From assembly GCA_963755915.1 (NCBI GenBank), contig CAVWLP010000002.1, positions 864,001 through 928,000 on the forward strand: 64,000 bases of DNA. Direction: 5' to 3'. The stretch comes from an uncultured Phycisphaerales bacterium. Lineage in GTDB: Bacteria; Planctomycetota; Phycisphaerae; Tepidisphaerales; Tepidisphaeraceae. Below are positions 1 through 64,000 of this stretch, in pieces (the first letter of the stretch is position 1; each line of letters begins with the position of its first letter). Under the pieces are notes generated by a model, which saw nothing but the letters and a program-made list of their open reading frames with translations, ran no database searches and was not told where the DNA came from. The position numbers were made by a program, and so were the translations under genes.

Positions 1-2
1 CC

Positions 3-917
3 GTGAATACCCAGCTCACGGGCACCGGCAATACCTACTGGTTCGGCTACAACCTCCAAAAGACCGGCCCCGGCACCATCACCTGGGCCCGCACCGGTGG
101 AACCGTCACCGTCTACTCCGGCGCGACGTTCGAAATCTCCAACGGCATCGTCCAGATCGGCGGCACCGAAGACCCCTTCTCCGACAACAACGTCAGTGGA
201 CCCACCGCCAGCAGTCATCTGGCCATCACCGTCAACGGCGGCGCGCAGCTTCAGTTCCTCAACTCCAGCGCCAACGTCAACTACACCGTCTCCGGCCTTT
301 CGATCGACACGACCACCAATAGCGTGGTCGATATCGCCAACCATCAGCTCTTCATCGATTACGGCGCTTCCGATCCCATCGCAACGATCCGCGGCTATCT
401 CATCAGCGGATACAACAACGGAAGCTGGAACGGCCCGGGCATTATCTCCTCCACAGCCCAAACGCCGACCAATGGATTGCAATACGGAGTCGGCTGGGCC
501 GACGGCAACGACGGCACCGGCAACGTCGCCGGCCTCACCAGCGGCGAAATCGAGTTGAAGTACACGCTCCTGGGCGATGCCAACCTCGACGGCACCGTCA
601 ACGGAACCGATTTCTCCATCCTCGCCGCCAACTTCGGCCTCGGCGTCACCAACTGGGACCAGGGCAACTTCCTCTTTGGCTCCTCCGTCAACGGCTCCGA
701 CTTCAGCGCCCTAGCCGCCAACTTCGGCCAGGGCGATAGCGGCGCCGCCAGCACGATCTCGGCCGCGGACATTTCCGCCCTCGATGCCTTCGCGGCAGCC
801 AACGGGCTGCCAGCGCCGGTGATCGGCGCCGCCGCCGTCCCCGAACCCGCGAGCGCCGCCCTGGCAATCACCGCAGGGATTGGCGTTCTGGCCCGGCGTC
901 GGCGTCGGCGGGCGTGA
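3..917 (+). CDS. PEP-CTERM sorting domain protein with dockerin-like Ca-binding repeats (5' partial)
   Basis: LLGDANLDGTVNGTDF and WDQGNF...VNGSDFSALAANFG dockerin-like repeats; C-terminal VPEP + hydrophobic helix + RRRRR. Confidence 0.9.
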   Translation: MNTQLTGTGNTYWFGYNLQKTGPGTITWARTGGTVTVYSGATFEISNGIVQIGGTEDPFSDNNVSGPTASSHLAITVNGGAQLQFLNSSANVNYTVSGLSIDTTTNSVVDIANHQLFIDYGASDPIATIRGYLISGYNNGSWNGPGIISSTAQTPTNGLQYGVGWADGNDGTGNVAGLTSGEIELKYTLLGDANLDGTVNGTDFSILAANFGLGVTNWDQGNFLFGSSVNGSDFSALAANFGQGDSGAASTISAADISALDAFAAANGLPAPVIGAAAVPEPASAALAITAGIGVLARRRRRRA

Positions 918-993
918 TGCCCAAATCCGCTTCGCCGCCGATCGCGACTCGCTTATCTTCTGACCCTGATGCCACCCGTGGGTGGTGGCGACG

Positions 994-1026
994 AAATCCC
1001 CTCTGGGCTGCGCCAGGGGGGATTTT
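994..1026 (+). terminator. Putative intrinsic terminator after the PEP-CTERM gene
   Basis: aaatcccctctgg / ccaggggggatttt hairpin followed by T-rich sequence. Confidence 0.55.
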
Positions 1027-1133
1027 GTTGTGGTTGGCCCGTTATTTGTCCAGATTACTGGACATCCCTTCAGCCCAGCCCAGCGTATGATGATTTGCGT
1101 CATTTACCCCGGCGGGTTGGTCGATCAATTAGC

Positions 1134-3083
1134 GTGTCAACCGTGGTTTCATGCCAAAAACAAGGCCTTCCCTGGCTTGTTGCTGAACTCGATCGGCGGC
1201 CGGGTAAGCTCGACAAGGCAACCATCTCCCGCCTTCTAACGGAAGCCAACCTGACGATCAACGACGTTGCGCCTTTTGTCGAGCAGCGAACCACTTCCTA
1301 CGCCCGGCGATGCGTCGCCCGACGAGACAACTATGAGCTGCTCGTGCTTACCTGGCTGCCATCACAGGGAAGCGTGGCGCACGATCATTCCGGATGTCTT
1401 TGCGGGCTGAAGGTCGTTCAGGGGTGTCTGACCGAGCAGCTTTTTCAGCAGGGGCCGGATGGACAGGTTCGGCGGATCAGTGATTCACAGCTTCAGGTGG
1501 GGGGAATCACGGTTGATCCCGGGGTGGTGATCCATTCGCTGACCAATGACGCGAGTTCGCCGCAGGCGCTGGTAACGGTGCATATTTACGCGCCCCCCCT
1601 GCCGGAGGTGAGACGATATGCGGTGACTTCCGAGCCGCCGGCGAAGGTGTTTGTGCGAGCCGCGGCGGCGAACGCGCAAACAGTGGCCATCGTGGGCGGG
1701 GGATTCACCGGAACGATGTGCCTCGCGAATCTTCTCCGGCTCGAGAAGGAAAGCCGGTTGCCGATGCATATCGTGCTGATCGATCGGCTGCCGGCGATTG
1801 GCGAGGGAGTTGCCTACCGAACCAACGACGGACGGCACTTGCTCAACGTCCCGGCAGGACGAATGAGCGCGTGGGCGGATCGTCCGGATGATTTCCTCCA
1901 GTTTATGCGCTCGAAGGGCCCGTCTGTAAACCCCGGCGATTTCGTTTCCCGGAAATTCTTCGGACAATACGTCCGCGAGAATCTGCTGAAGCTCGCGGAA
2001 ACAGCCGGCGAGCAGGTGAGCGTTGAAATCATTCGCGATGACGCCACTCAATTGAATCCCCAAACCGACGGGGCGTGGCGGATTGAAACAGCCGGGGGCA
2101 GAACGATCGATGCGAACCTGGCGATTCTGACGATCGGCCATCGCCCTCCTGACGATCCGTTTGGCTCGCGATGGACGGGGCTGCGGAATCGGTTCGTGGC
2201 CGATCCGTGGGCCGCGCTGGTGCTGAGCCAGATCGGGCCCAACGAGCCGGTGCTGCTGCTCGGCAGCGGATTGACGGCCGTGGATGCGATATTGACGCTG
2301 GACCGCGCCGACCGCGTCGCGCCGCTGATAACCGTCTCGCGGCGCGGGCTGATGCCGCTGCCGCATACGCGCGAGCCTCGGGCGGCGGCGGATTTGTCGG
2401 AGCTGACTGGCCAGTGGCTTGATCCATCGGCGCCGCTGACGATTCGTGAACTGGTTGACACCCTGCGGCGGCATACCGCCCTTGCGGCGCAGAATGGAAC
2501 CGATTGGCGGCAAATGATCGATGGCCTCCGCCCCGCGATTTCGCAACTGTGGGGCAGGCTTTCCTCGCCACAGCGATCGCGATTTTTGCGGCACGTCCGG
2601 CCATTTTGGGAAGTTCACCGTCATCGAATGGCGCCGGATGTCGCGGACACAATCAAAAAGCTTCGAGAGAAACGGACGCTCGAAGTCGTGGCCGGATCGG
2701 TTGTTTCCGCCCGGGCGGATGGCGAAGGCGTCGACGTCGCGGTCGCTTGCCGCGGAAATTCCTCGGTCCGCAACCTGCGCGTTTCATGGGTGGTGAACTG
2801 CACCGGGCCGGGGGCACATAACCGCCATTCCACCCATCCGCTTTTGCGACCGCTGCTGGAGCGGGGCACCGTCTGCAACGATGAGTTTGATTTGGGATTG
2901 CTGACCGATTCGGTTGGGCACGCGAGAGATGCCCAGGGGAATATGCTGCGGACGCTGCTCATCGCTGGGACCCTGCGGAAATCGACGTTGTGGGAGTCGA
3001 CGGCCGTCCCGGAATTGCGGCTGCAAGCCCAAACAGTTGCCAAAGCTGCGCTCGATAGCCTCACCAACCTCGCCACACGCTGA
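1134..3083 (+). CDS. Cysteine dioxygenase-like cupin fused to FAD/NAD(P)-binding oxidoreductase
   Basis: N-terminal YARR...ELLVLTW...HDHSG...VIH...VHIY (thiol dioxygenase 3-His motifs); then IVGGGFTG, GVAY...LLNVPA..MS, LLGSGLTAVD, WESTAVPELR. Start placed at the in-frame GTG at 1134; the ORF track start (969) lies upstream of the terminator. Confidence 0.8.
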   Translation: MSTVVSCQKQGLPWLVAELDRRPGKLDKATISRLLTEANLTINDVAPFVEQRTTSYARRCVARRDNYELLVLTWLPSQGSVAHDHSGCLCGLKVVQGCLTEQLFQQGPDGQVRRISDSQLQVGGITVDPGVVIHSLTNDASSPQALVTVHIYAPPLPEVRRYAVTSEPPAKVFVRAAAANAQTVAIVGGGFTGTMCLANLLRLEKESRLPMHIVLIDRLPAIGEGVAYRTNDGRHLLNVPAGRMSAWADRPDDFLQFMRSKGPSVNPGDFVSRKFFGQYVRENLLKLAETAGEQVSVEIIRDDATQLNPQTDGAWRIETAGGRTIDANLAILTIGHRPPDDPFGSRWTGLRNRFVADPWAALVLSQIGPNEPVLLLGSGLTAVDAILTLDRADRVAPLITVSRRGLMPLPHTREPRAAADLSELTGQWLDPSAPLTIRELVDTLRRHTALAAQNGTDWRQMIDGLRPAISQLWGRLSSPQRSRFLRHVRPFWEVHRHRMAPDVADTIKKLREKRTLEVVAGSVVSARADGEGVDVAVACRGNSSVRNLRVSWVVNCTGPGAHNRHSTHPLLRPLLERGTVCNDEFDLGLLTDSVGHARDAQGNMLRTLLIAGTLRKSTLWESTAVPELRLQAQTVAKAALDSLTNLATR

Positions 3084-3231
3084 GCCCGTTCCGTTCTCTC
3101 GACAAATTGGTGATCGTCCCGCGTTTCCTCAGGGCGGAACGCGTTCGAATTTCGGTCGTTCATACCCCCGATATTTGTTGACAGCCCCGGCATTTCCATG
3201 AACATGCCTACGTCATATGGCGGGAGGAAAC

Positions 3232-3732
3232 ATGAGGATTGCCCGGCGGCTGTTGCAAACCCTCTCGGCCCTGTCACTGTTGGTGTTTGTCTCAACCCTG
3301 ACGCTCTGGGGACGTAGTTTTTTCGTCCGGGACGAATTCATTAGGCAGCATAGCGGCATTCAGCAGATGTGGGATTCTGACTGTGGGAGAATTCACTTCG
3401 GGATATTCGGCATCACGCCCGACAATGGCAATAACTGTGACTGGACCTGGGACGATAACGCGGCGCCGGGGAACACCGTTCCGCTGGCCGCATGCTCTTG
3501 GGTGCACGCGCACTTCGGAATCGGTTGGGACGTGTGCGGGTCACTCATGTGTCGAACGGCTACAGCTCGATTTCACGTCGTAGGCCGCGAGTGGTGGGTG
3601 CCATACTGGTTAGTCGCGCTGCTCGCCCTGCCGTTCGCGATGATTCTCCCGCTTCAGGTCCTTCCGTCCCTCAGACTCGCCCTGGAATGCCGGCGCAATC
3701 GAGCCGGTGGATTCCCGTTGTACCCGTTGTAA
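3232..3732 (+). CDS. Hypothetical membrane protein
   Basis: N-terminal TM ending LWGRSF, C-terminal VPYW-TM segment; GGAGG RBS before ATG 3232. Confidence 0.6.
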   Translation: MRIARRLLQTLSALSLLVFVSTLTLWGRSFFVRDEFIRQHSGIQQMWDSDCGRIHFGIFGITPDNGNNCDWTWDDNAAPGNTVPLAACSWVHAHFGIGWDVCGSLMCRTATARFHVVGREWWVPYWLVALLALPFAMILPLQVLPSLRLALECRRNRAGGFPLYPL

Positions 3733-3992
3733 GAACTGAAGCCCCTGAAAACTCTCTACGACCGCATCCTTCTCACGAATTCCTATAGGATTAGTGTAAA
3801 TTTAAATATTTGAAAATAAAGGAGTTGCGGTGTTTCGCGGCGCATGATCGCTTAGACAAAGCGATAAAAAGGCTTGTCTCTGGAGAAGGCGCCTTGCTAC
3901 GGTGGGTCTGTCGAAAATTCGCCGCAGCGTGCGCGAGTTTTACAAGCAAAGGCCGCCGGCAATCGCGACCGGCCAAAACACGAGAGGAAGCC

Positions 3993-4271
3993 ATGAACAC
4001 AACAATGACCAGCGAGAGAATGATGAGCATGGGAATGGGAAACATGGGCGGCATGATGGGAATGCCCATGATGGGGCGCATGGGCATGAGCTCCGAAGCC
4101 GGCAGCATGCCGGGCATGATGATCCCCCGTTGCACGATGAAGATAGAGAAGTGTCCCGGCGGAATGAAAATGACCTGCATGTGCGACGACAAAACCGCCG
4201 CGATGATGATGCCCGGCATGACCTGCTGCATGATGATGAACGGAATGCCGGTCTGCTGCTGTGTGTGCTGA
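3993..4271 (+). CDS. Small Met/Cys-rich protein (92 aa), possibly metal- or sulfur-binding
   Basis: GAGAGGA RBS before ATG 3993; about 29 Met and 10 Cys; ends CCCVC; followed by a hairpin. Confidence 0.7.
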   Translation: MNTTMTSERMMSMGMGNMGGMMGMPMMGRMGMSSEAGSMPGMMIPRCTMKIEKCPGGMKMTCMCDDKTAAMMMPGMTCCMMMNGMPVCCCVC

Positions 4272-4324
4272 ACCCATCAATGTAAAATCGGCTGGATAGC
4301 CTTAAGAAAAAGCTTGCCGAACGG

Positions 4325-4386
4325 GCTGCCGGTTTATTAGACTCGTCGCCCCCGAGTAACGTATGAACCGGCAGCCTTCTTTTTTC
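4325..4386 (+). terminator. Long hairpin / terminator
   Basis: ggctgccggtt...aaccggcagcc stem followed by ttctttttt. Confidence 0.55.
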
Positions 4387-4569
4387 CACTTGTTTCTGAA
4401 ATTCGCCGCTTCCTGGGCAGCGTGTTGTTGCTGATCCGACCTGTCCGCGCATCGCGGAGTTGAAGTTCCGTTCAGATTTAATGTCCTATTCCCCGGAGCG
4501 GCCAATTCACCTGACGGTTCCTGCTCCGCTTCCGGCGGGGGTACGCGGCACAAGCGTTCCCCCGCAAAC

Positions 4570-4641
4570 GACCATGTGGCCGAGTGGTTCAGGCCCGGGC
4601 CTGCAAAGCCCGGTACGTGGGTTCAATTCCCGCCATGGTCT
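4570..4641 (+). tRNA. tRNA-Cys (GCA)
   Basis: Acceptor stem GACCATG/CATGGTC, D-arm GCC-GAGTGGTTCA-GGC, anticodon arm CGGGC-CTGCAAA-GCCCG, T-arm GTGGG-TTCAATT-CCCGC, U73 discriminator; CCA not encoded. Confidence 0.93.
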
Positions 4642-4688
4642 CTAAGATGTCCCCTTTCACACTTTTCACACGTTCACACTTTCCCCCC

Positions 4689-5683
4689 TCACTCCGCTTT
4701 GGACTCCCGCGTCATCAGCGTCGTCAGCGCCCGAATCACATCCATCCCCTCAAACAAAACCGCATGCACCGCCTCGGTGATCGGCATCTCGACCTTGTAA
4801 CGCACCGAAAGCTCGCGCACGCTGCGCGTGGTCGGCACGCCCTCGGCCACCGAGTCCATCGCACCCAGGACATCCTGCAATTTTCGCCCTTTCCCGATCT
4901 GCTCCCCCACCGTCCGGTTGCGCCCTTCGGGGCTTACGCAGGTGGTGATCAGGTCGCCGAGACCGGCGAGGCCTTGAAACGTCGACTCCGCCGCCCCCAT
5001 CGCCATCCCCAGCCGCGTGATCTCCACGAGCCCGCGCGTGACCAGCGCCGCCTTGGCGTTGTTCCCGGCGGCCAGCCCGTCGAGGATTCCCGCGGCGATG
5101 GCGATGATGTTCTTGGTCGCCCCCGCCAGCTCCGTACCGATCACGTCGGAGTTGGTGTAGACGCGGAACCACTGCGTGGAAAAGACGCTCTGGATCCGTT
5201 TGGCGAATTCGTCATCCTCCGCGGCCGCGACCGCGGTGGCGGGGAGATACCGCGCCAGCTCGGCGGCGATGTTCGGCCCCGAAAGCGCGGCCAGCTTTCG
5301 CCCCCGCCCCACCACATCGGAAATAATCTGCGTCGGCCGAAGCAGCGTCTGATTCTCAATCCCCTTCGCCACCGAAATGATCGACACCCCCGCGGGAACA
5401 AAATTCGATAGCCGCTTCCAGACGCTGCGCATGTATTGGGTGGGAACGGCCGAAAGGACCAGCGTTGCGCCGTCGAAGCATTCCGCGTCATTCGCCGTCA
5501 GGCGCACATTTTGTGGCAGCTTGACGCCCGGCAGCAGCCGCTGGTTTTCGCGGTTCTGGATCAGCCGGTTGATCGATTCCTCGAATACGCCCCAGAGCGT
5601 AACCTCATGCCCCTCCTGCGTGAGCAGCAGGCGCAAACCGTGGCCATCGCGCCGTCGCCGATGATCGTGACGCGTTCGGACAT
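4689..5683 (-). CDS. gpsA: NAD(P)H-dependent glycerol-3-phosphate dehydrogenase (frameshift near 5635)
   Basis: MSERVTIIGDGAMAT N-terminus in another frame, then AKGIE, LSGPNIAAE, GATKNIIAIAAG, GLGDLITTC, RNRTVG. Confidence 0.92.
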
Positions 5684-5693
5684 GGGCGGCATC

Positions 5694-7351
5694 TTATGAT
5701 TGCCTGTTGCCTATTGCCAATTTGGAAATGCTGTCCTCGAGCCCGCCAGGCCGATTGCGCCAGCCAGCAGCGGCGATGCGATTCAATCATCTCCCCCCCA
5801 TCGCCCGCGGAATGATCGCAGGCATATTCGAGCATCGCCGCGGCGTTGACGAATTCGACTTTGATCGTTGCGGCGTCGGGTACATTGAGACTGGCTTTGG
5901 AAAACCCGCGCATGGCGGATTGAATCGCCGCGCGCGCGGCTTGGAGATTCCCGGGTGTAATGCCTTCCATCGGATCTTTATGGGCGGAGCCCGGCACCAG
6001 AATATTGAACAGTGCCGAGCGATTGGGGATCAGCTTGCCGACAGATTTATAGACGTTGCCGAGATCGAGGGCGATTTGGCCGGCGACGGAGGCGGCGTCT
6101 TTGAAGGCGTAAAGATCGAGAAGGCGAGCGAGGGGAAGGTTGCGATTGGAATCGAGGCACCAACTGAGAGCCGCGCCGGCGGCGAAGCCGGGGTAGCTGA
6201 AGGGGAGATACTGGAGGTGGCCGTGGTCGCCCCAGTCGGTGTTGAGATAGCCGGCGGCGCCGTGGGCGAGGCCGGCGGTCGCGGCGGAGAGCTGATTGGC
6301 GAGCATGTTGTCCGTTCGGCCCGCGATGCTGCACCAGGAACTTGAGCCGGGACAGACGTAAAATTCCTTGCCACTTTGAGCGAGGACGCCGCACTGCTCG
6401 TCGAATGGGTGGTCGGCTTCGTACCCCCAGAGAAGGGCAATCGCGTCCTTTGGCAATTGCGGCAGCAGCGACGGTTCTTTGATGATGATGTCGCCCCAGA
6501 ACATCATCCGGCGGTTGTGGGACTGGACGAGGCGGTGGACGGAATTGAGGAAATCGAGATAGACCTGGTGGACGCCGACGCGATCGCACTGCGCGCGGCT
6601 GCGGCCCTGGCCGATGTCGAAGGTTTCGTCGCAGCCGACGTTGAAGAGCGGGCTGGAAAAATTGGGGAGGAGCTGGGCGTAGAGATCGGAAAGGAGGTCG
6701 AGCGAGCGCGGGTCGGTGGGACAGAGACTGAAGGGGCCTTTCCAGCGGAAGCCCCAGGGGGTTTCGGCGCCGCCCTGGGCTTCAGCGAGAGGGAGATAGC
6801 GCGGGTGGCGGAGCCAGCGCTCCATGTGGCCGAAACTGTTTTGATTCGGGACGAAGTCGATAAAGCGCGATTTGCAATATGTGTCAAGGACGAGGAGTTC
6901 ATCGGCGGTCAGTGGTGACGCGTTTTGCCAGACCTCTTCGTGGCCGCGGTAGGCGAAGGTGTGCTCGAGGTAGAGCTGGAGATGGTTGATTTTCCAGCTT
7001 GCCAGGAGATCGATGAGGGAGAAGAGAGTGGACATGGTGGGGACTTTGTCGCGGCTGATGTCGAGCATGACGCCGCGGACGGGGAAGTCGGGTGAGTCCT
7101 CGATTTCGAGGCAGGGAATGGCGGCGGGATAGAGGGATCGAAGCTGCGAGAGAGTCTGGCGGGCGTAGAAGATGGCGGCGGGGTCGTGGGCGATCATTTG
7201 GGAGGAATTGGGAGTAATTGAGAGGCGGTAGCCCTGGGGGGGGAGGGCGGGAGTCGAGATGTTCGACCACCGGCGCGGTGGAGGAGCCGGGGGTGCGGGT
7301 GAGTTTTCGGGGGTGGGGGAGGAGGGGAATCGGGTCCGTCTCATGGAGCAT
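5694..7351 (-). CDS. Glycoside hydrolase family 20 (beta-N-acetylhexosaminidase-like); frameshifts near both ends
   Basis: IEDSPDFPVRGVMLDISRDKVP, SFGHMERWL, NVGCDE catalytic DE pair, TDWGDHGH; N-terminus LLPHPRKL and C-terminus RNRPGGLEDS lie in other frames. Confidence 0.85.
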
Positions 7352-7384
7352 GAGACTGAGTGTAACCGAAGATTTTTTACACGG

Positions 7385-7424
7385 CCCTCACCCCTGCCCT
7401 CTCCCGGATTACCGGGAGAGGGGG
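7385..7424. repeat. REP-like palindrome (CCCTCACCC...CTCTCCC...GGGAGAGGG family)
   Basis: ccctcacccctgccctctcccggattaccgggagagggg; related copy at about 60272-60328. Confidence 0.65.
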
Positions 7425-7446
7425 AAGAGAGGCGAATCTCGGCTTA

Positions 7447-9702
7447 TTAAGCTGCGCGGCCGCCGTTGTTTTGGTACTCGTAGTAGGTTCGGATGTTTCG
7501 GCCATAGTAGCCGCCGCCCTGGGCGCGGACGGCATTGAGGACGATGCCAAGATGCTCCGCTTTGACCTGGCGGAGGGTGTCGCGCATTCGGGTGAGGACG
7601 CCGCGAGTGTTGGTGCGGGCGCGGACGATGGTGATGACGCCATCGACGCGCGGGGCGAGGGCGACAGTTTCGGAGACGAAGAGGAGCGGGCCGCTGTCGA
7701 AGATGACGTGGTCGAATTCTTCGAGGGCGCGTTCGATGAAATCGACGAGGAGCTGGCTTTCGACCAGTTCGGTGGCGTTGGTGGGCTTGTGACCGCTGGG
7801 GAGAACGAAGAGGTTGGGGACCTGCGTTTCCTGTACGGCGTGCTCGAAGATATCAAGGCTGTTGAGGACGTCGGAGAATCCCTGGTCGTTGGCCAAATTG
7901 AAGACGCGATGGAGTTCGGGCCTTCGGAAGTTGGCGTCGACGAGGAGGATTCGCCGGCCGTTGAGGGCCAACCCGCTGGCGAGGTTGCAGGCGATGGTGG
8001 ATTTTCCGTCGCCGGGCGAGGGGCTGGTGACCAGAAGCGTGCGCATGGTGTCGAGGGAAGAGCTGTGCTGAAGCCGGGTGCGGACCTGGCGGAGTTGCTC
8101 TGCCATCATGGAATGAGGCGCTTCGAAGATAACGACGGGGAGGCGAGCGCCGGCGGACTGTGGATCGTCATCCTCGTGGGGAACCATACCCAGAAGGTTG
8201 AGCGAACCGACACGGGTGATGTCGCGCGGGGAACGGATCGAGGTATCGAGCAGTTCACGCAGGAAGACGACGCCCAGCGCCAAGATCAGACCGGCGGCGA
8301 TGGCGACGATCATCGTCTGATAGAGCTTGGGGAAACTGGGCATTTCCGGGAGCTCGGGGAACGATTCCCAGGAGACACCGGCGAAATCGTGCTTGGCGTT
8401 GTAATTGGCGATTTCCTCAAGCTCATCCTCGGTTTTCTCAAGCTTCTGGTTGTCGCGGTCACGTTCGGCCTGCTTGAGGAGGAGCTGCTGCTCTTTTTCG
8501 GAGAGAGTCGCCATCTGCCCGGTGATGGATTTGATGTCGGTCTGGAGGGCGTCGGCCTGGCGCTTGGCGGAGTCGAGTTTTTCACGAAGCGATTCCTCGA
8601 CTTCGCTGCGATAACGGATGCGTGCCCTTTCCTCCTGCATTTTAAGGGTGTTCTCGACGGTGAGAGTTTCCTTTTGGAGGCGTTCGAGGCCGGGGCTGTC
8701 GGCCATCATCGTGCCGCCGGAGGAAGCCGAAAGCGAAGTTTCCAGGTCATTGGCCTGCCTGCGCAAATCCTTGATCGCATCATCGTCGTTGAGCATGGTC
8801 TCAACCTGCGGCACGTTGTTGGGATCATTTTGAATATGCACTTCAAGATTCTCGAATTCTTCCTTGGCAGTCTCTTCTGCCAATTGGGCGGTCTGCTCAC
8901 TCTGGATGAGCTGTTGGAGCTGCATGTCCTTTTCGCTGATTTTGCTCATTCCTTCGGTGACACCGTCGGCGTTGAGGTCGGCGAGGAGGTCGGCGATGTC
9001 GCCGTCGTCGAGCTTGACCTTGCCTTCCTCGGTGGTTCGCTCATTTTCCAGGTCAAGGTTGAAGGTGTAGCGGAGGTCGCGGTTGCGATCCTCCTGGTCC
9101 TTGATGTACTGATCGACGACGGATTTGACGATGATCTGGGCCGACTGGGGATCGGAGTCGGTAAAGCTGATCGCGATCAGCCGCGAATCAGGTGAAGAGC
9201 CGATTTCGAGATTATCCTCAAGATCGGCCTTTGCATCCTGGATGGTGGCGTGGCGGTGGAACCAGGCGGTGCTGCGGATATCGCCGTTGGGGTCCCTGAG
9301 CACTTCGGAAATGAGGGGCTTGCTTTTGAGCAAGGTGCTGTGGAGGCGGACCTCGATGGGGACGGCGGAGATGTTGTATTCGTCGTTGTTCTTGTTGAGG
9401 GCGTCTTCGTCGCCGGTTTCGACGATCCCGCGGACGACGACGGTTCCCTCGGCGGTGAAATGGGGGTGGTATTTAAGGAGCCAGTAGTTGACCCCGTAAC
9501 CGACGCCGCCGCTGACGACGAGGATAAGGAGGATAAGCCAGAAGTTTGATCGAATGACTCTCCAGGCGTCGGCGCCGGTCATGGCGGAGCCGGTACCGGG
9601 GCCATAGGCGACGGGCCCCATGGAAAGGGAGGCAGGCGCCGGGAGGGCGGAAAAACCTGGGCGTGGCAGTCGAACTGCCGCCGTCTGAGGTAAGGTAGTC
9701 AT
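7447..9702 (-). CDS. Polysaccharide co-polymerase / tyrosine autokinase (Wzc-like)
   Basis: Two TMs flanking a coiled-coil; TSPSPGDGKS Walker A, LLVDANFRRP, VIFDSGP; C-terminal Tyr cluster YYGRNIRTYYEY. Confidence 0.9.
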   Translation of the reverse strand: MTTLPQTAAVRLPRPGFSALPAPASLSMGPVAYGPGTGSAMTGADAWRVIRSNFWLILLILVVSGGVGYGVNYWLLKYHPHFTAEGTVVVRGIVETGDEDALNKNNDEYNISAVPIEVRLHSTLLKSKPLISEVLRDPNGDIRSTAWFHRHATIQDAKADLEDNLEIGSSPDSRLIAISFTDSDPQSAQIIVKSVVDQYIKDQEDRNRDLRYTFNLDLENERTTEEGKVKLDDGDIADLLADLNADGVTEGMSKISEKDMQLQQLIQSEQTAQLAEETAKEEFENLEVHIQNDPNNVPQVETMLNDDDAIKDLRRQANDLETSLSASSGGTMMADSPGLERLQKETLTVENTLKMQEERARIRYRSEVEESLREKLDSAKRQADALQTDIKSITGQMATLSEKEQQLLLKQAERDRDNQKLEKTEDELEEIANYNAKHDFAGVSWESFPELPEMPSFPKLYQTMIVAIAAGLILALGVVFLRELLDTSIRSPRDITRVGSLNLLGMVPHEDDDPQSAGARLPVVIFEAPHSMMAEQLRQVRTRLQHSSSLDTMRTLLVTSPSPGDGKSTIACNLASGLALNGRRILLVDANFRRPELHRVFNLANDQGFSDVLNSLDIFEHAVQETQVPNLFVLPSGHKPTNATELVESQLLVDFIERALEEFDHVIFDSGPLLFVSETVALAPRVDGVITIVRARTNTRGVLTRMRDTLRQVKAEHLGIVLNAVRAQGGGYYGRNIRTYYEYQNNGGRAA

Positions 9703-9884
9703 AACGATACATCTCCTGAGGAGCCGGACCGACCGATAAATTTTGCGGGGTTTAAACCGCGGTCAGACTCCAGACCAACGTGCGGGAAGACGCACCCCTG
9801 TGGATTCCCGAACTCCATAGATACTCTCATTTTAGATCGAGGCATTCAAGTAATTTCCATATTTCCGGCAATTGGCCCAAGTGC

Positions 9885-12800
9885 TTATGGGGCCTGTGCC
9901 TGCTGCTGACCGGTCCTCAATTTCTCAGATCGGTCGAGCAAATCCTGGAGCTTAGCGCGAAGTACCGGGTCTTGCGCCGCGGGGTCCTGTTTTTTGATCA
10001 TTTGGAGGCCCAGTTTTGCCTGAAGCTCGGCCTGGGCGGCGTCGGGGGTATCCATCCGGAGATAGCCTTCACCGAGGTGAAGATAGGCGTCGGGGAATGG
10101 GGCGAAATTATTGAGGACGTCGTTAAGGGTATGGACGCCGTCGGGGGCCGACCCGCTGAGAATCATGAGCCAGGCCTGGGTATCCAGGAGTCTGGGTTCG
10201 GTTCGGCCGAGGAGGGACATTTTAGCGACTGCCTGGTTGGCATATTGGAGCCCTTCCTGGGCGCGCGGGGGGTTGTAGTTGTCGGCGAGGAGGCAGGCGA
10301 GGTTGTTCAGCGCCTCCAGGTTGTCAGGTTGAAGGGTGATCCAGCGTTTGTAAGCGGCATAGGCTTTGTCAACCATGGGGGTGGGCTTTGCGATCTGGTA
10401 CATGACGGCGGCGGTGCCCAGGACGTTGACCTGGTCGGCGAGGCTGAGCTTGTCGAGGTTGCCCATGATGCCGTCCATCGTAGAGACCGCGGAGTTGGAA
10501 TCGCCGTGGGTCTGATAGAGTTGGGCGACACAGATCTGCCCGATGACGTTGTTTTGGGAGATGGCGGAGACATCGTTGACGGCCTCGTCGAAGCCGAACA
10601 GGCTGTAGATGCTTCGGGCGATGGCGTCGAGGTCGATGGAATCGCGATCGTTGGCGGCGGCCTGAAGGGCACGTTTAAAGTCGGGGAGGGCCTGGTCGCT
10701 GGAAAGATTTTTTTCCGCCAGGGCGACGTCCCACAGCGCCCAGGACGTGGGTTTGAACTTTGGATCGAGCGCCGTGTAGTGATCGACGACGGCCTGCCAG
10801 TTCTGACTATGCCTCAGGAGCTCCATGTTGGTTCGAACGATTGTTTCGTTCTGAGGAGCCAGCGAGAGGGCGATCTCGCTCTTTGCCATGGCGTCCTGAA
10901 GGTCGCCGGTTTGGTCGAAAAGGACGGCCTCGCCCTGGAAGACGTCGGGGTCTTTGTTGAAGGGGGGAACGGAATCGACGTCCTGGAAAATTCTCAGCGC
11001 CTCGGTAAGGCGGGGATGGGGCCCGGTGCTGTAGAGCCGGGCGAGGCGCATGCGGATGTCCTTGTTGTTTGGATCGATGCGCAGACCGGCTTCGAGTTCC
11101 TTCTCGGCGGCGTCCTGCTGGTTGAGAAGCGTATAGGCGTCGGCGAGATAGAACCGTACTTCGAGGCTGGTGGGAGTGGACTGGCGGACGATTTCCAGGT
11201 CCTGTAGGGCGCCGCTGGGATCGGGGGGACGGGTGCGAAGGCGCGCCCGGCCGCGACAGAACAGAGCCGTTTGATCGTTGGGGGTGATGGCCAGGGCCTT
11301 GGTTGCACGGTCGACGGCGTCGGCAAAATGATTGTGCTCATAGAGGCACAGAGCCCAGATCGTCAGGAGCGTTTCCGCGTTGGGAGGATTGTTGCTGAGA
11401 TCGGAGCGGAGCTCGGCCTGGGCGGCGTCGAAGCGGTCTGAAACCAGAAGGATCTGGATAATTTTTTCGCGCACCTGCGGCACGTCGGAGTTGACTTCGC
11501 GCAGCAGGTGGATGGCGTCGTCGTACTTCTTGTGCAGGGCGAGAAGGCTTGCCATGCGAATCTGAAGGTCGTAGCGATAGCCGGAGCGTGCCATGGCGTC
11601 GTGCATTTGTTCTTCGGCCTGGTCGGGCATTCCGACACGCTCGTAAAAGCTGGAGAGCGCGACATAGGGATCCGGCTGGATGCGCCACTGGGGACGAGCG
11701 GCCCAGTCGTTGAGGGTCTGAAGGGCGTCATTAGGTTGTTTGGCGGCGAGTTGGCAGTCGGAGAGGGCGATATAGAGCTCCTCTTCGTCGGGCCACTGAT
11801 CAATTTTTGGTTTGAGGAGAGTGACCGCGGCCTGCGCCTGCTTGGTCGCGTCGTCGGGCTGATTGTTCCTGCGGAGAATATCGCAATAGCGAAGGACGAC
11901 GTCGGCCATGGCGGCGTAAAGCTCGGGCTGATCGGGGCGCGCGGCCAGTTCCTGCTGAATATCCTTGACGGCGTCGGAAGGCTGGCCATAGGTCAACTCA
12001 TGGCTGAGGCGCATTTTGCTGAGCGTGGGTTCCTCGGGAAGGCGGCCCAGGCCGTCATTTAGCGTGTGCAGGGCGTCGTCGGGACGGTGCATGGCGTAGT
12101 AGCACTTGGCCAGACCGACGTAGGCTTCGACAAGGTTGGATTCCTTCTGAAGAGCGACGAGATACTGGGGCACGGCCTGGTCGAATTGCCCTTCGGCCTG
12201 GAGGACGTCTCCAAGCGACAGCCAGGAGCGCGCGAACTGTGCCTTGTCGAGCGTGAGCCGGCGGGCGATCGTTTCCGCGGTGGCGTTGTCCTTGCGGGCC
12301 ATGGCCAGGCCGAGGCGGTACAGATCGCCGCCGGCGTGATCGGCATCCGCAGCGGCAAGGAGGGGGATGCACGCGGCGGCATCGTCGTAGCGTTCGGTTT
12401 TCAGGTAGAGGTTGAAAAGCAAGTCCTGGACGCGGGCGGAATCCGGCGCCAGTTTTGCCGCGGCTTTCAGATGCGCCTCGGTGCCGACGTCGTCGTTGTG
12501 TTTGGCGGCCAGACCGGCAAGGATGAGCTGGCCCTGCACCTTGTCCGGATTTTCCTTGGCCATGTCCATCTGCATGCTTTCGATCACCTTGGGATCTTCG
12601 CCCTTGATGCCGGGGATCATCAGTCGCAGGCGCACATCCGTGGGATTGGCCGCCAGACCGCGCTGGGCGGCGGCGAGGCATTCATCTTTCCGGCCCAGAT
12701 GGAAGAGAATCTGGGTGAGAACGACCCAGTCGTCGGCGTCGGTCGGATTTTTATCGACGCTTTCGCGGAAAAGGCGGACCGCATCCTCGTCATCCTGAAT

Positions 12801-14529
12801 GGTCATCGCAACCCGCGCCTTCACGCTGCACTGGCGCGGCGAGTTTTCGGGGAGGACCGTATAGAGCCGCTCAATCTTCTCACGATTTTTGTCCGGCTCG
12901 CTGAGGAGCAACTGAATGCGGAAGATCGTGATTTCAGGGTCGTTGGGGGTGAGCTTGACGAGGTTTTCGATCAGAGGCGGCGCCTGGTCGGGCTGCTCGA
13001 TGATCAGCAGGCGAATCAGATGCTTGATGACCGGAACGTCGTTGGGATATTCGGCGTTGACGTCCTTGAGGATCTGGACCGCGTTGGCGGTCTGATTGGT
13101 GTCCTCATATCCCTGGGCGAGGAGGGTTTGGAAAGTGTACCAGTAGGAATCTTTTTTCGAGGGGGCGTTGTCGGCCATCAGCTTGCTGATGTTCTGGATG
13201 CCCGTCATTTCATCGTCGCCGCCAGACCCGATCTGGAAGCGGGCTTCGATTTCCTTGATCGGATAGATGACGCGGAAACCGGCCACGCTGTCGAGCTTAT
13301 CGAGCAGCGAGCGGATTTCGGTGCGCAGCTTCGTTTTCTGGTCGGAGGTCTTCATGGGGAGGTAACGGAAGACGTCGATCTTGGCCAGCTCGATCATGGC
13401 GGCAAAACGGACGCCGCCCAGGGCGATATGGTTGGGATCGTCGGAGAGGGAGGCGAGCGTGTTTCGCAGGACATCGACGGCCTGATCCTGCATCTCGGGC
13501 GACCGGCCCAGCAGGTCGGCGCTGGAGGCGAACGCGCGGGCTATCGGGCATCTCGTCGTAGATTTTCAGAGCGCCCTTCACGTCGTTGCGTGAAACGGCC
13601 ATGTCGGCGGCGAACTGGTAGATATCGAGGTATTCCGGCTGGTCCGACTTGGCGAGGGACATGGCCTTGGCGATTTCGTCCTGGGCGCGGTCCTGGTATT
13701 TCTTCTTGTTGTCGGGGCTGGATTGATCGGCGCCGGAGAGTCCTTCGAGCACGCGAGCGAAGGCGTAGTGCATCGCGGCGTTACCGGCCTGCGAACCGCC
13801 GTTGGCGCCGGTCAGGACGGATTCGAAAATGGCGACGGCATTTTGATAGTGCTGGGTAACTTCCGGGGGCTGTTCGAGCGCGCCGAACTGGGCCGCGAGC
13901 AGCTGTCCTTTTTCGGCTTCGGAAGTGGCGATGGCCAGGGCGAGGTCGGCGCTGGCCGGATTCTTCGCCCAGAGGTCCTTCATTTCCTTGATGGCGCCAT
14001 CGACTTCGGACTGGTCGGCGTCGAGGCCACCGGCCCAGGCCTGCATGACCAGCTTGTCGGCCTGGATTTCCATCGGCTGGCCGTGAGCGGGGTCCGCCTG
14101 GTAGGCGCGGCGGCTGTAGTCGATCGCATTGCGGAAGGAAGTTGCATTCGGGACCTGGGAGACTTCCTTGCGATAAACCTCGGCGAGCGACTCGAGGGCG
14201 GGTAAGTAATTGGGATTGATTTCCAGGGCCTGGCTGTAGGCGAAAATTTCGGCGGAGAAAGCGGTGGGATCGAACTGGACCAACTGATCGTATGCCTCGC
14301 CAAGGCGGATATCGGTGTCGGGGTTGTGGACATCGAGGGCGGCGGCTTTGGTGTAATTGGCGACGGCGTCCTGCCAGTTGTGGTCCTTCATGTCCTCGTC
14401 GCCGAGGGCGATGTAATGATCCGGGTGGTCGTGGATAAGGAAGTGTTCCGCGAAGAGCACCGCGGCAACAAGCCCAATGAAACAGAGGAGCAATATCGTT
14501 AAAAACCTTGTGTTGAGCCGTCTTGCCAT
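9885..14529 (-). CDS. Very large TPR-repeat protein of the exosortase/EPS locus (about 1540 aa; frameshift near 13510)
   Basis: ORFs 13297-14529 (N-terminal TM + TPR) and 9885-13493 join; TPR motifs throughout; C-terminal ALNNLACLL...LLDTQAW typical of PEP-CTERM-system TPR proteins. Confidence 0.8.
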
Positions 14530-14661
14530 TGGTTTCTCTTCGAACTCCGCCTGAAATTGACCGATAAATCGGCCCGACCGAAGGAATTGGGTATCAGGAA
14601 TTATGCTTCATGAAGCGTAAAGTTGCATGTAAAACCGCGACCCTGACGCTGTGGAAGCCTC

Positions 14662-15657
14662 CTACGCATGGGAATGCTTCAGTTTCTGCCAATCTGGGAA
14701 GCATAATTCGATTTGGGGTCTGGCGACGGTCAGGAAATCGGTCATAGCCGCGCTGGCGACATCGGTATCCTCACCGAGGGTCATTAGTTCGATTTTGGCG
14801 TAATAACCGTAGCGTTCGGCGAGGTTTTCGAGGGTTTGGCGGACGCCGAGGGGGTCGCTTTCATAGTGCCCGTTGGTGTGAAAGACGTAGGCGACGCACT
14901 TGGAAACGCGGTTGTTGCCGGTGGAGTCCTGGAAGCTGATGAATCGGACCGCCAGGGGAAGGGATTTGCCCGCCGGGTCGGGGCCAAGCTGCCAGGTCGG
15001 CTGGGTATAGGAGTTGGGTTCGTAGCCGTCGGCAATGTAGCAGCGGTCGGGAATGTGGGCGACGGTATCGACCAGCCCGGTGTAATAGGTGAGGCCCAGG
15101 TGAATGACGTCGCCGGCGTGTCCGCGCATTTCAACCGAGGTGATGATCCCCTTTCGCTCGGAGGGCGTCTTGTTCTTGAGGCAGTCGTCGATCATCTTGA
15201 TCTGCTGATCGAAGGTGGCGGCGTTGAATTTCGTTCGGGCGGCTTCGGCGTCGGCCTCGGCGGCCTGATCGCTGGTGGGGTCCTTGGTGGGGGAAGAAGT
15301 CACGTCGAGCCTGGCGGCCACGAAGGCGACCAGGTCCGCGCCGGCGCGATCCACCTGAATGTAATCGCGATACATGTAGTTTTCGGTCCCCAGAACGTCT
15401 TCCATTTCCTTATCGAGCTTGTCGTCCTGCGAGACCTGGAGCCAGTGGCCCATGAGCGGGGGAATCTGGGTGAACTCGCGGGGCTGCGGTACAGCTTCCT
15501 TTTTGAAGTGGAGCTTGAGGTTCCAGACGAAGCCGTTGAACGTGACCGCGGAAAGCAGAAGGATTCCGGCGACGACCAGGAAGGTGGTGTGAGCGATCCC
15601 GCGAGGGGATTTTATGGGGGATTTTGTTGCGAATGATTGTGTTGGAGTTGAATTCAT
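14662..15657 (-). CDS. Exosortase-associated EpsI-family protein
   Basis: N-terminal TM; LGTENYMYRDY, YYTG..DTVAHIPDRCY.ADG, YYAKIEL; lies directly after the exosortase. Confidence 0.8.
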   Translation of the reverse strand: MNSTPTQSFATKSPIKSPRGIAHTTFLVVAGILLLSAVTFNGFVWNLKLHFKKEAVPQPREFTQIPPLMGHWLQVSQDDKLDKEMEDVLGTENYMYRDYIQVDRAGADLVAFVAARLDVTSSPTKDPTSDQAAEADAEAARTKFNAATFDQQIKMIDDCLKNKTPSERKGIITSVEMRGHAGDVIHLGLTYYTGLVDTVAHIPDRCYIADGYEPNSYTQPTWQLGPDPAGKSLPLAVRFISFQDSTGNNRVSKCVAYVFHTNGHYESDPLGVRQTLENLAERYGYYAKIELMTLGEDTDVASAAMTDFLTVARPQIELCFPDWQKLKHSHA

Positions 15658-15834
15658 GGTTGGTCACCGGGTCCTGGGTTCTGATTGCCGTCGGCCGGAC
15701 GCTTGCGAGGCGTGGGAGTGCGCGGGGCAAGGCGGACTGAAGGGGGCGGCGGGACGACGGATTTCGGATCGCGCAGCGCGCCGGCGCCGGCGCGGAACTT
15801 GGCTTGGGAGGGGTTTGCGGTTTGGTTCGAAGGA

Positions 15835-17294
15835 TTAAAATTGGAGGAGGCGTTTGCGCGGCGGGCCTGGGCGCCGGGGCGGCGCGGCGTTGCCACGGAT
15901 TTCCGCCAGGCTGCGACGCGCGGGCGGAGCTTTTGCCGGATCGGCCGCGGGCGCAGGCGATGCCGGCGCCGGCCTGGGGGCTACCGGCGGGGGCGGTGTG
16001 TCATTGCCGCGAATCTCCGCCAGCGTGCGCGGCGCCGTCGCGGGAATTGCCGCCGGTATCGGGGCCGAATTGCGGGTGATCACCTTCGGGGCGTGGGCGA
16101 CGAACCGGCGGTCGATCTGCTCGACGAATATCTGATCCAGGACCCATCCCACCAGCAATATCAGCAGGAATGCCGGGATCAACATGATCAGCCCCACGAA
16201 CTGGTGGGCGAAGTTTTCGGAAAGCGAGTGGCTGACGTAGCGATCGAGAAGCCCCTGCCCGGAGACGCGCATGACGTTACAAAAGATGGCGATGGGCACC
16301 GCGAAAAGAACGACGATAATTTTTTGCCACAGGGGCCGGTGAGAGAGGAAGGCGACTGCCGCCGCGACGGAGACGAAGGTCATGAGGGAGCGCATTCCCG
16401 CACAGGCTTCGGCGACGTTGAGGGTTCGCCAGTTGCCGTCGCCGCCGATCATCGAGATTTTGGTCCCGCCGACGTTGGCTTCGACGCCGGTGAGCTGAAG
16501 CGTCCAGACCGCGACGTTGGCGGCGAGCTGCTGGAGGGGGCCGGCGACTTTGCTGTAGACCAGGCCCGGCCAGGGGATTCCGCAGACCAGGAAGATGATG
16601 GGGAACCAGGCGATCTTCATGACTTCCCACCCCGTCAGCGCCAGAACCACGCCGAAGAGGGTGACGACCATCCCGAAATCTTTGAGGAAGTCGTTCTGTC
16701 CGGGGAAGATTGCGTATTGGAAAATGGCGATGCCGAAGAGCATGATGAACCCGCCGAACCAGCCGGCGGAATGTTCCTGGGCGCGCTTCATGAGCGAATC
16801 AGAGCGGCGGGTGAGGGTCAGGCCGAAAGTTGTCGCGATGATGAATGCGGAAAGCGCGGCGGCGGGGAAGAAGATCGGGGTGATTTCTTCGCGGATCAGA
16901 GCAAGGGGAAAAAGGGCAACGAGTGAAATCAGGACCCCAACCCGCAGCGCGGTTTGCGACCGCGAAAGCTCGGCGGGCTCTGAGGGGCTCAGCAATTTGT
17001 CGCGGTTGACATAAAGATAGTAGAGCCCGATGAAGGGGATGCAGATGGCGTGGCCCCAGTTGGCGTCGCCGTAGAAGGGGTTGGTCTTGTCCCAGAGCCG
17101 GCGAAGATTGGGCCAGAAGAGACGCCAAAGAGAAGGACGATGACCCCGATTTGAATCCAGGCGGACTGGGTAAGGCCGAGAATCAGTGGCTGTGAAGCCG
17201 GCTCAGCCCGATCCTGATGGCGATCGGGGGCGAAAGCACCACCGAAGGCAACATCGGCGGCGACCCCCACGTCGTTAATCTGCGTCTGGCTCAT
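15835..17294 (-). CDS. Exosortase (EpsH family); frameshifts near 17120 and 16990
   Basis: Multi-TM; NWGH...IPFIGLYY N-terminus in shifted frames; catalytic VAEACAGMRSL (Cys), NVMRV (Arg), FAHQFVG (His). Confidence 0.88.
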
Positions 17295-17494
17295 GAGAGA
17301 CTACAACCAGCCGCCCTCCTGGCGATTCAAAAAAAAACAGTTCGTGTCGGACAGATACGCCGGAAACTGGCCACCGGTTCAATGACCTCGCAAAACCGGC
17401 GCGATCCAACTACTGCGGCATCGGACCTTTATCTCACAGAAATAACATTCAGATCATATTCGCCGCAAGAATGGACCGATAAAAAACCCTCGCA

Positions 17495-18957
17495 TTAGAA
17501 GAAGTTATTAGGCCCATTATAGAAGTTCTGGTCATAAACAAAGCCCGCTCCATAGGAAAATTGGAAGGAATTCCGCACCGCCGCCAAAAAGGGCGCGAAA
17601 ATGTCGGTGCCCACATAGATGAAGTCGTTGGGCTTGAGATAAAGATCGGGCTCCTGAAGATTTAGAACCTTGTCGAGGTGCACGCGGAGGCCGACCTCAC
17701 GGTTGCTGCCGACGCGACGGATGATCTCGGTTCGGAAAGGCATGGCGAGGTCATCGGCCCCGCCGGCAGCAATCCATGCCTGTTTGAGGGTCACCTTTTC
17801 GCCTGTGAGTCCGAACACACCGGGACGGACGACGTGACCACCCATATAATAGACGCCGTTGGTGGGGTCGGGGACGATGATCATATCGTCGGGACGGATC
17901 ACGATGTTGTATTTGAGATCGCCGTATTGACGCAGTTGGTCGATCGGTACGCGGATGATGCGTTCATCCGTCGGGGCTTCCAGGTCGTCGAACTTGAAGA
18001 CCTTGCCGCTGGGCGGAGGCGGAGCGGCGTCGTCAGAGGCAGAATCCGGGGCGGCGATGGAAAGCAGCTTGGGGGCATTAGAAGCCGGGTTGCGCGGCCC
18101 TGGGGTCCCGGGGCCGTGGGGGGAGGCGCCAGCAGATCGCCAGGCGCTGTCGTGGGTGTCGGCGCAGGCGTCGTCGGCTGCGGCTCGGGAGTCATGCCCG
18201 GTTGCTGAGACGGCGGAGGAGGCGTTGTCTCCGGAGACTCGGGGGCGGGGGGAATGCTTGAAGGGTTCAGCTCATCAGTGCCGGGCTGCGTCACCTTGCG
18301 GATGACGTAGGCGTAGGGAACGCCGATTGCCACCGCCGGAGCATGCGCCGTGACCATCGCGTCGAGCATGCGGAAATCAGGCTTGGTGAGCTGGTATTCG
18401 CCCGGCGAGCCGACGTTGCCCTGGATGCTGAACGTGCGGGCGCGGGCTTCTTCAACGGTGACCGAGACCCGCGCGTTGCGGATCAGCCGGGCGTCTTCGT
18501 AGGCCTTGGAGACCGCGTCTTCAAGTTGGCGCTCGGTGAGGTCGGAGGCTTTCACCGGCTGAATGAACGGGAGGCTGATCATTCCGGTTTCGGTGACGCG
18601 GGCGGTTTTCACCTGCTCGCCGGTGCCTTCGCCCAGAAGATCGAAGATCGAAATGCTCACCAGGTCGTTGGGGCCGATCTTGTAGTCGGTGATGTCGGGG
18701 ACCAGATCGGCGGGCTCGATGTCGCTGGCGCTCGCGAAAGCGGTGTTGGGTTCCTCGATTCCGCTGGCGACCGTGTCGAGGATGGGAACGACGAGGGGGT
18801 GTTGCGTGGTGTCCGGATCGACAATGCGCGGTTCGCCGGGGTTGATGAAGTCGTTGATTTCGCAGCCGCTCAGCATCGCGGTGAGGGCAACGAGAACGAC
18901 GACCTTGAATGCGCCGTTGAGACGGACGATACGCGGGGTATTTGAATACGAAATCAA
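17495..18957 (-). CDS. Polysaccharide export protein Wza-like, copy A (frameshifted in the Pro-rich linker)
   Basis: TTG start with AAGGAG RBS; lipobox-like LSGC; YKIGPNDLVSISIFDL, GMISLPFI, SLBB domains, LKPNDFIYV. Confidence 0.85.
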
Positions 18958-20216
18958 AAGCCGCTCCTTAGAAGACGTTGGGGCCGGTGTAGAAGTTCTG
19001 GTCGTAAAGGAACGCTGCACCATAAGAGATGCGGAACGAATTGCGTACTGCGGCAAGGAAGGGCGCGAAAATGTCGGTTCCGACGTAGATTACGTCGTTG
19101 GGCTTGAGATAAATATCGGGCTCCTGGAAATTCAGGATTTTGTCGAGGTGTACGCGGATACCGACTTCGCGGCTGGTACCAATGCGGCGGATGACCTCCG
19201 TTCGGAAGGGCATGGCGAAGTCATCGGCGCCACCGGCGGCGACCCAGGCGTCTTTAAGGGTCACCTTCTCGCCCGTGAGTCCGAACACGCCGGGGCGGGC
19301 AACGTGACCCCCCATATAATAGACGCCGTTGGTGGGGTCGGGGACGATGATCATGTCGCTGGGGCGGATCACGATGTTGTATTTGAGTTCGCCGTATTGA
19401 CGCAGTTGATCGATCGGTACGCGGATGATGCGTACATCCGTCGGGGCTTCCAGGTCGTCGAACTTGAAGACCTTGCCGCTGGATGGGGGCGGAGCGGCGG
19501 CGTCAGGCGAAGATGTTACGGCTGCGCTGGAAAGAAATTTGACTGAATTGGAACTGGGGATCGCGCGGCCCTGGGGGCCGGGAGCCGTGGGCGGAGGCGC
19601 GAGCAGATCGCCAGGCGCTGTCGCGGGAGTCGGCGTTGGAGTCGGCGTGGGGGTCGGCGCGGCGCAGGCGTCGTCGGCTGCTGCGGTTGTGGCTGTGGCT
19701 CGGGAGTCATGCCCGGTTGCTGAGACGGCGGAGGAGGCGTTGTCTCCGGAGACTCGGGGGCGGGGGGAATGCTTGAAGGGTTCAGCTCATCAGTGCCGGG
19801 CTGCGTCACCTTGCGGATGACGTAGGCGTAGGGAACGCCGATTGCCACCGCCGGAGCATGCGCCGTGACCATCGCGTCGAGCATGCGGAAATCAGGCTTG
19901 GTGAGCTGGTATTCGCCCGGCGAGCCGACGTTGCCCTGGATGCTGAACGTGCGGGCGCGGGCTTCTTCAACGGTGACCGAGACCCGCGCGTTGCGGATCA
20001 GCCGGGCGTCTTCGTAGGCCTTGGAGACCGCGTCTTCAAGTTGGCGCTCGGTGAGGTCGGAGGCTTTCACCGGCTGAATGAACGGGAGGCTGATCATTCC
20101 GGTTTCGGTGACGCGGGCGGTTTTCACCTGCTCGCCGGTGCCTTCGCCCAGAAGATCGAAGATCGAAATGCTCACCAGGTCGTTGGGGCCGATCTTGTAG
20201 TCGGTGATGTCGGGGA
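18182..20216. repeat. About 520 bp identical direct repeat shared by the two wza genes (18182-18701 and 19697-20216)
   Basis: Base-by-base comparison by eye found no differences over this stretch; offset 1515 bp. Confidence 0.85.
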
Positions 20217-20457
20217 TCAGATCGGCGGGCTCGATGTCGGTGGCGTCGGCATAGGCGGCGTCGGGTTCTTCAACGCCGCTGGCAAGCGTATCGAGGACGG
20301 GAACGACCAGAGGATGTTGCGCGGTGTCCGGATCGACGATGCGCGGCTCGCCGGGGTTGATGAAGTCATTGATTTCGCAGCCGCTGACAAGTCCCGCGAG
20401 CGCGACGCCCAAAAGGCAAGTCAGGAATTTCCGAAGCGGGTTGGAAGACGGACGCAA
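18968..20457 (-). CDS. Polysaccharide export protein Wza-like, copy B (frameshifted in the Pro-rich linker)
   Basis: TTG start with AAGGAG RBS; VSGC lipobox; same domain string as copy A. Confidence 0.85.
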
Positions 20458-20634
20458 AAGTCGCTCCTTTCAGCGGGCCGAGAAAACAGGGTGTCCGGCA
20501 GCCAGACGTAGCCCGGAAAATCCGAATAATCGGTGGGAATCTTGCATGAAAAGAGTTCGGTTGGCAAGCGGGGTGCGATTCCAAGACACGGGAAAAGTCG
20601 GGGCCATTTTTGGATTGGCAAACGAAACCTTAAT

Positions 20635-22158
20635 TCAAGCAAGGCGTCGGACTTGTCGTTTGACGGCCGGGTGTATGTTCCTCCGGGTGACTTTCATGGC
20701 CGCGGGGGGCAAATGTTTCAGCAAAAATGGGGGGCGGTCGGAGCGGCCGCCACGCTGGTAATCTTCCCAGAGCAACTGGGCAACTTGTGCGGGATTTTGG
20801 CCCAATTCCTGTGCAAGGAAGGTGAAGAGCAGCTCGGCGAGGCGGTGCAGGGAGATGGCGTAATTTTTTCCGGTATGGGCGAAAAGCCAGTCGCTGAAGT
20901 GCAAAAATTGCGCAAAGGGCGAGGCGTTTTGCCAGATGAGGGGGGCGGAGAGGAGGAAGTTGCCGCTGTTGGCGACGAGGTCCCAGAACCGGGCGAAGCG
21001 ACGCAGGCGCTGCATGGTGGGGAAGTCGATGGCGCCGGTTTGAAGAATCTCGTAGGGAGGATTGGGGCTATAGATCATCTGGTACTCGGCGTCGTGGCGG
21101 ACGATGGGGGTGCCGCGGAGGCGTTTGAGGAGGCCGACCTGGATTTCCTGGGGACCGAGCGCGAGCAGGCGATCGAAACCGGCGGCGAAGGATTGGAGGT
21201 CTTCGCCGGGGAGGCCGGCGATGAGGTCGGCGTGGACGTGGACGCCGGTTTCGTGGCGGAGGAAATTGAGGTTGTCTTCGATGCGCTGAGGATCCTGGCG
21301 GCGGCTGATGCGCTGGCAGACGTCGGGGTTGAAGCTTTGGATGCCGACTTCGAATTGCAACGCGCCGGGGGGGAATTTGCGGATGAGATTGCGCAGGCCT
21401 TCGGGGAGGCGGTCGGGGATCATCTCGAAATGGAGGAAGAGGTCGGGCTGGTAGCGCTGCCAGAAGAATTCGAGGATGGATCGGCTGAAGGGGAGGTTGA
21501 GGTTGAAGGTTCGGTCGACGAATTTGAATCGGCGCAGGCCGCGGTCGAGGAGGCGCTGCATGGCGGGGAGAAAGTTTTCCAGCGGGACGTTGCGGACGGG
21601 GACGTCGAGCGAGGAGAGGCAGAACTCGCAGGAGAAGGGGCAGCCGCGCGAGGCTTCGACGTAGACGACGCGATGGGCGAGGTCGTGATCGGTATAGAAG
21701 TCGTAGGGGAGTTTTAGTTGCGAGAAATTGGGGAGATCGGCGGGGAAGATGCGCTGGAGCGGGGTGTAGTTGTTCAAAATCTTTTGGCAGAGATCGGGGA
21801 AGGCGAGGTCGGCTTCGCCGGTGATGGTGAAGTCGGCGAGTTGGCAGATTTCCTGGTGGTCGGTTTCGTGGCTGACTTCGGGGCCGCCGAGAATGATTTT
21901 GATGTCGGGGCGGAGGCGTTTGAGTTCGGCGACGAGGTGGGTGGTGGGGGCGACGTTCCAGATATAGACGCCGAGGCCGAGGATGCGGGGGTTTTCCGAC
22001 AAGATCGATTCGAGGACGTCGGTGGGTTTCTGGGTGATTTCGAATTCGAGGATTTTGGATTGGGGCTGGAGGGGGCCGAGGTTGGCGAAGAGATAGCGCA
22101 GGGCGAAGCTTGCGTGGGGGTATTTGGCGTTGAGGGTGGTTAAGATGATTTGGGGCAA
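20635..22158 (-). CDS. B12-binding domain radical SAM protein (DUF4080-type)
   Basis: N-terminal B12-binding GVYIWN...LGGPE...[17 protein letters not shown] (CxxxCxxC); [18 protein letters not shown]. Confidence 0.88.
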
Positions 22159-22205
22159 GGGGTGGGGAGGATGCTACACATTGCTACACAATGCAACACT
22201 TTTTA

Positions 22206-23728
22206 CAATATTGTCCGGGACTTCCGCGTCTTAGAGCTGGGATTTTTCGGGTTTTCACTCGAAAGGCTGCGTTGCCTCGATGGGCAACGGCGTGGAAGGT
22301 TCAGCGCTGCTCCTGCAGCGCATGCCGCGGCGTTCACCGGCGGCCGGACAACAAAAACCCCCGGTGACTTACTTGACGATTTTTTCAGCCTTCTTCCGTG
22401 CCACACGCTGACGCTGCAGCTCGCATTCCCGTTCTCGGCGCTGCAGGATGGGAATAATCTCTTGCAACGTGGCCCCTCCCGCGGCGACCAGGCTCAGCAT
22501 CGCGTAGGCATATTTGCTCACCGGACGCTGCGTGTGCAGATAGATCAACAGCACCCCGATGACCGCGATGTAGAACCCGGTGGTGACGCCGTTTTTGCTG
22601 TGGCTGGTGAGATGGCGGAAGTGGGCGTGCACTTTCAGCCAGCGGAAAAACAGCTCGATCTTCTATCGCCAGCGGTAGAGCAGACCGATGACATGGGCGG
22701 GAATGTTAAGAAGATTGGTCAGCAGCCGCAGGGGCCTGTCGGGTTTGTCCGGGTCGAAGATCGTCACTTCCCGAAGCCATTTTCCCGCCGGAGGAGCAAA
22801 GCGTGGCCCTTCTGAGCCCAGGTATCCGATCCGGTCGCTGAGAATGCCGGCAGCGCGGTCTTCATCGCTCAGCGGCAGGGACTTGGGGGTCAAGTCATTG
22901 TTTTCGATGGGAATGAAATAGTTGTTTGACTTGAGCCGGAGCACAAAATCGCTGCAGGCATGTACGATCCGCTCCAGCAGCTCGAAACAGACGTAGCCGC
23001 GGTCCATGACGTAAATCTGTCCCGGCTCCAGGGACTGCATCAGCGCCTGCGCCTCGGAGCATCCCGCGCCGCTGATCGTCACTCCCTCGGGAACCCCCAC
23101 GCCCGCCGCCCATTGAAGATTCAGGCGAATCGTGTCCATGGGCTTTCCGTTGGGTCGACTTTGATGCAGCGCCCAGGCCACGTCGGCGGCAACGGTGAAC
23201 AGCGACCCATCCACCACCCGTACCCGCTCGGTCAACTCCGCCAGCTTCGGATCGCCGTGACGCAGGTGCGGCAGCCGCGCCCGCAACTCCTCGATGATCG
23301 GCTCCAGCAGCGTCGGATCGAACAGGGCGTTGGCATCGGAAAGCGTGGAACGCGGCAGGCGATCGACCGAAAGCTGCTCCTGCATCTGCTCGGTCTGGCT
23401 GAAATCCTCCATCGTCCGCAGGCTGCGAATCGCCGGCGTGAAAAACGCCAGCAGATAGGCAAGGGTCACATCGTCATAAAAAAGCGTGCGATTGGGGTGG
23501 GGATGCGCCGCCCGCAGGCGGGCCAGATGATCCTGCAAAATACCGACGTACTTGCCGCCGAACAAATCCTCCCCCCGCACCGCCGGCCGCGGCTTTCGTC
23601 CCGGCTTGGCGGGCAATCCAGAAGCTGGGCAAAGGTCCGCGTGCACGTGGCGGCAGTGAACCACAAAACGCTGCTTCGCGCAAGCGCAAGATTGTGTCAT
23701 TGGTGAGCCCGCGTTCCGGACACTATTG
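22206..23728. mobile_element. IS4-family insertion sequence (about 1.52 kb)
   Basis: Imperfect terminal IRs CAATATTGTCCGGGAC (22206) and reverse complement CAATAGTGTCCGGAAC (ending 23728) enclosing a DDE transposase; no target duplication seen. Confidence 0.82.
22369..23700 (-). pseudogene. IS4-family DDE transposase with internal amber stop
   Basis: VVDGS, YVMDRGY, LLTNL, LYRWR*KIELFFRWLK (YREK motif with TAG at 22663-22665); the frame continues to 22369. Confidence 0.8.
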
Positions 23729-23892
23729 GGGGATTGTTAGTGAATGCTAGTTAGTTGGTTGTGATGTAAGGCTTTGATGGGGTGGGGGTTGGGAGGGATT
23801 TGGGATTTGAGATTTCAGATTTGGGTTGAATGGGTGTCCGATTTTTAGGAATGGTGCGGCTGAGTGGTTATAACTTGCTTGGAATCAATGGC

Positions 23893-24090
23893 TTATGATT
23901 CGAGTAGTTTTTCGATTGTTCGGACAACGATGGTGCGGTTTTTGAGTTGGCATTGCCAGAGGGTCAGGACGCGCCAGCTTTGGCGGCGGAGCTGACGGAG
24001 GGCGGCGCGGTCACGGGCGCGATTTCGGGGGCGCTTTTGTTGCCAGTAGTGGGCCTTGTTGGGCAACGGAATTCGCCATTTGGGGAGGAC
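23893..24090 (-). pseudogene. vsr: Vsr (very short patch repair endonuclease) C-terminal remnant
   Basis: RIP..N..YWQQKRPRNRARDRAALRQLRRQSWRVLTLWQCQLK matches the Vsr C-terminus; the N-terminal catalytic half is not recognisable. Confidence 0.65.
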
Positions 24091-24206
24091 GTCGGCAGCT
24101 ATAAGCGACGAAGGAACGTGTGAGTGAATTGGACTCCCATTGCAGTATGCTTGTTCTTGGGCATCCTCTGGCTCATTGCCATCGCGCGATGGCATAGTTG
24201 CTCATC

Positions 24207-24503
24207 ATGAAGCGCATTTTCCAGCTCGAGTATCGAAGTGAACGCCCGCGATCGCCGTCGGTCGCGCTTCCACTCGTGCTATTGATTCTCGTCGGTGGGA
24301 TAATATGGGGATTGCATGAATTGGCGATCGCGCCGTACAGGCCGCCTTATGACATGAGCACATTACAGGGTGGGGGGGAGGAGGCCTTTGTCGATTTTTT
24401 AATTGTTGTGTTGGTCGTTGCATGGGTGGGCATTTTGATGTGGTGCATTGCGAGATTGCGGCGCGTGGTGAAAGCATCTGATCCGTGGGAGCCGTCCAGG
24501 TAA
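24207..24503 (+). CDS. Small two-TM hypothetical protein
   Basis: LEYRS N-terminus and two hydrophobic segments. Confidence 0.5.
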   Translation: MKRIFQLEYRSERPRSPSVALPLVLLILVGGIIWGLHELAIAPYRPPYDMSTLQGGGEEAFVDFLIVVLVVAWVGILMWCIARLRRVVKASDPWEPSR

Positions 24504-25058
24504 AAAAGCGCTTCGAGTGGGGTCGCGACTAGATGAGGGACTAGAATTTGTGGACATCGAAAGACGCGCCCCGCAAGCGGGGCCGGCTACACGGGGAGAA
24601 GAATCTCATTCGCGCTGCGGGGTCGGCGGGGTGCGGGGGGAGATTTTTATCGGTTGTGGTTTGGGTGACGAGGTGGACGCGGTTACTCGAATGGAACGCG
24701 CGGTTCCGCTGCGATGGCACATGGCTGCGCCGGCGACGTTCGGGACGACGTTGGGGTGGGAGGACAGGAAAGGGGAAGGTTCGCGCGGAGGCGCTGAGGC
24801 GCGGAGAAAGGGTTTTTGGGGGATTCTCTGCGGCTCTGCGCGAAGCTGGGTTTTTAGGTTTTCTTTTTTGCGTTGCATTTGGGGCAACGGGTAGGCTTGG
24901 GGAATCGGGATTTCAGATTTGAGAATTTGAGATTGGATTGGGGGGAAGGCCCCAAGATGGCAATCGTGGGGCTTTTGCGGGGGGGGAAGTTCCGCGGGTG
25001 CAAGCACCCCGCGGCTTTGGTAACGGCGCGGTTGGGGGTGGGGATTTTTTGGGGGGGG

Positions 25059-25736
25059 TTAGTGGGGTTTGGTGAGGAGGATTTTTAGTCCAATGGGCCC
25101 CGGGGTAATCTGCGCTTCGTGGAAGGGGCTGCGGCGGGCGAAATCTTCGAACTGGGCTTGGGTGTAGGCGCGCTTGATGAGGGTGTGGCGGAAAATCAAT
25201 GTGGTTAGAAAGGCGTCGAGCCTGGAGCGGCCGCTCTGGTGGACGTAGGTTTTGATTTCGTCGAGGGAGACGTCTTTGCGGAGGTCGACGATGGTGGCGG
25301 TAGTGCCGGGGCGGAGGACGCGGTGGATTTCGCGCAGGGCCTGGAGGGGGTCGGAGAAATTTTTGAAGGCGGCGGAGCAGTAGGCGGCGTCGAAGGAGTT
25401 TGGGGGGAAGGGCATGCCGTGAACGTCGCCGAGACGGAAGTCGATGTGGACGTTGGCATCCTGGGCGTTCTGGCGGGAGATATCGAGAAGCGTTTTGCTG
25501 AGGTCGAGGGCGGTGATTTTAAAATCTCCGAGCTTGGCGAGCTCGATGGAGAAGAAGCCTGGGCCGGGGGCGATTTCGAGGACTTCGGCGGCGGGAGAAA
25601 GCGTTTGGGAGAAATCTTTGGCCTGGGTGATAAAGTCGGACATGTCACTCTTGCGGGTTTTGGCGTACCAGCGGGCGAGGAAGCCTTCCATGGTGCTGGA
25701 GCGGTGTGGGGGGTTGGGGGCGTAGGTCATCGTCAT
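25059..25736 (-). CDS. Class I SAM-dependent methyltransferase
   Basis: VLEIAPGPG motif I, ALDLS, GDVHGMPFPPNSFD, EIHRVLRPG. Confidence 0.88.
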   Translation of the reverse strand: MTMTYAPNPPHRSSTMEGFLARWYAKTRKSDMSDFITQAKDFSQTLSPAAEVLEIAPGPGFFSIELAKLGDFKITALDLSKTLLDISRQNAQDANVHIDFRLGDVHGMPFPPNSFDAAYCSAAFKNFSDPLQALREIHRVLRPGTTATIVDLRKDVSLDEIKTYVHQSGRSRLDAFLTTLIFRHTLIKRAYTQAQFEDFARRSPFHEAQITPGPIGLKILLTKPH

Positions 25737-25824
25737 GGGAGAGTCCTTTGAAGATTTCTGAGCGGCGCAGTATTATCTTATTCGTGAAGTATCTTAATAA
25801 TGCAGGTAATTAAAGTCAAGGAAA

Positions 25825-26325
25825 ATGGGCAAAAAATCGAAGCGGGCGGAGCTGCTCGGTAAATTATGGGACCTGGGGAGAGCCATGAGCACGCAGACGG
25901 TGTTTCTGCATGAGGCGATTGCGCGCACGGCGGGACTGAGCGCGACGGATACCAAGTGCATTGACCTGATCCTGCGGGCTCCGGAGGGGGGCGTGACGGC
26001 GGGGTATCTTTCGGAGAAGTCGGGACTGACGACGGGGGCGATTACCCATATCCTGGACCGGCTGGAAAGAGGCGGGTTCGTGGAGCGGCTGAGGGATACG
26101 CAGGACCGGAGGAAAGTGTTTGTGAAGGTCAGGGAGGAGAGGCTGAAAGATCTGGGGCCGAAGTATGAGGCGATCGGGAAGGCGTTTATGAAGCTGGTGG
26201 AGAGATATACTGATGAGGAGCTGGGGGTGATTTGTGATTATATGGAGAGGGCGACGGGGGTTTCGGAGGGGGAGTTGCGGAAAATCCGAATGACGAAACC
26301 AGAATTCCGAATCAAATCCGAATGA
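25825..26325 (+). CDS. MarR family transcriptional regulator
   Basis: GLSATDTKCID, TAGYLSEKSGLTTGAITHILDRLERGGFVER..DTQDRRKV; divergent from the methyltransferase. Confidence 0.9.
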   Translation: MGKKSKRAELLGKLWDLGRAMSTQTVFLHEAIARTAGLSATDTKCIDLILRAPEGGVTAGYLSEKSGLTTGAITHILDRLERGGFVERLRDTQDRRKVFVKVREERLKDLGPKYEAIGKAFMKLVERYTDEELGVICDYMERATGVSEGELRKIRMTKPEFRIKSE

Positions 26326-26410
26326 CCGAATGACGAATGGGGGCCTATGCTTCATTCGTCATTTGGGCATTCGGGTTTGATTCGTCATTCTGGTTTCGGG
26401 TTTCGGGATT
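26283..26410. repeat. Heptamer-based long inverted repeat overlapping the marR stop codon
   Basis: gaatgacgaaaccagaattccgaatcaaatccgaatgaccgaatgacgaatg ... cattcgtcatttgggcattcgggtttgattcgtcattctggtttcg. Confidence 0.75.
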
Positions 26411-26487
26411 GGAAGAAGCGCTTCCCTTCGGGTCGCGGCTAAACAATATTCGGGGTAGGATCATTGGGTTCAATCGAGGATGCAGGG

Positions 26488-28262
26488 ATGTATCTGAAAA
26501 GACGGTGGGACATTGAAGAAGGGCGCGAGGGGGCGGAAGAGCTGGCGCGGGGGCTGAGAGTTTCGCCGATTATTGGGAGAATGCTTTTGAACCGGGGGAT
26601 AACGTCGGTGGAGGCGGCGCAGGGGTTTTTGAAGCCTTCGCTGCTGGGGCTGGAGGAGCCGGGGAAATTGCCGGGGCTTAATTGCGCGGCGGAGCGGATT
26701 GCGCGGGCGGTGAGGGATGGGGAGAAGATTGTTATCTACGGGGATTATGATGTGGATGGGATTACGGCCACCAGCATTTTGTGGCATGCGATCGTGCTGC
26801 TGGGGGGGAAAGTTTCCACGTATATTCCGCACCGGATCGATGAGGGGTATGGGCTGAACTCGGAGGCGATTGGGCAGATTTGTGCGGATGGGGCGAAGGT
26901 GATTGTGACGGTGGATTGCGGGATCACGGCGGTGGAGCCGGCGCGGGTGGCGAGGGAGCGCGGGGTGGATTTGATTATTACGGATCATCATGATTTTCAT
27001 GGGGATCCGCCGGTGTTGCCGGAGTGCTTTGGGATTGTGCATCCGAGGCTTTTGGGGGAGTGGGAGGCGTATCCGAATCCATATTTGTGCGGGGCGGGGG
27101 TGGCGCTGAAGTTGGCTTGGGGGATCGGGCAGAAGGCGGGAGGGGCGGCGAGAGTGAGTGAATCGTTTCGAGGGTTTCTCGTCGAGGCGACGGCATTGGC
27201 GGCGCTGGGGACGATTGCGGATGTGGTGCCGCTGGTGGGGGAGAATCGGCTGCTGGCGCATTTTGGGCTTAGCGGGTTGCGGCAGAGCAAGCTTTCGGGG
27301 ATTCGGGCGCTGATTGAATCGGCGTCGCTGGGGGGAAAAATCTGGATACGTATGATGTAGGGTTTTTGCTGGCGCCGCGGCTGAATGCGTGCGGGAGGCT
27401 GGGGCATGCGGCGCTGGCGGTGGAGATGATGACGACGGCGAGTGAAGCGCGAGCGAAGGAGATTGCGGTCTACCTGGAGGGGCAGAATCGGGAGAGGCAG
27501 GCCGTTGAGAAAAAGATTCTCGAGCAGGCGCTGGGGCAGATTGAGAGCAATGGGTGGGGGAAGGATGACCGGGCGCTGGTGCTGGCGGCGGAGGGGTGGC
27601 ATGCGGGAGTGATCGGGATTGTGGCGTCGCGGATCGTGGAACGGTTTTGCCGGCCTACGGTGATGGTGGCGCTGAACAATGGCGTGGGGCAGGGGAGCGG
27701 GAGGTCGATCTCCGGGTTTCATCTGGCGAAAGCACTCGAGGCTTGCGGGGGGCATTTGCTGGCGTGTGGGGGGCATGAGATGGCGGCGGGGTTGAAGATG
27801 GAGACGGCGAAACTGGAGGAATTTCGGGCGGCGTTTTGTGAGGTGGCGCGGGGGGTGGTGAGCGAGGAGATGCTGCTGCCGAGGCTGAGGATCGAGTGTG
27901 GGGCGGAGTTGACGGAGATCACGGAGGGGCTGGTGAATGATATGAAGAGACTGGGGCCGTTTGGGCATGGAAATCGGAGGCCGGTGATTTGTGTGGAGGG
28001 GATTACAGTGGCGGCGGAGCCTCGAAGAGTCGGGAAGACGGGGGAGCATTTGCAGATTCAGGTGAAGGGGGAGAAGGGGGTGATGAAGTGTATTGCGTTT
28101 GGGGCAGCAGCGATTGTGGATCGGCTCAAAGCGGGGACGGAGGTGAGGCTGGCGGCGGAGCCGGAGATCAATGAGTTTAATGGGAGGAGGAGTGTGGAGT
28201 TGAATGTGAGGGATGTGGAGATTGTTGGGAATGCCGAATGCCGAATGCCAAATGCCGAATGA
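26488..28262 (+). CDS. recJ: ssDNA exonuclease RecJ (frameshift near 27340)
   Basis: YGDYDVDG, EGYGL, TVDCG, TDHH, LGTIADVVPL, APRLNACGRL, GSGRS, GGHEMAAG. Confidence 0.93.
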
Positions 28263-28315
28263 AAGACGAAATGCCGGCGTTTTATATTTCATTCGGCATT
28301 TGGCATTCGGCATTT
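28230..28315. repeat. (AATGCCG)n heptamer palindrome overlapping the recJ stop codon
   Basis: aatgccgaatgccaaatgccgaatgaaa ... tttcattcggcatttggcattcggcatt; about 28-bp perfect IR with a short spacer. Confidence 0.85.
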
Positions 28316-28340
28316 GTTGTTGGACAATGCGTGGACGATC

Positions 28341-29429
28341 ATGGAGGCTGAATTGAAGAAGAATATCTGGGCGGGTTTGGCAGTGGTGCTGGTGTTGGGC
28401 GCGGTTTCGTTTGTGTGCGCGGACGATGTCATCAGTCCGTTTGTGGATTCGCAGACGAATGGGGTGATTTATGTGGATTTCTCGGCGATCGACATGGATC
28501 AACTGGATGCGTGGCACGAGAAGATGGTGACGACGATTCCGGATGATGGGCAGCGGGCGCAGCAGGTGAAGGATATGAAGGAGTCGCTGGGGAAGATGAG
28601 GAAATGGGCGGGGGATTTTAAGGCGGCGGGCGGGAAGGATTTGTATGTGGTGATCTCGCTGTCGGGGATCATGTCGGGGTCGCCGGGGGGTGTGGTGGTG
28701 CCGCTGAATGGATCGGATGGGACGGCGCTGGCGAAGGTTTTTCCGCAGCCGCCTGCGGCGCCGGCGGGGATGCCAGCGGATGGGGCGGCGCAATGGGCGC
28801 GGATGCAGCCGGCGACGGCGGTGGTGGGGAATGTGATGGTGTTTTCGACGGGGGCGGGTGTGGACCGGATGAAGACGGCGTCGACGGAGCCGCGGCCGGA
28901 TTTGACCGATGCGCTGGCGGCGGGGAACGGGGGGGCGATGAGGATCGCGGTCAGTCCGTCGACGCTGAAGAACAATCCGTTTTTTGCGATGATGATGGCG
29001 CAGATGAATCGGGCGGCGAGTGCGCAGGGGTTGCCACCGGCGTCGCCGCTGAGTGATCCGGTGTGGGATGGGGTGACGTGGGTTTCGCTGTCGGTGTCGG
29101 CACCACCGAAGGAGTCGGGGAGTTTGACGATTCAGTGCAAGGATGCGGACTCGGCGGGGGCGATGTCGAGCTGGATTTCGCAGCAGGTGGCGGAGGGAAA
29201 GGCGCAGAACGCGCCCAGCCAGATGGGGGTTTCGGCTGATGATTATGATCGGCTGGCGGCGGTGATGAAGCCGGCCGTGCGGGGGACGCAGGTGGTCATA
29301 TCGGTGGATCAGGATGCGATAGATAACGTGATTGGGCCAATATTTATAAAAAGCATGGCAAGTACGATGCAGCCGGGGGTGGCGAATACCAATACGCCGG
29401 CGACAGAGCCAGTGGGAGGGGGATTGTGA
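28341..29429 (+). CDS. Secreted hypothetical protein
   Basis: Signal peptide; long ORF with coding-like composition; no family recognised. Confidence 0.7.
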   Translation: MEAELKKNIWAGLAVVLVLGAVSFVCADDVISPFVDSQTNGVIYVDFSAIDMDQLDAWHEKMVTTIPDDGQRAQQVKDMKESLGKMRKWAGDFKAAGGKDLYVVISLSGIMSGSPGGVVVPLNGSDGTALAKVFPQPPAAPAGMPADGAAQWARMQPATAVVGNVMVFSTGAGVDRMKTASTEPRPDLTDALAAGNGGAMRIAVSPSTLKNNPFFAMMMAQMNRAASAQGLPPASPLSDPVWDGVTWVSLSVSAPPKESGSLTIQCKDADSAGAMSSWISQQVAEGKAQNAPSQMGVSADDYDRLAAVMKPAVRGTQVVISVDQDAIDNVIGPIFIKSMASTMQPGVANTNTPATEPVGGGL

Positions 29430-29570
29430 AGATTGCGGTTCGACTGAGCTCACCGAAGTCCGATTGCCAATTGCCGAATGAAGAGAAATCGAATTGCCTA
29501 TTGCCTATTGCCGATTTCGGTCAAACAATAGGAAATCGGGATTAGGTAATTTCATTGGAAGGAGACTCTC

Positions 29571-30626
29571 ATGTCGCTGAAATCATTGATCGCTACCGGG
29601 ACGAAACTTTGGCTGGATTCGATTGAGCCTGCGCTGGTGAAGAAGAATTTTGCGCTGGGGGCTTCCGGCGCGACATCCAATCCGATCATCATTTCGGACA
29701 TCCTTAAAGGGGGGTCGCAGGATGAGGCGATGATGGAGGTCATCGAACAGGGGGGCGATGACCAGGCGGTGGCGTGGGCGATGACGGACAAGCTGGTGTC
29801 GGAGGCGCAGGGGGTTTGCGCCGGTGTGGGAGAAGAGCAAGGGAAATAATGGGTATGTGAGCTTTGAGCTGGATCCGCTGCTGGAAGATACGGTGCTGGG
29901 GCCCAAAGTGATTGCGGATCGATCCAGGAAATATATCGAGCTGGGGAAGAAGTGGGCGGCGGGGCAGAAGAACCGGATGATCAAGGTGCCGGCGACGGAA
30001 GGCGGGCTGGGCGCGCTGGAAGAGCTGGCGGCGGCGGGAGTGACGCTGAACGTGACGCTGATTTTTTCCGAGCGGCAATATGAGATTGCGCGGGAGAATG
30101 TTTGGCGCGGGCGCAGCGGAGGAAGAACGGCACATCGGCGTTTAAGAGTGTTTACAGCATTTTCGTGAGCCGGGTGGATGTGTATACGGAGAAGAATGTG
30201 CCGACGCTTTCGCCAGCGGCGCAGGGGCTGGTGGGGATCGTGAATGCAAAGAGGTTGTGGCAGCTTAATCAATCGTTCTGGAAGGATAAGAATCTGCCGC
30301 TGCAGCAGGAGATTATTTTCGCGAGCACGGGGACGAAGAAGGCAAGCGATCCGGCAGATAAGTATGTGGAAGCGCTGGCGGGGAGCGATATTCAGACGAA
30401 CCCGCCGGCGACGAACGACGCGGTGGAGAAGCTGAACAAGACGTATAAGCGGCTGGTCGATCAGATGCCGGCCAAGGCGATCCTGGATGAGATCGACGCG
30501 AAGGTGGACAAGCGGAAGATGGAAGACAAGCTGATGGAAGAGGGGACGGCAAAGTTTGCCGATCCGTTCAAGGCGCTGCTGAAGCAGATCGCGCAGAAGC
30601 GATCGGAACTCGCGGCGGCGAAGTAA
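29571..30626 (+). CDS. tal: Transaldolase family protein (frameshifts near 29815 and 30105)
   Basis: [32 protein letters not shown] (Schiff-base Lys), [22 protein letters not shown]. Confidence 0.85.
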
Positions 30627-31381
30627 TGCAATCAAAAATCGGCGTGGTGGCTTCGGCGCTTAATGAGGATTTTCGCGCCGCGGTGAAGGATGCGCGCGTG
30701 TGCGGGTTTGGGGGCGTGCAGCTTGAGGCGCGGCAGGGGGAACTCGATCTATTATCGCTGTCGCAGAGCGGCAAACGCGAAGTGCGGGGGATTTTACGCG
30801 CGGGGGATATCGAGCTGGTGGGATTACGGGTGGATCTGGGGAGCAAGGGGATGACGGATGTGGATGCGGGGTTGGATTGGATTGAGAAGATGCTCGTGGC
30901 GGCGGAGGGATTGGAGTGCGGGTTGGTGTGCGTGGAGATTGGGCCGATGCCGGGGAATGAGGAGGCGTGGGTGGAGTTGGGGAGGCGGGCGGATCGGCAT
31001 GGAGTGATGGTGGCGCTGCGGAGTGAGTTGGCGGGGTTTGAGATTCTGGAGGGAGTTATCAAAAAGGGCGGGTGTCCGTGGATGGGGATTGATTTTGATC
31101 CCGTTGGAATGTTGAAGGACAACTGGAGCGAGGGGGAGATTTTTTCGCGGGTGGGGGGAATGATCCGGCATGTGAGGGGGAGGGATGCGATTCTGGGGAC
31201 GGAAAAGCGGACGAAGGCAGCGGTGATGGGGCGGGGGTCGATTCAGTGGGAGAGTTTGCTGCGGGATTTGGATCAGGCAGGGTATGGGGGCTGGGTGACG
31301 GTTGATCCTGTCGAGCTGGCGAATCGGCGAGCGGCGGCGATTGCGGGCCTAGACCAAATTCGAAATTCGAAATTCGAATGA
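30626..31381 (+). CDS. Sugar phosphate isomerase/epimerase (xylose-isomerase-like TIM barrel)
   Basis: GFGGVQL, IDFDP, IRHVRGRD, GRGSIQW..LL..L...GYGGWVTV; coupled to tal. Confidence 0.75.
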   Translation: MQSKIGVVASALNEDFRAAVKDARVCGFGGVQLEARQGELDLLSLSQSGKREVRGILRAGDIELVGLRVDLGSKGMTDVDAGLDWIEKMLVAAEGLECGLVCVEIGPMPGNEEAWVELGRRADRHGVMVALRSELAGFEILEGVIKKGGCPWMGIDFDPVGMLKDNWSEGEIFSRVGGMIRHVRGRDAILGTEKRTKAAVMGRGSIQWESLLRDLDQAGYGGWVTVDPVELANRRAAAIAGLDQIRNSKFE

Positions 31382-31424
31382 CGAATCAAATTCGAAAATC
31401 GAAATTCGAAGTGGGAGTTGTGCG

Positions 31425-31871
31425 CTAGGGGGAACTGTGGGGCGGGGGATTTTTCAGGAGGGAGATCAGGGCGGGGTTGTGGGATTTGAGAGCGATTGAG
31501 AGGGCGGTTTTGTTGGCGAGGCTGGGGGCGTTGGGGTCGGCGCCCCATTGGAGGAGGTAACGGGCGGCGGGAAGGTTTTCGCCGCAGGCGGCGCCGCGCA
31601 GGGCGGAATTGAGATGAGAGCGGACATCGGCGATCTGCTCGGGGGTGTTCTGGTGGGAAAACCAGGTTTGCAGCAGGACGGGGATGTTTCCCCTCATCGC
31701 GGCCAATTCGAGCTGGCCGTCGAGCGGGGGGAGGTGGGAGACGTTGCGGGTGGCGGCGTTGCCGAAAAGAAAGAAGATACTGCAGATGGCGAGCAGGCCG
31801 ATCCAGAGGCGGATGGGGCGGTCTTTTTCGATGTTGGGCGATTTAAATTTTGTTTGTAGTAAAAACAACAT
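31425..31871 (-). CDS. Membrane-anchored ankyrin-repeat protein
   Basis: DRPIRLWIGLL TM; ALRGAA...YLLQWGADPN...GKTAL-like (NKTALSIA) repeats. Confidence 0.7.
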   Translation of the reverse strand: MLFLLQTKFKSPNIEKDRPIRLWIGLLAICSIFFLFGNAATRNVSHLPPLDGQLELAAMRGNIPVLLQTWFSHQNTPEQIADVRSHLNSALRGAACGENLPAARYLLQWGADPNAPSLANKTALSIALKSHNPALISLLKNPPPHSSP

Positions 31872-31895
31872 GAGGGATACATCCTTTGGGTTGGG

Positions 31896-33603
31896 TCATT
31901 CCATCACGTGATTGGCCAGCCAATCGACGCAGTGGATGAGGAATTTTCCGTGGGTGGGGTTCTGGAGATCGTCGGGAATGGGTTCCCAGCTGGTAAACTG
32001 GCAGTTGACGATTCGCCCGCTGCCGAGGCGGCTGAGAATCAGCGGATAAAAGGCGTAGTTGGCGGGGATGGGGTCGCGGGAGGTAACGGGATGGATGTCG
32101 TCGAGATTGGTGACGGACATGAGCCCGATGGCGCGGTCGGCGAGGGTGCCGCATTCACCGTTGACGGGAAGGGTGAGCCAGTCGTCGGTCTTGAGATTGC
32201 CGAGGAGGGGGTGGGGGGTGAGGACCTGGCAATCGGCGCCGACGGAGCAGTATTCCCAGACGCCTTGCTTGAGGCCGTTAAGCTCGTCGACGGGGGGAGT
32301 GCCGATGCCGGGGGTTTGAAGGGCGAAGCCGGAGAGAACCAGCAGACCCTTGCCGGCGCGGACGGCGGATTCGATGCCGGCGACGATTTGCGGGCTTTCG
32401 TTCCAGACGCGCTGGCAGGCGATGACATCGAGGCTCAGCAGTTGATCTTTTTGGGAAGCGTCCAGTGGAGTGATTCCGCGGAAGCCGGCGTGAAGGGCGG
32501 CGGCGAGATCTGTTGCATCCTGCGTCCCCGGCTCGATGACGGGCACGACCTGGATTTCGGGATCGTCGCGAAGAGCGCGGAAGGTGTCGAGGTAGCCGTC
32601 TTTGAGGGCATAGGGCTCGTCAGATTCGTGAGGACCGGCGGCCGTGAATTCGCTGAGCAGCAGGCCGACGCGGATCGTGCCCGTGCGCGGGGGAGGGTCG
32701 GCGATTGTTGCGACGGAGATTGACGCGGGCGGCGGCGAGAAATGGCGGACGATTTTGACGCCGCCAATGCTGGCGGCGGCGGTAACGACAACCGCGGCGA
32801 TTGCATAAGCGACAGACGAAGGGATGGCAAAAATCGCTGAAGACGAAAACGCCGACTGGGCCAGCACGTGGGCGGCGTGGGTTGACGAGGCGGTGAGGGT
32901 TGAAGCGGCGGCGGGAACCGCGGCCGATACGGTGGGTTGCATGGCGGCGGCAAAAGACTTGGCCGCCAGATCCGAGGGGGTGGGGAGACGGCCGAGGGCA
33001 ATGATGGTGGCGGCGAGAGATTCCAGAGGGGATTCCAGGGGGAATTCCATCGCGGTTTCCACTCCGCGCGCGGCAAATCGCTTGCGAAGCTTGGCCAGGG
33101 CGCGGGTGAGGCGCTTGGTGGCGGCGGATTCGGTGACGCCCATGGCGGCGGCAACCCGTGCGGGGGCATATCCCTGGAGATATCGGAGCGTGATCGCGGT
33201 GCGGTCGCGCGGGCCGAGGTAGGAGAGGGCCTCATCGAGAAGCTCGCTGATTCGCGGGCGATTGTCGGGAGAATCGGATTCGGTTTTCATCGAAGCCACC
33301 TGGAGTTCGCGAATTTTTCTGCGGATTTCGGCGCGGCGTGCTTCCATGGCGATGAAGCGCGTGGTCTTGATAAGCCAGCCAGGGAGTGTGCTGCCGTTGA
33401 GATGGCGCGCCTTGCGGGCAAGAACGATAAAGACGGCCTGAGAGGCGTCTTCGGCCAGGGCGTGGTCGCGCAACTGGCGCATGGCGGCGGAATAGACGAG
33501 GTCGACGTACTGCTGAACCAGGGCGAAAGGCGTCCTGGTCGCCGACATGCGCGTAGAGGCGAAGAAGCTCGGCGTCAGAGAGAGAAATAAAGCCTCCGTT
33601 CAA
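31896..33603 (-). CDS. ECF sigma-70 factor with TM and C-terminal extension (frameshift near 33525)
   Basis: [37 protein letters not shown] (region 2), [26 protein letters not shown] (region 4), TM, globular C-domain. Confidence 0.85.
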
Positions 33604-33664
33604 GAGAATATTGTCGCTCAGATGTGAAAATGGACGTTTTATTTTTAACGTACGGCAAACGAGC

Positions 33665-34219
33665 CTATTTGTGCTTGGAGGAGGGCTGGGGGGAATTGCT
33701 CAGGAGGAAAATCAGTTTGGCGTCATGGGTCGCCTGGGCAAAACTGAGGGGGGATCGGCCCCTAATGTCGCGGGCGGTGGGATTAGCGCCGTGATTTAAC
33801 AGGATGAGGGCGGTGGTGGCCGAGTTGGGGGCCCCCGCCGCGCACATGAGGGGGGTGCGTCCGGCGGGGCTGGGGAAGTTGGGGTCGGCGCCCCAGTCGA
33901 GAAGCTGGAGAAGGACCGGGAGACTGCCGGAGGCGGCGGCGCAGCGGAGGGGATTGGCCAGGACAGGACGCGGGTCGTCGAGCTCAGGCGAGAATTCATA
34001 GGATGCCCAGATGGATTTGAGTCGAGGTAGATCGCTTTTTAGCGCGGCAAGGTCGAGCTGCTCTTCAAGGATGGGAGTTGAGGGGGAAGCGTTTTCGTGC
34101 GGGGGTTGGGCGGCGATGAGGGCAATGCAGACCATCCCGATCAGGGCGATCCAGAGCCGAAATGGGCGATCGGTCTGTGGGCGCGGCGAATGATCGCCTC
34201 GCGGCGGTGACTGGGGCAT
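33665..34219 (-). CDS. Membrane-anchored ankyrin-repeat protein, paralog of 31425-31871
   Basis: DRPFRLWIALI TM; LLDWGADPN, GRTPLMCAA, LLNHGANP, GRSPL. Confidence 0.8.
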   Translation of the reverse strand: MPQSPPRGDHSPRPQTDRPFRLWIALIGMVCIALIAAQPPHENASPSTPILEEQLDLAALKSDLPRLKSIWASYEFSPELDDPRPVLANPLRCAAASGSLPVLLQLLDWGADPNFPSPAGRTPLMCAAGAPNSATTALILLNHGANPTARDIRGRSPLSFAQATHDAKLIFLLSNSPQPSSKHK

Positions 34220-34402
34220 CGACTTCCTTCCCTATTACGAATGGAGCCCAGGGTTGAACGGGAAAATGCAGTATAGCGGAAATTTGCCGGTTGCAATGTT
34301 AAATTTTCGTGTGTGGAATTGGGAAGGGTGCGAAGGCGTGGGGTGGTACAATCGAGAGTGTGGTGCTTTGGGCAGGGCATGTAGCCGAAAACTCACGTGA
34401 AT

Positions 34403-34915
34403 ATGCAGGCGGAATCGACGAGCAACGAAGCGTTTGAAGCCGAGGCGCGGCGGCGGGGAAAATTATTTTTCCGGCAGCAGTTTTGGATGGTGTTGCCGGT
34501 TCTGGGCATGGTGCTTGTGGGGTTGGCGATTTTTGTGGGGTTAGCAGTGATTTTGGGGCTGACGAATCATCGGCGACTTTCGGACTGGTTGATGCTGGTG
34601 GAGGCGATCGTGTTTCTGGTGGTGCTGAATCAATATGCGGCGTATATGGGGAGGCGGGCGGCGCGGCTGGTATCGGTGAATTGTCCGGCGTGCGGGGCGG
34701 CGGCGCATTTTGAGACGGCGCCGCTGCCGGACACGCAGATTTATATGGTTTGTCCGAATTGCGATCAGCGGGCGGGAACGGGGTTTAAGGTTCCGCATAG
34801 TCGCCAAATGGGAGGGAGATATGCGATGGGATACGATTGGGAGAGGCGGAAGAAGATTGGGGCGCAGGTAATCGTGCGGGTGAGGAGGGGGAAGAGGAAG
34901 GGTGAGAAAGTGTGA
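34403..34915 (+). CDS. Two-TM protein with Zn-ribbon
   Basis: Two TMs then CPACG...CPNC. Confidence 0.6.
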   Translation: MQAESTSNEAFEAEARRRGKLFFRQQFWMVLPVLGMVLVGLAIFVGLAVILGLTNHRRLSDWLMLVEAIVFLVVLNQYAAYMGRRAARLVSVNCPACGAAAHFETAPLPDTQIYMVCPNCDQRAGTGFKVPHSRQMGGRYAMGYDWERRKKIGAQVIVRVRRGKRKGEKV

Positions 34916-34945
34916 AGGTGTGAAGGTAAGAAAGTGGGAGGGGAA

Positions 34946-36355
34946 TTAATAGAGTTTGGTTTGGGTGGGGGATTTGGCGGCGGATTTTACGTTTTGCCAG
35001 CTTTGGCGGCAGGCGGGGATGTCGGCGGAGGGATAGTCTTTGCCGCTGGTGGGGACGAGGGTTTTGGCGGGGAGTGGGGGCAGCAGGTCGCCGTGAGCGG
35101 CGATCAGTTCGTCGCACATTTCCACGATTTTATCGAGGGGCAAAACCGCGGCGGTGAGGGGGTCGAACATGGCGGCCTGGTAGACGTGGTCGCGGCGGTT
35201 TTCCAGAGCGGCGCGGATGAATAGCTCGTGCTGGGAGATGTGGGGATTCATATAGGCGACTAGCTGCGGCGGGAGTTCGCCGACGGTGGTGAACTGGGGG
35301 CCGTTGCGATCGACGAGGGTGGGGACTTCAGCGATGGCGGTTTTGGGGAGATTGGAGATGGCGCCGTTGTTTGGCATGTTGCCGTAGACGACGGTGGGTG
35401 TGCCGGTCGTCATGGAGTGGATGATCGTGCTGCCGTATTCGTGGCTGCGGTGGATGTCCATTTTTTCGGGGCTTTTGCTGAAAGTCTTCATGCGCTCGAA
35501 CTCGTCGATGATGGCGTCGCAACGGCGGGGGTATTCGTCGAGGGGGATGTGAAAGCGGTCGACCATCTCGTGGCCGTGGGGGATGAAATGGGGGTTGTAC
35601 TCGGCGTTGTGCTCGGAGCTTTCGGTGACGAAATAGCCGAGGCGTTTCATGAGCTCGAAACGGACGGCGTTGTGGGCGAAGGTTTCGGGGTTCTGCATGG
35701 CCTGGAAAAGGCGCGGATACAAGTCCTCGCCATTTTTTTTGAGTTTTAGGTAGAAGGCCATGTGGTTGATGCCGGCGCAGATGAAGGAGACTTTTTTGGG
35801 GTCTTCGTTGATGTAACGCATGAGTTGGTCGAAGGTGCCCTGGACGGAGTGGCACAGGCCGATGGCGGGAACGCAGCTCGTGCGCGAGATCGTCTGCATG
35901 TTCATCGACATGGGGTTGGAATAATTGAGCAATAGAGCGCGCGGGCAAACGTCGGCCATGTCGCGGCACATGGAGGTGAGCATGGGGAAAGTTCGCAGGG
36001 CGCGGAAGAGGCCACCGGGGCCGGTGGTGTCGGCGATGGTGAAACGGAGGCTGTATTTTCGGGGGATTTCGAAATCGACAAGGGTGGAATCGAAGCCGCC
36101 GATCTGGACCATGTTGATGACGAAATCTGCTCCGGAGAGGGCCTGGCGGCGGTCGGTGGTGCCTTCGATTTTGGGATTGGCGCCCAGGGCGTGGGCGACT
36201 TTTTTGCAGAGATTGACGCCCACATCGAGCCGCTGGCCGTCGATATCCATGTAACTGATGGTGGCGTTCTTGAACTCGGGGTAGGAGAGGATGTCTCCGG
36301 TGAGATTTTTGGAGAAAACGACGCTGCCGGCGCCGATCATGGCGATTTTGATCAT
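34946..36355 (-). CDS. melA: Alpha-galactosidase, glycoside hydrolase family 4
   Basis: KIAMIGAGSVVF, ADTTGPGGLFRALRT, LLNYSNPM, GLCHSVQ, GINHM, FVTESSEHNAEY. Confidence 0.9.
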   Translation of the reverse strand: MIKIAMIGAGSVVFSKNLTGDILSYPEFKNATISYMDIDGQRLDVGVNLCKKVAHALGANPKIEGTTDRRQALSGADFVINMVQIGGFDSTLVDFEIPRKYSLRFTIADTTGPGGLFRALRTFPMLTSMCRDMADVCPRALLLNYSNPMSMNMQTISRTSCVPAIGLCHSVQGTFDQLMRYINEDPKKVSFICAGINHMAFYLKLKKNGEDLYPRLFQAMQNPETFAHNAVRFELMKRLGYFVTESSEHNAEYNPHFIPHGHEMVDRFHIPLDEYPRRCDAIIDEFERMKTFSKSPEKMDIHRSHEYGSTIIHSMTTGTPTVVYGNMPNNGAISNLPKTAIAEVPTLVDRNGPQFTTVGELPPQLVAYMNPHISQHELFIRAALENRRDHVYQAAMFDPLTAAVLPLDKIVEMCDELIAAHGDLLPPLPAKTLVPTSGKDYPSADIPACRQSWQNVKSAAKSPTQTKLY

Positions 36356-36604
36356 TGTGGAAACCAGAATGACGAAACCCGAAATTAGAATCAAGGGCGA
36401 TTAATCAATTCGCTTCTGAATCGCATGGCAATCACACTTGTGCAGGAAGTGCGATAGACAGCACTAGCGGCTAGAAACTCCCCATACTTATGACAGGGCA
36501 CCGATGGACATTACGAAGAATTTTATTGAGTGCGGGGCCGGACCGGATCGTATTGGTATCCGGACCTGGGGTTAGAAGGGATCGCGCGGTTGAGAGGAGG
36601 CAAA

Positions 36605-37737
36605 ATGAAAATTGTTGCGCGGATTCTCGTCATAATCGTGCTCATCATCGTGGGGGGACGTTTCGCGCTAAATCTTCTATTTTTCGGGCGGTTGACGGCG
36701 CCGGGGATGAGTGACTTCGCGACAATTGCGAAGCAGAATCAATACATCGTCCAAGCGATTTGCGATTTCCGGGCGGACCATGGAATGCTGCCACAGGCTA
36801 TGGGCGATCTTGTTCCCAACTATCTCTCCAGGATGCCAGGGGGCATGGTGTTTTTCGACGGCGACTCGCTCGATATCCCTGCGGCGCACCGCACACGGGT
36901 GTTTATTATTCATTCCGAGCTGGACAGGAGGGCTGGTTCGTCGGAGGCGATTTTGGCAACGGCCCATTGCCTCTGCCGAAAGTCGCCTCGACGCATCCAT
37001 CACCCGTCGGCGACGACCTGGCAAAAACACGTGTTGCCGAGTACGACCGGCGCATTGCAGCTGACCCAAAGTCCCATCGAAATTACGTGCAGAAATTGGA
37101 CTACTTGTACTCGGTGGGCAAGACGGACGAACTTCTGGCGGCATGTAAGCTTGCATCGCAACGATTTCCGCAATGGTGGCGACCTAAGATGGTGGAGGCA
37201 GTATTGGCGGATTCTAAGTCGCGACCGCAGGCCGAGGCGAGCTTTCGCGCTTGGGCCGGAGCAAATCCCGGTTTCATCCACTGGTGGTATCTATGTCGAT
37301 ACTACGGTGATATCGGGCGCGACCACGAAGCGGTGGCGGCGTTGGAAAATGCCGTGAAATATCCGCTTCAGAACATCGACGATGACGAGGATTGGGTTCC
37401 GGCAGCGTTCGCATTCGATGCGGCGGCCTATGCCTACAATCAAAAGCGATTTCCGCTGGTTTTGGAAATCGCGCGCGTCTGGGCGTCGCCCGTAGGGATT
37501 TATAATTATTTCGATAACGATATTTACGCGTTTCGTGCGGCGGCGGAATTATCTTTGGGTAGGTTCGCAGACGCGAAAGCTGATGCGGACAAGGCGGTGC
37601 AGGCGAATGCGCAACAGGCGATGTGGGCGGGACATTTGCCTGACCTGCAGGCAGCTGCAAATCGACAAGATCAGGGGTTCGTTTACGATCCAGGCACCCA
37701 ATGCGGAGATTGGACGCTGTTCCAACCGCCACAATAG
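36605..37737 (+). CDS. Hypothetical protein: N-terminal TM, pseudopilin-like helix, TPR-like C-terminus (frameshift near 36905)
   Basis: GGAGG RBS; ORF 36530-37357 N-part joins ORF 36760-37737; IVQAICDFRADHGMLP..LVPNYL. Confidence 0.6.
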
Positions 37738-37853
37738 TTTCTGGATCGCGATTTTTTATTGGACTTGTTCTAAAGCGGGTCGTGCGTTTTCAGAGAAAGG
37801 AGACTGGGCGTACAATTAGGCTTGCCGCGATTGCGCGGTGATGTGACGAGCGC

Positions 37854-40800
37854 ATGGTTTTCACGACCCAGTGTCCACAATGCGGGAAGATTTTGTGGTT
37901 TGCCAGCAATTTGACTGGGAAGCTGACGATCTGCCCTGCGTGTGGAGCAGTGATGAAGCTGACCCCCCCGCCGGAGGCGGCTGGCCCGGCGGAGGCGGCG
38001 CCGGAGGGGACGATTCCGCTGATGCCTGAAGCGGCGCAGGCGGCGCCACCGCTGCCGCCAGCGGACGAGCAGCCGCCGCCGATGGGATCGGCGGATGGTG
38101 AGGTCAACCAGGAGACGGGAACGCCGATCTTGGGGCAGGAGCCGGTCGCGGAGCCGATTCAGGAGCAGATTCCGGCGGCCGTGGAAGAGGCATCGCTGGC
38201 GCACCAGGCGGCGCTGGCGGCGGCGGGGGAAGTACACGTCGAGGTGAATGAAGGGGAGATGGTTGAATTCGGTGCCCAGGGCGAGATCAACGCCCAGATG
38301 GCGCCGCCTCAGCCGTCGATGGCGCCGCCGGAGTGGTCGCCCGCCCCGCTGTCGGATTATGGGGCCGCGCAACCGCCGGCGAACCAGGAGATGGTTTGGA
38401 TTCCATCGTCGGCGTCGCGGATCGATTCGCTGATGAGGGGCTCGCCGGCGCGGTCGATCGAGGATGAAGAGAGCCGGCGGCGGACGATTATCTGGGCGCT
38501 AGGAGCGACGGGGGTTGTGGGATTGATCATCGGGCTTTTGTGGCTGCTGCGCGGACAGGCGCCGGTGGTGACGTGGGAGCAGCAGAATCGCGACGCGATC
38601 CTGACGCTGAAGGATGAGGCGGAGCAGCTTGCCGTCGACGGCGACAACCAGCGGGCGTATGAGAAATACCAGGAGCTGGAGCGGATGGTTTCGGGGCAGA
38701 CGATCACCGACCCGTATTTGCAGCAGGAATTGGCGCGAAGCTGGGTGCGGAAGGATTCGCTGTATGACCTGCTGACGGCGGCGAAGCGAGCCGCAGGCTG
38801 AGAAAGAAGCGGCGGCGACAATGCCATCTCCTGGGCCATCGCTTGGGCCATCGCCGGGTGCGTCGGCATCGGCGCATCCGCCGACCCCCCCGCCGGGGCA
38901 GGTGAGCCCCGCGTCAGAGCCCAGCGAGAGCCAGAATTTTTTGTTGCTTCCCCCGCTACCGTTGCCGGTGACGCCGCCTCCGGCGCAGGCGGCGCCAAAG
39001 CCGCGGATAGCGGTGAACAAGCATCCGGCGGTGAAGCCGGATCCCGTGCCGCAGACGGGCTTGACGGACGCGCAGGTGGGGGATTCGATCCAGAAGGGGG
39101 TGGATTTTCTGTTGGGAAAATTCAGCGGGCCGGAAATCGCCGGGCAATACGAGCATTATGAGGGGCTCGACACGCTGGCGGTCTATGCCCTCATGCAGGC
39201 GGGGCTGGCCACGCACGACAAACGGCTTGACATCCACAACCCGTTCATGGTTGACGCCATCGACGCGATGAAGAAGTTTCCGATGGTGACGGATTATGTG
39301 ACCTACGCCCGGTCCCTTCGTGCGACGGCGCTGGCGCTTTACGATAGGCCGCAGGATCATGCGGCCATCCGCGAAGATGTCGACTGGCTGATCCAGTCGC
39401 AGGAGGGAGGGGCGTTCACGTACAACAACGAATTCCCGCGCGGCGGAGGTTTTTCATTCTGGGACAATTCGAATTCGCAGTATGGCTTGCTCGGGGTGTG
39501 GTCGGGCGCGGAGGTGGGGATACAGATTCCGATGGATTTCTGGCGCGACGTGCGCGAGCACTGGAATAAATACCAGTTGCCGGACGGCGAGTGGTGCTAT
39601 CGCGAAGACCAGACCGATCCGAGCCGGTCGATGACGCTGGCGGGGATCGCCTCGCTGCTGGTGGCGCAGGATTATCTGGAATCGGCGGATTACGCGGAGC
39701 AGGTGGGACGGGCGCCCTATTCGCCGGCGCTGGCGAAGGCGCTGGGGTGGCTGGCGAGCGAAGACAACAGCGTGATCGCCCTGCCGCACACGGCGGATTT
39801 CTATACCTATTATTCGCTGTACGGGCTGGAGCGGACGGGGCTGGCTTCGGGCTACAAATATTACGGTGCGCACGACTGGTATCGCGAGCGGGCGGCGGAC
39901 ATCATCGCGGCGCAAAAGGACGACGGCTCGTGGGGAAACCTCGGCGACGCGTTCGACACGGTGGTGGACACAGCATTCTCGATCCTCTTCCTGCGCGCGG
40001 CCGGCACCCGGTGCTGATGAACAAGCTGAATTACGACGGCGACTGGGCCAACCGCCCGAGGGATGTCGCCAACCTGGCGCGCTTCGCCAGCGCGGAGCTG
40101 GAGCGGCCGCTGAACTGGCAGATCGTGCCGCTGAACCAGGCGTGGACGGACAGCCCGATTCTTTATCTCTCCGGCGACAAGCCGCCGAAGCTGAGCGACC
40201 AGGACAAGTGGAATATCAAGCAGTACATACTCAACGGCGGCATGCTGCTTACGCAGGCGGACGCCGGGAGCGAGGAATTTTCGGCGTTCGTCAGACAACT
40301 GGGCAGGGAGCTTTTTCCGCAATATCAGTGGCAGGATTTGCCGGACGATTCGGTGGTTTTTTCGGTTTCCTATCACATCTCGGATCATCCGAAGATCGAG
40401 GCGATCAGCAACGGCTCGCGGATTTTGATGATGCACTGGCCGGAGGATGTTTCGAAGTATTGGCAGCTTCGGCAGGACCGGATTCACCGCCCGGCGTTTG
40501 AGCTGGGGGTAAACCTGGCGCTGTACGCGGCCGGCAAGAGCGATTTGAAGAACCGCGTGGAGTCGGAGGAAATCGAGATGCCGCCGGACGAGCCGCTGGC
40601 GTCGATGAAGATCGCGCGGGTGAAATATCGAGGCAACTGGGACCCGGAGCCAAACGCGTGGGATCGCGGGCGCAGATGGCTGCGGCAGCAGACGAGCCTG
40701 GATATCGATCCGGAGGCGACGGAGGCTGGAGATCTGAGCGCCAGCAAAGCGCCGCTGGCGGATCTCGTCGGCACGGGGAAATTGGAGCTGACCGACAAGC

Positions 40801-41216
40801 AGATCGCGTCGATGAAGAAATATGTGAAGGGCGGGGGGATTTTGCTGGTCGAGCCTTGCGGCCAGCCGGATGCGTTTTTGCAGAGCTTTCACGACGACGT
40901 GCTGCTGCGGATGTTTCCGGATGCGAATGCCGAGCCGGTGAGCGATTCGAGCCCATTGATGACCGCCAGCGGCAATGGGATGAGTGATGTCTCCAACCCC
41001 GACGTGCGGCAGTTTGTGAGATCGTACACCGACATCACCGACTGGCGGCCGATGATGGCCAAACAAGGCCAGGGGCGGATTTTGATCTTGCCGGTGGATA
41101 TGACCAGCGGACTTTTGGGAGCGGATGCTTGGGGGATCGCGGGGTATGAGCCGGAGTATGCGTTGCAGCTAATGAAGAATATTGTGCTTTGGAGTTGGGA
41201 TGGGGGAGGGGATTAG
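37854..41216 (+). CDS. Zn-ribbon / TM / prenyltransferase-like toroid / tandem DUF4159 protein (frameshifts near 38790 and 39995)
   Basis: CPQCG..CPACG; DNSNSQYGLLG, YYSLYGLERTG, HDWY, QKDDGSW; then two DUF4159-like domains (WANRPRD..., GNWDPEP...). Confidence 0.75.
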
Positions 41217-41282
41217 AATCGCGGGTTGGAATCGGAAGCTGCCGACGCAATACTTGTGATAGAATGGAAAAGAGAGAATAAG

Positions 41283-41575
41283 ATGAAATTAACTCAGGAA
41301 ATGTTGCGACAAAAACGCGATGGGATTCTGAGTATCGCCCGCCGCTACGGCGCCCACGATGTACGGATATTTGGCTCGGTGGCGCGAGGCGATAACAGCG
41401 ACCAATCGGACCTCGACCTGATTGTTCGTTTTGACGACGGCCGAACATTGCTTGACCAGGGCGGTTTGCTGATGGAACTGCGCGAATTTCTGGGGATGAG
41501 AGTCGATGTTGTTGACGAAGGCGCGTAAGCGGAAGATTCGAAAAAATTGTGCGCAAAGAGGCAGTCCCCCTATGA
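41283..41575 (+). CDS. MNT nucleotidyltransferase antitoxin (frameshift near 41526)
   Basis: [15 protein letters not shown] motif; the corrected frame ends EAVPL* overlapping the HEPN start (ATGA). Confidence 0.85.
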
Positions 41576-41934
41576 CGACCCAGAGGGGCAATCGACTTCG
41601 TCTTCAGGATATTCTCGATGCCGTCAACGAGATTCAACGATACCTCCCCACAGAGCGGGCGGGATTTGACGCTAACCCCCTGCTTCAATCCCACATCTTT
41701 CGTCATGTAATGATCGTAGGTGAGGCGACATTCCGGCTATCGAAAGACCTGAAACAGAGTCATCCGCAAATTCCATGGGCAAAAATCGAGGGAATGCGAC
41801 ACATTCTGGTGCATGATTATTTTAAGGTCAATTGGGCGCGTGTGTACGACACCGCACGCCTTGATGTGCCTATACTCAAGACTCAGATCGAGCAAATCCT
41901 CGCGTCATTGCCCCTAGACCCCTCTGTGCCATAA
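41572..41934 (+). CDS. HEPN/DUF86 ribonuclease toxin
   Basis: IVGEA, PQIPW..IEGMRHILVHDY (RX4HXY). Confidence 0.88.
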   Translation: MTTQRGNRLRLQDILDAVNEIQRYLPTERAGFDANPLLQSHIFRHVMIVGEATFRLSKDLKQSHPQIPWAKIEGMRHILVHDYFKVNWARVYDTARLDVPILKTQIEQILASLPLDPSVP

Positions 41935-41943
41935 GCGTCAGGT

Positions 41944-42651
41944 TTACCGCGTCAGCGCCTGCTGATATAGCGGATCAATCGGCGCTTCTTCAATCGACCC
42001 ATCCCCGCTCGGGCGAAGCGTAATCGTGTAGACGTGACCAGGCAGAAATTGCCCAAACAGCCCCTGCCCGTCCATGGCGCGAATGCCGCGGGATTCGCGG
42101 GCGTCTTTGTCGTTGTAGAGCTGCCAGAAATTATCCCATAGATCTTTTTGTTCTTCCGAGATCTGCGGATCCTGGCCGCGGTAGAAATCGGGGATGGAGT
42201 TGGGGGTGTCGATCGCGAAGCCGGAGTTGGGGGACTGGTCGGCGCCGTAGACTCTTGTGAAGAGCATGATGGCTTGGCCGCGCAGCGGGTCGATTTCCGG
42301 CTTCTCGACGTACTCGTCCTTGAATTTGATCACCTCGGCGTCGAAGTGGGCTTCGGTGCCGTCGATCGTAAATTGCCGCGCGGGCAGATCGCGGCCGTCG
42401 GGCGTTGTCTCCTGGAAGAGGAGGGTTGTCTGGAGTTGTCCGCCGGACATCTTCTGGGCGGTGACCAGAATCCTCGCTACGCGCCGGTCGGCTTCGAGGC
42501 GCTGGCGAATCTGCTCCAGCTCCTGGTTCTTGCGCTCGACTTCCTCGATCTGCCGCTGGGCGGCGGTGTGGACGTAGTAGAAAAACAGGCCCGTGGATCC
42601 GGCGATCAGCAGGATCGATAGGAAGATGAGCTTGGCAATGGTGCGCAGCAT
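41944..42651 (-). CDS. Membrane-anchored conserved hypothetical protein
   Basis: N-terminal TM, coiled-coil, globular domain; no family recognised. Confidence 0.7.
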   Translation of the reverse strand: MLRTIAKLIFLSILLIAGSTGLFFYYVHTAAQRQIEEVERKNQELEQIRQRLEADRRVARILVTAQKMSGGQLQTTLLFQETTPDGRDLPARQFTIDGTEAHFDAEVIKFKDEYVEKPEIDPLRGQAIMLFTRVYGADQSPNSGFAIDTPNSIPDFYRGQDPQISEEQKDLWDNFWQLYNDKDARESRGIRAMDGQGLFGQFLPGHVYTITLRPSGDGSIEEAPIDPLYQQALTR

Positions 42652-42693
42652 GGGCGTCTCATTTAGATTATCGGTCTTTCTGGGGGCATCGCA

Positions 42694-44349
42694 TTACGGG
42701 GAGTGAGGCAAAACCTCATCCGTGTCGGAATTTGCCGGTTGGGAAGGGGCGGAAAGGTCCGGCCGGGTCCAGAGATGGCTCAGCGTTTCGTTGTCCGTCG
42801 GAACCACCTCAATCGTGGAGGTTTGGCCGTTGTTTCCGGTGGGGAATGTGCTGGTGCTGCCGAGGAATTTGCCGTCGAGGGTGACGTACCACGTCGTTAG
42901 CGTGCCATCGAGGGTGATTCTGTCGGAGATGGGCACGGCGTCGAAATCCTGGCCGCGGAAGGTGACGTGCTGCACAGGCAGGACCTGGAGATAGCGCGGC
43001 ATAATGTTCCCCACGCCCGCGGTGGAGGTGGCTTCGGGGGGAGTGGGAACGAAAGTGGCAACCATGTACGACTTGGGCTTGGACGGAAGGATTTCGGGGA
43101 GGATGAAGTTGAAAGCCTGCGGGATGTAGAAGACGGGGGTTTCCTCATGCAGGGGACTGAGCTGGGTGTTGCGGTGGGTGGAGTTCACCTCGAGCGTACG
43201 GCTGGTTTCGACGTCGACGTTTCCCTGGCCGAGGGGGCCGCCGTAGTTCAGGTTTTCCGGCTGGTTGGGAAGGATGGCGCCGTCGGGGTTTTGAACGGGG
43301 TGCAGGGCGAAGGCCTTGGTGGCCTCGTCGCTGACGCCGACCTGCGAAAAGCTGTCGACGATCTGCCCGTGGTTGTCGGTGCAGCTGGCAGCGGTTTTCC
43401 AGTGTTCGTGCTTTCGGTCGGCGGTGCTGAACATCCAGGTTTCGGTGTCCCACTGGAGAACGGGAGAGGCGGCCATGTGGGAGCGGACGCCGATCTTGAC
43501 GATCGAGCTTTCAGGAGAGCGGGAATCGGGTTCGTACTGCTCGATGACGTGCTGGTAGCCGATGTCCTGGCCGTCCTTGATGATCCGCAGGTATTGGTCC
43601 GGGACGAGGGCGACGCGGATGGGTCCGTAGTCGTCGCCGCCCCACAGGGCGAAGAGCGCGCGGGTGGCCCAGAGGGCCTGGCGCTCGAAATCGACGATTT
43701 CGGTGCGGTCGAGGAGGACGACGGAATCGACGAGCTGGCTGAAGGTGTCGAAGGCGAGCTTTTCGGCGGGGTTGACCACATCGTCAGATTCGTATTGCGG
43801 TTTGCCGGGGCCGGTGAGATCGAAGAAGTAGTAGAGCTGGTGATTGGCATTAGGGGCTTCGAAGATGGCCTGCTGGGTATAGCGGCGGTCGTGGGTGGCG
43901 GCGACGTAGCGCACGGCGATCAAGCCCACACGAACCGGGCCAACATTGATGACTTCATTGCGGAGGACCTGTGCATCGGGCGACTGGCGTTTGATGTTGG
44001 CGATGGTGATTTCCATCACGCCGTCCTGGTCGTCGCCGAACTGGTCTTTGTGGATGGTGAGGGGAAGGGATTGCTGGAGGTTCACGCTCCAGCATTTGAG
44101 CTGCCAGTTATAGTCGTCGCGATCGAATTCGACGATCGAATCGGGCGCGGAGTTGGCGACTTTTACCGAGCCGGCGGGCGGGCGGAATTGGATGGAGTGG
44201 TCGCGGTTGCGGTAGGCGGGGGCAAGGAGATCCGTGGGGGCGGTGGTTTGGGAGAAGACATGTGACGGTGTGAAAAGTATGAAAGGTGCGAAAAGTGTGA
44301 AAAAAATAGTCGCGAGTTTTGGAGCACGGGGGGTACGGCTATTTGGCAT
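42694..44349 (-). CDS. Secreted hypothetical protein
   Basis: Signal peptide-like N-terminus; long coding-like ORF. Confidence 0.7.
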   Translation of the reverse strand: MPNSRTPRAPKLATIFFTLFAPFILFTPSHVFSQTTAPTDLLAPAYRNRDHSIQFRPPAGSVKVANSAPDSIVEFDRDDYNWQLKCWSVNLQQSLPLTIHKDQFGDDQDGVMEITIANIKRQSPDAQVLRNEVINVGPVRVGLIAVRYVAATHDRRYTQQAIFEAPNANHQLYYFFDLTGPGKPQYESDDVVNPAEKLAFDTFSQLVDSVVLLDRTEIVDFERQALWATRALFALWGGDDYGPIRVALVPDQYLRIIKDGQDIGYQHVIEQYEPDSRSPESSIVKIGVRSHMAASPVLQWDTETWMFSTADRKHEHWKTAASCTDNHGQIVDSFSQVGVSDEATKAFALHPVQNPDGAILPNQPENLNYGGPLGQGNVDVETSRTLEVNSTHRNTQLSPLHEETPVFYIPQAFNFILPEILPSKPKSYMVATFVPTPPEATSTAGVGNIMPRYLQVLPVQHVTFRGQDFDAVPISDRITLDGTLTTWYVTLDGKFLGSTSTFPTGNNGQTSTIEVVPTDNETLSHLWTRPDLSAPSQPANSDTDEVLPHSP

Positions 44350-44364
44350 TCTGTTTATGGTCGG

Positions 44365-46155
44365 CTAGTGGGGCTGGATGGTCAAGCGGGAATCGCCGGC
44401 GAAGGCGGCGTCGATTTCGGATTCGGTGGAGGGATGAAGGTGCAGGTCGCCGGCGAAGTCGGCGTGGTCGAGGGACCGGTCGGGGTGGAAATACCAATGG
44501 CTGAGCTGGGCGGAGCCGTTGACCTGGGCTTCAACGATTTGGAGGTTCGGCGGTGAAGGAACGCGATTGGCCAGGAGCAGGACGGGGGTTGGGAACAACT
44601 CGGCTTCGACGCCGGGAAAGCGGTCGGTCCAGAAGGCGGTGGGATTCGGGCTGATGGAAGAGAGAAGCCAGGGAAAATTCTGGCTGAGGACGAAGGCGGG
44701 CGGGTTGAAGCGGATATTGCCCGTGGTTTCGCGATTGCTTCGGTCGCGGACGGCGGTGGTGATCCAATCGGAGACGGTGGTTTGCTGCTCGAAGAAGGGA
44801 AGGAGGGGATCGTCAAGATTGGTCTCGGCGTCGGAGCGTTTCATGCTGGCCCACGGGCCGGCGGCGGAGTTATAGCCCCATTGCTGCAGGATGGCGGTGG
44901 CGGCGCCATCCCAATTGCGGCGGACCGTGTATCGAAAGACATATTGCGAATCGCGGTTGGAGAATTGGTGCGTGAAACCGATGGGCGTCACGCCGCGCGT
45001 CCAGGTCCACCATGATTCGGCAGGCATGTGGGGCGCCGTGGATTGGATGAGAGAAGCGCCGGCCTTGAGCGCGTCGACGAGCGAGGGGGTTTTGCCGACG
45101 TGGATGTTGCCGGAAATTTCGTCCCAGAGGCGGTCGAGATCGGTGGAATCGGCCGGTGGCTCGGCAGAGAGGATGACGACCAGGCCATAGCTGCCCGGCC
45201 CGGTGACCAGATGGGCCACCCGGCGCGGAGTGATGACGGCGTCGGGCGAGTCCTGCGGCGTGAGCGTCCAATGATCCGGGTTTTGCGGCGCAACCTGGCA
45301 ATTGATCCAGGCATCGGCGATCTCAGGGTTGCGGAAATCGAGCCCTTCGCGGGCTTCAAGCCCGGCGAACAGATAGGGCGTGGGCTGATGTTCGGGGACG
45401 GCAACGGGAATGAACTCGGCGCTGACCCAGCCGCCGTCGTCGGTGATGGCGGCGGCGTAGCGCTCGTCGCGAAGCGGATCGAGCTGCGGATAGAGCTGGA
45501 GATCGGAGGGGACGGAGACAGAGACATTGGTTGAGAGCTGGAGGTTGCCGCCGGCGGTCGGGCGCGTGGTGGAGATCTGGATGCGGTCGAGGACCTGCTT
45601 GTAGAGGTTTTCATCGGAAGGATCGAGGGGAGTGTCCTTGCCTTTGTCGAGGCGGATCATGAGGGCCTGGTTATCCGGGAGGATGAGGGCGGAGGTGGAG
45701 GAAAATTTCACTTCGCCGGTCGATTGGAGAGAAACGCTTTGTGTGGCCCAGTGGATATTCTGCGCGGGCCAGCCGTCGATGGAGATGGATTTGAAGTCGC
45801 CGGGGGAAAGATCTCCGGAGATGGGCAGGGCGCGAAGGATGTACTGCGCCGGGGGCATGAGGCGGGGGACGCGTTGAAGGGAAATGGTGAGGGTGCGATC
45901 GATGCCGTTGACGGTTTGCGTGGCGATGTGGGAGACGCCATCCCCCTCGCCCTGGCGTGAGAATGTTTTCCAGCCGTCCGGGAGGGAGAAGGTGATGGGG
46001 CCTTCCGTGATGGGGGCAGAGAAGTTGATGATCTGCCCGAGGCGGAGATGGCGATCGAGCAGCGCGGCGAGGGCGACGGTTCCGCCGAGGATCAGCCACA
46101 TGACCACCTGCATAAGCAGGTGTCGCCAGCGGGGGAAGTAGGGGTCGCGGGGCAT
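44365..46155 (-). CDS. Membrane-anchored hypothetical protein
   Basis: N-terminal TM; FSLPDGW and SVPSDL domain starts (PsbP/DcrB-like, tentative). Confidence 0.7.
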   Translation of the reverse strand: MPRDPYFPRWRHLLMQVVMWLILGGTVALAALLDRHLRLGQIINFSAPITEGPITFSLPDGWKTFSRQGEGDGVSHIATQTVNGIDRTLTISLQRVPRLMPPAQYILRALPISGDLSPGDFKSISIDGWPAQNIHWATQSVSLQSTGEVKFSSTSALILPDNQALMIRLDKGKDTPLDPSDENLYKQVLDRIQISTTRPTAGGNLQLSTNVSVSVPSDLQLYPQLDPLRDERYAAAITDDGGWVSAEFIPVAVPEHQPTPYLFAGLEAREGLDFRNPEIADAWINCQVAPQNPDHWTLTPQDSPDAVITPRRVAHLVTGPGSYGLVVILSAEPPADSTDLDRLWDEISGNIHVGKTPSLVDALKAGASLIQSTAPHMPAESWWTWTRGVTPIGFTHQFSNRDSQYVFRYTVRRNWDGAATAILQQWGYNSAAGPWASMKRSDAETNLDDPLLPFFEQQTTVSDWITTAVRDRSNRETTGNIRFNPPAFVLSQNFPWLLSSISPNPTAFWTDRFPGVEAELFPTPVLLLANRVPSPPNLQIVEAQVNGSAQLSHWYFHPDRSLDHADFAGDLHLHPSTESEIDAAFAGDSRLTIQPH

Positions 46156-46296
46156 CGAGGGGAATTGTAGATGCGGAATGCGGAATGCCAAATGCCGAAC
46201 CGCAGCCGGACTTCGGTGAGCTCAGTCGAACCGAGGCGAGGAGCGGTACTCCGCATAGGCCGGAGGCCGTCGGGCGGGACGCCCGCTTCTACACAC

Positions 46297-46329
46297 AAAA
46301 AGGCCCCGGTAATCCTTACCGGGGCCTTT
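46297..46329 (-). terminator. Intrinsic terminator of tadG-like gene 1
   Basis: aaaaaggccccggtaa-tcc-ttaccggggccttt. Confidence 0.75.
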
Positions 46330-46350
46330 GGGGGAGATTACAAAGTTCTG

Positions 46351-47655
46351 TTAGTGCACCAGTTCGATCTGGTACTGGGTGATGGTGGCCTGGTATCCGC
46401 CCTGGTTGTTGCTCCACTCGTGGCCGTCCATGGTGCCGAGGAAGAGGGTGGTGGCGTTGGCGGGGACGATGATGGTCTGGGCGACGCCTTGGGAGTTCTG
46501 GCCGCTGCCGACGTAGAAGGTCTGGCGGAGCTCGGGGTCGAAGGTGGTGTAGTCGCGGGAGTTGGAGGTGCTGAAGTCCACGCCCTTCGGGACGGTTCCC
46601 TGGTCGTCGGGAACGGCGCCGTTGTTGGTGTCGAGGAAGACGCCGACGACGGAATTGATGGGGGTTGCGATGTTGGAGATGCCGTGCTCAGAGCCGCTGG
46701 TGGTGACGGTGCCCTGGGCGAGGTTGGGGTTGGCAGCGTCGTCGCTGTAGATGGCGTAGGTACCGTTGTCGGAACCGTCGGCATTGTAGGTGATGGAACC
46801 ACCGGTGAGGTATCCGGAATTGGTGGCCATGTCGCTGGAATCCTGGGGGATGCTCACCTGGATGACGGAGCCCGGGGTAACGGTGAGGTTGAAGGCGGCG
46901 GGAGATTCATCCGGTTCGCCCGCGCTGTAGTCGGTGGATTCGATCTTGGTGGAATTCGTGGGGGCGACATAGTTGCCGTCCGTGCCGGCTTCGTCGTCGG
47001 CGGTGGCGACGGCGGCGGGATTGGCAATGTCATATTTCCAGGGGTGCGTGTCGTTGGCCGAGGGCTTGTCGTATCCGGTGTCGGGCACTGAGCCGAGCGT
47101 CCCTTTGGGCTCGCCCGCCAGCCAGGGGTTGCCGTGGGCGGAGACGTAGATGTGCTGGGGGGCCTGGACGGAGACCAGAGCCGCGACGGAAGTGGCATTA
47201 ACGTCGCAGGAGTTGGCGCCGATGAGAGCGCCGAACATGAGAGGGATGGGATTTCCATTGGCCTTGGTGCGACGCCCGATGACCTGCACCGCGAGAAACG
47301 TGTTCACGTAGTCGGGCGAACCGTTTTGGCTGAACGTCTGAGTTTGTTTGTTCCAGATGCCAAGGGAGACGTCCAGGGGATTGATGGTGAGATAGGTGGT
47401 GTCGACCTTGTTTTTTCCGCCCATGGCGACGGCCGCGTTCTGGACGGCGCTGAGGCCCTGCGGAGCATAAGCCGCGGCGGCGCGAGCGGCGGCGTCGCAA
47501 GCGCGGCGAATTTCGGTCTTGGCGGTCTGCACGCGACCCAGATCGACGGCCAGCGAGCAGAAGGCCAGCATGACCGTCAGGGCGGCACAGATGTAAATCA
47601 GTACGACACCGCGGCGTCGGCAGTAGGAGCGGCCGGTTGTGAGTGGGCTTCTCAT
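46351..47655 (-). CDS. TadG/Tad-like pilus-associated protein, copy 1
   Basis: RRRGVVLIY..TM..SLAVDLGR...DAAARAA; IPLMFGALIG; C-terminal LFLGTMDGHEWSNNQG. Confidence 0.8.
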   Translation of the reverse strand: MRSPLTTGRSYCRRRGVVLIYICAALTVMLAFCSLAVDLGRVQTAKTEIRRACDAAARAAAAYAPQGLSAVQNAAVAMGGKNKVDTTYLTINPLDVSLGIWNKQTQTFSQNGSPDYVNTFLAVQVIGRRTKANGNPIPLMFGALIGANSCDVNATSVAALVSVQAPQHIYVSAHGNPWLAGEPKGTLGSVPDTGYDKPSANDTHPWKYDIANPAAVATADDEAGTDGNYVAPTNSTKIESTDYSAGEPDESPAAFNLTVTPGSVIQVSIPQDSSDMATNSGYLTGGSITYNADGSDNGTYAIYSDDAANPNLAQGTVTTSGSEHGISNIATPINSVVGVFLDTNNGAVPDDQGTVPKGVDFSTSNSRDYTTFDPELRQTFYVGSGQNSQGVAQTIIVPANATTLFLGTMDGHEWSNNQGGYQATITQYQIELVH

Positions 47656-47835
47656 GTGCGGAGTATGCCACGCGTTTGGAAATGAGCGCGGGAAAGTCAA
47701 TCATTTTCCGGGGCATCCGGAAGCGGCGCGAGTCCGGGCGTGAGGGCGGTGAGGTTTAGAGCGGGAGGATCGGGAGCAGGGAGGGGGTTATGGGGCGTGA
47801 GCAACGCTGCTTGTTGGAAGCGCGCAACGAAAATG

Positions 47836-47871
47836 AAAACGCCCCGGATTTTCAGCCTCCGGGGCGTTTTT
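47836..47871 (-). terminator. Intrinsic (possibly bidirectional) terminator of tadG-like gene 2
   Basis: aaaacgccccgga...tccggggcgtttt. Confidence 0.75.
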
Positions 47872-47893
47872 GGGCACAGATATTCAGCGGAAA

Positions 47894-49202
47894 TCAGTGA
47901 ACGATTTCGACATTGAAACTCGTGATGGTGGCGTTGAAGCCGCCCTGGTTGTTGCTCCATTCGTGGCCGTCCATGGTGCCGAGGAACAGCTCGTAGGCGT
48001 TGTTGGGCACCACGATGGTCTGCTGCACGCCCGAGGAGGTTTGGCCCGTGCCGACGTAGAAACTCTGGTTGAGCTGGGGTTCGAGTGTGGTGTAGTCGCG
48101 TTCGGTTTGGGTGCTAAAGTTCAGGCCGGTGGGGACGGTTTCACCGGAAGTGTTGTCGGCGCCGGCGGAAGACGAGGCCTGGTCAAGGAAGACGCCGTTG
48201 AGGGAGTTCAAGGGTGTCTCGATATTGGAGATACCGTGCTCGGAGCCGCTGGTGGTGTCGGTGCCCTGGGCGTCGGTGGGGTTGGCGGCGTCGTCGCTAA
48301 AGATGGCGGTGGAGCCGTCGTCGTTGCCGTTGGCCTCGGTGTCGATTCCGCTGCCGGTGTTGTCGAGCAGACCCATGTTGGAGGCGGTGCTGCCGGTACC
48401 GGACGTGGGGACGGAGATCTGGATGACCGAGCCGGGCGAGACGGCATAGGCGACCGGGGAGCCGTAAGGTTCACCAGTGGAATAGTCGGTGGATTCGACT
48501 TTTTTGGAGTCGGTGGGGGGAGTGTAGCTGCCGCTCGAGCCTGCGGAAGCGACGGCGCTGGCGACGGCGGCGGGATTGGCGATGTCGTATTTCCAGGGGT
48601 GGTCGTTGTTGGAGGGCTGGTAGGAGTCATCGGGCTCGCTGCCGAGGGTTCCTTTGGGCTCTCCCGCGAGCCAGAGGTCTCCGTGCGCGGAGACGTAATC
48701 CGTAAGCGGCGCACTCGTGGAAATCAGCGCGGCGACGGAAGTCGCGTCGACGTTGCACGTGTTGGCGCCCAGGATCTGCCCGAAGAGCAGGGGAATCGGA
48801 TTCCCGTTGGCGGCGGTGCGCAGACAGGTGATCTGCACGGCGTTGTAGGTGTTGGTGTTGTTGGCGGTGCCGCTGGTGCTGAACGTGTTGGTGCTGGTGT
48901 TCCAGATTCCGACCTGCACGTTGGAGGCAGTGATCGTGACGGCGGAGCCGTCGCACTTATTCTGTGCAGCGATGGCAATGGCGGCGTTCTGCACCGCCGT
49001 GGTCCCCAGCGGAATGTTCGCGGCCCCCGCGCGCAGCGGCGTCGGCGGCGCGGCGCAGCTCGGTCTTGGCCGTCTGCACGCGGCCAAGGTCGACCGCGAA
49101 AGAGCAGAAACCCAGCATCGCGACCAGCGCGACGATGATGTAAATAAACGCCATACCGCTACGGCGTGAACGAACCCGTGCCTTATTCATAGAGAACCTC
49201 AT
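47894..49202 (-). CDS. TadG/Tad-like pilus-associated protein, copy 2 (frameshift near 49025)
   Basis: RRSGMAFIY..FAVDLGRVQTAKTELRRAADAAAR joins ORF 47894-49087; paralog of copy 1. Confidence 0.8.
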
Positions 49203-49372
49203 GGCGTTGATATCGAATTGAATCGGCCGGGATGAGACCAGGGTTCATTCATTTTTCAGCCGGAAAATCGACCGACGGTGTGGAGCTGGTGGAACCCTGG
49301 GGATTGTGAGGGCTGGGCTGAGACGTTATCGGGCGTGCGGATATTTGTTCTTTGCGGAACCCGCCGAGCGGG

Positions 49373-51250
49373 TTATTGGGCCAGCGTGACAAACTGGCGA
49401 TAGAGGTGGGCATATTTGCCGTCAAGCGTCAGGAGGTCGCGGTGATTGCCGCGCTCGACGATCCGGCCACCGTCGATCACCAGAATCTGGTCGGCCCGAA
49501 GAATCGTGCTCAGGCGGTGGGCGACGATGAAGGTGGTCCGATTTTCCAGCAGTTTTTCCAGCGAGTGCTGGAGCTGCTGCTCGGTGGCGGTGTCGACGGC
49601 GCTGGTGGCTTCGTCGAGCATGAAGATGCGCGGGTCGGCCAGGAAAGCCCGAGTGAAGCAGATGAGCTGCCGCTGCCCGAGCGACATGCTTGCCCCCCGC
49701 TCGCCGACGTGTGTCTCGAACCCGCTGGTGAGCGACACGATCGCGTCGTAAGAGCCGATCGCTTTCGCCGCGTCGATGATCTGCTGCTCGGTGGCTTCGG
49801 GCTTCGCGTAGCGGACGTTTTCCATGACCGTGCCGGTGAACAGATAATTGGACTGGAGCACGAGGCCCATCTGCTTGTGCAGCGAATCGCCGGTGATGAG
49901 GCGGATGTCGTGCCCGTCGACGAGAACTTTTCCCGACTGCGGCTGATAGAAGCGGGCGATAAGCGAGATGATGCTGCTCTTCCCCCCGCCGGTGGGGCCT
50001 ACGAGAGCGACCATCTGGCCCGGACGCGCTTCAAAAGTGATGTCGTGAAGAACCGGGCGATCGGGGTTGTAACCGAAATTCACGTGGTCGAACGACACGT
50101 TCCCCTGCACCCGCGGCAGCGGATGGGAATCGGGAACGTCGCAAACCTCCGGCTTAAGATCAAGCAGTCCGAACACGCGCTCGGCCCCTGCCATGGCCAT
50201 CATGAGCTGGTTGTAAAACGCCCCCAGCGTAACGACCGGCCCCATGAACCAGTCCCAATACTGGTAGAAGGCGACCACCAGCCCCACGGTTTTTTCCCCC
50301 ATCGCGACCATGTATCCGCCGTAAAGAAGGATCGTCACGCGACCGGCAAAGCGGATGACCTCCAGCAGCGGCTGGTAGATGCCGTTCACGCGGGCGACGG
50401 CCATGTTGTTGGCGGTGTTGATGTCCTGAAGCTGGTTGAAGACGGAAAGGTTGGGGTCCTGGCGATTGAAGGCCGTGACCACGCGCATGCCCGTGATATT
50501 TTCGGCGAGATTGGTACTGACCCGCGTGAAACCCTCGCGGGAGATTTGATAGAGCAGCGCCGATTTGCTGTGGTAGACGCGCGAAAGCAAGTAAAGAACC
50601 GGCCCTAGCCAGCAGATGGCGAAGAACAGGTGGGCGTCCTTATGAAGCATCTTGATCGCGGCGACGATCATGATCATGCCGTTGGCGACGATCTGCCAGA
50701 TTCCCCAGACGTTCACTTCGCGCAGGCTGTTCACATCCGTGGTGCACCGGCTGATGATCCGCCCGAGCTTAGTGCGGTCGTAAAAGCTCATCGAGAGCCG
50801 CTGAAGCTGGGCGAAAATCCGCCGCCGGAATTCGAACTGCACGCTCTCCCCCGCGCGGGTCATTAACAGGATGGTGAAGCGCTGGAGAATCACCGAGCCG
50901 ATGAAGACAGCCGTCCACGCGGCAATGATGTGGACGATGTGCCACGACGCGGCGTTCATGGTGACGCCCGGCAGCGCCTTCTGCGCGTAAAGCGCGCCGT
51001 AGTCGATGATCCGCTGCAGAAATTCCGGGCTCTGCATGTCGAGCAGAACCTGGCAAAGCCCCAGCGAAATGGCCACCAAATAGAGTTTTTTGAACGGGGC
51101 GAGAGAACCCATCAGCCGCCGCACCAGCGGCCACTGGATCGGCCGATAACGGTCCTCGTCTTCCGATTCCACCTGCGCAACCGGCACGGGCGGCTGGGTC
51201 AGTGGAGTTCGCCGCGGGTTCCGCGAGGATGTGGGGTTGAACAGCGACAT
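49373..51250 (-). CDS. ABC exporter, permease + ATP-binding subunit
   Basis: TM domain; GPTGGGKS, SLGQRQ (degenerate signature), MLDEATS, AHRLST. Confidence 0.92.
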   Translation of the reverse strand: MSLFNPTSSRNPRRTPLTQPPVPVAQVESEDEDRYRPIQWPLVRRLMGSLAPFKKLYLVAISLGLCQVLLDMQSPEFLQRIIDYGALYAQKALPGVTMNAASWHIVHIIAAWTAVFIGSVILQRFTILLMTRAGESVQFEFRRRIFAQLQRLSMSFYDRTKLGRIISRCTTDVNSLREVNVWGIWQIVANGMIMIVAAIKMLHKDAHLFFAICWLGPVLYLLSRVYHSKSALLYQISREGFTRVSTNLAENITGMRVVTAFNRQDPNLSVFNQLQDINTANNMAVARVNGIYQPLLEVIRFAGRVTILLYGGYMVAMGEKTVGLVVAFYQYWDWFMGPVVTLGAFYNQLMMAMAGAERVFGLLDLKPEVCDVPDSHPLPRVQGNVSFDHVNFGYNPDRPVLHDITFEARPGQMVALVGPTGGGKSSIISLIARFYQPQSGKVLVDGHDIRLITGDSLHKQMGLVLQSNYLFTGTVMENVRYAKPEATEQQIIDAAKAIGSYDAIVSLTSGFETHVGERGASMSLGQRQLICFTRAFLADPRIFMLDEATSAVDTATEQQLQHSLEKLLENRTTFIVAHRLSTILRADQILVIDGGRIVERGNHRDLLTLDGKYAHLYRQFVTLAQ

Positions 51251-51251
51251 C

Positions 51252-53252
51252 TCACCCCTCCTTTTCCGCGGCGGCAATGGCGTCGGCAATTTCCGAATCG
51301 GACTGCGCCCGCTTCATGTGCGACGGCGCATCGGCAAGGTCCTGGGCAATGTTCTCGTCGCCGCGAAGCTGCGCATCGGCGATTTCGCGGTAGTGCCCAT
51401 CCTCGGCCATAAGCTGGTCGTGCGTGCCCATCTGGGTGATCTTTCCGTGCTCGACGACCAAAACCAGATCCGCCTGCTTCACCGTGCTGATGCGATGGGC
51501 GATGACGAACGTCGTCCGGCCAAGCATCACGAAACGCATGGCGCGGTTGATGAGGTCTTCGGTTTCCGGATCGACCGACGCGGTGGCGTCGTCGAGGATC
51601 AGGACGCGGGGATTGGTGACGATCGCCCGGGCAATCGCCAGCCGCTGCCGCTGCCCGCCGGAAAGCGATGCGCCGCGCTCCCCCAGCATCGTCTGATACC
51701 CGCGCGGCATCGCTTCGACGAACTCATGCGCCTGCGACAGCCGTGCCGCGGCTTCAATGTCCCCCTCGCTGATGTGCGGCCTGCCGTAGGCGATGTTCCC
51801 AGAAACCGTGTCGCTGAAGAGATATGTTTCCTGAAACACCGTGGCCACCTGCGTCCGCAGGCTCGCGAGGGTGAGGTCGCGGATGTCGGCGCCGTCGATG
51901 AGAATTCGCCCGTGCTGCACGTCGTAGTAGCGGGCGATGAGGTTGACGATGGTCGATTTCCCCGCCCCCGTCGGCCCGACGATCGCCACCACCGACCCTC
52001 CGGGAATCGCGAAGCTGAGGTCGTGAAGCACCGGTTTTTGCGGGTCGTATCCGAAGGTGACATTCTGGAACGTAACGGTTCCCGGCCCGGGCGGCAGCTC
52101 GATGCACGTCGGGCTTTCAGGAACGGTGGGCTCGGCCATCAAAACTTCGTACAGCCGCCGCGAAGAGACCATCGCCAGTTGATATTGCTCGTTGATCGTA
52201 CCGACCTGTTGAAGCCGGCTAAGGATGGTCCCCATCGCCCCGCCGAGCATGAAAATATCTCCGGCGGCCATTTTGCCGTGGATCATCAGGATGCCGGCCA
52301 GCAGAAACAGCGACAGGTGCGACGCCATCGCGATCGAACGAATCACCGGCTGAAAATCCGCGAACATCCGGATGCGATTGAGCACCCGCCCTTTAAACGT
52401 GTCGCAATTGGCCTGGTATTTATCGATCTCCAGGTTCTCGGTGGCGAACGCCTTCACCACGTGTACGCCCGCGATGTTTTCCGTGATGATGGAGACGTTC
52501 CGATCCTCCGCCTCCATCACGCTCTTGGCCACCGGCTGCACCTTCCGGCTGAACCGCAATATGTAATACGTCCAGATCGGCAGCGGCACCAGCGACAGCG
52601 CCGCCACCCACTTGTTCACCGTCCAGATCAGGATGATGTTGAAGGCCACCGCCAGAACAATGTCGAGGGTGACGAGAACCGCCGTCTGGATGAACGTCCG
52701 GACATTTTGCAGATCGGAGAGCGCCCGGTTGATGAGCTGGCCGGAGCTGTGAACGTCGTGAAAGCCGAAGCCCACGCGCTGAACTTTGTCGTACACCGCT
52801 TCGCGGATATAGAAAACCATGTTCATGCTCATCCGCGTGTTCGCCGTCTCCTTGAAATAGCGAACCACGAGCATGACGATGACCAGAACCGCCAGCCATT
52901 TGAGCCAGCGAATCAATTCCTGCGTGTGCGCATCCGGCTGAAGAAGCCACCGGCGCAGCGAGAGGGTTTCCGCCTTCTCAACCTTCTGGATTCCCTGGAT
53001 GGCATTGACCGCTTTTCTGGCGACGGCCAGGGTCAATGTTTCCGTCCCCATCGCCGCCGCCACCCACCAGCACGCCAAAATGAGCAGGACGACAACCGGA
53101 CGGACAAACCCGAACATCCACCCGAAGAGCATCCGATTGGTCGGGTTAAGGTGCGCGGAATGGGCGGAAAAATGCTGCTGGGGCAAAGCCCCGGCAGCAC
53201 CAGGAGTTAAATCCGTTTCACCTGTGGTGCGGGCGACCGCTTGATTGGACAC
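51252..53252 (-). CDS. ABC exporter, permease + ATP-binding subunit (heterodimer partner)
   Basis: GPTGAGKS, LSGGQRQR, ILDDAT (Asp in place of the catalytic Glu), AHRIST. Confidence 0.92.
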   Translation of the reverse strand: MSNQAVARTTGETDLTPGAAGALPQQHFSAHSAHLNPTNRMLFGWMFGFVRPVVVLLILACWWVAAAMGTETLTLAVARKAVNAIQGIQKVEKAETLSLRRWLLQPDAHTQELIRWLKWLAVLVIVMLVVRYFKETANTRMSMNMVFYIREAVYDKVQRVGFGFHDVHSSGQLINRALSDLQNVRTFIQTAVLVTLDIVLAVAFNIILIWTVNKWVAALSLVPLPIWTYYILRFSRKVQPVAKSVMEAEDRNVSIITENIAGVHVVKAFATENLEIDKYQANCDTFKGRVLNRIRMFADFQPVIRSIAMASHLSLFLLAGILMIHGKMAAGDIFMLGGAMGTILSRLQQVGTINEQYQLAMVSSRRLYEVLMAEPTVPESPTCIELPPGPGTVTFQNVTFGYDPQKPVLHDLSFAIPGGSVVAIVGPTGAGKSTIVNLIARYYDVQHGRILIDGADIRDLTLASLRTQVATVFQETYLFSDTVSGNIAYGRPHISEGDIEAAARLSQAHEFVEAMPRGYQTMLGERGASLSGGQRQRLAIARAIVTNPRVLILDDATASVDPETEDLINRAMRFVMLGRTTFVIAHRISTVKQADLVLVVEHGKITQMGTHDQLMAEDGHYREIADAQLRGDENIAQDLADAPSHMKRAQSDSEIADAIAAAEKEG

Positions 53253-53447
53253 TGTTTAACGCCGATTTTTGAACAAAGCCCTACGCTATCGAACTCAATG
53301 GATGCGTCAACCCCCTTCCGTTGGACAATTCATCGGCAAATCTTCAGAATAGCCCAGCTTAACAGTTGAGAAACCGGGCAGAATTCGACCAAAGCAGACA
53401 CGTACTAGGCTGAAGGATTTACTGGACGCAGGCCGATAAAAATCCCT

Positions 53448-53800
53448 ATGGCCACAACAATTGCGCAAAACGGAGTCACGCGATACTTTCTCGAAGCCCT
53501 GGGCAAATTCGCCACGGCACGATTACGACAAGTCGGCGCCGCCCGAGTTCACCCCCAGTGGGAAGATCGCGCCGAGGTTTGCGAACGCTGCTCACTGCGC
53601 GTGGTGAGCTGCGGCGTTTCCTTTTGCGGAAACCCGTTCTTGAAGCAGTTAGACCGTGACCCGGCCGTCGATGGCTGCGGCTGCCCCTGCCGCGACAAGG
53701 CGAAGAGCCCCGGCGAACATTGCCCGGTGGATGCGCATTACCAGGCGGTGGGGGTTACGGAGGGGAAGTGCAATTGCAAATGGTGCCGGGCAAATTCGAA
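53448..53800 (+). CDS. Small Cys-rich putative metal-binding protein; 3' end uncertain
   Basis: CERC..C....C....CGCPC.......HCP....CNCKWC; the ORF then reads through heptamer repeats and antisense to pduO. Confidence 0.55.
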
Positions 53801-53928
53801 ACTCGAATCCCGGCGCCGGGACAAATCGAAATTCGAAGCTCGAAGAAGTCGGGGTGTAGCGCCCCACCGTTTAGCCGCAACCCCCGCAGGGGTGCGCTTT
53901 TCTCGCTTTCCCGGAATCCTGCCCCAAT

Positions 53929-54467
53929 TCAAACCGGGTTCTCCCAGGGTATGTCCTTTATTTTGCGCAGTAGTTCGCAAATCTAGCCTGCACAAACAGC
54001 CAATCACTAAGCCGGTTCAGATACGTCAGCAGCGTCGGCGGAACCGGCCGATCATGCGAAAAATCCACCAGCACCCGTTCCGCTCGCCGGCAGACCGCCC
54101 GGGCAATATGAAGCCGGGCGGCTGATTCGCCGCCGCCGGGCAGAATGAAATTTCTCAGGGGTTCCAACTTTTCCGTTGCCGCGTCGATTTCCATTTCCAG
54201 GCGGTCGATACTCGAGGATTCCAGTGAGGGCAGATGGGCCGGGTGCGGCCCATTGGCCGCAAGCTGCGACCCGACAATGAATAGCTCGTTTTGAATGGGC
54301 AGAAGCTTGGCGGCAAGCTCGGCCGATTGAACAGCCGCCCAGCCGATGACGGCATTAAGCTCATCGATGGCGCCCATGCAGGCGATGCGAGCGTCGGACT
54401 TGGGAACCCGGGAGCCGCCGATCAGCCCGGTGGAACCGTCGTCGCCGGCTTTGGTGTAGATCTTCAT
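53929..54467 (-). CDS. ATP:cob(I)alamin adenosyltransferase (PduO type)
   Basis: MKIYTKAGDDGSTGL, GAIDELNA, FILPGG, ARAVCRRAER, YLNRLSDWLFVQAR; probable frameshift near 53970. Confidence 0.9.
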
Positions 54468-54555
54468 TGGGGAGATTGTCTGCGGTTTTTGGGGGTTTGT
54501 CATGGGGCGGGGGAGCGCTCCCCTTCTGGTCGCGGCCAAACTAAAATGTAGGGGA

Positions 54556-55225
54556 ATGTCGGATGCATGGATTTTGGCGTGCTTCGTGCCAGCGGCCTAT
54601 TTGATCGGTTCGGTCCCCTTCGGCCTGCTCGTCGGCAAGGCCAAAGGAATCGATCCCCGCAAGGCAGGCAGCGGCAATATTGGCGCAACCAACGTCGGCA
54701 GACTCCTCGGCGGAAAATATTTCTGGCTCGTCTTCAGCCTCGACATGCTCAAAGGCGCACTCCCCGCTTTGGCAGCAGGAACAGTAATTGGCTATCGCAT
54801 CACTGATTGGGTGACCTGCCTCCTGTGGATGGCCGTCGCCGCCGCCGCGGTGCTGGGGCATATGTGCAGCCTCTTCCTGAAATTCAAAGGCGGCAAGGGC
54901 GTCGCCACCAGCGCGGGCATGATGATCGGCATCTTCCCCTTTTACACCCTGGCCCTGATCCCCGGCGCGATCGTCTTTGTGATCGCCTTCCTTTTGACCA
55001 AATACATCAGCGTAGGCTCGATCTCGGCGGCGTTTGCGTTTGCCGTTGGGTATATCATCATCGGATTGATCGAGCACTGGCCAATCACCGGCGCCCAGCT
55101 TCCCCTGCTCTGTTTTGCCCTGGCGCTGCCGGCACTGATCATCTATAAGCACCGCGGCAACATCGCCCGCCTGCGCCGGAACGGAGCCGCGATTTGCGGC
55201 AAAGGCATCATGCGAATCAAAGTGA
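54556..55225 (+). CDS. plsY: Glycerol-3-phosphate acyltransferase PlsY
   Basis: YLIGSVPFG, GSGNIGATNVGR, DMLKG, GH...FKGGKGVATSAG, HRGNIARL; GTEPRF end lies in a shifted frame. Confidence 0.9.
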
Positions 55226-55407
55226 ACGGACAGGATTTTGAGGCTGCCGAGGGGGCGGATATTCATGCGCTGCTGAAGGCGCATAACCTGACGGCGGACA
55301 AGGTGGCCGTGGAGGTTAATCGGCGGCTGGTGAGGGGGGATAAGTATGATACGAAATTGAAGGGCGGGGATGAGGTGGAGATTGTGACGTTTGTGGGAGG
55401 GGGATAA
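55210..55407 (+). CDS. thiS: Sulfur carrier protein ThiS
   Basis: MRIKVNG...VAVEVN...GDEVEIVTFVGGG (C-terminal GG). Confidence 0.92.
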   Translation: MRIKVNGQDFEAAEGADIHALLKAHNLTADKVAVEVNRRLVRGDKYDTKLKGGDEVEIVTFVGGG

Positions 55408-55447
55408 ACGGCAAAAGCCAAATGCCGAATCTTGCTAAATTGGTCGA

Positions 55448-56164
55448 TCAGATTTTCGATTCAGCAAGGCTTGGCTCGCCTACGACAAATTCCGGATCGA
55501 GCAGAGTCAAGTCACGTTGAAATCTGTTCTTAAGGGATCTTTGAAATTCTCGACATCTTTCAACGTCATTTCGATCGAAAAGAGATTTTCCTCGATTCTT
55601 GGCGATTGTCTCAACAGACCTCTGGTCGAGCAGCTCCAATGCGGCGTTGAGCACACGGTCAATTTTGGTCACGCGGTCTCGCACGGTCTTAGACGGCATC
55701 CCTGGTGCCACTCCCCAGAACTGCCCCGCTTCTCGGAAATACTTTGGCTTGGATGGGTCGGACAGCCATGCTTTAAAAACAGGATGCTCCAATATCCCCG
55801 ATAGAAGCGATTCAAGTTCGCGGTCAGCCTTCTCGCGAGTGACTCCATCGCCCGGTTTAAGCTGCGAAGCCTCGTGAAGTCCTGCGGCGGCGAGCCGATA
55901 AATCATTGGCCTAACCCGCTCTATCAGGCCCTGCCCAACGAGGCCGATAGAACCACGCCGATTGAGTTCCTTATTAATCTTTTCGGCGTCCGGAAACTCG
56001 TTTTCGAATTTTCGCAGGCCCCATGCCGCTTTGTCTTGGCGCCAAGCTTCCACGAGCAGATCTTCCGCGGAAAAGGTTTTTCCCAGGTCGCCTCCCGTTA
56101 GGCGTAAAGCCGCGAGAAGAGCCTGATCACGTAAACCTAAGCCCTTGACATCAACGTCTGGCAT
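55448..56164 (-). CDS. Hypothetical protein, N-terminal winged-helix-like domain
   Basis: FSAEDLLVEAW...WGL...PD...GLIERVRPMIYRLAAAG resembles a wHTH with wing; third gene of the island operon. Confidence 0.6.
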   Translation of the reverse strand: MPDVDVKGLGLRDQALLAALRLTGGDLGKTFSAEDLLVEAWRQDKAAWGLRKFENEFPDAEKINKELNRRGSIGLVGQGLIERVRPMIYRLAAAGLHEASQLKPGDGVTREKADRELESLLSGILEHPVFKAWLSDPSKPKYFREAGQFWGVAPGMPSKTVRDRVTKIDRVLNAALELLDQRSVETIAKNRGKSLFDRNDVERCREFQRSLKNRFQRDLTLLDPEFVVGEPSLAESKI

Positions 56165-56187
56165 ATCATTACCTAGCGTACGAACTT

Positions 56188-58534
56188 CTACGTTAACTCC
56201 TGTCCACTCGTGATGTAGGACTGAAGCTTTTCCCACATGGGCTGCATGAGAGACACCTGAAAGTTTTCGAGTGTGCGTTTATGGTTCGCCCAATATTCTA
56301 GCTTCTCATTCTCGCCCTTTCTGGTGAATTCTTCCATCATGTGCACCTGAGCTACCATCTCGATGAGCTTTTGAACGTGAAATGAGCGCCAACGAAGTAA
56401 ATCTTCATGGCGCGACTTGAAAAAATAAGAAGCTTCTGGGCTTCCCAAGTTCAACCACCAAATATTGGCCAACTCGTCACAAACCTCTTGCCAGAGTGTT
56501 GGCTGATCCGGGTTTGACGGACGAATTTTCCCAGTATCGGGATCGACGTCCTTGTCGGTGATGAGCAGTCGTGGAAATCCTCCGCCTCGCTGCCTCTCTT
56601 TCGGGTTAGGGATCACCGCGACTTCTGCTCGAATACGAGCCCAAATTCCGCCATTAGCCTCTTCCCCCGCGCCTGCGCTAATGGACGTGCGCCCGATCCG
56701 ATTCCCCGTGACTTGCCCCCACGGGGAAACTCTTACTATCAGCTGATCGGGGGCATCGTGTGCCCAGTTCAATAGAACATTCGTCGCGCGGTTGCCCTCA
56801 TCGTTCGTCACCTGAGCCGTAATCGGTTTGCGATTGCCAAGTGGGATTTCGAGCGTTCTTGGTGTTAGAAGTACGTGATCAACCAACCACACTTCGATTT
56901 CAACGCGAGGAGATTCGATCTTCTGGCCCTTCACGCGGCACCAGATATGGCATCCGCCTTTGCGCGACGCCGTCATTCGGTCACCCGAGTTGAACTCGAC
57001 GACGTGCCGATCGCTGGAGAACCACTCCAGGTCAACGTGGGGGACAGTCTTGCCGTCTCGGTCGCAGACACGGCTGCCCAGGATGCCGGACATCCCCGAC
57101 GTAACGCCGGCGCCGATTCTAAGTGGCTGCGCAGCGTCCCAACTAATAAACTCGATCGACTCAGGCGTTTCTCCGTAATCCCGCGCCGGGGGTGTAGGCC
57201 GGAAGATAGGCCCCTTGCCATCACCAGAGCCTGTCCCGTCGCCGCCCGGCCCCGCGCTTTCAAGAAATTGGTTCTTAAACCGGTCCAACGCGGCGTTCTC
57301 TCGCTGAACCTCATCCAACGTGTGATCGTCGAGTTCTTGGCGACGGTGTTCATTGATCTCTTTGGCCAGTTCTTTGATACAGTCGCAAATGAAGCGGTCT
57401 ACCGCCGAGACGAGAGGTCCGTCGTTAGGCGCACGCGCCCAAGAGCGACGTAGTCCGGCTCAAACGCGCCGAGCTCAACAACGCCGTAAATGAAATCAGA
57501 ACCGGGTATACCAGACGCGAAATCGGAAACTGGCTTTGAACCAATGATGTGATTATGGTTAGCTTTGTAAGTGACCTTCCATCGCGGCTTCAAATTCTTA
57601 TGAGCTGTGCGCATGTTCTGGCGTGAAGTGTAAAGCACGAGCCGCCCGCGACTCCGAGCGCCATTAAGCGTCGTGGACTGATCCACGCCGGCCTCGTCCT
57701 TTAACAGTTCGGGGATCTCATACGCCGGGCGAGTTCGAAGCCGGGATACGGCTCGATAGGCTCAAGCTGTAGTGGTTTACCTTCATTTAGAATCGTGCCA
57801 TTCCGGACAGCGAAGAGCCGAAATTGCTCAATAGCAGCCGTCGCTTGGTCATGCCGCAAGAGTTTCGTCGTGAGGTCTACTGGAATGCGGCCTTTGAAGA
57901 AATCTTTTGGATCTAGTCCTTCCACCAACGTGAAAGCTTGCCGCTTTTCTATCGCATCGGTCACCGCGTGAGGCAACTCCTCAGGCTGAATGTCGTACAC
58001 CTTTAGAGCCTCGCTCAATTCCGATCGCCACGACGCTACTGGCAAATCGCGTGCAGCGGCATCGCTCGGGATGAAGCCTGGGCAACCGCGTTCCAGCGAT
58101 TGAGGCGGTCCCTCAAAACCCTTGCAATTCAGTTTTCCGTCACGGATGCCGAGGATACGAGCGCGACCGTTGAAGAGCTTGTACATGTAGGCCTTGGCGC
58201 CGTTACCCTGGGTTTGTTCTTCCGGAAGCGAGGACCCGCGGCCAGAGGCCGTAAAATCTTGCCAAACGCTCCACCTAGTAACGTCTTCGAGCGTAGCGCC
58301 ACCAACGTCCAAAACACCCAATGCGGCCGGGCCTTCGTATTCGGCATCCTTCATTAGCAACACCGCAACGCGCAATTCTTCCGGAACGCTGGCGCGGTCG
58401 GATTGATAGGCGCGTCTTACATTTTTCAGCCATTCGGCGAGCCCCTCAGCGTGAGTGCTGATCCATCTTGTGAGTGAGCGAAGTGTCCCGAGTTCGTGAA
58501 ACTCGATGCCGTTCTCATCGCGTTCAATGCTCAT
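56188..58534 (-). CDS. GHKL/MORC-like ATPase with C-terminal Ig-like domains (about 780 aa; frameshifts near 57730 and 57428)
   Basis: GLAEWLKN (N-box), VLDVGG (G1-like), QGNGAKAY (G2-like); three ORFs join as FE..YEIPELLKDE and GRVRPNDGPLVSAVDRF; LEWFSSDRHVV and VSPWGQVTGNRIGRTSISA resemble Big_2 Ig-like domains. Confidence 0.65.
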
Positions 58535-58551
58535 AAATCCCACCTATATAA

Positions 58552-59169
58552 CTATTCCCCATTGGGCTGAGCCGGTAAACGTTCCCAGCGTGCTTGAACC
58601 TCTGCTCGCCACTCGGATGTTCCGGGAATCGAGTAGCCTTGACGCCCGTGTTGCTCCACTAGACCGCACTCGCGTAACCAGTTCAGGCAGAGATATGGCT
58701 GATAGGACGGAATTTCGCTGCCATCGCCCGTCGTCAGAGGCAAAACATCGTTCATCGAAAACTGCCTGCTTTTGCGGCTCGCTTTAACCAATGCCTCCAC
58801 CAGCGAGAATAACACTGCCTTGGGAGCCTTGTGCTCGTATTCCCCCTCTGATTTGGAATAGCCAACCTTAATCAGCCAGTCTTCTCGCCCATAAAATTTA
58901 GGGTACTCAGATCTTCGACCCCTCTTTCGCTTGAATGTTGCCGCGTCGGCTGCGCTAGGTTGGCCCTGCCCAGCCGCAACGCCCACCCCAATCTCTTGTG
59001 CGTGCCCTCCGATCGCCCTAGACCATTTGTCCGACAGAGCTCCAATCGCTCGCGCGATGTCCAAGACAGTGGCGGCGCGGTCATAGTTTCTCGACGAGGC
59101 ATATTCTCCGGACAGCTTCGCGAGCGATTCCTCAGCACCTACTAAGATTTCGTGAACCTTCTGATCCAT
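58552..59169 (-). CDS. Hypothetical protein, basic linker + C-terminal wHTH-like domain
   Basis: KRKRGRRSEYPKF...LIKVGYSK...YEHKAP...PSYQPYLCLNWLRECGLVEQHGRQGY; first gene of the island operon. Confidence 0.65.
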   Translation of the reverse strand: MDQKVHEILVGAEESLAKLSGEYASSRNYDRAATVLDIARAIGALSDKWSRAIGGHAQEIGVGVAAGQGQPSAADAATFKRKRGRRSEYPKFYGREDWLIKVGYSKSEGEYEHKAPKAVLFSLVEALVKASRKSRQFSMNDVLPLTTGDGSEIPSYQPYLCLNWLRECGLVEQHGRQGYSIPGTSEWRAEVQARWERLPAQPNGE

Positions 59170-59413
59170 ACAGGGAAGAATAATACAACGAAAATACTAA
59201 TTGTCAAATAAAAAATACAGATAAAATACAGGCAAAATGCTCTTTGGGGCCGTCGCGGCCTCGAAACGAACAGTTTGGCCAGCGGCCATCTCTTCAACTG
59301 TTCGCCAATTTTGGCCCATGCCCCTATTTTGTTCGAGAGTGTCACTTTTTGTAACCTTTTGTCACCTCGTTTCGGCATTTGGCCTTCGGCCTTCGCCGTT
59401 CTAAAATCCCCCC

Positions 59414-60232
59414 ATGCACCCCCTCCGCATCGGCAAATTCGAACTCTCCAGCCGCCTGTTCGTCGGAACGGGCAAATACGCTTCGTACGAGATCATGCAG
59501 GAAGCCCTGGCCGCCAGCGGCTGCCAGGTGGTGACCGTCGCTGTGCGGCGGGAACGGCTGATCGATAAACAGGGGCGGTTGATCCTGGATTTCCTGGACC
59601 TGAGCAAATATGTCATTCTGCCGAACACGGCGGGTTGCTTCAGCGCGGAGGATGCGATCAGGGTGGCGCTGCTGGGGAGGGAACTGCTCGAGAAGCAAAA
59701 GAATCCGGGGGCGAACTGGGTGAAGCTAGAAGTGCTGGGGGATAAGAAGACGCTGTTGCCGGATCCGATGGGATCGCTCGAGGCGACCAAGGAGCTGGTA
59801 AAGGAAGGGTTCACGGTGTTGTGCTACAGCAGCGACGATCCGATCGCGGCCCGGCGGATCAAAGAAGCCGGTGCGGCGAGCGTAATGCCGGCGGGAAGCC
59901 CGATCGGGTCGGGGCAGGGCGTTTTGAATCCGCTGAATATTTCGCTTTGCCTGGAGACGCTGAAGGAGGGGGATAAGAATTATCCGGTGATTGTGGATGC
60001 GGGAGTGGGGACCGCGAGCGATGTGGCCGTGGCGATGGAGTTGGGAGCCGACGGTGTGCTGCTGAATACGGGGGTGGCGCACGCCAAGGATCCGGTGAAG
60101 ATGGCCGGCGCCATGAAGCTGGCGATCGAAGCGGGGAGATTGGCGTTTGAATCGGGGCGAATCGCCAAAAAGCGGTACGCGACGGCGAGCAGCCCGTTTG
60201 ATGGAGTGATCAGCTATATTCCAGGCGAGTGA
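59414..60232 (+). CDS. thiG: Thiazole synthase
   Basis: [48 protein letters not shown]. Confidence 0.96.
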
Positions 60233-60236
60233 GGGC

Positions 60237-61025
60237 GTGACTGAGGATTCGGGCAACAATTCTACTGACGGCCCCCACCCTAACCCTCTCCCCGGAGGAC
60301 TGCGTCCCGCGTACCAGGGGAGGGGAGAAGAGTTGTGGCGGAAGTTGGCCGATAAGGCGGGGGTAACTCTTGGGGCTGACCAGATCTCGAAACTTCATCG
60401 GTATCTGGATTTGCTGCTCGAAGCCAATCAGCGGATGAATCTCACGCGAATTTCTGATCGCGGGGCGGCGGAGCTTTTGCATGTTGCGGATGCGCTAACG
60501 GTTCTTGGGCATCTGCCGGAGGCGGAGCATCGGCTGGCGGACCTGGGAAGCGGCGGCGGGGTGCCGGGGATTGTGCTGGGAATTGCGCGGCGAAATTGCG
60601 CGGTGACGCTGATCGAATCGACGCGAAAAAAGGCGGATTTTCTCCGCGAGGCGGTGAAGATATTGGGTTTGGAGAATGTGTCGGTAGCGGCAATCCGCGC
60701 CGAGGAGGCGGGGCGAGGGAAGATGCGGGAGGGGTTTGACGTGGTTGTAGCGCGGGCGGTAGGGGTTTTGCCGATCTTAGTCGAGTGGATGCTGCCTCTG
60801 GTGAAGGTTGGGGGCCAGGGTTTGGCGATGAAGGGGCCCAAGGGGCGGGAGGAAGTTGAGCAGACGAAGGGGGCGATAACGGCGCTGGGGGGCGGGAAGG
60901 TGGAGATCGTTTCAGCCGAACTGGAGGGGGCGGAGGGGCACGTGATTGTGAAAATCGGCAAGATACGGCCAACACCGGCCAGGTTTCCGCGGGATGCATC
61001 GATTTCCAAGGGAAAGCCGATATAG
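60237..61025 (+). CDS. rsmG: 16S rRNA m7G527 methyltransferase
   Basis: NQRMNLTRI, HVADAL, DLGSGGGVPG, ESTRKKADFL, RAE, VVARAV, KGP. Confidence 0.92.
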   Translation: MTEDSGNNSTDGPHPNPLPGGLRPAYQGRGEELWRKLADKAGVTLGADQISKLHRYLDLLLEANQRMNLTRISDRGAAELLHVADALTVLGHLPEAEHRLADLGSGGGVPGIVLGIARRNCAVTLIESTRKKADFLREAVKILGLENVSVAAIRAEEAGRGKMREGFDVVVARAVGVLPILVEWMLPLVKVGGQGLAMKGPKGREEVEQTKGAITALGGGKVEIVSAELEGAEGHVIVKIGKIRPTPARFPRDASISKGKPI

Positions 61026-61131
61026 CAGTGGGTCAACTGGGCAATGTATGGATATAATTGGCAGACTGCCCACTGGGCAAGCGCCTCAAGGTTGACGTGC
61101 GCTTTCGAGCCGCCGCCAGGAAAGGTTTTCT

Positions 61132-61848
61132 ATGCTCGTGCTGACCCGCCAGCGAGATCAGATCATCATGATTGGGGATGACGTGGAGATTACCGTGGTT
61201 GATATCCGCGGCGACAAAGTGCGGCTGGGGATCACCGCGCCGATGAGTGTGAAGGTTTATCGGCGTGAGGTTTACGATCAGATTCGCGAGGAGAACCGGG
61301 CCGCGGCGCAGATGGTTCCGGCGGATCTGGTGAACATTCCAGCCACGCCCCCCCCGCCGGCGCCGGTGGCGATCGAGCCGCAGCGGGCGACGTTTCCGCG
61401 ACTGGCGGCCGAGAGCCGCGACCCGTTCATGCAGGCGGCGATTGATGAAGCCTTACTGGGCCTCAGCGAGGGAGGATTGCCGATCGGGTCGGTGCTGGCG
61501 CGCGGAAATCAGATTATCGGGCGCGGACACAATCGCCGCGTGCAGCGCGGGGATCCGATGGCCCATGCGGAGATCGATTGCCTGACGAATGCCGGGCGGC
61601 AGAAGACATATGCGGACACGGTGCTCTATTCGACGCTGATGCCCTGTTTTCTGTGCAGTGGAGCAGTCGTGCAGTTTGGCGTGCCGAGGGTGGTCGTGGG
61701 AGAGAGCGTAAATTTTGGAGGCGGGCCGGAGCTGATGCGCTCGAAGGGAATTGAAGTCGTGGATTTGCACGATCGGGATTGCATTGAAATGATGGGGCAA
61801 TTCATCCGGCAGCATCCGGAGCTTTGGAATGAGGATATCGGGAAGTAA
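61132..61848 (+). CDS. csrA: CsrA (carbon storage regulator) fused to a Zn-dependent cytosine/nucleoside deaminase
   Basis: aa 1-55 MLVLTR...IGDDVEITVVDIRGDKVRLGITAP..V.VYRRE; Pro/Ala linker; DPFMQAAIDEA...PIGSVL...GHNRR...HAE...PCFLC...WNEDIG. Confidence 0.88.
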   Translation: MLVLTRQRDQIIMIGDDVEITVVDIRGDKVRLGITAPMSVKVYRREVYDQIREENRAAAQMVPADLVNIPATPPPPAPVAIEPQRATFPRLAAESRDPFMQAAIDEALLGLSEGGLPIGSVLARGNQIIGRGHNRRVQRGDPMAHAEIDCLTNAGRQKTYADTVLYSTLMPCFLCSGAVVQFGVPRVVVGESVNFGGGPELMRSKGIEVVDLHDRDCIEMMGQFIRQHPELWNEDIGK

Positions 61849-61856
61849 TTAACGTA

Positions 61857-61892
61857 AGCCGGACCGGCCCGGGGACGGGCCGGCTCATTTTC
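61857..61892 (+). terminator. Putative terminator after csrA-deaminase
   Basis: agccgg..ccc...gggccggct hairpin followed by cattttc. Confidence 0.45.
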
Positions 61893-61927
61893 GGGGCAAT
61901 ACGGGATTGGAGATTCGGGGCCGGCAT

Positions 61928-62443
61928 ATGGTGGAGTTGCCCCCACAAAGTCGCATTTCGCTACGCGTGGACCGCGAGGGGATGACCATCGTTATTCCAA
62001 AGCCGATGGGGAAATCGAAGGGTAGCTGGGGGCTGGCGGCAATCGCAGCGTTTCTCACCGTTTCGTTTATCGTTCAGGGGCTTCTCAGCGGCAACCAGGC
62101 GTGGACAGGCGTGGGCCTGCTCTGCTTCATCGTAACGGCCTGGCAGCTCATGGCGCTGTGCGGACTGGCGGCAAGGGAGGATCAGACAAAATTGCAGGTT
62201 ACCGGCGAATATCTGGTGAGATTCGCGGGCCCGGCGGATAGCCCGCAGCGGACCGACTGGCAACGGGTGAAGGTATCGGAGCTGAGGGTCGAGAAGGAAT
62301 CAGAATCCAATCGCACCGGGCTGCGAATGCATTTCAAGGATAAGCAGGCGCCGGCGTGGCTGGTCATGGATGGGGATTCGCAGGAGCTGGACTGGGTGGC
62401 GGAGCAGATTCGTAAGAAATGGGGGATGGGAGGGGCGGTTTAA
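61928..62443 (+). CDS. Two-TM hypothetical protein
   Basis: Two TMs then a PH-like beta-rich C-terminus (tentative). Confidence 0.6.
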   Translation: MVELPPQSRISLRVDREGMTIVIPKPMGKSKGSWGLAAIAAFLTVSFIVQGLLSGNQAWTGVGLLCFIVTAWQLMALCGLAAREDQTKLQVTGEYLVRFAGPADSPQRTDWQRVKVSELRVEKESESNRTGLRMHFKDKQAPAWLVMDGDSQELDWVAEQIRKKWGMGGAV

Positions 62444-62532
62444 TTTAATCCGCGGCAAACAATCTGACCCTACCTTACCATTCGAACACCCAATAGAGGG
62501 CATTGGAGGCAATCGTGAACCAAAGGACTTCA

Positions 62533-63459
62533 ATGCGGTTCGTCACTGGCTCGACAAGCCTTTTCAATGAATTCGCTTTAATATTGGGCGGACTCGCGGC
62601 AGCAATCCTTCTTCCTGCCTCCGCGCGTGGCCAAATCTTCGCCAGCAACACCGCCCTCGGGACAATTGGTGAATACACCACGTCGGGAGTCCCAATAAAT
62701 CCCTCACTGATAACGGGGCTTGACGGCGCGGGAGCCATTGTCGCCTCTGGGTCGGACCTGTACTTCGTAACCAATAGCGGCACAACTGTCGACAAATACA
62801 CGACATCGGGGACCATCGTGCAGACCTTCAATGTTAACGGGTTGTCAGCAATATCCGGAATTGCAGTCTCCGGGTCTGATCTGTTCGTCGCGGAATCCCT
62901 CGGCGCCATCCTCGAGTATACCACTTCGGGAGTCCTCCTCAACCCATCGCTGGCCGTTTCGAGCGATCCTTCCAGCATCGCCGTATCCGGATCCGACCTG
63001 TATGTGACGAATCTGTTTGCCGGCACGATCAGCGAATACACAACCTCCGGAACCTCAGTAAACCCCTCACTTGTTTCCGGGCTGGACGATCCCTACGACA
63101 TTGCCGCACCGGGTTCGGATTTGTTTGTTCTCAACGAAGGAAGCGACACGATCAGCGAATTCAATACCTCGGGAGATCCCGTCGATACCGACCTGGTTTC
63201 GGGCCTCGATGGATCGGGTGGAATAGCCGTATCCGGATCCGGCCTGTTCTACGCAAGCTTTGCCGGCGGAACGATCAACCAGTACACCACGTCCGGGGAT
63301 CCCGTCGCGGCGCCTCTGATCTCTGGCCTGCCAGGGGTGCAGGACATCGCGGTTGTGCCCGAGCCAGCGATCGGATCAATCCTCCTGACCAGCGCCGTTG
63401 GAATCGTGATGCGCCGAGCGCCACAAGTTGGCCAGGGTTGCGAACGCCGCTTCAGATGA
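62533..63459 (+). CDS. PEP-CTERM protein with about 40-aa beta-propeller-like repeats
   Basis: Signal peptide; about 6 repeats of GTIxEYTTSG...SLxxGL..GIAVSGSDLxV; VPEP + TM + RR. Confidence 0.88.
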   Translation: MRFVTGSTSLFNEFALILGGLAAAILLPASARGQIFASNTALGTIGEYTTSGVPINPSLITGLDGAGAIVASGSDLYFVTNSGTTVDKYTTSGTIVQTFNVNGLSAISGIAVSGSDLFVAESLGAILEYTTSGVLLNPSLAVSSDPSSIAVSGSDLYVTNLFAGTISEYTTSGTSVNPSLVSGLDDPYDIAAPGSDLFVLNEGSDTISEFNTSGDPVDTDLVSGLDGSGGIAVSGSGLFYASFAGGTINQYTTSGDPVAAPLISGLPGVQDIAVVPEPAIGSILLTSAVGIVMRRAPQVGQGCERRFR

Positions 63460-63485
63460 TACAGCCGGATGCAATACGGTCTAAC

Positions 63486-64000
63486 TCATTGGGCGGGGCT
63501 ACTGTAATCCGGACGCATGACGGGGGTCAGGTCCACGCCGGTCGCGGATTGGACTGACTGGATCAAATCCTGCGCCGTTTGCGGAGGGTGATTGCGCCAG
63601 GCGGGGAGTACTTTAGCAAGCGCGGAATCGCCGGATTTGGTCAGCAGGGTTTGGATCACCAGGGCCCCTTTGGGCAGGAGCATTTCATCATATTGAGCCA
63701 GGTATTCTGGGCGGATTTGCGAAGGGTCGAGGGTGTTGGTCAGGTCGATGGCCAGATAGGGGCGGGGCTCGCCGGGGCGGCCGATGAGCTGCTCCGTCCA
63801 GTATTGCCGCGACATCCCGGTGATTTGCGAGCAATATTTGACGGCAAAAAGGTTGCAGGCGCCGAAATCGATCCACTGAAGCTGGGCGGGGAGGTTCAAG
63901 GGCGCGAAGACGGTTTTATGGATGAAGATCTCCAAGATGTGCTCGGCCTGGTTTTGGGAGAAGAGTGAGATGTCGCCGGCGAGGAGGGCTTCGAGGGTTT
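63486..64000 (-). CDS. Hypothetical protein (5' partial)
   Basis: Open frame running off the window end; no family recognised. Confidence 0.6.
   Translation of the reverse strand, partial: TLEALLAGDISLFSQNQAEHILEIFIHKTVFAPLNLPAQLQWIDFGACNLFAVKYCSQITGMSRQYWTEQLIGRPGEPRPYLAIDLTNTLDPSQIRPEYLAQYDEMLLPKGALVIQTLLTKSGDSALAKVLPAWRNHPPQTAQDLIQSVQSATGVDLTPVMRPDYSSPAQ

Follow-up and report, generated by a model that had tools for sequence, protein, structure and literature searches.

The analyzed window, i.e., the whole stretch of 64,000 nucleotides, contains a tight cluster of three minus-strand genes that occupies the spacer between thiS (in the ORF 54502–55407) and thiG (59414–60232). Gene A (58552–59169) is an ORF of 205 amino acids. 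Gene B (56188–58534) is distributed over three frames in the assembly and comprises about 782 codons if read through, and gene C (55448–56164) encodes 238 amino acids within a frame that is open from 56236. The intergenic gaps are about 17 nt between A and B and about 23 nt between B and C. Alignments with homologues suggest that ATG 58534 and ATG 56164 are the true starts of B and C, respectively; the homologues of C in alignment A2 begin near residue 25 of the ORF. The GC content of the island (55430–59370) is 53.9% versus 60.3% in the remaining window, and the lowest value among 262 equal-sized windows elsewhere was 56.5%, still above that of the island. The ORFs and the GC content thus confirm the description in an earlier note on this DNA, namely three close, AT-richer minus-strand genes between thiS and thiG. 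Upstream of A, an AT-rich leader contains a sigma-70-like promoter match on the minus strand (59180–59207, TTGACA-16-TATTAT, 11/12), which is a match to the consensus only, as three such sites were found versus 2.4 expected in shuffled sequences.

The thiS-thiG spacer has a length of just 43–266 nt in seven relatives of the same genus, in agreement with the expected adjacency of the two genes, and the cassette was not found in the 40 relatives searched. Homology to one relative (G001) ends at thiS and restarts at thiG. At the left edge, directly after the thiS stop codon, lies one arm of a REP-like heptamer-repeat palindrome (55407–55429), and the other arm (59371–59393) forms the right edge, 20 nt before the thiG start. 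The 23-nt arms of this inverted repeat (I1) are 83% complementary and share a perfect core of 13 nt; the 13-mer of the palindrome has 51 copies in the genome versus none for the reversed control. In a second relative (G004), both arms are unsplit and form a single hairpin in a 119-nt stretch of the spacer. These results show that the cassette was inserted into the loop of a REP-like palindrome and split it, and the REP-like hairpin therefore represents a landing site for an insert without a recombinase of its own. The lack of a match in 40 relatives, the short spacer in seven relatives of the same genus, the low GC content and a B tree that crosses phyla support the horizontal acquisition that had been proposed from the sequence.

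The reading frame of B is broken into the ORFs 57701–58543, 57399–57686 and 56188–57318. The earlier note had joined them across two single-base frameshifts to a gene of about 780 amino acids, and alignment to the intact homologues P0001 and P0004 gave the same result, i.e., about 782 codons, compared with 770–800 amino acids for intact homologues. Each frameshift reflects the loss of one base from a homopolymer run. Frameshift 1 (57723–57730, minus strand), placed by frame comparison with the intact homologues P0001, P0004 and P0007, is one base short in the run GCCCGGCG (CCC or GG, coding strand). At frameshift 2 (57428–57429, minus strand) the coding strand reads CC, and CCC would restore ...GRVRPNDGPLV.... 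A contig from sequencing run X2 (57081–57666) indeed has an extra G behind 57427 (plus strand) that restores the frame, and it is otherwise identical to the window over 587 nt. Assembly error accounts for at least one of these breaks. A contig from run X1 (57625–57840) is the same as the window at frameshift 1, a site that no other run covers, but this agreement is not independent because X1 may be the genome's own source sample.

The local cassette might nevertheless be a decaying relic, in which at least one frameshift is real and B is a pseudogene. Local damage is suggested by the recurrence of frameshift 1 in the X1 contig and by the density of breaks, which amounts to two in the 2.3 kb of B versus roughly one per 16–20 kb elsewhere in the window; about 22 kb of syntenic genes contained one other break. 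In addition, truncated, deleted or IS-interrupted copies are common in the family (loci L018, L025, L029, L035, L036 and L038). On the other hand, miscounted homopolymers in a long-read-type assembly can look like gene decay, and another homopolymer frameshift in the window affects a conserved Tad-like gene. The genome assembly consists of three contigs with 81% completeness, and thiG is split in two relatives with few contigs. The three pieces of B contain neither in-frame stop codons nor further lesions, and they retain each of the 13 residues that are invariant in the family. The earlier note had regarded confirmed frameshifts as a sign of a decayed island; this is contradicted by an independent contig at frameshift 2, whereas frameshift 1 is repeated in the X1 contig. 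Of the rival explanations, decay is the most probable one, and we consider it possible, but rather unlikely.

The fold of B was read from a model of the intact homologue P0001 (pLDDT 76.1). It predicts a GHKL+S5 ATPase module (residues about 1–400), a long helix (about 375–426), a Gly/Lys-rich linker, two Big_2 domains (about 460–645) and a C-terminal domain (about 655–783), and it agrees with the order of helix, Gly-rich linker, two Ig-like domains and C-terminal domain noticed before. In the model, the linker has low confidence, the Big_2 domains are beta-sandwiches and the C-terminal domain is helical. Foldseek matched the model to MORC2, MORC3, MORC4 and TRAP1 (E 1e-8 to 1e-6, about 410–480 columns). 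With VIA-align, MORC3 (5ix2_A) was matched at Z 14.0 (rmsd 5.2, 293 aligned residues, model 20–401), followed by MORC4 (13.4), Hsp90 (13.0), MORC2 (12.9), SMCHD1 (12.4), MutL (12.0) and TopoVI-B (11.5). Structural matches at Z 11–14 over 270–330 residues of a predicted model point to a Bergerat fold. The alignment spans about 20–402 of the model, both MORC3 domains (chain 21–391) and the N and M domains of Hsp90, so that an S5-fold second domain is predicted as well. The GHKL/MORC-like fold proposed earlier is therefore recovered by both methods.

Conservation was analyzed in 44 members of the B family, a set that reaches down to 18% identity. Thirteen residues are invariant in 44/44 members, i.e., G31, E34, K37, N38, Y43, D76, G79, G110, G112, K114, P276, P656 and N697. 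According to the GHKL motif definitions as applied to B, E34 and N38 (AEWLKN) form the E-x-x-x-N of the N box, while D76 and G79 (LDVGG) belong to motif II and G110, G112 and K114 (GNGAK/GNGGK) to motif III. The Bergerat motifs that had been pointed out in the window (AEWLKN, DVGG and GNGAK) are present and lie on these family-invariant columns, although the spacing of motif II departs from the textbook DxGxG. Pfam ATPase/HATPase profiles did not match the pieces from the window (E ≤ 1), three close homologues (E ≤ 1) or 20 distant ones (E ≤ 0.1). Because a Pfam HATPase match is missing in these 24 members, the ATPase assignment is based on the predicted structure and the motifs, which show B, as far as a model can, to be a very divergent GHKL+S5 ("GHL") ATPase of the class of MORC, SMCHD1, MutL, Hsp90 and topoisomerase VI-B. 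The family is too divergent for all curated ATPase profiles tried, yet its ATP site is strictly kept.

Big_2 (PF02368) was the only Pfam family found in B. The gathering score of 22.8 bits was exceeded by P0095 (33.1 bits) and by 6/20 distant members (23.2–46.4 bits), whereas the piece from the window scored 15.6 bits, below the cut-off. Foldseek matched the Ig region to the tandem Ig domains of LigA (E 1e-11) and also to the phage SU10 tail and to S-layer proteins. Few polar residues of the C-terminal domain are conserved; across the family it keeps just P656, N697 and a handful of further positions. No effector domain was recognized in B. For B, NCBIfam gave no match and PADLOC nothing beyond marginal, partial similarity to unrelated models (E 0.002–0.06), in agreement with the earlier impression that no named system fits; the PADLOC scans included the homologues P0001, P0004, P0135 and P0203.

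Gene C encodes an N-terminal winged-helix domain followed by a conserved helical C-terminal half. Its model (pLDDT 79.4) was matched by about 50 winged-helix chains (Z 7.6–9.4, rmsd 1.6–3.6, 64–90 aligned residues), so that the predicted structure supports the earlier assignment. The best VIA match was 1tbx_B (Z 9.4, rmsd 2.6, 79 aligned residues, about 30–130), and MarR, PadR, the Scc1 WHD (Z 8.6) and MukF followed at Z 8–9. The Foldseek matches were weak, the best being those to the MukBEF condensin subunits MukF and MukE (E 0.007–0.05), and no Pfam family was found for C. Mean column identity is 54% in alignment A2 over the whole length including the non-HTH half, and the conservation is as strong as that of B. 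C lies downstream of B in 26/26 loci that have the 3′ end of B, which confirms that homologues of the two genes co-occur. On an Ensifer plasmid, the C partner (hhalign 98.7%) is located beside a B with 24% identity. These results show that B and C are a conserved core pair and that C is the constant partner of B.

Gene A, in contrast to C, did not hold as the second winged-helix protein of a fixed trio. It consists of a helical N-terminal part, a basic linker and a conserved C-terminal domain with YPKF...IPSYQ.YL...GRQGY (alignment A3). Just 33 proteins of this family were found in a large database, and a Pfam domain in none of them; A itself matched neither HARE-HTH (PF05066) nor any other Pfam family at E ≤ 1, and hhalign gave 0.03% for A3 against the HARE-HTH-like set A4 and 1.8% for A against C. 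In 34 loci, the gene upstream of B was A-like in 7 cases, HARE-HTH-like in 10, VapBC in 7, and another gene or none in the remaining 10. The VapBC pair was found in both B clades, one of the loci (L033) has DndB as the upstream gene, and the HARE-HTH-like genes scored 19.8–24.0 bits in 4/5 tested cases, below the cut-off of 25.9. The upstream modules are interchangeable and of at least three kinds, one of which is A.

The B family comprises 193 long homologues and 234 representative clusters from at least six phyla, with intact copies of 770–800 amino acids, and in the tree phyla are mixed inside well-supported clades. One copy of B and C is on a conjugative Ensifer plasmid, and transposases, integrases or serine recombinases are nearby in some loci. 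This distribution shows that the cassette is mobile by horizontal transfer. Most copies are chromosomal without a surrounding element, their neighbors are mostly housekeeping genes, and the family was not found in the phage collections searched. The enrichment of homologues in defense islands that the earlier note had envisaged was not observed. A plausible defense-type PADLOC match was found in just 2/134 neighboring ORFs, and together with the mostly housekeeping context this means that guilt by association with defense islands does not apply. Pfam scans of the cassette, the homologues and the neighbors bear out the absence of a methylase or a recognizable nuclease. The cassette contains no nuclease, helicase or linked methylase, and no helicase family was found in the 134 neighboring ORFs of 26 loci. 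An ordinary methyltransferase is located about 3 kb away in one locus, and the Ensifer plasmid has a DNA methyltransferase upstream at a distance of about 4 kb, but their proximity is no conserved association with the cassette.

Several described systems resemble B. Like MORC2, MORC3, MORC4, SMCHD1 and the prokaryotic MORC proteins, it has a GHKL+S5 module with intact ATP motifs followed by a coiled-coil-type helix. In contrast to MORC, it lacks a CW domain, a hinge, a linked SFII helicase, nuclease or methylase and a HATPase profile match, and it has, in addition, a pair of Big_2 domains, a novel C-terminal domain and a winged-helix protein as its obligate partner. With paraMORC1–5, as described in the available parts of PMC2292703, it shares a divergent GHKL+S5 module, a family-specific C-terminal extension, mobility and a proposed role in conflict. 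In that description, paraMORCs are defined by operons with helicases, methylases, Vsr or RE-fold nucleases, and their C-terminal domains are RE-fold (paraMORC3), TIR (paraMORC4) and HxH (paraMORC5). In B, neither an RE-fold nor a TIR Pfam match was found, and its loci showed no RM-type neighborhood. Tiamat (TmtA, bioRxiv 10.64898/2026.09.30.754977) is, in the available parts of its report, likewise a GHL ATPase that serves in anti-phage defense alone or in a small system whose accessory parts can be swapped. Its DUF3684 core has TPR-like and metalloprotease-like folds, and a PD-(D/E)xK nuclease lies at its C terminus; DUF3684, PD-(D/E)xK and the PADLOC TmtA model had no match in P0001, P0004, P0135 and P0203. 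VcSduA (Shedu type I-D) is a phage-defense protein with an N-terminal GHKL ATPase, a predicted entwined dimer, a clamp-like middle domain and a DUF4263 PD-(D/E)xK nuclease, according to the available parts of PMC12137116. B differs from this description in lacking DUF4263 and in needing a separate partner gene; DUF4263 had no Pfam match in 24 B-family sequences, and there was no PADLOC Shedu match.

The best explanation, to which we give about an even chance, is that the acquired 3.9-kb cassette is a mobile, nuclease-free, ATP-gated and DNA-directed conflict module. We infer dimerization of B, DNA as its substrate, contact between B and C, and a role in defense. The cassette landed in the loop of the REP-like palindrome in the thiS-thiG spacer and brings its own promoter-like site. 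By analogy to other GHL ATPases, B would dimerize via its ATPase heads upon ATP binding, and a second contact, most likely through the long helix or the C-terminal domain, would keep the subunits together; an ATP-gated clamp would result. C, together with A or a HARE-HTH-like protein where present, would supply DNA recognition or regulation. As no nuclease, helicase or methylase travels along, B and C would act without cutting, and they could bind, entrap or compact foreign or mobile DNA or recruit host factors against it. A more specific version of the conflict module seems doubtful, i.e., that B and C are a bacterial, nuclease-free counterpart of eukaryotic MORC/SMCHD1 silencing, in which B would be an ATP-gated, Ig-armed ring that a kleisin/KITE-like winged-helix partner closes or loads, and swappable readers (A, HARE-HTH) would recognize invading or mobile DNA for topological entrapment or compaction instead of cutting.

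The same clamp could serve another purpose than defense, namely as a maintenance or DNA-organizing device of mobile DNA, or as a factor for silencing or for the nucleoid. The ATP-gated clamp, with winged-helix adaptors, would then compact, partition or silence the DNA on which it is encoded. The GHL clamp fold is common to the chromatin compactors MORC2 and SMCHD1, and the likeness of C to MukF, MukE and the Scc1 WHD, the copy on a conjugative plasmid, and the lack of a nuclease and of a defense-island context would fit such a role. However, the likeness of C to these proteins is no better than that to dozens of ordinary winged-helix regulators, and the chromosomal copies amid housekeeping genes and the lack of matches in the phage collections searched do not speak for a device of mobile elements. 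This explanation is regarded as unlikely.

B might also be an Hsp90-like protein clamp, with Ig-like domains that bind protein, e.g., phage structural proteins, and with C merely as the operon regulator. As MORC and Hsp90 chains (Z 12–13 for the latter) lie within one Z unit, a protein substrate is possible instead of DNA. R368 is kept in 43/44 B members in the region expected for the basic residue of the S5 domain, a position at which Hsp90 uses arginine, and Big_2 domains typically bind protein or glycan in phage and surface proteins, such as the SU10 tail, LigA and S-layer proteins. Nevertheless, the conservation of C over its full length is beyond the need of a simple repressor, and alternative upstream genes (HARE-HTH-like, or DndB in L033) are of DNA-binding types, which makes a protein clamp quite improbable.

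Membership in the RM-like MORC/paraMORC systems of Iyer et al. 2008, with the other components encoded elsewhere, is very improbable: the GHKL+S5 module and the patchy, laterally transferred distribution are shared, but about 70% of prokaryotic MORC neighborhoods contain an SFII helicase, and RM components as well (available parts of PMC2292703), whereas no SFII helicase, set of methylase and nuclease, TIR or RE-fold was found in B or the 134 ORFs of 26 loci, and the MORC S5 motif GhXhhpXXRhl occurred in 0/44 B members in a literal search of this consensus, which could miss degenerate versions.

GHKL+S5 ATPases recur in genome conflicts, as exemplified by plant and animal MORCs, SMCHD1, prokaryotic MORC and paraMORC, Tiamat and GHKL-Shedu. 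In bacteria, the members described so far are accompanied by a nuclease, helicase or methylase, whereas the B family is without any of them. B and C travel together between at least six phyla, with upstream genes that can be exchanged. Protection against phages or plasmids by the cassette would demonstrate how a GHL clamp can work without DNA cutting, and it would provide MORC-type mechanisms with a simple model in bacteria. Another function, e.g., the maintenance or silencing of its carrier, would likewise be a new bacterial role for GHL ATPases.

Between thiS, which is encoded by the last 65 codons of the plus-strand ORF 54502-55407, and thiG (59414-60232) the window carries an insert with three groups of minus-strand ORFs, here called genes A, B and C. 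Gene A (58552-59169) encodes 205 aa, gene B is present in three pieces (57701-58543, 57399-57686, and 56188-57318), and gene C lies within the ORF 55448-56236. Alignment with homologues placed the start of B at the ATG at 58534 (MSIERDE...) and that of C at the ATG at 56164, which leaves intergenic gaps of about 17 nt (A-B) and 23 nt (B-C). A promoter-like site, TTGACA-16-TATTAT, is located upstream of A at 59207-59180, by consensus match only. The GC content of the island (55430-59370) is 53.9%, compared with 60.3% in the remainder of the window, and is lower than that of all 262 equal-sized windows elsewhere (minimum 56.5%). The arrangement and the AT-richer composition described in the earlier note were thus confirmed.

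PlsY and ThiS share one open frame (54502-55407, plus strand) with no stop codon between them; the G3P_acyltransf domain covers residues 31-224 and ThiS residues 239-301. In relatives, 36 nt separate the coding matches for PlsY and ThiS, a distance that is again divisible by three. The joint frame may be a real fusion, a case of read-through, or the result of a stop codon lost in this assembly.

The domains of protein B were analyzed with an AlphaFold2 model of P0001, an intact homologue, which was built from 22 aligned homologues and has a mean pLDDT of 76.1. The model contains an alpha/beta module (residues ~16-366), a 50-residue helix (375-426), a Gly/Lys-rich linker of low confidence (428-453), two beta-sandwich domains (~460-645), and a mostly helical C-terminal domain (655-783). 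The order proposed from the bare sequence, i.e. a Bergerat-fold ATPase, a helix, a Gly-rich linker, two Ig-like domains and a C-terminal domain, is therefore reproduced in the model. With Foldseek, the N-terminal part matched MORC2 (E 1.1e-8, 425 columns), MORC4, MORC3, and TRAP1, and the Ig domains matched LigA, S-layer proteins, and a phage tail protein. VIA-align ranked MORC3 first (5ix2_A, Z 14.0, rmsd 5.2, 293 aligned residues, model 20-401 versus chain 21-391), followed at a distance of about 1-2.5 Z units by Hsp90 (13.0), MORC2 (12.9), SMCHD1 (12.4), MutL (12.0), and TopoVI-B (11.5). The model thus assigns the N-terminal module to the GHKL + S5 (GHL) ATPases, and because the Z scores are so close, no single subfamily is singled out.

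Thirteen residues are invariant in all 44 family members, down to 18% identity (G31, E34, K37, N38, Y43, D76, G79, G110, G112, K114, P276, P656, and N697), and R368 is present in 43 of the 44. Strict conservation in these 44 proteins extends to the N box and the two glycine boxes. Fold prediction and conservation together place B among the GHL ATPases, as a divergent member whose putative ATP site is conserved. As few polar positions are kept in the C-terminal domain, its sequence does not suggest a nuclease active site. The only Pfam match of B was Big_2 (15.6 bits for the window piece, which is below the cut-off, and up to 46.4 bits for homologues), a profile search of the PDB matched the Ig region alone (a teneurin-like protein and Nup210, E ~3e-6), and an Atlas feature search with residues 646-783 returned only unnamed clusters. 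PADLOC and NCBIfam yielded nothing meaningful for B; PADLOC matches to GajB, Cmr7, and Cas12f (E 0.002-0.06) were rejected as too short (35-58 residues) and too weak.

The interruptions of gene B were characterized by comparing the frames of its three pieces with intact P0001, P0004, and P0007 (783, 781, and 783 aa). This verified the two single-base frameshifts noted earlier; in both cases one base is missing in a homopolymer run. At the first site (57723-57730, coding strand GCCCGGCG) the break in the window separates GFELAR from PAYEIPELL, where the homologues have GFExxxVxEIP. At the second site (57428-57429) the window has CC, and CCC would yield GRVRPNDGPLVSAVDRF, in agreement with the homologues. 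Logan contigs from four soil-metagenome runs of one study (X1-X4) were aligned to the island. The X2 contig (587 nt, 57081-57666) differs from the window solely by an extra G behind 57427 (plus strand), which is exactly the base that restores the frame at the second site. The first site is covered by only one contig (X1, 57625-57840, depth 3), which matches the window, but this agreement is not independent, because X1 is the best-matching run and may be the source sample of the genome. The contigs of X3 and X4 cover parts of the island outside both sites.

The assembly context favours artefacts. The source genome consists of 3 contigs with a completeness of 81%, and thiG is likewise split into two frames in two same-genus relatives with few contigs and low completeness, G006 (L048) and G007 (L047), which is consistent with indel errors of such assemblies. 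Comparison of the window with the ORFs of three many-contig relatives revealed one further split gene, a Tad-like (Tad_C) gene on the minus strand (47894-49244) with two frames that meet at a G5 run near 49040; this split, too, probably stems from a homopolymer error in assembly. An intact Tad-like paralogue (46351-47700) adjoins it. The alternative that the B copy of this genome is truly damaged by local pseudogenisation was retained, as two breaks within 2.3 kb exceed the background rate of split genes in the window. However, the pieces of B carry no other lesion and all 13 family-invariant residues are present, so that true damage appears unlikely, though it is the most serious of the alternatives considered here.

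Gene C turned out to be the constant element of the cassette. It follows B in all 26 loci that retain the 3′-end of B. The pairing extends to a conjugative plasmid of Ensifer adhaerens, on which the gene of a remote B homologue (24% identity, 95% of the query covered) overlaps by 4 nt with the gene downstream of it; the 229-aa product of the latter agrees with the C profile (hhalign probability 98.7%, E 2.9e-16). On this plasmid (L067, NZ_CP118613.1, 52580-68823) a helical protein of 75 aa that matched no Pfam family precedes the cassette, and the surroundings encode a DNA methyltransferase, an AAA ATPase with a hypothetical partner, LigD, and an SOS-response-associated peptidase. The model of C (pLDDT 79.4) contains a winged-helix domain at residues ~30-130, for which the top structure match was 1tbx_B (Z 9.4) and about 50 winged-helix chains reached Z >= 7.6. 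The second half is conserved and helical and has no clear structure match. A Foldseek search of C against the PDB gave no match at E <= 0.001, and the Atlas returned only unnamed clusters, which are probably C's own family. The linkage and the predicted fold thus bear out C as a winged-helix partner of B, to which it is obligate.

The gene upstream of B did not yield uniform results. A census of 34 loci with the 5′-end of B revealed a coiled-coil protein with a HARE-HTH-like domain in 10 cases, an A-like protein in 7, and a VapBC pair in another 7; one copy each of the HARE-HTH-like and the A-like gene has been displaced by an IS. The HARE-HTH-like genes scored 19.8-24.0 bits in four of five tested cases, all under the Pfam cut-off of 25.9, and the one VapBC pair tested scored 72.5 bits for PIN and 52 bits for a MazE-type antitoxin. 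None of the three types precedes B in the remaining 10 loci, among which are a DndB-type (DGQHR) protein directly upstream of B in an actinobacterial locus (L033:3107-4351) and a TacA-like antitoxin fragment in an Acidiferrales locus (L017:5694-5885). In the B tree, the A-type and HARE-type genes track two main clades (100/98 support), and VapBC occurs in both. The front ends are hence exchangeable and are of a DNA-binding or a toxin-antitoxin type. Of the two possible DNA-binding partners that the earlier note envisaged for the ATPase, C is constant, but the upstream gene is not. Nor could A be upheld as a winged-helix protein: profile comparison related it neither to the HARE-HTH-like set nor to C, none of the 33 proteins of the small A family has a Pfam domain, and A itself had no Pfam, PADLOC, or NCBIfam match.

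The B family is large and widespread. Searches with the C-terminal piece retrieved 193 proteins with lengths of 659-2000 aa; the top 120 have 666-845 aa and 45-63% identity, and every one of them is named hypothetical. With the N-terminal piece, 234 representative clusters were found at E <= 0.001 in a library of 1.84 billion, 131 of them at E <= 1e-10, and most full-length ones have 745-850 aa. A scan of species-representative genomes yielded 36 B loci, which, according to the record titles, span Planctomycetota, Acidobacteriota, Verrucomicrobiota, Pseudomonadota, Actinomycetota, and Eremiobacterota; the source names of the homologues of the C-terminal piece add Chloroflexi and Phycisphaerae. 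In a tree built from 20 full-length B sequences, phyla are mixed within well-supported clades, e.g. Sulfuricaulis, Thermoanaerobaculia, and Chthoniobacterales (95/96 support). Decay is frequent, and B copies are truncated, internally deleted, or IS-interrupted in L018, L025, L029, L035, L036, and L038. Decayed cassettes were seen at L038:6001-6513, L036:6001-6309, L029:6001-6894, and L035:6001-7113; the decayed copies include a B(1-60)-C(141-250) deletion fusion, B stubs of ~104 and ~299 residues, and one internally deleted B that lacks C.

A search of 40 relatives (completeness 59-100%) for B and for its C-terminal piece gave no match, and the genome itself has one copy of B. This absence, the low GC content, and the phylum-mixing clades support the proposed horizontal acquisition; the cassette is mobile between lineages. 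In line with the common adjacency of thiS and thiG given in the earlier note, plsY, thiS, and thiG are adjacent in 7 of 9 same-genus loci; one of the other two begins at a contig end and one has no thiS nearby. The spacer stretches between thiS and thiG in relatives comprise 43-266 nt, including a few flanking bases on each side. The DNA homology to the closest relative, G001, stops at 55403 and restarts at 59414. The insert is bounded by a 23-nt inverted repeat (55407-55429 and 59371-59393, 83% complementary) with a perfect 13-nt core. This 13-mer has 51 copies in the genome, frequently as inverted pairs 30-50 nt apart, versus none for the reversed control, and the relative G004 has an intact palindrome of the same heptamer repeats at the very same spacer. 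The cassette, which contains no recombinase, thus lies inside the loop of a REP-like hairpin. Because consistent flanking inverted repeats were absent across 19 other loci, the hairpin is the target at this site and not a part of the cassette.

REP-like elements of heptamer repeats (AATGCCG/AATGCCA) that form long palindromes were observed at 28233-28304, 29466, and 46187, at the two edges of the insert (55417 and 59371), and genome-wide. Between thiS and thiG, relatives have variant elements in which the heptamers differ (GAAACTC), and the 255-nt spacer of G001 (L040) has no palindrome and contains a short ORF of, by eye, roughly 58 codons. The thiS-thiG spacer is a variable spot in the genus.

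The 134 ORFs that flank 26 loci encode, according to Pfam, mostly unrelated housekeeping proteins that differ from locus to locus; transposases, integrases, and serine recombinases turn up occasionally, a HEPN_AbiU2 protein was seen once, and so was an AAA_21 + TCAD9 pair. PADLOC matched 8 of these ORFs, and only 2 of the 134 had a defence-like rather than a generic match, a Ppl-like ATPase (L011) and PDC-S70 (L014). An enrichment in defence islands was thus not observed. No methylase or nuclease, as the earlier note had reported for the island, and likewise no helicase was linked to the loci checked. A tblastn search against 50,697 phage records gave no match, and a scan of viral contigs with just two peptide patterns revealed no confirmed relative. 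From this survey, the cassette behaves as a self-contained mobile unit that is not visibly bound to defence islands.

The view that the architecture matches no named system stood up to the PADLOC, NCBIfam, and literature searches. Its nearest described counterparts are prokaryotic MORC/paraMORC (PMC2292703), Tiamat (preprint), and the GHKL-Shedu protein VcSduA (PMC12137116), and the B family lacks those defining features of MORC, Tiamat, and Shedu that were tested. The MORC-specific S5 motif of Iyer et al. (PMC2292703) occurs in 0 of 44 B members; judged by the published description of paraMORC, the family may differ from that group as well. No paper on a GHKL-Big_2 protein with a winged-helix partner was found; the supplementary family lists of the Tiamat preprint could contain such a protein. 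In kind, the cassette is a putative GHL-ATPase conflict-type module.

The earlier interpretation, a horizontally acquired module with a DNA-clamping ATPase, is therefore partly supported, and the sequence-level observation behind it was confirmed. The mode of action of GHL ATPases is established for MutL, Hsp90, topoisomerase VI, and MORC. By analogy, the heads of B would dimerise, driven by ATP, a second dimer contact may be formed, and B would act on DNA together with C. A candidate role in conflict with foreign DNA fits the distribution and is the most economical reading. MORC2 reportedly compacts DNA, and the cassette might instead serve maintenance or compaction, which we regard as rather improbable, slightly more so than true damage of B. 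That B is a protein-directed clamp like Hsp90, whose Z score lies within about 1 unit of that of MORC3, is very doubtful.

Beyond thiG, the plus-strand ORF 61132-61848 combines a complete CsrA domain (residues 1-53) with a deaminase domain (residues 96-227) of the cytidine/deoxycytidylate type (dCMP_cyt_deam_1, MafB19-deam). As ORFs of G003 and G004, two same-genus relatives, span it end to end in one frame, the fusion seems to be conserved in the genus.

What the first reader, a model, noticed from the sequence alone, without database searches (positions are those of the whole stretch)
61132..61848. CsrA RNA-binding regulator fused in frame to an intact Zn-dependent deaminase
Seen: a complete CsrA domain (MLVLTR and VYRRE, with the RNA-contacting arginines), a Pro/Ala linker of about 40 aa, and a full deaminase with HAE and PCxxC Zn ligands. 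The deaminase begins ...SRDPFMQAAI with no start codon or RBS just before DPF. Neither alternative frame has a stop between the C8 run (61348-61355) and the deaminase start; the nearest is TGA at 61443, inside it. This argues for a real fusion. Known: CsrA dimers bind GGA motifs in mRNA leaders, and related deaminase folds (TadA, APOBEC) edit RNA. Inference: this could be a GGA-targeted RNA editor, or a translational regulator whose activity is coupled to nucleobase metabolism. Caveat: the GHN and C-terminal WNEDIG motifs resemble yeast FCY1-type free-cytosine deaminases, whose C-terminal lid closes over a free base, so a metabolite-sensing role may be as likely as editing.
Basis: partly seen in the sequence, partly recalled or inferred. 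Interest (0 to 1): 0.86.

Follow-up and report, generated by a model that had tools for sequence, protein, structure and literature searches.

The report
CsrA regulator fused to cytosine deaminase
This is a real, evolutionarily conserved gene in one family of planctomycete bacteria that joins a small RNA-binding translation regulator (CsrA) to an enzyme that converts free cytosine to uracil; it is almost certainly not an RNA editor, but some relatives keep the enzyme part after it has lost catalysis, so that part probably also serves the regulator.

Summary
The 238-aa ORF at 61132-61848 is exactly as described. It has a CsrA domain (1-55), a disordered Ala/Pro linker (56-96) and a complete zinc deaminase (97-238).

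The fusion is real. All 120 best database hits carry both domains. 47 of 141 genomes of the window's family hold an intact copy. None of 337 genomes from other families of the class does. Both domains are under strong purifying selection (dN/dS about 0.06; linker 0.34).

The deaminase is the yeast FCY1 type. It matches end to end at E 7e-39, keeps all 11 base-contact and lid positions, and models at 1.6 A rmsd. That means a closed pocket for free cytosine, so GGA-guided RNA editing is unlikely.

The CsrA half is a faster-evolving paralog of the genome's FliW-partnered CsrA.

New here: 10 of 187 fused proteins have lost the zinc ligands or catalytic Glu, and 19 have lost the lid, yet all keep CsrA intact. 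A dead domain still folds confidently. This points to a non-catalytic role for the deaminase fold. No publication on the architecture was found. The mechanism is inferred, not shown.

The parts
61132..61848 (+). Whole fused ORF, 238 aa plus stop (csrA-cytosine deaminase)
   Evidence: the ORF listing. Both Pfam domains lie in one frame. All 120 best homologues share the architecture.
61132..61296 (+). CsrA RNA-binding domain, residues 1-55
   Evidence: PF02599 1-53, E 1.7e-22. NCBIfam CsrA equivalogs are above cut-off. L2, L4, R6, V40, V42, R44 and V47 are present. I14, R44 and N55 are invariant in 53 fused sequences. dN/dS is 0.066.
61297..61419 (+). Ala/Pro-rich linker, residues 56-96, containing the C8 run at 61348-61355. 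Its first ~15 residues continue the C-terminal extension shared with the FliW-type paralog.
   Evidence: pLDDT is below 50 for residues 75-94. Length in relatives varies from 14 to 53 residues and is shorter still in G096. dN/dS is 0.34. Similarity to the paralog runs to residue 74.
61420..61845 (+). FCY1-type zinc cytosine deaminase domain, residues 97-238
   Evidence: Yeast cytosine deaminase matches at E 7e-39 over 98-238, reaching the chain's last residue. Foldseek top hits are yCD at rmsd 1.6 A over 144 columns and 47% identity. pLDDT is about 80-96. dN/dS is 0.058.
61564..61572 (+). HAE motif (His145 zinc ligand, Glu147 catalytic; yCD His62 and Glu64)
   Evidence: Read from the sequence and mapped to yCD through the alignments. 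Invariant in 53 fused sequences.
61642..61656 (+). PCFLC motif (Cys172 and Cys175 zinc ligands; yCD Cys91 and Cys94)
   Evidence: Read from the sequence and mapped. P171, C172 and C175 are invariant.
61816..61845 (+). C-terminal lid helix with W232, D235 and I236 (yCD Trp152, Asp155, Ile156)
   Evidence: Helix 229-235 in the model. W232, E234, D235, I236 and G237 are invariant. The roles of the yCD residues come from passages of PMC11000218.
61118..61125 (+). Shine-Dalgarno-like AGGAAAGG, 6 nt before the ATG. It holds the only consistently placed GGA of the leader.
   Evidence: Read from the sequence. A comparable cAGGAagg sits before the ATG in most orthologues. It cannot be told apart from an ordinary ribosome-binding site.
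61053..61058 (+). TATAAT box, a candidate -10 element of the gene's own promoter
   Evidence: Read from the sequence. A TATAAT or close variant lies roughly 10-75 nt before the start codon in most of the 29 orthologous upstream regions printed. The consensus scan reported no full -35/-10 pair here.
61864..61883 (+). Terminator-like GC hairpin (8 GC pairs) followed by a T-rich tail, 16 nt after the stop codon
   Evidence: scan_promoters_terminators. The scan found 2 terminator-like sites in the region against a mean of 3.3 in shuffles, so the scan alone carries no statistical weight.
60237..61025 (+). rsmG (gidB), the conserved upstream neighbour
   Evidence: PF02527, E 8.5e-45. rsmG lies upstream in 26 of 37 fused loci fetched.
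59414..60232 (+). thiG, the second conserved upstream neighbour
   Evidence: PF05690, E 1.5e-98. The order thiG-rsmG-fusion holds across the genus and in several other genera. A promoter-like site lies at 59379-59407.

Best explanation
SHOWN. One polypeptide carries three parts:
1. A CsrA-type RNA-binding domain. It is a faster-evolving paralog of the genome's FliW-partnered CsrA.
2. A disordered Ala/Pro linker whose length varies between relatives.
3. A complete FCY1-type zinc deaminase. Its pocket residues and lid are those that enclose free cytosine in the yeast enzyme.

The fusion is confined, among the genomes searched, to one family of the class. Two database hits are named Tepidisphaeraceae by NCBI. 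It usually sits after thiG-rsmG.

INFERRED.
- The gene arose when a duplicated csrA was joined in frame to a resident stand-alone cytosine deaminase gene.
- The protein is bifunctional. The C-terminal half deaminates free cytosine to uracil for salvage through the genome's UPRTase. It appears to be this genome's only cytosine deaminase.
- The N-terminal half binds GGA-containing mRNA leaders as a CsrA dimer.
- The deaminase fold is itself a homodimer in yeast. Here it also acts as a permanent structural partner of this CsrA paralog, either as a second dimerising or scaffolding module or as a bulky appendage that changes how the paralog assembles on RNA or meets FliW.
- That non-catalytic role would explain why some lineages keep the fold after catalysis is lost.

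The window's protein does not edit RNA.
For: Real fusion:
- All 120 best hits have both Pfam domains.
- 186 further fused proteins were collected.
- 47 of 141 family genomes hold an intact copy: 44, plus G081 and G094 and G096.
- 0 of 337 genomes from other families of the class hold one.
- Linker length varies but is always in frame.
- dN/dS is 0.066 for CsrA, 0.058 for the deaminase and 0.34 for the linker.

Free-cytosine enzyme:
- yCD matches at E 7e-39, end to end.
- All 11 yCD pocket and lid positions are identical.
- The model superposes on yCD at 1.6 A.
- TadA falls below its cut-off.
- A UPRTase is present.
- It is the only FCY1-type hit in the genome at E <= 1e-30.

Origin:
- Stand-alone orthologues, 72-76% identical, start at M-DPF in sister genera G016 and G024.
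- G096's fusion still holds an internal HMDPF.
- G050's stand-alone gene sits directly after rsmG, like the fusions.

CsrA paralogy:
- fliW lies next to the other csrA.
- The two CsrAs are 65% identical over residues 1-74.
- I14 and N55 are invariant in the fused family. These are residues needed for FliW action in B. subtilis (passages of bioRxiv 10.1101/2020.07.02.184341).
- The fused domain is 72% identical across 10 genomes, against 98% for the stand-alone CsrA (median; fused lower in 45 of 45 pairs).

Non-catalytic role:
- 10 of 187 fused proteins lack zinc ligands or the catalytic Glu, and 19 lack Asn51, Asp155 and the lid tail. All have intact CsrA residues.
- G141, G142 and G050 carry such a degenerate copy beside an intact stand-alone deaminase.
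- The dead domain of P0328 models at pLDDT 94-98 and still resembles yCD best.
Against: - No experiment or RNA data bear on function.
- A docking test of the deaminase domain on a CsrA dimer gave no verdict (see Tried and rejected), so no interface is known.
- Within the coherent dead group, the deaminase-like domain is no better conserved than the linker (60-82% against 69-86%), so constraint on it may be weak.
- Several dead forms are single sequences from contigs of about 1-3 kb and could be decaying genes.
- The confident fold of the dead domain is helped by active homologues in its alignment.
- 52 family genomes manage with a stand-alone deaminase alone and 38 with none at E <= 1e-30, so the fusion is dispensable.
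- Both gene trees are poorly resolved. Fused and stand-alone deaminases interleave, so one origin is allowed but not shown.
- The proportions of the three classes are biased, because they come from the best-hit lists of three searches.
- Dimerisation of either half is taken from the known families and was not tested.
Confidence: 0.5

Rival explanations
1. Metabolite-responsive regulator. Binding of cytosine or uracil, and closure of the lid, in the deaminase domain changes RNA binding by the attached CsrA domain. Translation of GGA-leader mRNAs would then follow pyrimidine availability. The logic resembles PyrR, an RNA-binding attenuation protein that is also a uracil phosphoribosyltransferase (recalled, from no call).
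For: - The two domains are covalently coupled and both are under strong purifying selection.
- The yCD lid opens and closes around the ligand (passages of PMC11000218; abstract start of PMC10095239 in the listing).
- A coherent subfamily of 19 proteins keeps the zinc centre but changes Asn51 to Asp and Phe114 to Tyr and drops the lid tail. Retuned ligand binding would look like this.
Against: - The linker is disordered, varies several-fold in length and evolves fast, which makes it a poor conduit for allostery.
- The 10 dead forms have lost the ligand-contact residues as well as the zinc site, so they cannot sense cytosine the same way, yet they persist.
- No interdomain contact is known.
Confidence: 0.2
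2. Fusion without functional coupling. Two independently acting proteins happen to be joined, giving equal dosage or co-expression at most. The catalytically dead forms are genes on their way to loss.
For: - The flexible linker has no conserved core.
- Fused and stand-alone deaminases interleave on the tree, and closely related species differ in state: G081 is fused and G079 is not, within one genus.
- Many family members lack the fusion.
- The dead domains evolve fast.
Against: - At least 10 distinct dead and 19 lidless proteins keep about 130-140 residues of open frame behind an intact CsrA.
- The four members of the 220-aa dead group have diverged 18-40% in that domain without a truncation.
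- That domain models as a confident fold.
- Genomes with a degenerate fused copy keep it beside a working stand-alone enzyme. Nothing explains that if the domain had no role.
Confidence: 0.24
3. One reading: a GGA-guided RNA editor. CsrA docks on GGA motifs and the deaminase converts nearby C (or A) in the RNA.
For: - The fold is shared with TadA and APOBEC.
- Pfam's MafB19-like deaminase model also matches (67 bits, cut-off 27).
- An RNA-binding domain is attached.
- The lidless class of relatives would have a more open pocket. The window's protein is not of that class.
Against: - The domain is the FCY1 type end to end (E 7e-39 against 1.5e-17 for TadA).
- The TadA equivalog scores 72 bits against a cut-off of 150.
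- All 11 pocket and lid positions equal yCD's. These include Asp155, Phe114, Trp152 and the C-terminal lid, which bind and gate the free base.
- Stand-alone orthologues with the same pocket are common across the class without any RNA-binding domain.
Confidence: 0.04
4. Assembly or frameshift artefact. Separate csrA and deaminase genes were merged by an indel in the C8 run.
For: - The assembly has 3 contigs with 81% completeness and 8% contamination.
- Other few-contig assemblies show frameshifted copies: G007, G128, G143, G154.
- No independent contig bridges the C8 run.
Against: - The same architecture occurs in 186 other proteins from many sources, with linkers of different length and sequence.
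- There is no stop in the alternative frames and no conserved start for a separate deaminase.
- The errors seen in other assemblies break the fusion. They do not create it.
Confidence: 0.01

Closest known systems
Yeast cytosine deaminase FCY1/yCD (PDB 1uaq, 1p6o, 1ysd; CDA-fold zinc enzyme acting on free cytosine and 5-fluorocytosine)
   Same: - 47% identity over the whole domain, up to the last residue.
- HxE and PCxxC zinc site.
- Asn51, Asp155, Phe114, Trp152, Ile33, Leu88 and Ile156 equivalents, and the C-terminal lid helix.
- Modelled fold within 1.6 A.
   Different: It carries an N-terminal CsrA domain and a 41-residue linker. yCD and the bacterial stand-alone orthologues have neither.
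FliW-partnered CsrA of the Bacillus/Geobacillus type (PDB 5dmb; flagellin translational repressor)
   Same: - 5dmb_D is the best CsrA structure match (E 1.2e-14).
- The RNA-binding residues, I14 and N55 are conserved.
- It shares the post-helix extension with the genome's own fliW-linked csrA.
   Different: - It is not next to fliW.
- It evolves much faster than the fliW-linked copy.
- Its C-terminus continues into an enzyme and does not end after the extension.
- FliW binding is untested.
PyrR of Bacillus (an RNA-binding attenuation protein that is also a uracil phosphoribosyltransferase); recalled, from no call
   Same: One polypeptide combines mRNA binding with a pyrimidine-salvage enzyme activity, so it is a precedent for linking pyrimidine status to gene expression.
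   Different: PyrR is a single PRTase-fold domain that does both jobs. This protein is two separate, unrelated domains on a flexible linker, and no regulation of pyrimidine genes is shown.
TadA and ADAT tRNA adenosine deaminases (RNA-editing members of the same fold)
   Same: CDA fold with HxE and PCxxC. These are the second-best structural and sequence matches.
   Different: They score far lower (1.5e-17; below the NCBIfam cut-off). TadA has no FCY1-type C-terminal lid closing over the base. The match to TadA ends near residue 192-203.
Fungal FCY1-FUR1-like deaminase-UPRTase fusions and other fused FCY1-type relatives found here (P0189 UPRTase, P0124 cupin, P0214 radical SAM, P0234 MptE-like)
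   Same: They show that this deaminase is a frequent fusion partner.
   Different: Those partners are enzymes or small-molecule-binding domains. CsrA is an RNA-binding regulator.

Membership tests
CsrA/RsmA family (PF02599; TIGR00202) | Profile match above the curated cut-off over the whole domain | tested here: met
   PF02599 1-53 of 53, 79.5 bits against 27. NF002469 82.4 against 73 and TIGR00202 73.2 against 70.1.
CsrA/RsmA family (PF02599; TIGR00202) | RNA-contact residues of strands 1 and 5 (E. coli L2, L4, R6, V40, V42, R44, I47; the list is recalled from the mutagenesis literature, from no call) | tested here: met
   The window has L2, L4, R6, V40, V42, R44 and V47. Position 7 is Q, followed by R8. 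R44 is invariant and L2, L4, R6 and V42 are at least 90% conserved in 53 fused sequences.
CsrA/RsmA family (PF02599; TIGR00202) | Interdigitated homodimer that binds GGA motifs | not testable with these tools
   The monomer model has low pLDDT in the CsrA part (43-75), as expected for an obligate domain-swapped dimer. No dimer was modelled and no RNA binding can be measured.
FliW-antagonised CsrA subgroup | CsrA residues needed for FliW binding or inhibition (B. subtilis N55, I14, D41) | tested here: inconclusive
   I14 and N55 are invariant. Position 41 is Lys here and Ser in the genome's own fliW-linked CsrA. The numbering is assumed collinear with B. subtilis.
FliW-antagonised CsrA subgroup | Gene adjacent to fliW | tested here: not met
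   The only fliW (C3:636611-636961) lies beside the other csrA (C3:636292-636447). The fused gene's neighbours are rsmG and an unknown 178-aa ORF.
FCY1-type (yeast-type) cytosine deaminase, EC 3.5.4.1 | Zinc site His-x-Glu ... Pro-Cys-x-x-Cys | tested here: met
   H145, E147, C172 and C175, invariant in the family.
FCY1-type (yeast-type) cytosine deaminase, EC 3.5.4.1 | Base-contact and gate residues Asn51, Asp155, Phe114, Trp152, plus Ile33, Leu88 and Ile156 (recalled) | tested here: met
   11 of 11 positions are identical (INHELCCFWDI). The same exact string occurs in 28 of 29 stand-alone relatives and 28 of 30 other intact fusions tabulated.
FCY1-type (yeast-type) cytosine deaminase, EC 3.5.4.1 | C-terminal lid helix, with the alignment reaching the last residue of yCD | tested here: met
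   Query 98-238 aligns to yCD 16-161 of 161. Helices 215-227 and 229-235 are in the model. rmsd is 1.6 A over 144 columns.
FCY1-type (yeast-type) cytosine deaminase, EC 3.5.4.1 | Activity on free cytosine and not on nucleosides | not testable with these tools
   Needs an enzyme assay.
tRNA adenosine deaminase TadA (NF008113) | Equivalog profile above cut-off | tested here: not met
   72.3 bits against a cut-off of 150, and the match covers only residues 96-192.
Nucleic-acid-mutating or toxin deaminases (MafB19-like, Bd3614-like, APOBEC-like Pfam models) | Best and specific match to such a model | tested here: not met
   MafB19-deam scores 67.1 bits, above its cut-off of 27 but below dCMP_cyt_deam_1. 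The same model also hit 27 of the 28 deaminase-bearing relatives scanned. Bd3614-deam scores 20 against 38.5. No APOBEC model is listed for the window protein.

The most novel reading that the evidence does not exclude
The deaminase fold has been recruited as a built-in control module of a CsrA paralog. In the intact form, cytosine or uracil occupancy and lid closure, or competition with FliW at the adjacent N55 extension, would set how much GGA-leader mRNA is repressed. That would tie translation, possibly of motility or surface genes, to pyrimidine salvage. The lidless and zinc-less relatives would then be specialised pseudoenzyme versions of the same switch. This would be the first CsrA regulated by a covalently attached enzyme or pseudoenzyme, and not by sponge RNAs or a separate protein antagonist.
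Probability: 0.2. Interest if true: 0.8.

Novelty: new variant of a known kind. Interest (0 to 1): 0.55.

Why it matters
CsrA proteins are known as small stand-alone dimers whose activity is set by decoy RNAs or by separate proteins such as FliW. This study found a lineage in which a CsrA paralog has stayed welded to a metabolic enzyme across dozens of genera. In some members only the enzyme's shell survives. That offers a natural experiment on how an RNA-binding regulator can be modulated or scaffolded by an attached domain, and a clear case of an enzyme turning into a pseudoenzyme inside a regulator.

Practically, the result corrects two kinds of database label. NCBI names these proteins only 'CsrA', and JGI names them only 'cytosine/creatinine deaminase'. 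It also removes an attractive but unlikely RNA-editor reading. If the coupling to pyrimidine status proves real, it would be a new input into the Csr network.

Tried and rejected
1. Read-level check of the C8 run. The best holders share only 27-35% of the sampled words. Only contigs of 141-414 bases were laid. One ends at 61351 and the next begins at 61386, so nothing bridges 61352-61385. This is inconclusive. Contigs from one RNA library, 88-95% alike and so from a relative, cover parts of both domains. They do not cover the linker and do not show transcription.

2. Complex prediction of two CsrA domains plus one deaminase domain. The result was no answer (score 0.01, mark 0.32), which is neither support nor evidence against binding.

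3. Deaminase-domain tree. The careful search did not finish. In the quick tree of 66 rows and 149 columns, 40 of 63 inner branches are open. Five frameshifted or partial copies were left out (L020, L020b, L044, L045, L046). The tree cannot tell one fusion event from several, or gain from loss.

4. CsrA-domain tree. With 75 columns, 41 of 53 branches are open. It is uninformative on monophyly.

5. Separate csrA next to the stand-alone deaminases. None was found within about 3 kb in 26 loci. This rejects the idea that the stand-alone genes are split fusions.

6. Open frames of 228-411 aa at CsrA hits in G019, G032 and G035. These are ordinary short csrA genes at the end of long stop-free stretches, not fusions.

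7. Leader GGA motifs as a sign of autoregulation. The only conserved GGA is the ribosome-binding site, so the test cannot discriminate.

8. NCS1 cytosine permease (PF02133): not found in an 81%-complete genome.

9. NCBIfam NF005748: nothing near the cut-off (22 against 438 bits). I recalled this model as an amidohydrolase-type cytosine deaminase, but the tool did not print its name, so the result carries low weight.

10. Earlier notes of this scan were not open.

11. Literature. Four searches and a term look-up in PMC7366521 found no description of a CsrA-deaminase protein. Subscription journals and paper supplements were not searchable.
Full report
**Observation**

The window holds one ATG-started ORF at 61132-61848 (+) of 238 aa.
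- Pfam finds a complete CsrA domain at residues 1-53 (E 1.7e-22) and a cytidine/deoxycytidylate deaminase zinc-binding region at 96-190 (E 8.7e-20).
- Two NCBIfam CsrA equivalogs pass their cut-offs, while the TadA equivalog does not (72 against 150 bits).
The linker 56-96 has 10 Ala and 9 Pro in 41 residues. The C8 run is at 61348-61355. Neither alternative frame has a stop between the run and 61443.
- An ATG encodes residue 100, just after DPF. No ribosome-binding run precedes it, and the family consensus there is Leu.

**Is the fusion real?**

Yes.
- A search of 5.8 billion proteins returned 7952 hits among 8000 scored candidates. The 120 best all carry both Pfam domains, at 63-97% identity over 95-100% of the query. 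NCBI names two of them 'carbon storage regulator CsrA [Tepidisphaeraceae bacterium]', and JGI names many 'cytosine/creatinine deaminase'.
- In an alignment of these 120 with the query, both domains are highly conserved and the linker is not.
- Nine fused genes of the genus were compared pairwise: 30 pairs usable for each domain and 21 for the linker. dN/dS is 0.066 for CsrA, 0.058 for the deaminase and 0.34 for the linker. dS is high in many pairs, but the closest pairs give the same picture.
- An AlphaFold2 model gives pLDDT of about 80-96 for the deaminase and below 50 for residues 75-94. The CsrA part scores low as a monomer, as expected for an interdigitated dimer.
- The one check that failed is the read-level one: no laid contig bridges 61352-61385.

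**Distribution**

In the 141 species genomes of the window's family (G000 included), 103 have a match at E <= 1e-30.
- 44 of these matches run from residue 1 to residue 230 or beyond.
- On inspection, G081 and G094 and G096 are also fused. Their CsrA and deaminase matches had been reported separately because the linkers are short.
- Of the other 14 ambiguous long open frames inspected, all are stand-alone genes.
- That gives 47 intact fusions in 141 genomes. One of them, G014, is flagged unpublished; without it the count is 46 of 140.
- Four more genomes (G007, G128, G143, G154) have frameshifted copies, and all four are few-contig assemblies.
- 52 genomes have only a stand-alone FCY1-type gene, counting three partial matches (G021, G122, G149). 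38 have no match at that threshold.

In a sample of 401 genomes of the class, none of the 337 from other families has a match starting before residue 55, although stand-alone FCY1-type genes are common. At 50% clustering of 1.8 billion proteins, only four full-length fused clusters appear among the best 150.

**What the deaminase is**

Against all PDB sequences, the best matches are yeast cytosine deaminase chains (E 7e-39). They align query 98-238 to the last residue of the enzyme. TadA follows at 1.5e-17 and matches only to about residue 200. Foldseek ranks yCD first, at rmsd 1.6 A over 144 columns and 47% identity.

I mapped eleven yCD positions onto the query through these alignments: Ile33, Asn51, His62, Glu64, Leu88, Cys91, Cys94, Phe114, Trp152, Asp155 and Ile156. 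All eleven are identical. Passages of PMC11000218 state that the ligand is held by Glu64, Asn51, Asp155, Gly63 and the zinc. They also state that release passes Phe114, Trp152 and the C-terminal lid 153-158. The roles of Ile33, Leu88 and Ile156 are recalled.

This is the signature of an enzyme that encloses a free base, and it leaves little room for a polynucleotide substrate. The genome has a UPRTase to use the uracil. It has no other FCY1-type gene at E <= 1e-30.

**What the CsrA half is**

The genome has two further CsrA genes. One lies directly downstream of the only fliW.
- That stand-alone CsrA is 65% identical to the fused domain over residues 1-74. This stretch includes the post-helix extension.
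- The best CsrA structure match is the Geobacillus FliW-bound CsrA, 5dmb.
- I14 and N55 are invariant in 53 fused sequences. Passages of bioRxiv 10.1101/2020.07.02.184341 report that B. subtilis needs I14 for FliW inhibition and N55 for FliW binding.
- Across the same ten genomes, the stand-alone CsrA is 98% identical (median) while the fused domain is 72% identical. The fused domain is lower in 45 of 45 pairs.

So the fused copy is an extra, faster-evolving paralog.

**Origin and context**

- Stand-alone orthologues in sister genera are 72-76% identical, and those of G016 and G024 begin at M-DPF.
- G096's fusion keeps an internal HMDPF behind a linker of about eight residues.
- No csrA lies within about 3 kb of 26 stand-alone genes.
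- rsmG lies upstream in 26 of 37 fused loci, often preceded by thiG (identities confirmed). It also lies upstream of two stand-alone genes, directly so in G050.
- A TATAAT box precedes most fused genes, and a GC hairpin follows this one.
- The gene trees are too weakly resolved to count events.

**Degenerate relatives**

Three distant fused clusters (P0128, P0133, P0141) have lost the zinc ligands and catalytic Glu but keep CsrA. I classified all 187 fused proteins in hand:
- 153 have the full eleven-residue signature.
- 19 keep the zinc centre but have Asn51 to Asp, mostly Phe114 to Tyr, and in 17 of the 19 a C-terminus ending right after Trp152.
- 10 lack zinc ligands or the Glu.
- 5 are other single variants or fragments.

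Apart from two partial sequences, all keep the CsrA contact residues. These proportions are biased by how the proteins were collected.

In the genomes:
- G141 and G083 carry zinc-deficient fused copies.
- G142 carries a lid-deficient one.
- G050 carries a dead one whose CsrA lies in a neighbouring frame.
- G141, G142 and G050 also have an intact stand-alone deaminase. G083, which is 72% complete, does not.

A 220-aa dead group (P0327, P0328, P0330, P0331) is 91-95% identical in CsrA, 69-86% in the linker and 60-82% in the dead domain. The P0328 model gives pLDDT 94-98 over the domain core, lacks the lid helix and still resembles yCD best. One caveat applies: active homologues are in its alignment.

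**Interpretation**

That the protein is a CsrA joined to a free-cytosine deaminase I hold at above 0.9.

How the two halves cooperate is inferred. Long-term retention of a folded but dead or lidless deaminase on an intact CsrA, beside a working stand-alone enzyme, argues that the fold does something for CsrA. The variable, disordered linker and the loss of ligand contacts in the dead forms favour a structural or assembly role over ligand-driven allostery. The fast evolution of the dead domains keeps 'no coupling' alive.

RNA editing is unlikely for the window's protein. The lidless class is the only place where a more open pocket could be looked for.

**Novelty**

Four full-text searches and a look-up in a comparative CsrA paper found no description of this architecture. 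Subscription journals and supplements were not covered. Databases already hold these proteins, but under one-domain names.

Noticed in passing
Proteins P0339 and P0341: CsrA is also found fused to a GNAT acetyltransferase domain (244-246 aa; precomputed Pfam PF00583 plus PF02599). This is a second enzyme-CsrA architecture in metagenome proteins.
   Followed up: no
Proteins P0240, P0252 and P0265: These proteins have two CsrA domains in tandem (141-240 aa; two PF02599 stretches each). They may be single-chain versions of the CsrA dimer.
   Followed up: no
Proteins P0124, P0189, P0214 and P0234: Close FCY1-type deaminases are fused to a cupin, a UPRTase, a radical-SAM domain or an MptE-like kinase domain. 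Many others have N-terminal extensions of 40-250 residues with no Pfam match.
   Followed up: partly
Proteins P0271-P0313 (19 listed): This is a coherent subfamily of fused proteins with an intact zinc site but Asn51 to Asp. Most also have Phe114 to Tyr, and 17 of the 19 have a C-terminus that stops after Trp152 (ending ..AWKK). It could be an enzyme with another substrate or a more open pocket.
   Followed up: partly
G007:C5, G128:C3, G143:C1, G154:C7 and G050:C4 (loci L020, L045, L044, L046, L057): The fused gene is frameshifted in assemblies of 1-8 contigs. The break falls in the linker in G154, near the two domain ends in G128, G143 and G007, and between overlapping frames in G050. This pattern fits indel errors of long-read assemblies in GC-rich homopolymer stretches. 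G000 itself has 3 contigs but only 81% completeness.
   Followed up: partly
window 62503-63459 (+): This 318-aa ORF is made of repeated '...YTTSG...' units and has a weak Vgb_lyase (beta-propeller) match below cut-off. Its C-terminus reads VPEP followed by a hydrophobic stretch and RR. From memory that resembles a PEP-CTERM sorting signal.
   Followed up: no
window 61907-62443 (+); loci L005-L012, L020, L023: The 178-aa ORF just downstream has no Pfam match. It is conserved next to the fusion throughout the genus at 38-95% identity, and weakly in G136. Its sequence suggests two membrane-spanning segments.
   Followed up: partly
G000:C2:1451469-1451642 (-), locus L003: A third, divergent CsrA paralog (E 4e-12) has an insertion in the strand 2-3 region. 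Its context was not examined.
   Followed up: no
Loci L090-L103 (stand-alone csrA of the family): The FliW-type CsrA is almost invariant across genera of the family over residues 1-58 (93-100% in the ten genomes compared). The similarity continues into the extension ..AAAQVKPEDLSGxGK. That is unusually strong conservation for a tail presumed to be flexible.
   Followed up: partly
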